Assembly: GCF_001644705.1 (NCBI RefSeq)
Contig: NZ_CP015137.1
Span: 720,001 to 752,000 of the forward strand
Length of the DNA stretch: 32,000 nt
Direction: 5' to 3'
DNA from: Dickeya solani IPO 2222
Lineage (GTDB): Bacteria; Pseudomonadota; Gammaproteobacteria; Enterobacterales; Enterobacteriaceae
Shown in pieces: positions 1 to 32,000 of the stretch; within the stretch, counting starts at the first letter, position 1; each line of letters opens with the position of its first letter. The translations under genes and the position numbers were made by a program. The notes under the pieces were generated by a model. The model did not search any database. It was given only the letters and a program-made list of their open reading frames with translations, and was not told the DNA's origin.

Positions 1-1239
1 CGCCGCGGCAACGAACAGCGGGTGGTGCAAATTCGCGGGTGGCTGGAAGAGCAGTACCAGCAGTACGGCAACTGGGATTTTCTGCACAATAACGAGCGCG
101 GCATTTTCCCCATGCTTCGGTCGATGGAACAGAACAATGACGAGGCGATGCAGGGCTGGCGCACCCGGTTTTGGATCATGGATGAGAACCGCCGCCGGCT
201 GATCGGCCCGCCGATTTCGATACCCGCCGGCAGCAGTTGGCAACCGCTGACCGTGAAAAAACAGACCGTCGGCTGGCTGGTGGCCGCGCCGGTGGAAGGG
301 CTGACCCGCAGCGCCGATATCAGCTTCGACCGCCAACAACAGCGCACCAGTTGGCTGATTGTCGCCTTCACCACCCTGCTGGCCGCGATGGTGACCTGGA
401 TGATGTCGCGCGGCCTGCTGGCGCCGGTCAAACGGCTGGTCAACGGCATCCACCAACTGGCGGGCGGGGATTTCGGCACCCGGGTTTCCGCCAACGGACG
501 CGACGAGCTGGGGCGTCTGGCGCAGGATTTTAACCAATTGGCCTCAGCGCTGGAGAAAAACGAGCAGTCGCGCCGCGCGTTTATGGCGGATATTTCGCAC
601 GAGCTGCGCACCCCGCTGGCGGTGCTGCGCGGCGAACTGGAAGCATTGCAGGACGGCGTGCGCCGTCCGGACGCCGCGGCGTTCAGCTCGCTGCAGGCGG
701 AAGTGGCGCTGCTGACCAAACTGGTGGACGACCTGCACCAACTGTCGCTGTCCGATCTGGGCGCGCTGGCTTACCGCAAGGCCGCCGTCAACGCCAGCGC
801 CTTATTACAGGTGTCGGTGGCGGCGTTCAGGGAACGTTTCCAGCAAAAAGGCATCCGACTTACCACCCGCCTTCACCCCGAGGCAATCGTGTTTGGCGAC
901 CCCGACCGCCTGAATCAGCTGTTCAACAACCTGATGGAAAACAGCCTGCGTTATACTGATAATCAGGGCCAACTGGAGGTGGAAACCGAACTGCACCAGC
1001 AACGGTTGATTATCCACTGGCGCGACAGCGACCCCGGCATCAGCGATGAACAGCTGGCGCTGATCTTCGAGCGCTTCTACCGCGCGGAAAGCTCACGCAA
1101 CCGCGCCAGCGGCGGCTCGGGGCTGGGGTTGTCCATTTGCGCCAATATCGTTGAGGCGCACGATGGACGCCTGTATGCTGATCATTCCGCGCTCGGCGGC
1201 GTGCAAATCACCGTCGAGCTTCCGTTGCACCTATCCTGA
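1..1239 (+). CDS. baeS: Envelope-stress sensor histidine kinase BaeS, 5'-truncated by the window edge
   Basis: Reading frame of ORF 22..1239 stays open back to nt 1. H-box [22 protein letters not shown] and N/G boxes ([22 protein letters not shown]) are present. Near-colinear with E. coli BaeS as recalled, and followed by baeR. Confidence 0.9.
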
Positions 1240-1255
1240 TAGGCAGGTAACCGAC

Positions 1256-1987
1256 ATGACAGCATCGTCTCCTGCAACGGCTGGTGATGAAAACCTGCCG
1301 GTGCTGATTGTTGAAGATGAGCCCAAACTGGCCCAGTTGCTGGTGGATTACCTGCATTCGGCGGGTTATCGCACCCACTGGCTGACGCAGGGTGAAGAGG
1401 TCGAACCCTGGGTGCGGGAACATCACTGCCAGCTCATCCTGCTGGACCTGATGCTGCCGGGCCGCGACGGCCTGACGCTCTGCCGCGCCATTCGTGGTTT
1501 TTCCAACGTGCCGATCATTATGGTGACCGCCCGCACCGACGAAATCGACCGGTTGCTGGGGCTGGAAATCGGCGCCGATGACTACATCTGCAAGCCCTAT
1601 AGCCCACGCGAAGTGGTCGCCCGGGTGAAAACCCTGCTGCGCCGCTGCCGCTGGCAACATGAACCGCTACCGGGCGATGCGCTGCCCGCGCTGCTAATAG
1701 ACCAAAACCGTTATCAGGCCAGCTACCTCGGCCGCCATCTGGAGTTGACGCCCGCCGAATTTCGGCTGCTGAAAACCCTCTCCGCCGAACCGGAGCGGGT
1801 GTTTTCGCGCGAACAGTTGCTCGACCATCTGTATGACGACTACCGGGTGGTGACCGACCGTACCATCGACAGCCACATCAAGAACCTGCGCCGCAAGCTG
1901 GAAATGTTTGACCGGGAAACGTCGTTTATCCGTACGGTGTACGGCATCGGTTACCGCTGGGAAGCGGCCGCCAGCCAGGAAATGTAG
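1256..1987 (+). CDS. baeR: OmpR-family response regulator BaeR
   Basis: ATG at 1256 gives [29 protein letters not shown]. Receiver domain plus winged-helix ([11 protein letters not shown]...[14 protein letters not shown]), colinear with E. coli BaeR. The ORF-track start at 1151 overlaps the baeS 3' end and is unlikely. Confidence 0.92.
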
Positions 1988-2177
1988 GCGACTCCGCCTT
2001 CGCATACCGGCAAGCCGTCAAAGAAACTGTCCGACTCGGTTAAAAATTTGCAATTTTCTCTCCGCTTCCAACTGCTATAACCTAAGTATTCACGTTGCGG
2101 GACAACACGCGCCGGCAACGTGAGGGATGGCGGGTATCGCATACTCATTAAATAAAATAATCATGATGAGGGTAAGC

Positions 2178-3140
2178 ATGTCGGGATTAGTCAATGGCAA
2201 GTGGGTCGATGGCGATGTAGCGGCCGAAGAGATCAAAGGCGGCGCGTTTCACCGTCAGGAAACCCTGTTTCGTGCAACGGCGCTGGTGCAGGAAGCCGGG
2301 CGTTATCAACTGTTCGTCTCGTACCTTTGCCCGTGGGCATCCCGCACACTGATCTACCGTAACCTGAAAGCCTTACAAGACGTGATCGCGCTGTCGGTGG
2401 CGGACCCTCGCATCGGCGAACAGGGTTGGGAATTCAGCACCCCGCAGGACGCCGGCGACAAAGTAGCGCCGGTGCGTTACCTGCACCAGCTCTACACCGC
2501 GAGCGAGGCGCACTACACCGGCAAAGTCTCGGTGCCGGTGCTGTGGGACCGTAAAGAAGGCCGCATCGTGAATAATGAATCGTCGGAAATCATTCGTCTG
2601 CTCAACCACGCTTTCAATGACCTGACCGGCAACCGGCTGGACTTTTACCCGGCAGCGCTACAACCGGAAATCGACCGCTGGAACAGCCTGATTTACGACA
2701 ACATCAACAACGGCGTGTACAAAACCGGTTTCGCCAAAACCCAGGAACACTACGACCAGGCGGTCACGAACCTGTTTGCATCGCTGGATACGGTGGACGC
2801 ACACCTGGCCCACCACCGCTATCTGGCGGGCGATACACTGACCGAAGCCGACTGGCGGCTGTTCGTTACACTGGTGCGTTTCGATGCCGCTTACCACGGC
2901 GCGTTCAAATGCAACATCCGCCGTCTGGAGGATTACCCGCACCTCTCTGGTTACCTGCGCGAGCTGTATCAGTGGCCGGGAGTCAAAGAAACGGTCAAGC
3001 TGGATCACATCAAAGCCGGTTACTACAGCATCCGTTGGCTTAATCCCACCGCCATTATTCCGAAAGGGCCGCAGGTGGACTTCGAGCGCCCCCACCAGCG
3101 CGAACTGGTTGGCCCGTCCGCCGGTATTCGCACCGCCTGA
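2178..3140 (+). CDS. yqjG: Xi-class glutathione S-transferase / glutathionyl-hydroquinone reductase (YqjG-like)
   Basis: CPWA active-site motif (SYLCPWASRTLI), VPVLWD, NESSEIIR and TEADWRLF..LVRFD all match E. coli YqjG as recalled. ATG 2178 is preceded by GAGGG; upstream in-frame Met codons lack support. Confidence 0.8.
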   Translation: MSGLVNGKWVDGDVAAEEIKGGAFHRQETLFRATALVQEAGRYQLFVSYLCPWASRTLIYRNLKALQDVIALSVADPRIGEQGWEFSTPQDAGDKVAPVRYLHQLYTASEAHYTGKVSVPVLWDRKEGRIVNNESSEIIRLLNHAFNDLTGNRLDFYPAALQPEIDRWNSLIYDNINNGVYKTGFAKTQEHYDQAVTNLFASLDTVDAHLAHHRYLAGDTLTEADWRLFVTLVRFDAAYHGAFKCNIRRLEDYPHLSGYLRELYQWPGVKETVKLDHIKAGYYSIRWLNPTAIIPKGPQVDFERPHQRELVGPSAGIRTA

Positions 3141-3145
3141 TCGCC

Positions 3146-3177
3146 GTCGACGGCCAGGTTGTCCTCCGGCCGTCGAC
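3146..3177 (+). terminator. GC-rich stem-loop after yqjG (possible terminator, no clear U-tract)
   Basis: GTCGACGGCC (3146-3155) pairs with GGCCGTCGAC (3168-3177), a 10-bp perfect stem 6 nt after the stop codon. Confidence 0.35.
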
Positions 3178-3311
3178 AGTTCGCCCGCGCCAATAGGCTT
3201 ACTTTTTGTAAGCTGACTACTGATTTTTCCCGCCGTTGGCGTTAGAATCTGCCGCCTTTACTGTTCCCATCCGGGAACAGCCTGACCTGTGATCAGACTT
3301 GAGAAAACACC

Positions 3312-4688
3312 ATGTTCAAACCGGAATTACTCTCTCCGGCCGGTACGCTGAAAAATATGCGTTACGCCTTTGCCTATGGCGCTGATGCGATTTATGCCGG
3401 CCAGCCCCGCTACAGCCTGCGTGTGCGCAACAACGAATTCAACCACCAGACGCTGGCGCAAGCCATCAGCGAAGCCCATGCGCTGGGCAAAAAATTCTAC
3501 GTGGTGGTCAACATCGCGCCCCATAACGCCAAGCTGAAAACCTTCCTGCGCGATCTGCAACCGGTTGTCGAGATGAACCCGGACGCGCTGATCATGTCCG
3601 ATCCGGGCTTGATCATGCTGGTGCGGGAAAACTTCCCGCAGATGCCGATCCACCTGTCGGTACAGGCCAACGCCGTCAACTGGGCGACGGTAAAATTCTG
3701 GCAGCAGATGGGGCTGAGCCGGGTCATTCTGTCGCGCGAGCTGTCGCTGGAAGAAATTGAGGAAATCCGCGCCCAGGTGCCGGAAATGGAGCTGGAAATC
3801 TTCGTCCACGGCGCGTTGTGCATGGCCTATTCCGGCCGCTGCCTGCTGTCCGGTTATATCAATAAGCGCGACCCGAATCAGGGCACCTGCACCAATGCCT
3901 GCCGCTGGGAATACAACGTGCAGGAAGGCAAAGAGGACACCGTCGGCAACATCGTGCACATCCACGAACCGATCGCCGTCACGCAGCTCGACGCCGCTCA
4001 GGTGGAGCCCACGCTGGGTATCGGCGCGCCTACCGACAAGCTATTCATGCTGGAGGAAAAGCAGCGTCCGGGCGAATACATGAGCGCGTTTGAAGACGAA
4101 CACGGCACCTACATCATGAACTCGCGCGACCTGCGCGCCATTCAGCACGTGGAACGGCTGACCAACATGCAGGTTGCGTCACTGAAAATCGAAGGCCGCA
4201 CCAAGTCGTTCTACTACTGCGCCCGCACCGCGCAGGTGTATCGCCGCGCCATTGACGACGCCGCAGCGGGCAAGCCGTTCGACCCGACGCTGCTGCAGAC
4301 GCTGGAAGGGCTGGCGCACCGCGGTTACACCGAAGGCTTCCTGCGCCGCCACGTCCACGAGGATTACCAGAATTACGAGTACGGTTATTCGGTATCGGAC
4401 CAGCAGCAATTTGTCGGGGAGTTTACCGGCGAGCGGCGCGACGGGCTGGCGGAAGTGGCGGTCAAGAACAAGTTCTCCCGCGGCGACAGCGTGGAAATGA
4501 TGACGCCGGGCGGCAACATCCAGTTCACCATCGATGCCCTGCTCAACACGAAAGGGCAGGCGATCGATGTCGCGCCGGGTGACGGTCATACGGTGTATCT
4601 GCCGGTGCCGGACGACATCGCGCTGGAATACGCGTTGCTGCTGCGTAACCTGCCGGGCACTAACACCCGCAATCCGCACGCGAAATAA
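3312..4688 (+). CDS. yegQ: U32-family peptidase-like protein YegQ (TrhP, tRNA ho5U34 hydroxylation factor)
   Basis: N-terminus MFKPELLSPAGTLKNMRYAFAYGADA.YAGQPRYSLRVRNNEFNH and most of the first 200 aa are nearly identical to E. coli YegQ as recalled. Same position after baeSR as in E. coli. Confidence 0.92.
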   Translation: MFKPELLSPAGTLKNMRYAFAYGADAIYAGQPRYSLRVRNNEFNHQTLAQAISEAHALGKKFYVVVNIAPHNAKLKTFLRDLQPVVEMNPDALIMSDPGLIMLVRENFPQMPIHLSVQANAVNWATVKFWQQMGLSRVILSRELSLEEIEEIRAQVPEMELEIFVHGALCMAYSGRCLLSGYINKRDPNQGTCTNACRWEYNVQEGKEDTVGNIVHIHEPIAVTQLDAAQVEPTLGIGAPTDKLFMLEEKQRPGEYMSAFEDEHGTYIMNSRDLRAIQHVERLTNMQVASLKIEGRTKSFYYCARTAQVYRRAIDDAAAGKPFDPTLLQTLEGLAHRGYTEGFLRRHVHEDYQNYEYGYSVSDQQQFVGEFTGERRDGLAEVAVKNKFSRGDSVEMMTPGGNIQFTIDALLNTKGQAIDVAPGDGHTVYLPVPDDIALEYALLLRNLPGTNTRNPHAK

Positions 4689-4726
4689 CAAAAAAAGTGA
4701 CAGTATCGTGCCAATAGTGACATTTT

Positions 4727-4742
4727 TTAGAATCAGATCACA
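4727..4742 (+). promoter_or_regulatory. Class II CRP site of the cyaR promoter
   Basis: TTAGAATCAGATCACA has a perfect TCACA half and a weaker TTAGA half. It is centred at 4734.5, i.e. -41.5 relative to the predicted CyaR 5' end (4776). A TATTAT -10 lies at 4764-4769. Confidence 0.6.
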
Positions 4743-4775
4743 TCAATGGCCTGGCTAACTGGTTATTATTGCAGC

Positions 4776-4869
4776 GCTGAGAAAATACAAAACGAAAAAT
4801 AAGCGTAGTTATGCTACTAGGAACCACCTCCTTGGCCAGCTCAATCTCCCTTGAGCTGGCTTTTTCTTT
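4776..4869 (+). ncRNA. cyaR: Hfq-dependent sRNA CyaR (RyeE)
   Basis: GCTGAGAAAA...CTAGGAACCACCTCCTTGGCC...AATCTCCCTT matches E. coli CyaR (GCUGAAAAAC...CCAGGAACCACCUCCUUAGCC...AAUCUCCCUU) as recalled. Terminator stem is 4835-4844/4851-4860 followed by TTTTTCTTT. Located right after yegQ, as in E. coli. Confidence 0.88.
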
Positions 4870-4874
4870 GGTGG

Positions 4875-5282
4875 TTATTCCCGCTTCAGGCGCGGGCTGT
4901 TGACCAGATAGAGCGTGATCACCAGAATCAGGATCGCCCCGGCATAGGTGAAGGTATCCGCCGGGTTTTTATGGTCGACGATGATCAACCGCACGATGGC
5001 GGTAATACCGATGTAGATAAAATAGCGCAGCGGAAAGTGATAGCCGGACAGAAAATACTTCACGATCAGCGCCAAAAACTCGAAATAGAGAAAATAAATC
5101 ACCAGGCTTTCGATCAGCATGTAGGACGACTCTTTTTCATTGCTGACCAACAGTACCGTCGCCAGATGCCAGGTTTCCTTACCCAGAAAGACAACCAGAA
5201 TCACCGCCAGCACCAACAGGCCGAAATTGAGTATGGTTTGCAACCCTTTGGCAATCATGATCGCTCGCTGTGACCCTGCCAT
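4875..5282 (-). CDS. psiE: Phosphate-starvation-inducible inner-membrane protein PsiE
   Basis: [51 protein letters not shown] and the C-terminal LKRE match E. coli PsiE. The ATG at 5282 sits 6 nt after GAGGAG and gives about 135 aa; the longer ORF-track start (5378) runs through a repeat region. Confidence 0.9.
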
Positions 5283-5300
5283 GAACATCTCCTCAACAAT

Positions 5301-5342
5301 ATTATTCAGAGAACAACACGAATTATTTAGAGAACAACACGA
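5301..5342. repeat. Two tandem copies of a 21-bp unit in the psiE upstream/leader region
   Basis: ATTATTCAGAGAACAACACGA (5301-5321) and ATTATTTAGAGAACAACACGA (5322-5342) are 20/21 identical. Confidence 0.95.
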
Positions 5343-5400
5343 CTCAGAAAAAACATCACCCCAAAATCCGGCGTTCAATAGCTCTGCCCGCAGGCAATAA

Positions 5401-5416
5401 TCTGACGCGGATCACA
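5401..5416 (-). promoter_or_regulatory. Candidate CRP site upstream of psiE
   Basis: Minus strand reads TGTGATCCGCGTCAGA (TGTGA-N6-TCAGA), about 120 nt upstream of the psiE start. E. coli psiE is reported to be under PhoB and cAMP-CRP control. Confidence 0.4.
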
Positions 5417-5573
5417 AAATTACCGGGTCATAAGCGGGCTGTCCATGCAATATTTTTACCCATTCGCCAATTTATCCGCGAAGTTACGCCGGCGATGAGC
5501 AAGCGCCGCCAGATATTAACCGGCATGCATGGCACATAACATGCGCAACGCCACCGTGAGGTCACGCACCAAC

Positions 5574-6353
5574 ATGAACAATCAGCTCTCCGTCTGCGCC
5601 GAAATGGTTTTTCCTGAACTCCCGTTCATCGAACGCGTCAGGCATATTCATGCGTTGGGTTTCGGCGTTGAAATGTGGAGCTGGGAACACAAGGACCTCA
5701 CCGCGCTGGCTGCTACCGGCGCCCGCTTTACCTCCATGTCCGGTTTTCTGGCCGGGAACCTCACCGATAGTGAAGGGATCCGCATGCTATTAACCACCGC
5801 ACGGGCGTCGCTGGCCGCGGCCGACAAGCTGGATTGCCTGAACCTTAATCTCACCGGCAGCGCGCTGGATGCCAGCGGGCTGCCGGTAACGCCGGTCGAT
5901 ACCCTTACCGGTTCAATGTGGTTAAACGCCGCCGCCGCGTTGCATGAGATTGCCCGCCTGGGCGAGCAATACGGCCGCGTCTTTACGCTGGAAAACCTCA
6001 ACGTGGATGTCGACCACCCGAGAACGCCGTTTGCCAAAGCCAGCGAAACGTTCGCGCTGGTTGCCGCCATCAACAGCCCTTACCTGAAGATGAATCTCGA
6101 CCTCTATCACGCACAAATTGGCGAAGGCAATCTCACCGCGTTGATTCGCCGCTGTCACCCCTTTATCGGGGAAATCCAGGTGGCCGACGTACCGGGCCGC
6201 CACCAGCCGGGAACGGGCGAGATCAATTACCGGCACATCGCCAGGACGCTGCATGAGGTGGATTACCGCGGGCCGATAGCGCTGGAAGGATCGGCGCTGG
6301 GGGATGGCACAGAAGCACTAGAACAGTTTCGGGCGCATTTTACGCTGGGCTGA
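5574..6353 (+). CDS. Hydroxypyruvate isomerase (Hyi/OtnI) family TIM-barrel protein
   Basis: Xylose-isomerase-like TIM barrel. The C-terminal signature IQVADVPGRHQPGTGEINY parallels E. coli Hyi LQIADNPHRGEPGTGEINY. Start is ambiguous (5529 or 5574). Confidence 0.75.
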   Translation: MNNQLSVCAEMVFPELPFIERVRHIHALGFGVEMWSWEHKDLTALAATGARFTSMSGFLAGNLTDSEGIRMLLTTARASLAAADKLDCLNLNLTGSALDASGLPVTPVDTLTGSMWLNAAAALHEIARLGEQYGRVFTLENLNVDVDHPRTPFAKASETFALVAAINSPYLKMNLDLYHAQIGEGNLTALIRRCHPFIGEIQVADVPGRHQPGTGEINYRHIARTLHEVDYRGPIALEGSALGDGTEALEQFRAHFTLG

Positions 6354-6358
6354 CTCCG

Positions 6359-6379
6359 GCCGGTGTCCAGCACACCGGC
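6359..6379 (+). terminator. Stem-loop after the hyi-like gene (weak terminator candidate)
   Basis: GCCGGTGT-CCAGC-ACACCGGC, an 8-bp stem 6 nt past the stop codon with no strong U-tract. Confidence 0.35.
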
Positions 6380-6433
6380 ATCGCCGTTGTGGAACTTCCA
6401 GCCTGACTTGCTGCGATAGCAGGTTCCGGTGAT

Positions 6434-6586
6434 GTCTATTTCCTGTGATACATAGTTTCCTGTGATACATAGTTTCCTGTGATACATAGTTTCCTGTGAT
6501 ACATAGTTTCCTGTGATACATAGTTTCCTGTGATACATAGTTTCCTGTGGTGCACCGTTCCCTGTGGTGCATAGTTTCCTGTGATA
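6434..6586. repeat. Tandem array, 9 head-to-tail copies of a 17-bp unit (consensus CATAGTTTCCTGTGATA)
   Basis: Five perfect copies at 6451-6535. Degenerate copies at 6434-6450, 6536-6552 and 6553-6569, then another perfect copy at 6570-6586. Intergenic, with no spacers. Confidence 0.97.
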
Positions 6587-6623
6587 AATCTCGCATTTCC
6601 AAAACGTACCGAGAGAGCCCATT

Positions 6624-6641
6624 AAAGTAATCGATTACTTT
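6624..6641. promoter_or_regulatory. Operator O1, an 18-bp perfect palindrome AAAGTAATCGATTACTTT (candidate site of the LacI-family regulator at 10281)
   Basis: Perfect dyad with a central CG, as typical for LacI/GalR-family operators. The same 12-bp core recurs at 6659 and 12355. It overlaps the predicted -35. Confidence 0.7.
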
Positions 6642-6663
6642 ATACCTGATGTTATTTTGTAAT
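6635..6663 (+). promoter_or_regulatory. Predicted sigma70 promoter of the transporter operon
   Basis: TTACTT (6635-6640), 17-nt spacer, TGTAAT (6658-6663). Both hexamers lie inside the O1/O2 palindromes, and a GGGAGAG Shine-Dalgarno precedes the ATG at 6690. Confidence 0.5.
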
Positions 6664-6670
6664 CGATTAC
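6659..6670. promoter_or_regulatory. Operator O2, the 12-bp perfect palindrome GTAATCGATTAC
   Basis: Identical core to O1, with centres 32 bp apart. It overlaps the predicted -10/+1. Confidence 0.7.
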
Positions 6671-6689
6671 TTTTAAAAGGCGGGAGAGT

Positions 6690-7937
6690 ATGGATTCTTC
6701 AATTATGAGTACCGAATTAAAAACATCACCGCATAAACTGCTCGTTCCCCGGCTGTCGTTCATGATGTTTATGCAATTTTTTATCTGGGGAAGCTGGTCG
6801 GTCACGCTGGGGCTGGTAATGACGCAGCACAACATGTCCTCATTGATTGGCGACGCTTTCTCGGCCGGGCCTATCGCCTCCATCCTGTCCCCTTTTGTGC
6901 TCGGCATGCTGGTTGACCGCTTTTTCCCTTCGCAGAAAGTGATGGCGGTGATGCACCTGGCCGGCGCAGCGATCCTGTGGTTTGTCCCGCAGGCGCTGGT
7001 AAGTGAAAATGGCGCACAGCTGATTGCATTGCTGTTCGCCTACACGTTGTGTTACATGCCGACGCTGGCGCTGACCAACAACATTGCTTTCCACAGTCTG
7101 GCCAGTGCGGAAAAAACCTTTCCGGTGGTCCGCGTATTCGGCACGATAGGCTGGATTGTCGCCGGGATCTTGATTGGCGTTACCGGCATTGCCGCCAGCG
7201 TGATGATTTTCCAGCTTGCCGCGGTGTGCTCCGTCATTCTGGCCGTTTATAGCCTGACTTTGCCCCATACGCCGGCGCCGGCCAAAGGCCAGCCGCTGGC
7301 GTTGCGCGATCTGTTCTGCGCCGACGCCTTCGCCCTGCTGAAGAAAAGCCATTTTCTGATTTTTGCCGTCTGCGCCACCCTGATTTCCATTCCGCTGGGT
7401 ACTTACTACGCCTACACCGCGTCATTCCTCGCGGATCTCGGCATTAAAGACGTCAGCACGGCGATGTCGTTCGGCCAGATGTCGGAAATCTTTTTCATGT
7501 TGATTATCCCGCTGCTGTTCCGCCGTCTGGGCATCAAATACATGCTGCTGATCGGTATGCTGGCGTGGTTTCTCCGCTATGCGCTGTTTGCCCTTGGCGT
7601 CAGCGAGACAGGGCGCGGGCTGCTGTACCTCGGCATTTTGCTGCATGGCGTTTGCTACGATTTTTTCTTTGTCATCGGTTTTATCTATACCGATCGCGTT
7701 GCCGGCAACAAGGTCAAAGGTCAGGCGCAAAGCCTGATTGTCATGTTTACCTACGGTATTGGCATGTTGCTCGGCTCGCAAATCTCCGGTGCGCTGTATA
7801 ACCGGCTGCTCGGCCAGACCACGCCGCCCGAGGTACACAACTGGGTCACCTTCTGGTGGATCCCGGCCGTTATGGCCGCCGTCATCGCGTTTATTTTCTT
7901 TCTTTCCTTTAAATATCAAGAGCAAGACAACCGTTAA
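6690..7937 (+). CDS. MFS transporter of the nucleoside:H+ symporter family (YegT/NupG/XapB-like)
   Basis: LSFMMFMQFFIWGSWSVTLG, ILSPFVLGMLVDRFF, VRVFGTIGWI and GQMSEIFFML..P.LF.R.GIK parallel E. coli YegT as recalled. About 12 hydrophobic segments. An alternative start lies at 6705. Confidence 0.85.
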   Translation: MDSSIMSTELKTSPHKLLVPRLSFMMFMQFFIWGSWSVTLGLVMTQHNMSSLIGDAFSAGPIASILSPFVLGMLVDRFFPSQKVMAVMHLAGAAILWFVPQALVSENGAQLIALLFAYTLCYMPTLALTNNIAFHSLASAEKTFPVVRVFGTIGWIVAGILIGVTGIAASVMIFQLAAVCSVILAVYSLTLPHTPAPAKGQPLALRDLFCADAFALLKKSHFLIFAVCATLISIPLGTYYAYTASFLADLGIKDVSTAMSFGQMSEIFFMLIIPLLFRRLGIKYMLLIGMLAWFLRYALFALGVSETGRGLLYLGILLHGVCYDFFFVIGFIYTDRVAGNKVKGQAQSLIVMFTYGIGMLLGSQISGALYNRLLGQTTPPEVHNWVTFWWIPAVMAAVIAFIFFLSFKYQEQDNR

Positions 7938-7958
7938 GCCATTACATAGGGAGGCAGA

Positions 7959-9029
7959 ATGCAAACAATAAAAGGGCCGGGTTTATTTCTCGCGCAGTAT
8001 ATTGGGGAACAGGCGCCCTTTAATTCACTGGAAGGGCTGGCCGGCTGGGCGGCTGGCCTCGGTTTCAAGGCGCTTCAGATCCCCTGCAACCATCCGCACA
8101 TTTTTGATCTGGAAACGGCCGCGCACAGCCAGACCTATTGCGACGACGTCACCGGACGCCTGGCTGAATACGGGCTGGTGATTAGCGAACTCTCCACCCA
8201 TCTCGAAGGTCAGTTGATTGCCGTACACCCGGCTTACGATCACGCCTTTAACGATTTTGCGCCGCCTGCCGTTCGCCATAGCAAAACGGCGCGACAGCAA
8301 TGGGCGGTAAACGCGTTAACAAACGCCGCCGCCGCGTCAGAAAAATTGGGGTTGCGCGCCCATGCGACCTTCTCCGGCGCGCTGGCCTGGCCCTATTTCT
8401 ACCCGTGGCCGCCGCGCAAGGAAGCGTTAATCAAAGAGGCTTTTGACGAGCTGGCCCAACGCTGGCGCCCGATCCTGGATGTTTTTGATCACCACGGCGT
8501 TGACCTCTGTTACGAATTGCACCCGTCGGAAGACCTGCACGATGGCGTCAGTTTTGAGCGCTTTCTCCATGCGGTTGGCAACCACCCGCGCTGCCACGTG
8601 CTGTACGACCCGAGCCATATGCTGTTGCAGCATATGGATTACCTCGCCTTTATCGATATTTACCACGACAGAATCCGGGCCTTTCATGTGAAAGACGCCG
8701 AGTTTACACCCAGCGGCAAAAGCGGCGTTTACGGCGGTTATCAGTCCTGGACAGAACGCGCCGGGCGCTTCCGCTCGCCGGGAGACGGTCAGATCGATTT
8801 CAAATCCATTTTCAGCAAGCTGGCGCAGTATGACTATCCGGGCTGGGCGGTTCTGGAATGGGAGTGCTGCCTGAAAGCAGCGGAAACCGGCGCGCGGGAA
8901 GGGGCCGAGTTCATCCGCCGTCACATCATCCCCGTGGCTGGAAAAGCATTTGATGACTTTGCCGCCACCACCAACGATCGCCAGGCCATCAGGAACATGC
9001 TGGGGCTGAAAGGAGAAAACGCGTCATGA
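7959..9029 (+). CDS. Sugar phosphate isomerase/epimerase-type (xylose-isomerase-like) TIM-barrel protein, substrate unknown
   Basis: GGGAGG Shine-Dalgarno. Pattern of barrel-end acidic/His residues (ELHPSED, FHVKD, WAVLEWE). Translationally coupled (ATGA) to the downstream oxidoreductase. Confidence 0.75.
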   Translation: MQTIKGPGLFLAQYIGEQAPFNSLEGLAGWAAGLGFKALQIPCNHPHIFDLETAAHSQTYCDDVTGRLAEYGLVISELSTHLEGQLIAVHPAYDHAFNDFAPPAVRHSKTARQQWAVNALTNAAAASEKLGLRAHATFSGALAWPYFYPWPPRKEALIKEAFDELAQRWRPILDVFDHHGVDLCYELHPSEDLHDGVSFERFLHAVGNHPRCHVLYDPSHMLLQHMDYLAFIDIYHDRIRAFHVKDAEFTPSGKSGVYGGYQSWTERAGRFRSPGDGQIDFKSIFSKLAQYDYPGWAVLEWECCLKAAETGAREGAEFIRRHIIPVAGKAFDDFAATTNDRQAIRNMLGLKGENAS

Positions 9030-10177
9030 TCAATGTCGGCATTATCGGTTCAGGCTTCATCGGGCCTGCACATATCGACGCTATCCGGCGGTTAGGGTTC
9101 GTCAATGTGGTCGCGCTATGCGACAGCACCCTTGCACTGGCGCAGGAAAAAGCCCGCCAGTTAGCTATCCCCCATGCCTATGGCGACGTTGACGCGCTGC
9201 TGAATCATCCCGGTCTGGATGTGGTGCACAACTGCACGCCCAATTACCTGCATGCCGCCATCAATCGCAAAGTGATGCTGGCAGGCAAACATATCTTTTC
9301 CGAAAAGCCGCTCTGCATGACCAGCGAAGAAGCCCGCGAACTGGTCGCGCTGGCGCAGGAAAAAGGCATCGTTCATGGGGTTAGCTTTGTTTACCGCCAC
9401 TTCGCGATGGTGCAGCAGGCGGCCAGCATGATCCGCCGGGAGACACTGGGCCGCCTGTTTGCCGTACACGGCGGCTACCTGCAGGACTGGATGCTCTACG
9501 AAACCGACTATAACTGGCGCGTCGATGCCGCTAAAGGCGGCCTGTCGCGTACCGTCGCCGACATCGGCTCCCACTGGTGCGACACCATCCAGTTTGTCAC
9601 CGGCCGTAAAATCGTCGAAGTGATGGCGGACCTCGCCACCGTCTACCCCACGCGTAAGGCCAGCCGCCATGCGGCGGCTACCTTTGGCGGCCCGGATGCG
9701 GCGACGGAATATGAGGACAAACCCGTGACCACCGAAGACTTCGCCGCCATCCTGCTGCGTTTTGATGATGACAGCCGCGGCAGTCTGACGGTATCTCAGG
9801 TAAGTGCCGGCAGAAAAAACCGCCTTCACTTTGAAATCAATGGCGGGCGGGCCTCGCTGGCCTGGGATCAGGAACTGCCGCAAAATCTGTGGATCGGGCA
9901 GCGGGACCGCCCCAATCAACTACTGTGTGATGATCCGACGTTGATGAATGCGGATGTATCCAGCCAGGCCCATTTTCCCGGCGGCCACATTGAAGGCTGG
10001 CCCGATGCGTTTAAAAACATGATGCTGCGCTTTTATAGCTATATTCGGGAAGGGAAGCAGCCACAGGTCGATCCCTGCGATTTTGCAACGTTCCACGACG
10101 GCGCCACCATTATGTTCATCATTGATGCGATAGTGCGCAGCCACCGGGAACAACGCTGGATTGCCATACCGGCATAA
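9026..10177 (+). CDS. Gfo/Idh/MocA-family NAD(P)-dependent oxidoreductase
   Basis: N-terminal Rossmann MINVGIIGSGFIGPAHIDAI, the EKP motif (FSEKPL) and the DIGSHWCD motif typical of the family. No signal peptide. Confidence 0.88.
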   Translation: MINVGIIGSGFIGPAHIDAIRRLGFVNVVALCDSTLALAQEKARQLAIPHAYGDVDALLNHPGLDVVHNCTPNYLHAAINRKVMLAGKHIFSEKPLCMTSEEARELVALAQEKGIVHGVSFVYRHFAMVQQAASMIRRETLGRLFAVHGGYLQDWMLYETDYNWRVDAAKGGLSRTVADIGSHWCDTIQFVTGRKIVEVMADLATVYPTRKASRHAAATFGGPDAATEYEDKPVTTEDFAAILLRFDDDSRGSLTVSQVSAGRKNRLHFEINGGRASLAWDQELPQNLWIGQRDRPNQLLCDDPTLMNADVSSQAHFPGGHIEGWPDAFKNMMLRFYSYIREGKQPQVDPCDFATFHDGATIMFIIDAIVRSHREQRWIAIPA

Positions 10178-10182
10178 TCCCC

Positions 10183-10220
10183 GATAGTCCGGCGGATATC
10201 AGCCGGACTATCGATTTTTT
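10183..10220 (+). terminator. Rho-independent terminator of the transporter/TIM/oxidoreductase operon
   Basis: GATAGTCCGGC-GGATATCA-GCCGGACTATC, an 11-bp perfect stem followed by GATTTTTT. Confidence 0.85.
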
Positions 10221-10280
10221 CGAGAAAACAAACTGTGATAGCCTGTTTGCAGAGCTCATGTTCAGGAATGTTTTCCCATT

Positions 10281-11261
10281 ATGTCGATTCAAAAAATCGC
10301 ACGACTTGCCGGCGTTTCCGTGGCAACCGTATCGCGGGTGCTGAATAATCAGGACTCCGTTAAGCCCCAAAACCGTGAACGTGTACTAAACGCCATCCAA
10401 CAAAGCAATTACCAGCCCAATTTACTCGCCAGACAATTGCGCACCGCCAAAAGTCATATGCTGCTGGTCATGGTTTCCAATATCGCCAACCCATTCTGCG
10501 CCGATGTGGTAAAAGGCATTGAATCCGAAGCGGAGCAGAACGGATACCGCATTCTGTTATGTAATTCCGGCTCGGATACGGCGCGGGCAAAATCCAGCCT
10601 GTCGTTATTGTCCGGAAAAATGGTCGATGGGGTGATTACCATGGACGCATTATCCCGTTTGCCGGAATTGACCACGATGATAGGCGACGCGCCCTGGGTA
10701 CAGTGCGCCGAATACGCCGATGCGGCGGCGGTTTCCAGCGTCGGTATTGATGACCGGCTGGCATCCCGTTTTGTGCTTGAACACCTGTTAAAAAATAACC
10801 GCCAGCGTATTGCCATGATCAACCACGACCTGAATTATAAATATGCCCAACTGCGGGAACAGGGTTATCGGGAAATGATTGCCGAGCACGCGCGTCCCTA
10901 TTCCTCGGTTATTTATGCCAGTGAACTCAGTTACGAGGCGGGGAAAAAAGCCATGCTCGCGTTGCTTGATAAGGAAATACGGCCAGACGCGGTATTTGCC
11001 GTGTCAGACACGCTGGCGGCCGGCGCGTTAAAAGCGATTGAAGATGAGGGATTGCAGGTGGCGAAAGATATTGCCGTGATCGGTTTTGACGGTACCGAGT
11101 TAAGCTATATTACCTCGCCGCAATTAAGCACCGTCCAGCAGCCTTCACGGGAAATCGGTCAACAGGCCGTCAAATTGCTGCTGCAAAAAATCAATGACCC
11201 TGATAGTCCTCCGGAAAAAAGAATCCTGGACTGGCAATTTATTTCCCGGGCATCAGGTTAA
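10281..11261 (+). CDS. LacI/GalR-family transcriptional regulator
   Basis: N-terminal HTH IQKIARLAGVSVATVSRVLNN plus a periplasmic-binding-protein-like sugar-binding core. Confidence 0.92.
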   Translation: MSIQKIARLAGVSVATVSRVLNNQDSVKPQNRERVLNAIQQSNYQPNLLARQLRTAKSHMLLVMVSNIANPFCADVVKGIESEAEQNGYRILLCNSGSDTARAKSSLSLLSGKMVDGVITMDALSRLPELTTMIGDAPWVQCAEYADAAAVSSVGIDDRLASRFVLEHLLKNNRQRIAMINHDLNYKYAQLREQGYREMIAEHARPYSSVIYASELSYEAGKKAMLALLDKEIRPDAVFAVSDTLAAGALKAIEDEGLQVAKDIAVIGFDGTELSYITSPQLSTVQQPSREIGQQAVKLLLQKINDPDSPPEKRILDWQFISRASG

Positions 11262-11335
11262 GGTATTATGTGCTACGCGATGACCTGCCGATGTTCTGAA
11301 AAACAACAGATCTCTGGTTGATTAACGCTGGCGGT

Positions 11336-11369
11336 GGTACAGACAACCCCATAATAGATTGTCTGTACC
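11336..11369. terminator. Stem-loop between convergent genes (possible bidirectional terminator)
   Basis: GGTACAGACAA-12 nt-TTGTCTGTACC, an 11-bp perfect stem with no clear U-tract on either strand. Confidence 0.4.
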
Positions 11370-11393
11370 GGTTCAATAAAAGTTCATGTCATC

Positions 11394-12248
11394 TTAGGGA
11401 TTGACATTTTTTAGCAGAAATTTCCTGGCGGTGGTGATAATCGAATAAGGATCTTTTGGGGCATCGTGTTCAACGATAAACCAGATTTTCCCCGCTTTTT
11501 CTGCCGCGGGGAAGATTTCACTCCAGGTCAGAATACCTTCCCCGGCCGGCGCAAAATTCATTTCATCATCACGAGTGCCAATCGGCGCGTGATCCTTGGC
11601 ATGAACGGCAAACACCCGTCCTTTATATTTTTTCAGCAGACGCGCCGGGTCCTGACCGCCTCGCGTCACCCAAGCCATATCCAGCTCGATTGCCAGATTA
11701 GGGGCATGGTCAAAAAGAATTTCCAGCGCCGTTTTACCGTTATATTTTTTCATCTCAAAATCATGGTTATGATAGCCCAGCGTCATTCCCTGCTTTTTAA
11801 GATGACGCGCCAGATTATCCAGTTCCTGCGCCATGTCTTTCCATGCCTGCGCGCTGGCTGGCCGGTCAGCCGGCTCAATCCAGGGAACAATCAAGACACG
11901 ATTCCCGACAGCGTTGTTAAATGCGACCACACTCTGCATATCCTGCCGCAAATTAGTGAGCTGCACATGAGCCGATATCGCCTTCAGGTTATATTTCTCA
12001 AGCAGGGTTTTCATCTCATCAGACGACACATTATGGTCGCCAACCAACTCTACGGCATTGAAGCCTGCCTTATTCGCCATTGCAAACTGCTCTTCCAGCG
12101 AGCCGACATGACGCAGGGTATACATTTGCAGGGCAATCGGCACATTCCCTTTTCCCGCTTCAAGATTCGCCCTGGCAAGTAATGGCAACGCATTGAGGGT
12201 AAACAACGAGATAAAAAGTGATAAACGTAAAAATCGCTTCAGGTCCAT
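11394..12248 (-). CDS. Secreted (Sec signal peptide) xylose-isomerase-like TIM-barrel protein
   Basis: MDLKRFLRLSLFISLFTLNALPLLARA|NLE is a classic n-h-c signal with an AXA site. The mature part resembles sugar phosphate isomerase/epimerase folds (HNHDFE, VHAKD, FIVEHD). GGAGA Shine-Dalgarno. Confidence 0.8.
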   Translation of the reverse strand: MDLKRFLRLSLFISLFTLNALPLLARANLEAGKGNVPIALQMYTLRHVGSLEEQFAMANKAGFNAVELVGDHNVSSDEMKTLLEKYNLKAISAHVQLTNLRQDMQSVVAFNNAVGNRVLIVPWIEPADRPASAQAWKDMAQELDNLARHLKKQGMTLGYHNHDFEMKKYNGKTALEILFDHAPNLAIELDMAWVTRGGQDPARLLKKYKGRVFAVHAKDHAPIGTRDDEMNFAPAGEGILTWSEIFPAAEKAGKIWFIVEHDAPKDPYSIITTARKFLLKNVNP

Positions 12249-12350
12249 AAGATTCTCCAGATAGATGTTCCTTGTTTTTTGTTATTCCGTCTCAATTACT
12301 CCCTGTCAGTCAGATATCATATTCAGGCATTAACCGTAGGGTCTTTCATA

Positions 12351-12370
12351 AAAAGTAATCGATTACTTTT
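12351..12370. promoter_or_regulatory. Operator O3, a 20-bp perfect palindrome AAAAGTAATCGATTACTTTT
   Basis: Same core as O1/O2, about 100-120 bp upstream of the start of the secreted TIM-barrel gene. Confidence 0.7.
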
Positions 12371-12587
12371 TATGTTAATCAGAAAGAAAAATTTCATCAA
12401 CAAGGCATTATCAATTAGCTGTCTGCGTCACAAAAACGGAAAAGCAGGCGTATCGACATACCCGCATCGCCGTTAATGCTCTTTCGATGTTATTCAGAAT
12501 AAGACGGTATCTATCGCCATATTTTTTTATCTGGCCGCAATAACATGCTCTTTTCAGCCGATGCGCATTTCTTTTTACGACCATCGC

Positions 12588-12612
12588 GTTCTCAGGAATG
12601 GTTCCTGAGAAC
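12588..12612. other. Perfect 11-bp stem-loop downstream of thiD
   Basis: GTTCTCAGGAA-TGG-TTCCTGAGAAC. Function unclear (terminator or protein site). Confidence 0.4.
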
Positions 12613-12621
12613 GTGTGTTCG

Positions 12622-12650
12622 TTGCCGACGGCTTTTTCTGCCGCCGGCAA
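12622..12650 (-). terminator. Stem-loop immediately after the thiD stop (terminator candidate, no U-tract)
   Basis: TTGCCGACGGC-TTTTTCT-GCCGCCGGCAA, 10/11 bp paired. Confidence 0.35.
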
Positions 12651-12661
12651 TCAGTAACGCG

Positions 12662-13465
12662 TCACCACCAGCGGTGGAAATGGTGTACCGGGCCGATGCC
12701 GTGGCCAACCTCCAGCGAATCCGCCTGTTCCAGCGCCCCTTGCAGATAGGCTCGCGCCGCAGACAGGGTATCCGGCCAGTTGTCATGACGCGGGCGTAAC
12801 GCCGCCAGCGCCGCCGACAGCGTGCAGCCGGTGCCGTGCGTATGCCGGGTGTTGACGCGCGGTGCACTCAACCGCACCGGCTCCGCATCCGGCATGAGCA
12901 GCCAGTCCGGGCTTTCGCTGTCGCTCAGGTGACCGCCTTTCATCAGCACTGCCTGACACCCCATCGCCAGCAGCGCATCCCCCTGCCGGCGCATGCCCCG
13001 TTCATCGTCGGCGGGCGCGCACTGCAACAGCGCCGCCGCCTCCGGCAGATTGGGGGTGATCAACGACACCCGCGGCAACAACAGCTGGCGTACCGCCGCC
13101 ACCGCTTCCGGCGCCAGCAGCGGATCGCCGCTTTTCGCCAGCATCACCGTGTCCAACACCACATACGGCACCGGGTAGCGTTGTAGCCGGTCCGCCACCG
13201 CTTCCACGATATCCGTCTGCGCCAGCATACCGATTTTGGCGCTATCGATGCGCACATCGCTCAGCACCGAATCCAACTGGGCGGCGACAAACGCCGGTTC
13301 AATGCGATAGACCGACTGCACGCCGCGCGTATTCTGCGCCACCAGCGCGGTAATCACGCTGGTGCCGTAAGCGCCCAGCGCCGAGAACGTTTTAAGGTCG
13401 GCCTGAATACCGGCGCCGCCGCTCGGGTCGGTGCCGGCGATGGTCAGCGCGTTGATGCGTTTCAT
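12662..13465 (-). CDS. thiD: Hydroxymethylpyrimidine/phosphomethylpyrimidine kinase ThiD
   Basis: [34 protein letters not shown] is the canonical ThiD N-terminus. The ATG at 13465 overlaps the thiM stop (ATGA). The 374-aa ORF-track extension overlaps thiM and is spurious. Confidence 0.94.
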
Positions 13466-14256
13466 GCCAGCGCCTCCCGGTTCAGGGTATAGAGCGCATC
13501 CAGGAACGCGGGGATGAAACTGCCCGGCCCACGCGCCTGCGCCGCGGCCTGCTGCCCGCAGCGGGACATCACTGCACAGGCGGCGGCGACGTGACTGAGC
13601 CGGTCGCCCTCCAGCGCGCAGAAACCGGCCACCACCGCCGACAGCGCGCACCCGGTGCCGACCACCCGCGTCATCAGCGGATCGCCGCCGGGTACCGCCA
13701 GCACCCGCTCGCCGTCGGTCACGTAATCCACCTCGCCGGTTACCGCCACGCAGGTGGCCCAGCGGCGCGCCAGCGTCACGGCGCAAGGCAGCGCCGCCAG
13801 CACCTCGTTGCCGCTGTCCACCCCACGCCCGGCCGAACGTTCGCCGGCCAGCGCCATGACTTCGGAGGCGTTGCCGCGGATTGCCGCCGGCTTCATCGCC
13901 AACAGTTCAAAAGCAAACTCGGTGCGAAAACGCAGGCCGCCCACCGCTACCGGGTCCAACACCCACGGCGTGCCGACCTCAATAGCGCTTGTCACCGCCG
14001 CGCGCATCGCCTGCGCGCGGTCGACTTCAAGCGTACCCAGATTAATTAGTAACCCATCAGCCAGCGCGCTGAACTGCGCCGCTTCGCCGGCATCCACCAC
14101 CATCGCGGGCGAGGCGCCCAGCGCCAGCAGCACATTGGCGGTAAACCCCTGCACCACCTCATTGGTGAGGCAGTGCACCAGCGGTGCGCGCAAACGGAAA
14201 GCATCAAGGGAATCCGCGACGGACGCGGCAGGGAAAAGTACAGGTCGAGCGTTCAT
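13462..14256 (-). CDS. thiM: Hydroxyethylthiazole kinase ThiM
   Basis: [25 protein letters not shown] and GTGCALS motifs. Preceded by a TPP riboswitch and a GGGAGG Shine-Dalgarno. Confidence 0.94.
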
Positions 14257-14392
14257 AAACCTCCCAACCGGCGGAAAGAAGGCGGTACCGGCGGGATACC
14301 GTGACTTCCCTACGCTGGCATAATCCAGATCAGGTAATACGGGTCTATCTCAGCCGATTTCCGTGACAGGAAAGCGGCACCCCGAGTCAACG
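14257..14392 (-). promoter_or_regulatory. TPP (THI-box) riboswitch leader of thiMD
   Basis: Minus strand reads GACTCGGGGTGCC...GGCTGAGATAGACCCGTATTACCTGATCTGGATTATGCCAGCGTAGGGAAGTCACGG. This is nearly identical to the E. coli thiM aptamer core (CUGAGA...ACCUGAUCUGGAUAAUGCCAGCGUAGGGAA). Confidence 0.95.
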
Positions 14393-14398
14393 AACGCC

Positions 14399-14428
14399 AT
14401 TATTGGAAGCATTAACCCAAAAGGTCAA
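14399..14428 (-). promoter_or_regulatory. Predicted thiM promoter
   Basis: Minus strand has TTGACC (14428-14423), an 18-nt spacer and AATAAT (14404-14399), just upstream of the aptamer. Confidence 0.55.
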
Positions 14429-14434
14429 CGGCAG

Positions 14435-14460
14435 AAAAAAGACGCCGACGGCGATACGTC
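14435..14460 (-). terminator. Weak terminator candidate after the PatB-like gene
   Basis: Minus strand reads GACGTATCGCCGTCGGCGTC followed by TTTTTT. The stem is short and imperfect. Confidence 0.4.
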
Positions 14461-14502
14461 ATGCCTCGCCATGCCGGTCATCGCTATACCAGCCATCCGG
14501 CT

Positions 14503-15678
14503 CTAGGCAAACACATCGGCTAATTTCGCCAGCGCGGAACGCAGCAGTGCGCGCCGGCAGGCAAAATTAATCCGGGCAAATCCGGCGTACGCCGCACCGA
14601 ATTTCGCGCCGTCATCCAGCCACAGCCCGGCGCGGTTAAGCAAGGTCGCCTGTAAATCGGCCAGCGCAATGCCGCTTTCCCGGAAATCCAGCCAGCCAAG
14701 ATAGAGCGCGTCGGCGTCAAACAGCCGAACCCGTGAGTGCGGGCCAAGGCTCGCCTGCACCAGCGCCCGGTTATCGCGCAAATAGTCCAGCAGCGCGGAC
14801 AGCCACGGCCCGCCATGACGGTAAGCCGCTTCGCAGGCCGCCAGCCCCAGCATATTGGGAATATGCAATGAGCAACGCGCATAGCTTCGTTTCAGCGCGT
14901 CGCGTATCGTCTTATTGGCAATAAACAGATTGGAAGTCTGCAATCCCGCCAGGTTGAACGTCTTGCTGGGCGAGGTGCAGGTAATGCTGTGCTCAGCAAA
15001 CTCGTCGTTAATGCTGGCGAAAGGCTGATGCCGTTTATCAGGATTCAGGATCAAATCCTGATGAATTTCATCAGAGACGACCATCACGCCATGACGTCGG
15101 CAGATGTTGCCCATCGCCAGCAGTTCGTCCCGGCTCCAGACATGACCGGTCGGGTTGTGCGGGTTGCATAAAAAAAACAGCCGCGTCGTCGGGGTGATCG
15201 CCTGTTCGAAGGCATCAAGATCCAGCGTATACCCGGATGCCGTCTCGGTTAATGGCGCCGTCACCACCTGCCGGTCGTTCATGGTTACGCAGTGATAAAA
15301 CGGCCCGTAAACCGGCGGCTGGATCAACACCCCCTCCCCCGGCTGGGTAAAGGTCTGCACAATCATGCTCAGGCTGTTCACCACCCCTGGGCTCTGCACA
15401 ATCCAGTCCTGATGGATTTTCCAGCCATGATGATGCAACTGCCATTGGATAATGGCGTCAAACAGGGTTTCGCTGGCTCGCGTATACCCAAAGACGCCCT
15501 GACTGACGGCGTCGTGCAACGCCTGTTGCACCTCATCCGGGCACCTAAAATCCATATCCGCAATCCACAACGGCAGCGGTGGCCGAGAGGCAGGGTGCGG
15601 CAGATACGGAGAGGGGTATTCCCATTTCAGTAAATGCGAATGTGAAAAATCGATAACCTCATCGAAACGGCACGCCAT
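14503..15678 (-). CDS. PLP-dependent aminotransferase class I/II, MalY/PatB subfamily (cystathionine beta-lyase-type C-S lyase)
   Basis: About 390 aa with LWIADMDF, FLCNPHNPTG, VVSDEIH and TSPSKTFNLAGL (PLP lysine), typical of MalY/PatB. GGAGTGAG Shine-Dalgarno, 36 nt after the MFS gene. Confidence 0.85.
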   Translation of the reverse strand: MACRFDEVIDFSHSHLLKWEYPSPYLPHPASRPPLPLWIADMDFRCPDEVQQALHDAVSQGVFGYTRASETLFDAIIQWQLHHHGWKIHQDWIVQSPGVVNSLSMIVQTFTQPGEGVLIQPPVYGPFYHCVTMNDRQVVTAPLTETASGYTLDLDAFEQAITPTTRLFFLCNPHNPTGHVWSRDELLAMGNICRRHGVMVVSDEIHQDLILNPDKRHQPFASINDEFAEHSITCTSPSKTFNLAGLQTSNLFIANKTIRDALKRSYARCSLHIPNMLGLAACEAAYRHGGPWLSALLDYLRDNRALVQASLGPHSRVRLFDADALYLGWLDFRESGIALADLQATLLNRAGLWLDDGAKFGAAYAGFARINFACRRALLRSALAKLADVFA

Positions 15679-15714
15679 ATCTCACTCCAATACCGGACAT
15701 AACGTCGGTAAGCA

Positions 15715-17025
15715 TCAATTCAGGGAAGATTTTTCGAGATCCGCCGGTTCCGATTGATGCCGTCTGATACGGCTCATCCGGTAGACTTGCAGTTGCAGCA
15801 GCAGCGCCACGGCCAGCAGGAAATAGGCGGCAATCATCGGCGACCAATCGTCGCGCCAGCTATTCATGACAACCCAGGCGACCAGCGAAGAGAACGACAT
15901 CTGTATCGCCGCCATCAGCGCGGAAGCCTGTCCGGCCAGCGATTTGAACGGAGACAACGCCACCGCCGCCCCGGTCGCAATCAGTACGGAGAAACCCAGG
16001 CTGCCCAGTGTGGCCGAAAGCAGATAAGGCCAGACCGAGACGGTCAACACATGAATCGTCATTATAAAGCCGGTCATGGCCAGTAGAATCAACACCGCGC
16101 CGCCATACAGAATCACGGTTTCTTTCACTCGCCCCAGCAGCCGGGCGGTCAGCAGGCTGCCGCCGGTGATGGCCAGGGCGTTGACGGCAAAGTAGTACCC
16201 AAATTGATCCACCGGGATATGCAGCGTTTCGATCAGTACGATGGGCGAACTGGAAAAGAAAATCAGTTGCGTGGCAAAACCGAAACTGGCGGCAAAACAT
16301 CCCAACCGAAACTCGGGGTGGCGAAAAACCGTCAGATATCCGGAGAAAACGTTTAGCGACGATGCCGGGGAAAGCGCGTCAGAACGCGCGCGGTTGCACG
16401 CCGCAGGCAGCGGTTTCCACCACGCCAGCACACCGCACAGCAACGCGAAGGCGCCCAGCGCATAAAAGCTGGAACGCCAGCCATAGTGTACGATCAGCAG
16501 CCCGCCTATCACCGGCGCCAGCACTGGGACCAGGCTTATCACGCCGTTAAGCAGGCTGAACACTTTCCCGATAGCCGCGCCCTGAAAGCGCAGCGGCACG
16601 CTGGCCGAGGCGGCAACCGCCATCGCGCCGGCTCCGCATCCCTGCACCAGTCGCAGCGCGATAAACCATGAAATCGTGTCGGTAAAATACACGCCGATCG
16701 CGCTTAGCGCGTAAACCACGCTGCCGCACAACAACACGCATTGCGCGCCGAGGCGGTCGACCAGCGGCCCGAAGAACAGCTGACTGAGGCTCAAACACAG
16801 CACAAATCCGCTGATAATCCATTGCGTCATCCCCGGCATGCTGCCCAGCTCATGGGACATCAGCGGCACGCCGGGGAGGCAAATATCCAGCCCCAGCGGC
16901 GCGGCGACCACTAACGGGAACAGGCCGGCGACCCGTCCCAGACTCCCTTTTTCCAACCCCATACTCTCTTTTTCCAACCCCACGCTCTCTTTTTCCAACC
17001 CCACGCTCTCTTTTTTCAGCCCCAT
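15715..17025 (-). CDS. MFS transporter, Bcr/CflA-like drug/metabolite exporter, with a repeat-encoded N-terminal tail
   Basis: 12-TMS pattern and an MFS loop motif (GPLVDRLG). The ATG at 17025 overlaps the TGA of the upstream gene (GTGATG). An alternative start at 16962 would skip the repeat. Confidence 0.8.
   Translation of the reverse strand: MGLKKESVGLEKESVGLEKESMGLEKGSLGRVAGLFPLVVAAPLGLDICLPGVPLMSHELGSMPGMTQWIISGFVLCLSLSQLFFGPLVDRLGAQCVLLCGSVVYALSAIGVYFTDTISWFIALRLVQGCGAGAMAVAASASVPLRFQGAAIGKVFSLLNGVISLVPVLAPVIGGLLIVHYGWRSSFYALGAFALLCGVLAWWKPLPAACNRARSDALSPASSLNVFSGYLTVFRHPEFRLGCFAASFGFATQLIFFSSSPIVLIETLHIPVDQFGYYFAVNALAITGGSLLTARLLGRVKETVILYGGAVLILLAMTGFIMTIHVLTVSVWPYLLSATLGSLGFSVLIATGAAVALSPFKSLAGQASALMAAIQMSFSSLVAWVVMNSWRDDWSPMIAAYFLLAVALLLQLQVYRMSRIRRHQSEPADLEKSSLN
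16943..17025. repeat. About 3.5-4 tandem copies of a 21-bp unit (plus strand CCCCAYRCTCTCTTTTTCCAA), in frame in the MFS 5' end
   Basis: Units at 16957-16977, 16978-16998 and 16999-17019, plus partial copies on each side. They encode (GLEKESV/M)n: MGLKKESVGLEKESVGLEKESMGLEKGS. Confidence 0.95.
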
Positions 17026-18542
17026 CACGGTACCAGCGCCTCTGCCAGCGGAACCAGCTCGTGGCTTTTGAAACGACGGTTAATCAACGGATTCAGTCGA
17101 TGGTAGCGATGGCTAATAGACTGGTAAACCGCCGATGTCAGCATCGCGCCCACCTCATGCTTACTGAAATCAGACACCATATCGCCAGCGGCAATTTCGC
17201 CCCGCATGCCGGCGACAAACTCATAAAACGCTTTGGCTTTGGATTTCCCTTTCAATCCTTTTCGTCCGCCTTCCATCTCAAGAATGTCGTCAATATTGAA
17301 CATTTCAACATGTTTTCCGCCGAGCATTTTGTCATTGCGGAAAATATAGATTTCCAGATGTTCTTTCGTGCCGACGCGATGCCGCTCGTCCGAGTCATCA
17401 CCGGGCAATTCATCCGATTTATAAGAATGAAAATGAATCGACTGGAACGGCCCCTGCTGAAAAATATGCGATTCGTGAGAAACGCGGCCATTGCCTTTAT
17501 AGAGATCTCTTCCCGCCGCCGTCACCCAGTTGCGCTGCGAATAACCGTTGTGGCACAGATTAATGGAGGCCGCGGTCAGCGTCCTGTCGCCGGATTTAAA
17601 ACAGATATTGCTGCTGCAATCTACTTCGCCAAATGTTCCCAGCAGCAGCCCCAACTGTTTTTCATCATAATGGTTGGACTCGTCGAAACGACGTTTCCCA
17701 AACAGCGCACGATAATCATCGAGCGCCAGTTGACTGAGCACATCATCCGGCCGGATCGCCATCGAGAAGACGTCAATATTATCGAACTGTTTACCGTCGC
17801 CAAATCCAGCTTCCAGTACAAAAGGCACAATATCGAAATAGTGATAACCGCTGTGCGAGCATTTTCCATAACCCTGATTGTAAGGATGGTAATGCTGCTC
17901 CACCATTTCCGTCGGCATACGCCACTGACCGTCCGAATGAAAGGTCTGCACATTGGTTACCGGGCAATGGGTCTGCGCAAAACACTCGGCAATATAACGC
18001 TTGATCAGATTAAACGACGTCTGATATCGCCGCTGCGCCATAAGAGAAAACACCTGATCAGGATTATCACGCCGCTGTTTTTGATACAGGGCATTCAACA
18101 CCTGATAATCTTCGGCAAGCTTTATCGACTTTTCGATTGAGGTGGAAATACCTTCATACGATGAGATCGGTTTATCCATCAGAATCGACAAACCGGATTC
18201 CAGCGCCCAGCGGGCATACGGCATATGGGCCAGCGGTTCGGTAGCGATAATCACGCCATTAATCGCGTATTTTCTCACCACGTCATCCAGACGTTTTCTG
18301 ACATCGACGCCTAATTCAGTCTGGCTGTTATCGCTGTCATTAAAATACAGGATTTCCGGCTGTAACCGTTTATCCGCAAGATACGTTTCTATCCCCCACT
18401 TTGCTGAAATAAAATCCACCGCGGCGCATAAATTTAATGCAGGATCGTCACAGGACGCCTCCAGCAGCGGGTAATATATTCTTTTGGCGTGAGGCCCAAA
18501 CCCAATCAGCAGCAAATTGACAACATCATTATTCGTCAACAT
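17025..18542 (-). CDS. Atypical long (505 aa) Gfo/Idh/MocA-like oxidoreductase, function unknown
   Basis: N-terminal Rossmann-like LLLIGFGPHAKRIYYPLL, a DKP variant of the EKP motif (LMDKPIS), and GYGKCSHSGYHYFDIV at the family's substrate-domain position. About 150-180 extra C-terminal residues have no motif I recognise. Confidence 0.6.
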   Translation of the reverse strand: MLTNNDVVNLLLIGFGPHAKRIYYPLLEASCDDPALNLCAAVDFISAKWGIETYLADKRLQPEILYFNDSDNSQTELGVDVRKRLDDVVRKYAINGVIIATEPLAHMPYARWALESGLSILMDKPISSYEGISTSIEKSIKLAEDYQVLNALYQKQRRDNPDQVFSLMAQRRYQTSFNLIKRYIAECFAQTHCPVTNVQTFHSDGQWRMPTEMVEQHYHPYNQGYGKCSHSGYHYFDIVPFVLEAGFGDGKQFDNIDVFSMAIRPDDVLSQLALDDYRALFGKRRFDESNHYDEKQLGLLLGTFGEVDCSSNICFKSGDRTLTAASINLCHNGYSQRNWVTAAGRDLYKGNGRVSHESHIFQQGPFQSIHFHSYKSDELPGDDSDERHRVGTKEHLEIYIFRNDKMLGGKHVEMFNIDDILEMEGGRKGLKGKSKAKAFYEFVAGMRGEIAAGDMVSDFSKHEVGAMLTSAVYQSISHRYHRLNPLINRRFKSHELVPLAEALVP

Positions 18543-18567
18543 AACAGTAGTCGCTCAAATTCTGGCA

Positions 18568-20280
18568 TTAATGGTTCTGTTTCTTTTTCAGCAGATAATT
18601 ACCGATAAACAAGGCATCCATGCCGACGGCATGCCTGAAACAGTCAATAGCATCATCCGGCGATTCAACAATCGGCATGCCGGCCAGATTAAAACTGGTA
18701 TTGAGCACCACCGGCACGCCGGTCAGGTTCCCCAGCGCCTTAATCAGCTGGTAGAACTTTTTGTTTGAGTCGGCGGAAACGGTCTGCAATCTGGCGGTGC
18801 CGTCAACATGAATACAGGCGGGCATATCCACTTTGGCTTTGGTTTTCACCGGTGCGACTTTCATCATGTAAGGAACCGGCGACAACATATCGAAATAGGC
18901 ATCGGCGGCTTCTTCCAGCACTACAGGCGCATACGGCCTGAACCACTCGCGCAGTTTGATCTGACTATTGAGAATTTCCTTCGTCCAGCTATTGGAAGGA
19001 GAAGCAAGAATACTGCGATTACCCAGCGCTCTTGGGCCGTATTCACTGCGGTCCTGAAACCAGCCGATAATGTTGCCTGCCGCAATCAGACGAGCGGCCT
19101 GATATTCCGGCTCACTGACATGCTGAATACTGAATTCGTCTTCACAGGCGCGCAGGCTGCCGGCAATATCCTCTGCAGAATAAACCGGCCCCAAATAAGG
19201 GGAACTCTCAAATTGGGGAACCCGATGGTCTTTCTTCCAGAAATATTCCGCGGCGGCGCCCAGCGCCAGGCCGGCATCTCCCGGAGAAGGCGGTACATAA
19301 ACCTCAATACCCAGCGCTTCTTCCAGTTTACGGTTCATCACGGAATTCATAGCGACCCCGCCCGCAACGCACAAGGTATCGACGTGGTATTGTTCAATCA
19401 ATGCCTTCGCCCGCCGAATAATCGATTTTTGCAGTTGGTCCTGCGCCCAGGCCGCCAGATGCATATCAAACGGGCGAATGACTTCCCCTTTACCACGCCG
19501 TTCTGGAATATCCACGCCTTGCTTTTTAAACCATCCCTTCAGATCCTTGGTGCAATCATCGGCATAGCGTTCATCTTTCAGCGCCGATATTTCCCCTGCC
19601 GGCGTTTCGATAAACGAGGGATAGTCTGAAAATACCGCCGGGTTGCCGAAAGACGCCAGCCCCATGGTTTTGCCCGATTCACGATAGCTGTCAAACCCCA
19701 GATAACAGGTAATATCGCCATAAAACCGGCCATATCCCTGATCGCAAGGTTGCGTATTGTCCTGAGCGAGAAGGGTCAAATCATTATTCTCGTACAAATA
19801 ATAGCTGACCTGCTCCGCCGCATTATTTTCCAGCACCGCCGCATCGGCTCTTTCGCCAATAAGATTCCCCGTATGATCGGCAACTACAATCAAGGCGCGT
19901 TTGACATCCGTCTGGCTGACCGCGCTTAACGCATGAGCCGAATGGTGTGACGTCACGGCATGAATGTTATCAAACCCCGGAAATAACGCGTCGATCTCCT
20001 GTTTAAGTTTGCCGTCAAGCTCATGCGCGCCATTCATTGGCTGCCCGAAGCTAACGACGGAAATAGCGGAAATATCGCTCAGCGTCAGTTTATTGCGTTG
20101 CAGAATTTCCCGGACGGCGCAGGTGACCCGGCCATCATATTTTTTCCTTGAAACCCGCTCCTCCGCGATGGCGGTAATCACCTTGTCCCGGCTAGCCAGC
20201 ACTACATTACCATCGTAAGTCACCGTTCCATCCGCCAATACCGGAAGATTTACTGCTAAAATTAGCTCTTGCATAACCAT
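18568..20280 (-). CDS. NodU/CmcH-family carbamoyltransferase
   Basis: About 570 aa. Has the family metal-binding His cluster (TSHHSAHALSA), the ASKHA/Kae1-like segment LCVAGGVAMNSVMN, and the C-terminal block IHVDGTARLQTV...PVVLNTSFN. Confidence 0.88.
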   Translation of the reverse strand: MVMQELILAVNLPVLADGTVTYDGNVVLASRDKVITAIAEERVSRKKYDGRVTCAVREILQRNKLTLSDISAISVVSFGQPMNGAHELDGKLKQEIDALFPGFDNIHAVTSHHSAHALSAVSQTDVKRALIVVADHTGNLIGERADAAVLENNAAEQVSYYLYENNDLTLLAQDNTQPCDQGYGRFYGDITCYLGFDSYRESGKTMGLASFGNPAVFSDYPSFIETPAGEISALKDERYADDCTKDLKGWFKKQGVDIPERRGKGEVIRPFDMHLAAWAQDQLQKSIIRRAKALIEQYHVDTLCVAGGVAMNSVMNRKLEEALGIEVYVPPSPGDAGLALGAAAEYFWKKDHRVPQFESSPYLGPVYSAEDIAGSLRACEDEFSIQHVSEPEYQAARLIAAGNIIGWFQDRSEYGPRALGNRSILASPSNSWTKEILNSQIKLREWFRPYAPVVLEEAADAYFDMLSPVPYMMKVAPVKTKAKVDMPACIHVDGTARLQTVSADSNKKFYQLIKALGNLTGVPVVLNTSFNLAGMPIVESPDDAIDCFRHAVGMDALFIGNYLLKKKQNH

Positions 20281-21110
20281 TCCTTTTTCTCGTATTTTTT
20301 TGCCCGCAATAAAAACGTCAATGGAATAGCAGAAAACGTATTATTGAAACGCCACCAGCCGTCTTCATGTTGCGATAATTGAGAGAATGCCTTGTAAAAG
20401 GTTTTATCAAATTCTCTGAATGCCGTTATAGACAAGTTTTCGTTGGTCAGACTGGTGATGATTTCGGAAAGGCTGTGAAACCAGACATATTGTTCCTGAT
20501 GCTCTATCTGACGATGTTCATTGGCGTAGGAATATTTATAGTTTGTTTTTACCGGGGCGCCAGGCTGGATAGGAGAGAATAACGCCTTACTATCAAGCGG
20601 CGCATTATCCTGATGAGGGTTGCTGAACATTCTGGCAACAGGGTGCTCGTCAATCAGCAGTAATTCACCGCCGGGTTTAAGGTGTGAAGCGATCGCGTTC
20701 GCCCACAAATTAAGATGTTCAAGCCAGACAAGAACGCCATAGGACGTAAAAATAAGGTCGAAATCAGATAAATTTAACTCAGACAGGTCATAGACATTGG
20801 CGCAATAAAAATTCGTTTTAAGGCCAAATTTATGTTTAATTGCATTCGCGGTATCGATGGCGGCAGCCGAATAATCAACCGCGGTAACCTCAGCCCCCAT
20901 CACTTCCAGAGCAAAACTGTCCAGACCGACATGACACTGGAGGTGAAGTATTCTTTTATTATTTAAATCACCTAATTCGGCCAGTTCGATATCTTTTAAT
21001 TTACATTCCCACGGGTCATAGTTATCAATATCATAATCGGATTTCCCAGAATGGATTTGGGCCAGTTCATCCCAGAACTGAATATTCTTACTATCATAAA
21101 AGTTTTTCAA
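20262..21110 (-). CDS. Class I SAM-dependent methyltransferase
   Basis: Motif I ILHLQCHVGLDS, an acidic residue after beta-2 (VTAVDYS), and post-I DLIFTSYGVLVWL. TTG start at 21110 with an AGGGA Shine-Dalgarno; an in-frame stop upstream leaves no ATG option. The 3' end overlaps the carbamoyltransferase start by 19 nt. Confidence 0.82.
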   Translation of the reverse strand: MKNFYDSKNIQFWDELAQIHSGKSDYDIDNYDPWECKLKDIELAELGDLNNKRILHLQCHVGLDSFALEVMGAEVTAVDYSAAAIDTANAIKHKFGLKTNFYCANVYDLSELNLSDFDLIFTSYGVLVWLEHLNLWANAIASHLKPGGELLLIDEHPVARMFSNPHQDNAPLDSKALFSPIQPGAPVKTNYKYSYANEHRQIEHQEQYVWFHSLSEIITSLTNENLSITAFREFDKTFYKAFSQLSQHEDGWWRFNNTFSAIPLTFLLRAKKYEKKEWLCKS

Positions 21111-21656
21111 CTGATAATCCCTTTTATTGAAATAAAAGAATGAAACATGAAAAACTATAATTCGCCGGGGATGGTAATTTACGAAACCATAGATGTCAAT
21201 GAATGTTATTTATGAAAACACGCTATTAATTACAACGCTCACAATTTAAAAAAGAGACTATGGGCAGTGATAACCTATATTTTCACCAAATATGATTAAC
21301 GAATCGACTTACATTTAATGCGTTACATTCACAATGCATTACTATGTTTTTCACTCAGCGCATTTATTTGTGATAATGGACACATTAAAAAACTGGAATA
21401 TTCCTACTGCATCGTACCTATTGTATTTACGGTTAAAACGATAATGATAATTAAATCCACCGTATTTCCACCAACCTCATCGCGCCACAGGGTGAACCCC
21501 GAAGTAGCCAATGAATTCCGCCAGTGCGCCTGCAACGTGAGAGATGACAAGGGCATCATTTTATTTTCCGCATGACAGGTAATACTGCCCCCGCCACCAC
21601 AGTGTTGGTATACTGGAGCGGTTATAACATTATGCAGAATTGGCCGGGAGAACGGT

Positions 21657-22550
21657 GTGAATATTAAGCAGCTTCAATATTTCTGCAAGGTGGTCGAAAC
21701 CGGCAGCGCCAGCCAGGCCGCCAAACAACTTCTCCTTGCGCCTACGGCTATCAGCATGCAGATATCCGCACTGGAAAAAGAACTCAATGGCGAATTGTTT
21801 AACCGCAGCTCAAGGCCAATGACGTTAACCCGGCTTGGGGAGTTCTTATATCAGCGCGCTCAGGAATTGATTTTTAATTTTGAAAAACTTGAAGCCGACG
21901 CCTATCAGTATCTGAATAGTGAATCCACTTCGCTCACGCTGGGATTTGTCCGCTCGGTTATGTTTAATCTGCTGCCGGAAACCATCAAGCATTATGCGGA
22001 CAGTTACGGCCATATTAATATCCATCTCAAGGAAGTGCTTTCGGAATATCAGCCTGAAATGCTTGGCAATCAAGTTATTGATATCGGCATCACCCGCGAA
22101 ATGGATAACGACAACTTTGTCGGCAGCGAGCTATGTCATGAACTGATTATGGTTGATCCGCTTATCGCCGCCATCCCTAAAAACCACTATCTCTCCAGAA
22201 AAAAATTCATTACCTTGAGAGACTTCTGCAATTCGCCGTTTATTATTTTTCCGAGCGATCAAAAGAGTGGGTTCTCGGTGCGTATCTTTGATCTGTTCAA
22301 ACAGCATCACTGTGTGCCGGCCATCTCGCATCGGGCGATTGAGATTCATACCGCGCTGGCGCTGGTCGGTGCGGGGCTTGGCGTTACGCTGGTGGGGAAA
22401 ACCACCATGCCGAATAACCGGCAGGACATTATTTTTCTTCCCATCGAAGATTTTAAAATCTCTAGCTATATCTATGCGGTTTATCACCCGAAGAATAAAA
22501 ACCCGAACATTGCATCCTTTATTGAGACCATGAAAAAAATAGCGGGTTAA
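21657..22550 (+). CDS. LysR-family transcriptional regulator
   Basis: wHTH MNIKQLQYFCKVVETGSASQAAKQLLLAPTAISMQISALEKEL plus a LysR substrate-binding domain. GTG start 6 nt after GGGAG. Divergent from the methyltransferase operon. Confidence 0.9.
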   Translation: MNIKQLQYFCKVVETGSASQAAKQLLLAPTAISMQISALEKELNGELFNRSSRPMTLTRLGEFLYQRAQELIFNFEKLEADAYQYLNSESTSLTLGFVRSVMFNLLPETIKHYADSYGHINIHLKEVLSEYQPEMLGNQVIDIGITREMDNDNFVGSELCHELIMVDPLIAAIPKNHYLSRKKFITLRDFCNSPFIIFPSDQKSGFSVRIFDLFKQHHCVPAISHRAIEIHTALALVGAGLGVTLVGKTTMPNNRQDIIFLPIEDFKISSYIYAVYHPKNKNPNIASFIETMKKIAG

Positions 22551-22612
22551 TGCCGGAGCCGGGTCGTTAATCACGCACACGCTCGGTGGCATTAAGCCTT
22601 TTTCTTATCAGC

Positions 22613-22681
22613 AGAGGGATTTCAAGTAGCAACGTAGAGAGATTTTAAATAGCAACGTAGAGAGATTTTAAAGAGCAGCAC
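22613..22681. repeat. Three tandem copies of a 23-bp unit (AGAGAGATTTTAAATAGCAACGT)
   Basis: Copies at 22613-22635 (diverged), 22636-22658 and 22659-22681 (diverged 3' half), between the convergent LysR and MFS genes. Confidence 0.9.
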
Positions 22682-22707
22682 AGAGGAACCGCCAGCATTC
22701 ACCACCC

Positions 22708-22738
22708 AATAAAAAAGCAGGCCGTCGAACAGGCCTGC
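22708..22738 (-). terminator. Rho-independent terminator of the ACS-MFS/RraA-like operon
   Basis: Minus strand reads GCAGGCC-TGTTCGAC-GGCCTGC followed by TTTTTTATT, starting 14 nt after the stop codon. Confidence 0.78.
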
Positions 22739-22751
22739 CAGATATCATCAG

Positions 22752-24083
22752 TTACGCCACCTTCATCGGTTCGTCAATAGTGAGCACAACCAGAAACGTG
22801 AAGATTGAAATGACCGCCATAAACAAGAACACGCTGTTCCAGCCATAGAAATCCAGGATAAGCCCGCCAATAAAAGGCGTCGCGGCGCCGCCAAGTTGGC
22901 CGCCCATATTCACCAGCGCATTCGCCACCGGGAATTTGTCTTTGGCGATGAAAGACATCGGGTACACCATATAGGCGGAAAAACCAATGCTCAGCAGCAA
23001 TCCGGTCACGAAAAGCAACAGTGCGCACATCACCGGGCTTGCCGGCACCACGATCAGGCAAAGCATCATCAGCGATGTAGACAATGCCGAGATCAGCATG
23101 CCGGGCTTTCTGCGTTTGCCCAGTACTTTATCCGAAAGCACGCCCCCCAGCAGGTTGCCCAGCACAGCCCCAACCCAGGGTGCGGCAGCGACGAATCCCA
23201 TACCCATCACAGACAGGTTTTTCTCGGTGAGCAAATAGGTCGGGATCCAGGCCAGCAGCAGGCTGGAAATCCCTAACTGACAACAATAGCCGAAACTGCA
23301 TCCCAGCACATTCCAGGACGAATAAATCGCTTTTTCCGTTGTTATCTCTTTGACGCTTCTGACGCGAATTAAGGTATCGAGGTAAGGTATTCTTTTATAT
23401 TTTTCACTATTGGCAGTGGCCGTACTACCATTCTGCTTCTCATTGATGAGGTCCAGTTCCTGCTGGTTGACGAAACCGGATTCAGCCGGCTTATCCTTAA
23501 CAAAGCAGAACCACAGTATGGGTAACAATAACCCCGGCAGCGCAAAGAACAGGAATATTTCCTTCCAGCCCCAATGCGTGATAATCATCGAACCGATGAT
23601 GGGAGTAATAACCGGGCCCAACTTGATGGATGACAAAAAAATACCGGACGCGATGCCCTTCTCACGTGAAGGAAACCAGTTATTAATGGTGGACGTCACG
23701 CCGATAGGCAACGGCCCTTCCGCAATTCCCAGCAAGATGCGGCATAACTTCAGTTGCAGAATCGACCCGACAAGACCCGTCAGCGCCGTCGCTATTGAGG
23801 TGAGCACCATGGATGTGGTGAACACCCTCCTGACGCCGAACCGGGCTATCAGCCAGGCCGAAGGTAACTGAACGAACGCATACGCAATCAGGAAAAGACT
23901 CACTAACGCACCGGCCTCCGCATTTGTCATGGTAAATTCTTTGCGAATAAACGGCAGCGCCACGCCAAGATTGGCCCGGTCTGCAGCGGCAACGGTATAA
24001 ATGAGAAAGAACAGTGCCGCAACCCACCACCGGTGGTGGGTTGGTTTGCTCCTCACATTAACCTGTTCAACACTAAGACTCAT
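22752..24083 (-). CDS. MFS transporter, anion:cation symporter (ACS) family (ExuT/GudP/DgoT-like organic-acid permease)
   Basis: ADRANLGVALPFI signature near TM1 and 12 TMS, with a central hydrophilic loop typical of ACS members. Confidence 0.85.
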   Translation of the reverse strand: MSLSVEQVNVRSKPTHHRWWVAALFFLIYTVAAADRANLGVALPFIRKEFTMTNAEAGALVSLFLIAYAFVQLPSAWLIARFGVRRVFTTSMVLTSIATALTGLVGSILQLKLCRILLGIAEGPLPIGVTSTINNWFPSREKGIASGIFLSSIKLGPVITPIIGSMIITHWGWKEIFLFFALPGLLLPILWFCFVKDKPAESGFVNQQELDLINEKQNGSTATANSEKYKRIPYLDTLIRVRSVKEITTEKAIYSSWNVLGCSFGYCCQLGISSLLLAWIPTYLLTEKNLSVMGMGFVAAAPWVGAVLGNLLGGVLSDKVLGKRRKPGMLISALSTSLMMLCLIVVPASPVMCALLLFVTGLLLSIGFSAYMVYPMSFIAKDKFPVANALVNMGGQLGGAATPFIGGLILDFYGWNSVFLFMAVISIFTFLVVLTIDEPMKVA

Positions 24084-24091
24084 AAATTACC

Positions 24092-24748
24092 TCATTCTAA
24101 ATTCAAATATTTAAATACAGGATTCAATCCCATTAATTCTGCAGTAGTGGCTCCGTGGTTTATTTTTTCTTTATAATGGGTTTCTTTTTCTTCTCTGGTT
24201 TTCGCCAGATCAATGACATCGGATACGCTATGTTTATCAATAACGACCAGACCATCTGAATCGCCGACGATAATGTCGCCTGGATGAATAATGCAGTCGC
24301 CGATCACCACCGTTTCATTCACTTTCCCAGGCTGATGTTTACCTGTGCCTTTAATGGATATTCCTCGTGAGAAGACCGGGAAACCGGCATCAATAATGGC
24401 GTCGCTGTCGCGGACCGCGCCATTGACGACCAAACCGGCCAGGCCGATAAATTGTGCCTGTGAGGTAAGCACATCGCCCCAGACGCCCGCTTCAATAAAT
24501 CCCTGACAATTAATGACCAGCACATCGCCTTTTTTCGCCTGAAGCAACGCATAATGGATCATAAGATTATCGCCCGGCCGCATTTCCACGGTTAATGCCG
24601 GCCCGGCTATTTTCATACCACGCGCAATGGGCTTAATTTCGGCATCAATAGCACCTGTCGCGCCTTGCGCTTCATACACCGTCGCCGCACCCAACGTTTT
24701 TAATATGTCATACATATTGCCGTTCAGGCGGTTATGTTCAGTCGTCAT
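24092..24748 (-). CDS. RraA-fold protein (HMG/CHA aldolase / oxaloacetate decarboxylase-like), paralog 1
   Basis: VYEAQG..G.I...IKP, PGDNLM, GDVLV, GVWGDVLT, GLVVNGAVRD and GD.IVGD.DG.VVI are the RraA/aldolase family blocks. It carries the about 50-aa C-terminal extension seen in the aldolase subgroup. Confidence 0.82.
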   Translation of the reverse strand: MTTEHNRLNGNMYDILKTLGAATVYEAQGATGAIDAEIKPIARGMKIAGPALTVEMRPGDNLMIHYALLQAKKGDVLVINCQGFIEAGVWGDVLTSQAQFIGLAGLVVNGAVRDSDAIIDAGFPVFSRGISIKGTGKHQPGKVNETVVIGDCIIHPGDIIVGDSDGLVVIDKHSVSDVIDLAKTREEKETHYKEKINHGATTAELMGLNPVFKYLNLE

Positions 24749-24762
24749 GAGTTGATCCTTGA

Positions 24763-25434
24763 TTAACGCTTATTGGGGTTTCTTTGCAGCAAATGATAAT
24801 TGTGTTTTTTTCGCGCATCCGAAATACGCATGCCTGACAGCACATCGCTCAAAATACTCCGTTCAACCGTCTGCATTTGTAATGCACGGTCAATGACGTT
24901 TTCCAGATGATGACGACCGATAACAACGACGCCATCAATATCGGCTACGATAACATCCCCGTTTTTAATAGTGACGCCGCTAATACTGATCGGCTCACAA
25001 ACAGCGGCAACCTGAACACGGTCTTTCCCCGTGCGCATATAATGACCAAGGGCGTAAATAGGATATTGGCTTTGATTGGCTTCATCCGTATCCCGGCTCA
25101 CGCCATTAATAACCGTACCGGCTATTTTCTTGCTGGCGGCAAGTTGACTCAAAATACCACCCCAGACAGTGCAATCCTTCCGGGCTGCATTATCAATAAC
25201 CACGACATCTCCCGACTGGACGTCATCGATATAATCGCCAACAGTACCGATATTATCCGGATCAACGGCAATATATCTTACCGTCCATGCCGTTCCGGCG
25301 ATTCTCTGATTACCGGCAATATGTCTGATGCCCAGCAATGAACCGGGTAGTGAAAAATAATCGAGCGCATCCGATAATTCCGGCGTTGACAGTTGTTTTG
25401 ATTTCTCAAGGTATAAATCAATATTCAAATTCAT
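24763..25434 (-). CDS. RraA-fold protein, paralog 2 (divergent)
   Basis: STPELSDAL, GDVVVID, TVWGGILS, GTVINGVSRD and GDVIVADIDGVVVI share the fold blocks but are clearly diverged from paralog 1. Confidence 0.8.
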   Translation of the reverse strand: MNLNIDLYLEKSKQLSTPELSDALDYFSLPGSLLGIRHIAGNQRIAGTAWTVRYIAVDPDNIGTVGDYIDDVQSGDVVVIDNAARKDCTVWGGILSQLAASKKIAGTVINGVSRDTDEANQSQYPIYALGHYMRTGKDRVQVAAVCEPISISGVTIKNGDVIVADIDGVVVIGRHHLENVIDRALQMQTVERSILSDVLSGMRISDARKKHNYHLLQRNPNKR

Positions 25435-25773
25435 ATTTCCTCCTTTTTATTTACTATCCCGTCAAAAAGATCCGCCGACAACGATGCAGCCATGAATATA
25501 AGTTCAATAAAAATGAACTTGTATTTATCCCGATTTATCAGCCAAAAAATAGAGAATATAAATAAACAAAAACAGCGACTTAAACAAAAAAAGCAAAGAT
25601 TAAAATTTAATTTCCTGCTTTTTAATGACAAGAATTGTGATTTTCTCTGCATTAATTTTATGTACGCCGACGTGACCACAGCACGCCATCACCGTCTTAT
25701 CCCGTGCGCTGTTCGTGGCGGCGGGCATCAGCCAGCGTAAATGCGGTGATCCTGTCAACAAGGAGACGATGTG

Positions 25774-25980
25774 ATGAAGGTTTTACTGGTTTATGCCCCG
25801 CTGGCTCAACGGTTCGCTGAAAAACGTAGTCGTCAGCCATCGGGAAAGCGCCGGACATCAGCTTCAGGTATCCGACCTGTACGCCAGGGAGCACTCGGAA
25901 ACACACAGGGGGGATCGCTACGGGGAAGGGTCAATGCGCGGCAAGCTGCTGGTCACTACCGGCGGCTGGGAACCGCGACG
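25774..25980 (+). pseudogene. Decayed flavodoxin-like-fold NAD(P)H (quinone) dehydrogenase (KefF/NQO-type) remnant
   Basis: A good start (AAGGAG-N8-ATG) gives MKVLLVYA. Homology then continues in the +1 frame (LNGSLKNVVVSH.ESAGHQ.QVSDLYA) and jumps after about 20 aa to GKLLVTTGG. Only about 70 of about 190 expected residues remain, so there is a frameshift plus internal and 3' deletions. Confidence 0.6.
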
Positions 25981-26023
25981 CCACGGACGCGGTCAGCCAC
26001 AATCAACGCCGCCACGTTGTCCG

Positions 26024-26416
26024 TTACGGCGCCCGGTGATACACCGCTTCGATGTTGTAACCGTCTGGGTCACGGACGAAAGCGGCGTAGTAATCAGGGT
26101 GGTATTTCGCGCGCACGCCGGGCTGGCCGTTATCTTCACCGCCCGCCGCCACCGCCGCGGCGAAAAACGCATCCACCTCCGCTCTCGACTCGGCGCTGAA
26201 GGCAAAATGCACCGGCGGACGCGACGTCACCTCGCCCTGAAAAATCCAGAATTCGCCGCCCGGATCGGAAGACAAGCCGTACCCCATCAACACGCCGAAG
26301 CTGACGGCGAATTTCATGTCTTTGACCTGCTCATACCCTAATGGCTTGAGCGCCTGTTCATAAAACCGCCGGCTACGCTGCAGATCCGACACCGGAATAC
26401 TCAAATGATCCAGCAT
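26024..26416 (-). CDS. VOC-family (glyoxalase/bleomycin-resistance/dioxygenase fold) protein
   Basis: MLDHLSIPVSDLQRSRRFYEQALKPLGY and FVRDPDGYNIEAV are classic VOC termini. Confidence 0.85.
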   Translation of the reverse strand: MLDHLSIPVSDLQRSRRFYEQALKPLGYEQVKDMKFAVSFGVLMGYGLSSDPGGEFWIFQGEVTSRPPVHFAFSAESRAEVDAFFAAAVAAGGEDNGQPGVRAKYHPDYYAAFVRDPDGYNIEAVYHRAP

Positions 26417-26736
26417 GTTCCCTCCCTCTGGCGTTTGAATTCTGTGGTTTTCCGTCCGTTCGCATCACGTTCGCGGGACGGAATGACCAACATAATCGCG
26501 TTGCCGGCGGAAAAAGATGATCCAGATCTATAAGCTAACGCTTAGTTATTCATTAAAAGTGATTTTTTATTGGCTCGCATCAACGTGAAACCGCTATCAA
26601 ATCGCCGGGTAATAATAAGACGAAGAAAATAAATACCGCGCTATTGTCCATCATCCTCACCAGGTTTATTTCCCCCTTCGCCGATAAAATCATCGCTCCA
26701 ATTCACAATTCACACTTAGGTGTTATGGAGTCAACA

Positions 26737-27444
26737 ATGCCAATCAATGGCTGGTATACCGGTGATGCTGATAATGTGATGGATAATGGCAATATCAATG
26801 GCTGGGCGGATCAATCAGGCCAGGCATTTGGTAACAATCTGGGTGGCGGCGTACATAATTACCAGTTTGGCCCCGTCATTAACCACTATGGAACCTGGGG
26901 CCAACTGATTTATATCAATCAGGTAAGTTTAGCCGCCCCGGACTGGAATAACCCCGTCGGCCTGAATGGCTGGATGCCGGTAAACCCCGCGCCGGACAAC
27001 TCAATTTGGATTCAGGGTCATCTGGTCAATGGCGAATGCGGCGGACAAAGCAACCACGCCGCCTATCTGACGCCAATATCCCATAACGTCAACATGTGGC
27101 ACGCAGGATATGAAGCGGTGTTACAGAGACTGGTTAATCGGGGAGCCGCTACTGGCGTCACTGTCTCGCAATTTAACCCCCACGGCCTCGCCAATTGCCG
27201 GATCATTTATCGTACTCAGGGATTACCGCCGCGCGCTGGCAGCCAGGTGCCCGATGGTATTTGCGTCAGCCTCGGCATCGTCATCAATGGGGTAATGAAA
27301 AACGAGGCGGAAGTCGCACAGGAGTTTGCGCATGGCGCAGGTGGACTGCGCTGGTTTGCTGACCGCTACTATACGTCGTCGGGTAAAGATGATCGTAACA
27401 AAATCATTGAAATGATTGGGGGGACACTGGTTCAGTATCCCTAA
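26737..27444 (+). CDS. Hypothetical protein with a His-Me-finger (Endonuclease_NS_2-like) nuclease motif
   Basis: The ATG at 26737 sits 7 nt after GGAG. QGHLVNGECGG-x8-YLTPISHNVNMWHAGYE resembles the GH..GG..N.xP....N...W...E core of beta-beta-alpha-Me nucleases. This is recognition from memory only. No signal peptide. Confidence 0.6.
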   Translation: MPINGWYTGDADNVMDNGNINGWADQSGQAFGNNLGGGVHNYQFGPVINHYGTWGQLIYINQVSLAAPDWNNPVGLNGWMPVNPAPDNSIWIQGHLVNGECGGQSNHAAYLTPISHNVNMWHAGYEAVLQRLVNRGAATGVTVSQFNPHGLANCRIIYRTQGLPPRAGSQVPDGICVSLGIVINGVMKNEAEVAQEFAHGAGGLRWFADRYYTSSGKDDRNKIIEMIGGTLVQYP

Positions 27445-27484
27445 AAAAGCATCCTGATACGCATGCCGAAATGGGAACTGAACG

Positions 27485-27518
27485 CGAATGTATCCACACT
27501 TATCGGTGGATACATTCG
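27485..27518. terminator. Perfect 13-bp stem-loop between convergent genes (bidirectional terminator candidate)
   Basis: CGAATGTATCCAC-ACTTATCG-GTGGATACATTCG. Confidence 0.55.
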
Positions 27519-27534
27519 GGGTCAGGCATGGCGA

Positions 27535-28326
27535 TCACCCTTCGTGCGTTGTCGTATTGTCATAACCCAGGCGGCCGATAAACGGCAAACGCAGCGCCGG
27601 CGGGTTGAAATCCACCCCCAGGCTGGCCCCCAGAATGTTGACTTCAACGCCCTCTTCCACACCCAGCGTCAGGCCCAGTACGCCCAGCAGCGAAACCTGC
27701 ACGCCTCTTCCCGAAGGCGGCAACCCGATCGGATGCGTTAACGCCCGAAAATCCTTACCGATGGCGTTGGCCGGCAGATCCAGCTTCAGTTCCGGCACTT
27801 CCCGGCCGATATGCGCCATAAACGTATTGCTGTTGGGGCCGGGCCAGGCGCGATACGTGTGCGGCCAGGGGTAACTGTCGATCGCCGCCTCTATCTTCGG
27901 GATCATCGCTGCCGCGCTCGCCCCGCGGTGTTCAACCAGTAACCGCGGCGCTGAGCCGAACCAGAATCCATCAGGGACAGTGTAATTGCGGCGAATAACA
28001 TCATCGCCGCCCCAGCCGATCACCTCGTAACGCTGGTAGCGGGTTTCCCCGGCTTTTTTGACGATGATCCAGGGATGAACCGCTACCAGTCCGCGCCAGC
28101 CGTACGTCGGTGCGGTATACACCTGCACGATCGCCGTATCGCGCAGCGCCGCCGGATCTGGCGCCACACCGGCCGAATCACGCCGCGACGCCCAGAGGCT
28201 TTTTCCGGAAAAGCGATCTCCGCTCCACGTCGCCTGCGCCAGGCTCTGCCCAAACGACAGGATCAACACGCCGATAAACACGAGTCCCAACATCCTGAAG
28301 CTGTTCATCAATTCGGTTTGCTCCAT
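27535..28326 (-). CDS. DUF3750-family membrane-anchored protein, function unknown
   Basis: N-terminal TM (FRMLGLVFIGVLILSF) and the block YTAPTYGWRGLVAVHPWIIVKKAGETRYQRYEVIGWG, which I recall as DUF3750. Start uncertain (28326 or 28308). Confidence 0.7.
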   Translation of the reverse strand: MEQTELMNSFRMLGLVFIGVLILSFGQSLAQATWSGDRFSGKSLWASRRDSAGVAPDPAALRDTAIVQVYTAPTYGWRGLVAVHPWIIVKKAGETRYQRYEVIGWGGDDVIRRNYTVPDGFWFGSAPRLLVEHRGASAAAMIPKIEAAIDSYPWPHTYRAWPGPNSNTFMAHIGREVPELKLDLPANAIGKDFRALTHPIGLPPSGRGVQVSLLGVLGLTLGVEEGVEVNILGASLGVDFNPPALRLPFIGRLGYDNTTTHEG

Positions 28327-28409
28327 GAAAAACGAAGGAAATAAAAAAAGGAAATGTATCCGCTGAACAGCGGCAATCGCGGGCGGACCCGCCATTCACC
28401 GCGCCAGCG

Positions 28410-28805
28410 TCACGCGAGGCCCTTCTCCCGCCTGGCATCCATAATCTTCCAGAGATTGAGTTCGATCCAGTCGGTAAGTGTACTGATGTGCTCAGACACC
28501 TCGCGTCCCAGAGGCGTCAGGCTATATTCCACATACGGCGGCACGACAGGATGGGCATAGCGCAGGATAAAGCCATCCTCTTCCAGCCGTCTTAGCGTCT
28601 GCGTCAGCATTTTTTCACTCACGCCGGTGGCTTTCCGTCGCAGTTCGCTAAACCGCAGGGTGCCCTCACGCAATCCAATCAGGCACAGCACGCCCCAGAG
28701 ACTACTCACATGCTTGAGTACCTCCCTCGAAGGGCAATCTACCGTAAATAATTCGCCAAGCTTGACCCTTTCGGTCAATGGCTTTCCTGACATCGGCTGC
28801 GACAT
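28410..28805 (-). CDS. HxlR-family winged-helix transcriptional regulator
   Basis: CPSREVLKHVSSLWGVLCLIGL..GTLRFSELRRK..GVSEKMLTQTLRRLEEDGF..R......PPYVEYSLTPLG is the HxlR signature. Confidence 0.88.
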   Translation of the reverse strand: MSQPMSGKPLTERVKLGELFTVDCPSREVLKHVSSLWGVLCLIGLREGTLRFSELRRKATGVSEKMLTQTLRRLEEDGFILRYAHPVVPPYVEYSLTPLGREVSEHISTLTDWIELNLWKIMDARREKGLA

Positions 28806-28834
28806 CTTCCGCTCCCGCTACGTTGTATCTTCAT

Positions 28835-28860
28835 AAGCACTTACCTTTAGGTATGTACTT
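28835..28860. promoter_or_regulatory. Imperfect inverted repeat in the HxlR/dehydrogenase divergent promoter region (candidate HxlR operator)
   Basis: AAGCACTTACC-TTTA-GGTATGTACTT, with 9/11 arm complementarity. Confidence 0.35.
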
Positions 28861-28959
28861 CCCAAAAGAGAGTATAGCCACTAGCATTTCGGAATTGAAG
28901 CCCGCGTCCCCCGATGTTCCCGGTACATTCCCGGCAATTAAGTAAGGAGTTTATATACG

Positions 28960-29967
28960 ATGAAAGCTATTCAAGTACGCGCCCCTGGTGGGCTTGACCG
29001 ACTGGAACTGATCAACCTGCCCGATCCCGGCGCGCCGGGAGCCGGTCAGATCCGGGTACGTATCCACGCCAGTTCATTGAACTACCACGATCTGGGGGTC
29101 GCCACAGGTCATATGCCGACGGCCGATGGCCGGATCCTGATGTCGGATGGCGCCGGCGTGGTTGAAGCGATTGGAGCTGGCGTTAGCGAGTTTTCCGTGG
29201 GTGACCATGTAGTTTCCACCTTCTTCCCCACCTGGCTGAACGGCGACCCGCTGACCGCCGACTTCTCCGGTGTACCGGGAGATGGTATCGATGGTTATGC
29301 CGCCGAGGTGGTCGTACGCGCGGCCGAGGCATTCACACTGGCGCCCAAAGGCTACAGCCATGTCGAAGCCGCCACGCTGACAACGGCGGGGGTGACGGCA
29401 TGGCGCGCATTAGCCGTCAACGGCGCCATCAAGGCGGGCGATACCGTTCTCGTGCTGGGCACCGGCGGCGTGTCAATCTTCGCGGTGCAGTTGGCCAAAG
29501 CAGCCGGCGCGACGGTGATCGCCACCTCGTCATCCGACGAGAAACTCAGTCGTGTTAGCGCGCTGGGAGCGGACCATCTTATTAATTACCGTGACGAAAC
29601 GCAGTGGGGCCAGAAGGTGCTGGATATCACCGCCGGACGCGGTGTTGACCACGTCATTGAGGTCGGCGGCCCGGGTACGCTGGCTCAGTCGATTACGGCG
29701 TGCCGCGTTGGCGGTCATATCGCATTGATTGGAGTGTTAACGGGGGCTGCCGGACCCGTACCGACGGCGACACTGGTTGTTCGCCAGCAGCGTCTTCAGG
29801 GGCTGATTGTCGGCAGCCGCACACATCAGCAGGATTTTGTCCGGGCGCTGGAGAATACCGGCATCCGACCTGTCATCGACAACGTTTTCCCACTGGAAAA
29901 TATCGCCGAGGCATTCCGCCTGCAACAGGCTGGCGGACACTTCGGCAAAATCTGTCTGGAATATTGA
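28960..29967 (+). CDS. Medium-chain (zinc-type) NAD(P)-dependent dehydrogenase / quinone oxidoreductase family
   Basis: AAGGAG Shine-Dalgarno, GroES-like N-domain and Rossmann VLVLGTGGVSIFAVQLAKAAGA. Divergent from the HxlR gene, which is a common pairing. Confidence 0.88.
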   Translation: MKAIQVRAPGGLDRLELINLPDPGAPGAGQIRVRIHASSLNYHDLGVATGHMPTADGRILMSDGAGVVEAIGAGVSEFSVGDHVVSTFFPTWLNGDPLTADFSGVPGDGIDGYAAEVVVRAAEAFTLAPKGYSHVEAATLTTAGVTAWRALAVNGAIKAGDTVLVLGTGGVSIFAVQLAKAAGATVIATSSSDEKLSRVSALGADHLINYRDETQWGQKVLDITAGRGVDHVIEVGGPGTLAQSITACRVGGHIALIGVLTGAAGPVPTATLVVRQQRLQGLIVGSRTHQQDFVRALENTGIRPVIDNVFPLENIAEAFRLQQAGGHFGKICLEY

Positions 29968-30172
29968 TGACAGTATAGCGACACCCTATGAGCGACCGGC
30001 CCAAAACAACGCGGGCGGTTTCTTTGAATTGACCAGCTGCTGGCGCTGCCTGTCGCCAGAAGCCCTCATGCCTGGCTCCCTGAACACCCTGGTGAGTGCT
30101 GAAGATGGCTTGACACTGAGCGCAACAACATGGTTGTATTATGCAACTATATTTGCGGGGGAGATTCTGGAA

Positions 30173-31171
30173 ATGAATATTGATCCATCGCTGGTTGAAG
30201 AGATTCGTGCCGCCTCGCGCACAATGGTTCGTGAACTGGGCTTCATGAGCGAAACACTGGCCGCCACCGACTATTCTCCGTCTGCTGTGCATACCCTGCT
30301 TGAAATTGAGAAGCAAGGCGCCATGACAGCGGCGCAACTTGTGCAGACGCTGGGTCTGGAAAAATCCAGTGTGAGCCGGATGTTGGGCAAACTCATCAAA
30401 GCAGGAGAAATCACCGAAGCCGCTGGCGACGAAGATGGCCGCATCAAGCAGTTATTCCTGACTGAGCAGGGAAAACGCACGGTCAGTGAGATTCATGCTT
30501 ACGGCCATATGCAGGTCACCACCGCCATGCAGCACCTAAATCCATCGCAACAACACACCGTGACTCAGGGGCTCACCACCTACGCGCAGGCGTTAAAAAT
30601 GTGCCGTCTGGGCATATCTGAAGCCCCACCCAGCACCATTACCGTCAGCGCAGGTTACCGACCCGGACTGATCGGCCGGGTCGCCGAAATGCACGCGGCC
30701 TTCTATTCCCGGCACTCCGGGTTCGGGCAGTTTTTTGAAAGTCAGGTCGCTGCCGGTATCGCTGAGTTCGCCAGTCGCCTGAACGAACCCTGCAATGGTA
30801 TCTGGGTGGCGACCCAGAATGATCGCATTGTGGGTTCAGTCGCGATTGACGGGCAGGATCTGGGCAACAACAACGCGCATCTGCGGTGGTTCATTCTGGA
30901 CGATGGATGCCGCGGCGGCGGCGTAGGCCGTCGGCTGCTTACCGAAGCGATGGCTTTCTGTGACCAGTCTGGATTTGCCACGACACAACTCTGGACCTTC
31001 AAAGGTCTGGATGCGGCGCGCAGACTGTACGAATCCTTTGGTTTTGAAATGGTCAACGAGGAACAAGGGAGCCAATGGGGAAGAACCGTCACCGAGCAAC
31101 AATTCATCCGCCGCGGCGTCAGTCTCCCTGAAACTCGGACCATTCACGGTTCCATCGCCACAGAATCGTAA
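30173..31171 (+). CDS. MarR-type HTH fused to a GNAT N-acetyltransferase domain
   Basis: The ATG at 30173 follows GGGGGAG. MarR wHTH (MTAAQLVQTLGLEKSSVSRMLGKLIKAGEI) precedes a GNAT motif A (RGGGVGRRLLTEAMAF). The ORF-track start at 29807 overlaps the upstream gene. Confidence 0.85.
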   Translation: MNIDPSLVEEIRAASRTMVRELGFMSETLAATDYSPSAVHTLLEIEKQGAMTAAQLVQTLGLEKSSVSRMLGKLIKAGEITEAAGDEDGRIKQLFLTEQGKRTVSEIHAYGHMQVTTAMQHLNPSQQHTVTQGLTTYAQALKMCRLGISEAPPSTITVSAGYRPGLIGRVAEMHAAFYSRHSGFGQFFESQVAAGIAEFASRLNEPCNGIWVATQNDRIVGSVAIDGQDLGNNNAHLRWFILDDGCRGGGVGRRLLTEAMAFCDQSGFATTQLWTFKGLDAARRLYESFGFEMVNEEQGSQWGRTVTEQQFIRRGVSLPETRTIHGSIATES

Positions 31172-31334
31172 CAGGAACGGTTCTGACTAATGAACGGCTC
31201 TGTCCCGTGGTCGGTGGTCTACAGGCTTTCTGCTGAATGCTGATTACCGGTTTTCGCGCGGCGTGGGTCGTTGCATTGCTGTTTGCGATTCAGGACATGC
31301 CGGGATGCTATTTCTATAGCAGAAACATGATGGG

Positions 31335-31365
31335 ATACGAGCCAAAGCATGGCTCTGGCTCGTAT
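31335..31365. terminator. Stem-loop between convergent genes
   Basis: ATACGAGCC-13 nt-GGCTCGTAT. An alternative inner stem is GAGCCA/TGGCTC. Confidence 0.35.
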
Positions 31366-31373
31366 TTCAACAC

Positions 31374-32000
31374 TTAATTAATAACGCCCAGATCTGCTGG
31401 CTTGGGATATAGCATCATCCACCTGCCACTATCATCGTTAACGCCTGTTGCTGTGGCTGAAATCTGATAAGTATCAGCATTCATAACAACATAGCGTCCA
31501 TTGGACAACGCCTGCAACGTACCATTGCCATTACCGGAATCACTATAGGAAAAGGTTTCACTACTGGTTATGTTATCGGCAGAAGCGAGTAAGTTGCCAT
31601 TAGCCGTGACTGACAAGTATTTCCCGGTCTGTATTGAGCGGAAGGCAAAGCTATTTTTAGTGAGATACACCGCTTGAAGGCCGCTTGCAACGGACGGATT
31701 TACGCCATTCACGGTAATCGGAGATGACGCACTGATAACTGTAGCCAGCGTTCCGGTGTTATCCTCGTTTAGAGATTTTTTTACCGATTGCAGAACTATA
31801 TACATAGTGCTTGATGTGGAAGAAGACGTAGCATTAATCAGCCCTTCATACGAAGGATGATCAAAATAGAATTTCCCTATTGGCATACGACTAATGACTT
31901 CTTTGGTATAAGGGAGTTTAGTTTCAGAGACGCCGGCAGCAGTGAATAAGCTCAAAATACTGCGATATATTGGCCGAAACTCTCCGCGGAAACGAGGAGA
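31374..32000 (-). CDS. AT-rich hypothetical protein, C-terminal part, with beta-trefoil/fascin-like repeats; 5' end lies beyond the window
   Basis: The frame stays open to nt 32000, and the ORF-track TTG at 31955 is probably internal. Repeated G.YL......G.L.A........F pattern (FRSIQTGKYLSVTANGNLLASADNITSSETF; LSNGRYVVMNADTYQISA). Confidence 0.55.
   Translation of the reverse strand, partial: SPRFRGEFRPIYRSILSLFTAAGVSETKLPYTKEVISRMPIGKFYFDHPSYEGLINATSSSTSSTMYIVLQSVKKSLNEDNTGTLATVISASSPITVNGVNPSVASGLQAVYLTKNSFAFRSIQTGKYLSVTANGNLLASADNITSSETFSYSDSGNGNGTLQALSNGRYVVMNADTYQISATATGVNDDSGRWMMLYPKPADLGVIN

Follow-up and report, generated by a model that had tools for sequence, protein, structure and literature searches.

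A five-gene operon of the potato pathogen Dickeya solani as a candidate biosynthesis-and-export unit for a nucleoside-like metabolite

Background

The closest described systems include nucleoside pathways. AbmE and AbmI of albomycin are a precedent for carbamoylation and methylation of a nucleoside by a carbamoyltransferase (CT) and methyltransferase (MT) pair. The adgA-E genes of Photorhabdus luminescens encode an MFS pump, a Pur10-type dehydrogenase, a NUDIX protein and a phosphatase (PMC9239236). This pathway starts from a primary NTP, and a Gfo/Idh/MocA-type NAD dehydrogenase oxidises the ribose (PMC9239236). The 4'-thiothymidine cluster thmABC includes a kinase and an NTPase, the latter giving self-resistance (PMC12691670). 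Here we compare these systems with five packed genes of Dickeya solani. A literature search returned no publication describing this operon, which agrees, within the searchable literature, with the view of an earlier note that it matches no characterised cluster.

The operon and its upstream region

The window is a stretch of 32,000 nucleotides, and over 21.5 kb it matches two D. solani assemblies at 100% identity. Its relevant features are:

14503-15678, minus strand, PatB/MalY-family gene (gene 5), 391 aa
15715-17028, minus strand, Bcr/CflA MFS gene (gene 4), 437 aa from the GTG at 17028 or 436 aa from the ATG at 17025
16937-17024, minus strand, in-frame 21-bp x 4.2 tandem repeat, read as GLEKESV heptads in the pump's N-terminal tail (TRF score 127)
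17025-18542, minus strand, oxidoreductase-like gene G505 (gene 3), 505 aa
18568-20280, minus strand, CT gene (gene 2), 570 aa; the NCBI call is 568 aa from 20274
20262-21110, minus strand, MT gene (gene 1), 282 aa, TTG start
21171-21261, minus strand, promoter-proximal block, the only part with near-continuous D. solani/D. zeae identity (pairwise alignment)
21657-22550, plus strand, LysR gene, 297 aa

ORF coordinates and profile searches confirm the six ORFs, junctions and family assignments of the earlier note. By the ORF coordinates MT and CT overlap by 19 nt, 25 nt separate CT from G505, and 36 nt separate the MFS gene from PatB. The TGA of G505 overlaps the MFS start at ccGTGATGggg, by 4 nt if GTG is used and by 1 nt if ATG is used. 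A scan inside the five-gene operon found no convincing terminator. Just past PatB there is a TPP riboswitch (14290-14394, minus strand) that opens a separate thiMD unit.

A promoter scan places a promoter-like TTGACA-17-TACCAT at 21199-21171 (minus strand), about 60 nt upstream of the MT start, and an AAGGGA Shine-Dalgarno lies 7 nt 5' of the TTG. The promoter-proximal block is not conserved across genera. The 546 bp between MT and LysR are 38% GC. The LysR protein has HTH_1 and LysR_substrate domains (profile search). This divergent gene does not travel with the operon. There is no LysR beside the operon in Xenorhabdus, Erwinia, Yersinia, Aeromonas, Alteromonas or the Chlamydiales, and the LysR adjacent to the D. 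zeae operon is on the operon's own strand and unrelated to that of D. solani (E 0.17). From these comparisons LysR is a candidate local regulator in D. solani only, outside the conserved unit.

Conservation and mobility

MT, CT and G505 are collinear in Dickeya, Xenorhabdus, Erwinia, Yersinia, Aeromonas, the Alteromonadaceae and the Chlamydiales, at 44-79% identity. Since identical gene order recurs in seven divergent lineages, the arrangement is beyond chance. The Bcr/CflA pump directly follows the trio in Enterobacterales and Aeromonas, and Xenorhabdus bovienii and D. zeae have the complete five-gene order. The earlier note had named co-occurrence of the trio with the MFS/PatB pair elsewhere as a check on its reading, and these two genomes provide it. 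The surroundings of the operon vary between chromosomes, with transposases, Tn3 or ParDE at its flanks, and its GC is below that of the flanks. Judged from sequence comparison, the five-gene operon is a unit that appears horizontally mobile between distant bacteria.

The pump belongs to the Bcr/CflA family (TIGR00710, 210.5 bits against a cutoff of 200.9). The overlap between the G505 stop and the MFS start is kept in five lineages (Erwinia, Xenorhabdus, MAG L005, D. zeae and Vibrio). The Vibrio version is G505 and MFS only, with the overlap retained, in a variable region beside a prophage. The heptad repeat is specific to D. solani; the D. zeae pump begins MKIGKENLGRIAG... and is repeat-free, and MFS orthologues are about 400 aa. 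An exporter is part of the enterobacterial, Aeromonas, Alteromonas and Vibrio versions, and several other G505 loci have ABC exporters nearby.

G505 and its family

Pfam gives G505 a weak match to the GFO_IDH_MocA N-terminal model alone (26.6 bits), and the C-terminal domain models are silent. The AlphaFold2 model (pLDDT 82) has a complete two-domain Gfo/Idh/MocA fold. Its best Foldseek matches are sugar 3-dehydrogenases, namely 8tdi (a glucuronide-3-dehydrogenase, E 3e-15), DgpA, scyllo-inositol dehydrogenase and RgNanOx, with target-normalised TM of 0.62-0.76 and sequence identity of 10-13%. The structure search thus upholds the earlier description of the protein as Gfo/Idh/MocA-like, weak as the Pfam match is. 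G505 retains GxGxxA and a conserved acidic residue after beta-2, and its DKP aligns with the EKP motif, holding the catalytic-lysine position of the sugar C3-dehydrogenases. It differs from these enzymes in being about 150 residues longer and in having invariant motifs of its own (HSDGQWRxP, QGYGKxSHxGYH, GNGR and QQGPFQ). The extra length and the weak Pfam N-terminal match also suggest a branch distinct from Pur10/AdgB. There are more than 878 homologues, and the family forms 379 clusters at 50% identity (E<=1e-30). Going by sequence and predicted structure, G505 founds an uncharacterised family with the Gfo/Idh/MocA fold. It is likely an NAD-type oxidoreductase and the committed enzyme of the pathway.

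The contexts of this family bear on the substrate. The census of neighbours covers 41 non-redundant G505 loci and uses stop-to-stop ORFs grouped by BLAST in place of curated gene calls. A thymidylate-kinase-like gene adjoins G505 in 12 of the 41 (ORF clusters of 9 and 3), and a profile of this kinase matches thymidylate kinases in the PDB (E 3e-12). NUDIX genes of the NTP-pyrophosphatase type are near G505 in about 10 of the 41 (clusters of 7 and 5 loci with two in common). Several fusions exist: G505+NUDIX, G505+kinase, G505+HAD, G505+HAD+NUDIX, HD+G505 and G505+APH. The Alteromonadaceae have a CCA-adding-type nucleotidyltransferase upstream of MT, and nucleoside hydrolases lie near one solitary G505. 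Actinomycete G505 genes have PIG-L deacetylase, NAGPA-like phosphodiester glycosidase, WbqC-like and APH-like neighbours, gene content that would point to amino-sugar rather than nucleoside chemistry. We argue that the kinase, NUDIX, HAD, HD and APH neighbours and fusions, along with the exporters, indicate a phosphorylated substrate, most likely a nucleotide. Genes for a kinase, a NUDIX protein or a phosphatase are absent from the Dickeya operon, so its own link to nucleotides is one of family association. Since the operon has no scaffold-forming enzyme, its substrate should be a primary metabolite, as the earlier note had reasoned; the neighbours and fusions favour a nucleotide or nucleoside.

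Putative methylation, carbamoylation and sulfur chemistry

MT is a class I SAM-dependent methyltransferase (Pfam matches Methyltransf_12/25/11). In the alignment of its family an invariant LHLQCHxGxD replaces the canonical DxGCGxG motif I. Orthologues in six other lineages occupy the same position at 44-67% identity. The Foldseek neighbours of its AlphaFold2 model (pLDDT 86.7) are the small-molecule methyltransferases ToxA, XrdM, Ecm18, NmbA and MitM. These are N-, O- and S-directed, so S-methylation is not specifically indicated.

CT is of the TobZ/NodU/CmcH type (Pfam Carbam_trans_C 222.8 bits, Carbam_trans_N 77.3 bits). Its PDB matches are 7xb6 (224 bits), TobZ (200 bits, residues 28-570), GdmN and NovN. 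Like TobZ, NovN, GdmN and NodU it carries both domains, and it aligns end to end with the first three. By analogy, it is expected to use carbamoyl phosphate and ATP via carbamoyl-AMP. It is only 24% identical to the phage 5-hydroxymethylcytosine carbamoyltransferase. The chlamydial operon has carA and carB embedded in it, and this gene content backs a probable biosynthetic supply of carbamoyl phosphate.

The gene order had been said to echo nodS-nodU. As in rhizobial Nod-factor decoration, an MT gene is followed by a CT gene, and NodS-NodU decorates a sugar-containing molecule. This likeness is superficial and holds at the superfamily level only. MT has no NodS family match in Pfam, CT was rejected as a NodU equivalog (157 bits against a cutoff of 1000), and the Dickeya locus has no nodABC-like genes.

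PatB scores 421 bits against the TIGR04350 cutoff of 340. Its nearest PDB relatives are all C-S lyases (B. subtilis PatB at 351 bits, cysteine-S-conjugate beta-lyases, cystalysin and MalY), and the X. bovienii orthologue is in the same slot at 69% identity. Three non-homologous beta-lyase families fill the PLP slot after G505 or MFS: PatB, a MetC-type gene in Erwinia and Yersinia, and a tryptophanase-type gene in the Chlamydiales. The MetC-type genes of Erwinia and Yersinia are 90.6% identical despite differing flanks. A second lineage also combines G505 with a tryptophanase-like enzyme, as a fusion or as neighbours, at 47% identity to the chlamydial pair. One fusion call, P0325, lacks its N-terminal end, and the gene caller could have joined two neighbouring genes there. 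Since three unrelated PLP beta-lyases fill one slot, we argue for C-S lyase or cysteine desulfhydrase chemistry and not transamination. Amination or C-S cleavage had been offered as alternatives, and the solved relatives and slot replacements favour cleavage over amination. The Aeromonas, Alteromonas and MAG L005 versions have no PLP gene and one D. solani strain has a frameshift in PatB, so the sulfur chemistry is either non-obligatory or supplied in trans.

A proposed pathway

Like the puromycin/3'-amino-3'-deoxyguanosine pathway (Pur10-Pur4-Pur7-Pur3; adgA-E), this is a small low-GC enterobacterial operon with no scaffold synthase. It shares an operon-encoded MFS exporter with adgA-E, and elsewhere the G505 family has the matching NUDIX and phosphatase partners. 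However, the Dickeya operon has a C-S beta-lyase as its PLP enzyme and no DegT-type aminotransferase, and it adds MT and CT but lacks NUDIX and phosphatase genes. In thmABC, a minimal nucleoside-antimetabolite cluster in Enterobacterales, sulfur also enters the nucleoside (PMC12691670), and the kinase and NTPase logic resembles the G505-kinase-NUDIX cassettes of other loci. Sulfur arrives by radical SAM enzymes in thmABC and albomycin, not by a PLP lyase, and neither has a Gfo/Idh/MocA enzyme.

We consider there to be about an even chance that the operon is a mobile, co-translated biosynthesis-and-export unit whose small metabolite has a primary nucleotide or nucleoside as its core. The direct basis is gene content, packing, synteny, the G505 fold, and the contexts and fusions of the G505 family. 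In this pathway G505 would oxidise the nucleotide at a hydroxyl of its sugar ring, giving a reactive intermediate with a keto or enone group. The PLP beta C-S lyase would deliver or unmask cysteine-derived sulfur, acting as a cysteine desulfhydrase or by S-conjugate cleavage. MT would methylate the product, plausibly at the new thiol, and the TobZ-type CT would draw on carbamoyl phosphate and ATP to add an O-carbamoyl group. Finally, the product would leave through the translationally coupled Bcr/CflA pump. We infer which substrate is used, that sulfur takes part, in what order the steps run and where the modifications sit.

Alternative explanations

One can imagine a scenario where the same operon works on a sugar, amino-sugar or NDP-sugar scaffold instead of a nucleoside. 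G505 would make a 3-keto sugar for MT and CT to decorate, with NovP/NovN on noviose as the model, and the NUDIX and kinase partners elsewhere would handle an NDP-sugar or sugar phosphate. Structurally, G505 is matched best by 3-dehydrogenases of sugars, glycosides and inositol, the CT relatives NovN and TobZ carbamoylate sugars, and the PIG-L, NAGPA-like, WbqC-like and APH-like genes of the actinomycetes also fit. However, the partner kinases are thymidylate/nucleotide-kinase-like and not sugar kinases, the NUDIX partners are closest to NTP pyrophosphatases, and the HD fusion and the nucleotidyltransferase and nucleoside-hydrolase neighbours better suit nucleotides. No version has a glycosyltransferase or a sugar-activating nucleotidylyltransferase, and we think a sugar scaffold unlikely. 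Slightly less likely again is that the PLP gene serves self-resistance or bypass. This requires a product that inhibits cystathionine beta-lyase or a related PLP enzyme of methionine/cysteine metabolism, with the producer protected by an operon-borne beta-cystathionase (PatB, MetC-type or TnaA-type) that is insensitive or additional. The Erwinia/Yersinia gene does pass the cutoff for a genuine MetC equivalog (737 against 634 bits), and beta-cystathionase activity is a property of PatB/MalY proteins, as the PDB entries named 'Cystathionine beta-lyase PatB' and 'probable beta-cystathionase' reflect. The PLP gene is also optional across versions, and non-orthologous replacement is typical of a function-level requirement. 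But G505 is fused or adjacent to a tryptophanase-like enzyme in two MFS-free lineages, and catalytic cooperation fits this better. Tryptophanase is not, to our knowledge, a MetC substitute, and we know of nothing else in the operon that recalls beta-cystathionase-inhibitor pathways, e.g. those of rhizobitoxine or the vinylglycines.

The operon could also be a detoxification or resistance module in which G505, MT and CT inactivate an incoming toxic compound of nucleoside or sugar type for the pump to expel. Drug efflux is the classic role of Bcr/CflA pumps, the minimal Vibrio pair sits in a variable region by a prophage, and NUDIX NTPases can confer resistance, as thmC does (PMC12691670). Yet the chlamydial carA/carB imply sustained use of carbamoyl phosphate, which is typical of biosynthesis, and a route that spends ATP, SAM or NAD in three tailoring steps and adds a C-S lyase seems too elaborate for inactivation. 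Neither G505 nor CT matches a PADLOC defence model and the G505 family is absent from the phage collections searched, so detoxification seems improbable to us. The least plausible scenario by far is that a tailoring trio and an unrelated MFS/PatB pair were juxtaposed by chance. The step in GC3 in D. solani (MT 0.45, CT 0.57 and G505 0.54 against MFS 0.73 and PatB 0.69) is reason to suspect two origins. However, a milder GC gradient of similar kind runs inside the Xenorhabdus and Erwinia operons, and protein divergence is even across the five genes (64-77%). The collinearity in Xenorhabdus and D. zeae and the start-stop overlap kept in five lineages also stand against it, and the synteny already contradicts chance.

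Conclusions

The earlier interpretation stands as to the packed operon and the co-occurrence of the trio with the MFS and PLP genes, and needs correction as to the LysR gene and nodS-nodU. We favour biosynthesis and export from a primary nucleotide or nucleoside. The product is probably a methylated, carbamoylated and possibly sulfur-bearing nucleoside-like compound that D. solani would export.

Layout of the operon in Dickeya solani

A coordinate check places the six genes exactly where an earlier note on this DNA had drawn them, and profile searches uphold the family it assigned to each of the window proteins. The genes are as follows.

Genes of the operon and the divergent regulator (window coordinates)
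14503-15678, minus strand: PatB, matches the PatB C-S lyase profile
15715-17028, minus strand: MFS pump, matches the Bcr/CflA profile
17025-18542, minus strand: G505 (505 aa), weak match to the Gfo/Idh/MocA Rossmann profile
18568-20280, minus strand: carbamoyltransferase (CT), both carbamoyltransferase domains
20262-21110, minus strand: methyltransferase (MT), TTG start, generic class I enzyme
21657-22550, plus strand: LysR, divergent from the operon

The junctions are as tight as had been claimed. MT and CT overlap by 19 nt, 25 nt separate CT from G505, and 36 nt separate the pump from PatB. The stop of G505 overlaps the start of the pump in the sequence ccGTGATGggg, so the pump could start at either GTG or ATG. 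An AAGGGA ribosome-binding site is found 7 nt 5' of the TTG start of MT. The spacer between MT and LysR is 546 bp long and AT-rich (GC 38%). A sequence scan finds a candidate promoter, TTGACA-17-TACCAT, at 21199-21171, about 60 nt upstream of the MT start. At the other end a full-length TPP riboswitch (RF00059, 71.4 bits) lies at 14290-14394 on the minus strand, between the PatB stop and thiM-thiD. This makes thiMD its own thiamine-salvage unit, and the operon ends with PatB. A promoter-like site at 14428-14399 accompanies the riboswitch upstream of thiM-thiD. An Rfam scan upstream of MT found no riboswitch that would name a ligand; the thiMD riboswitch was the only one.

Over the window, identity to Dickeya solani chromosomes such as CP016928.1 is 100%, and a plasmid search for near-identical DNA returned zero matches. 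The operon proteins carry only generic annotation in D. solani, D. fangzhongdai, D. dadantii and D. zeae. Some local features should be recorded. A 21-bp in-frame tandem repeat at 16937-17024 on the minus strand (4.2 copies, 91% match) encodes GLEKESV heptads in the cytoplasmic N-tail of the pump. It is missing from the D. zeae orthologue and other orthologues are about 400 aa, so this may be a length-variable region. The interval between LysR and a convergent second MFS gene holds a 23-bp tandem repeat in three copies (22612-22685) and, on the minus strand, a hairpin that resembles a strong terminator (22739-22716). The second MFS gene (22752-24083) and two RraA-like aldolase genes upstream of it (24092-25434) form another low-GC unit.

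The five genes form one unit

Loci encoding relatives of G505 were collected from one genome per species and by exact-protein look-ups, and the six window proteins served as queries against the ORFs of these loci. The MT-CT-G505 trio and the MFS/PatB pair, which the earlier note had grouped in one operon, are indeed found together elsewhere. All five genes are present in Xenorhabdus bovienii and D. zeae. The trio keeps its order and orientation in every lineage listed.

Gene content of loci with G505 relatives
Xenorhabdus bovienii (L006): all five genes
D. zeae (L055): all five genes
Erwinia sp. (L004): trio, MFS, MetC-type PLP gene
Yersinia MAG (L049): trio, MFS, MetC-type PLP gene
Aeromonas veronii (L050): trio, MFS
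Pseudomonadota MAG (L005): trio, MFS
Alteromonadaceae (L007, L008/L041): nucleotidyltransferase, trio, HlyD-like, MFS
Chlamydiales MAG (L014/L042): 515-aa gene, trio, tryptophanase-type PLP gene, carA, carB

Identities to the Dickeya proteins are spread evenly over the genes. They are 64% (MT), 77% (CT), 73% (G505), 65% (MFS) and 69% (PatB) in Xenorhabdus, and 44% (MT), 54% (CT) and 50% (G505) in Chlamydiales. The chromosomal surroundings vary by lineage and include transposases in Alteromonas, a Tn3 transposase in L005 and ParDE in Yersinia. The GC of the operon is below that of its flanks. The best-kept junction is the overlap of the G505 stop with the MFS start, shared by Dickeya, Erwinia, Xenorhabdus, L005 and Vibrio. 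The five genes form one unit, and the operon is conserved, mobile and tightly coupled, probably for production and export.

One can imagine a scenario where the trio and the pair have two origins, and the GC at third codon positions first hinted at this. GC3 in D. solani is 0.45 (MT), 0.57 (CT) and 0.54 (G505) against 0.73 (MFS) and 0.69 (PatB), with thiMD at 0.80. The operons of Xenorhabdus and Erwinia show a similar but milder gradient, so the step is no evidence against a common history. Unequal amelioration or partial replacement may be its cause.

Several observations concern single carriers. Vibrio cyclitrophicus has only G505 and the MFS gene (L045/L046, 8001-11455), overlapping by 1 nt, with a short GFA-domain ORF after them. 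Nearby are a NUDIX gene and one that resembles a disulfide reductase, and the G505/MFS pair abuts a prophage in one strain and an IMPDH/GMP-reductase-like gene in another. PatB is called as two ORFs (117 aa and 274 aa) in D. solani GCA_013339845.1 (L003, 12865-14039), and CT as two ORFs (105 and 477 aa) in the Yersinia MAG (L049, 5256-6967). These splits are either single-gene decay in some carriers or assembly errors. For the 515-aa protein upstream of the chlamydial trio, searches of Pfam, the PDB and PADLOC gave no match, and it is not similar to the Alteromonas nucleotidyltransferase.

The earlier note had also placed LysR with the operon as its divergent regulator. This does not hold across carriers. 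No orthologue is found beside the operon in L004, L005, L006, L041, L042, L049 or L050. In D. zeae the operon occupies the same chromosomal site (glyoxalase, operon, thiMD), and its upstream neighbor is an unrelated LysR (BLASTP E 0.17) on the same strand as the operon. LysR is therefore not inherited with the operon, and it may still regulate it in D. solani. D. solani and D. zeae share a conserved stretch of about 90 bp (21171-21261), the promoter-like hexamers included, and a search upstream of MT found no operator conserved between genera. At about 21228-21247 this stretch contains AATTGTGAGCGTTGTAATT (TGTGA-N6-TAATT), a candidate CRP-like half-site centered about 36 nt upstream of the -35 hexamer. 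The TGTGA-N6-TAATT pattern is retained in D. zeae.

G505 is a Gfo/Idh/MocA-fold protein

The sequence match of G505 to its superfamily is narrow. PF01408 scores 26.6 bits against a cutoff of 24 and covers residues 72-132 only. A PDB sequence search matches only the Rossmann segment of Gfo/Idh/MocA proteins, and the Pfam models for the C-terminal domain of the superfamily do not detect it in G505. It is worth considering the structure. The AlphaFold2 model (pLDDT 82, pTM 0.85) has the beta-alpha-beta Rossmann pattern, and the glycine motif G14-F-G16-P-H-A is near-invariant in the family alignment. The entire model, C-terminal alpha/beta domain included, superposes on structures of the superfamily. 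It matches 339 PDB chains at E<=0.001. The best is glucuronide-3-dehydrogenase 8tdi (E 2.7e-15), after which rank DgpA, a C-glycoside 3-oxidase, the scyllo-inositol dehydrogenases, RgNanOx and 1,5-anhydrofructose reductase. Because the superposition is full-length, G505 is a genuine member of this fold. In an HMM alignment its invariant D123-K124-P125 falls on the EKP of YhhX (3f4l) and the DKP of 3e82, so the catalytic-lysine motif of G505 has Asp in first place instead of Glu. By analogy with these enzymes, G505 would oxidize a ring hydroxyl of a sugar moiety. It is about 150 residues longer than the Gfo/Idh/MocA sugar dehydrogenases.

The family is large. A word-indexed search gave more than 878 homologues, and an exhaustive profile search over 1.84 billion representatives gave 379 clusters at 50% identity (E<=1e-30). 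Members are found in Enterobacterales, Aeromonas, Vibrio, Alteromonas, Chlamydiales, Patescibacteria, DPANN archaea, actinomycetes, Luteimonas and Bacillus, and none has a specific name. Sixteen diverse members share the long invariant motifs EPLxH, DKP, HSDGQWRxP, QGYGKxSHxGYH, GNGR and QQGPFQ.

Methyltransferase, carbamoyltransferase and pump

CT has the architecture of the TobZ/NodU/CmcH enzymes, with a Kae1-like N-terminal domain (PF02543, 77.3 bits) and a YrdC-like C-terminal domain (PF16861, 222.8 bits, profile 1-170/170), both over cutoff. TobZ aligns to it end to end (residues 28-570, 200 bits). NovN and GdmN score like TobZ, and the top score belongs to an unnamed carbamoyltransferase, 7xb6. 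A phage 5hmC carbamoyltransferase was considered as the closest relative and rejected, since it has only 24% identity and is farther than TobZ. The presence of carA and carB within the chlamydial operon supports a biosynthesis that depends on carbamoyl phosphate.

MT followed by CT had been said to echo rhizobial nodS-nodU. CT is not a NodU equivalog, as it scores 157.7 bits against the NF041651 cutoff of 1000 and over residues 240-547 only. No NodS model is among the Pfam and NCBIfam matches of MT at E<=0.01; these are generic Methyltransf_11/12/25/31, TehB and TPMT. The parallel is thus only one of gene order and superfamily.

MT belongs to a large unnamed family of proteins of about 270 aa (1484 matches). 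Its wider members are stand-alone genes in housekeeping neighborhoods. An invariant LHLQCHxGxD stands in place of the canonical glycine-rich SAM-binding motif I (DxGCGxG), and further invariant residues include H156 and several Trp. In the alignment this pattern suggests a possible metal- or substrate-binding site. A fold search with MT does not tell N-, O- and S-methylation apart. The pump scores 210.5 bits against the TIGR00710 cutoff of 200.9 over residues 36-413, which makes it a Bcr/CflA-type DHA1 transporter.

The PLP slot and sulfur

The gene after the pump in Dickeya and Xenorhabdus is PatB. It scores 421.4 bits against the TIGR04350 cutoff of 340, and every one of its nearest relatives of solved structure is a C-S lyase, among them B. 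subtilis PatB (351 bits), the cysteine-S-conjugate beta-lyases, cystalysin and MalY. In Erwinia and the Yersinia MAG the slot holds a 392-aa Cys_Met_Meta_PP enzyme that matches cystathionine beta-lyase (737 bits, cutoff 634). These two copies are 90.6% identical and their flanks are unlike, so the gene travels with the operon. In Chlamydiales a tryptophanase-family enzyme (628 bits, cutoff 285) comes directly after G505 and before carA/carB. In a second lineage a single called protein, P0325, joins G505 to a tryptophanase-like enzyme, whether by true fusion or by adjacency, and both halves show 47% identity to the corresponding chlamydial proteins. Beta C-S lyase and cysteine desulfhydrase activity is common to PatB/MalY, MetC and TnaA, the classical enterobacterial enzymes of this kind. 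A PLP beta-lyase swapped in situ for two unrelated ones is a clean natural experiment on the chemistry required, and we argue the pathway needs beta C-S lyase-type chemistry. The earlier note had left amination and C-S cleavage both possible for this enzyme; the replacements and the C-S lyase relatives favor cleavage and disfavor amination.

The simplest reading is that sulfur from cysteine enters the product, with MT as a candidate S-methyltransferase. We would put this inferred step at somewhat less than an even chance. It is weakened because the structural neighbors of MT (ToxA, XrdM, Ecm18, NmbA, MitM, UbiG) leave the acceptor atom unsettled, because the PLP gene is missing from the Aeromonas, Alteromonas and L005 versions, and because PatB is frameshifted in one D. 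solani strain. A reasonable alternative is that the PLP gene provides self-resistance, or a bypass through an extra beta-cystathionase.

Is the scaffold a nucleotide?

For 41 non-redundant loci, every mechanically called ORF up to 7 kb from G505 was clustered, and representatives of the clusters were annotated. A P-loop kinase directly adjoins G505 in 9 + 3 loci (two ORF clusters), mostly in DPANN and CPR, and its profile finds thymidylate kinases in the PDB (E 3e-12). NUDIX proteins closest to the NTP pyrophosphatases NudG, MutT, NudI and NudB are near G505 in 7 + 5 loci (two clusters with two loci in common, hence about 10 distinct loci). Radical SAM/SPASM proteins are near it in 5 loci and ABC or MFS exporters in many. 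APH-like kinases lie beside the family in actinomycetes, a truncated CCA-adding-type nucleotidyltransferase is 5' of MT in Alteromonadaceae, and a solitary G505 adjoins two nucleoside hydrolases. G505 is fused to NUDIX in a Bacillus tropicus plasmid protein (L047, 8007-9788), P0340 and P0370, to a thymidylate-kinase-like domain in P0328, to HAD in P0389, to HAD and NUDIX in P0413, to an N-terminal HD domain in P0295 and to APH on a Streptomyces plasmid. Such a set, a dehydrogenase with a kinase and a pyrophosphatase or phosphatase, is like that of known nucleoside-antimetabolite pathways, by association and not as proof. G505, the likely committed enzyme of the operon, is the founder of an uncharacterized Gfo/Idh/MocA branch that this context and these fusions tie to nucleotide metabolism. 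That the scaffold of the operon's own product is nucleotide-derived is a claim with about equal chances of being right or wrong.

In DPANN and CPR the family also occurs as a cassette of G505 homologue, P-loop kinase and NUDIX (L010, L011, L013, L015, L017, L023, L028, L032, L043). The two partners lie about 0-1.2 kb downstream, and an AsnC-type regulator is frequently upstream. The kinase is atypical, with the motifs FDGLNRxGKGTQ and GDGSR. This looks like a minimal nucleotide-modifying module in organisms of reduced metabolism.

The substrate of G505 could instead be an amino-sugar or an NDP-sugar. The actinomycete loci keep this alternative alive, since PIG-L, NAGPA-like and WbqC-like genes are found there along with an ABC exporter, SDR, APH, Ldh_2 and luciferase-like genes. 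Their gene content rejects them as A201A- or puromycin-like clusters. The SPASM neighbor was not taken for a viperin, as pVip models give only 69 bits and generic SPASM maturases score higher. A phage-borne or phage-defense role is unsupported. Phage genomes and IMG/VR viral contigs contain zero relatives of G505, PADLOC defense models match neither G505 nor CT, and MT has only a generic methyltransferase-domain match to mad2.

Proposed pathway and precedents

The operon is very probably one for biosynthesis and export. As had been observed, it has no PKS, NRPS or other scaffold-forming gene, and a search of the accessible Dickeya and Xenorhabdus literature found no description of it. What the earlier note observed stands, and its interpretation is supported in part. 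The best overall reading, which we consider roughly an even bet, is nucleotide-sugar oxidation, cysteine-dependent sulfur chemistry, methylation, O-carbamoylation and export. G505 would oxidize the sugar of a nucleotide, the lyase in the PLP slot would take part in the sulfur chemistry, and the product would be methylated, then O-carbamoylated, then exported.

A bolder version seems unlikely to us. In it G505 would be the founder of a new NAD-dependent nucleotide-modifying class, and the Dickeya-type product a methylthio-carbamoyl nucleoside toxin or signal. G505 would turn a phosphorylated nucleoside into an electrophilic keto or enone intermediate by chemistry like that of SAH hydrolase or GH109. 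Sulfur derived from cysteine would trap this intermediate through any available beta C-S lyase in Dickeya, Xenorhabdus, Erwinia and Yersinia, and the adduct would be S-methylated, O-carbamoylated and exported. In DPANN, CPR and Firmicutes, G505 together with a dedicated kinase and a phosphohydrolase of the NUDIX, HAD or HD type would be a widespread minimal nucleoside-antimetabolite factory.

We rate the operon as a small, synthase-free cluster of the nucleoside-antimetabolite type. Cns1 and Cns2 of cordycepin are a pair of oxidoreductase and HD phosphohydrolase. The dehydrogenase, NUDIX and phosphatase logic of Pur10/Pur7/Pur3 in puromycin resembles the partners of the G505 family. Photorhabdus adgB-E belong to a five-gene operon of low GC that encodes an MFS exporter (PMC9239236), and thmABC makes 4'-thiothymidine, with an NTPase that confers self-resistance (PMC12691670). 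It must be noted that the Dickeya operon differs from the puromycin/ADG-type pathway. It lacks a DegT/Pur4-type aminotransferase, a NUDIX (Pur7) and a phosphatase (Pur3); its PLP enzyme is PatB-type, and NUDIX and HAD partners are found only at other G505 loci.

Significance

Dickeya solani is an economically important pathogen, and its secondary metabolites oocydin, zeamine and solanimycin come from PKS/NRPS clusters. Since the operon has no such gene, rule-based genome miners should be expected to miss it. If the product is a nucleoside-type antimetabolite, it would be a new weapon or signal in the plant pathogens Dickeya and Erwinia and the insect-pathogen symbionts Xenorhabdus, common also to Aeromonas, marine Alteromonadaceae and environmental chlamydiae. 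A methylthio-carbamoyl nucleoside, if that is the product, would be a compound not seen before, from a pathogen of major importance to potato. An antimetabolite product would moreover assign the first function to the G505 family, with its several hundred sequence clusters across bacteria and archaea.
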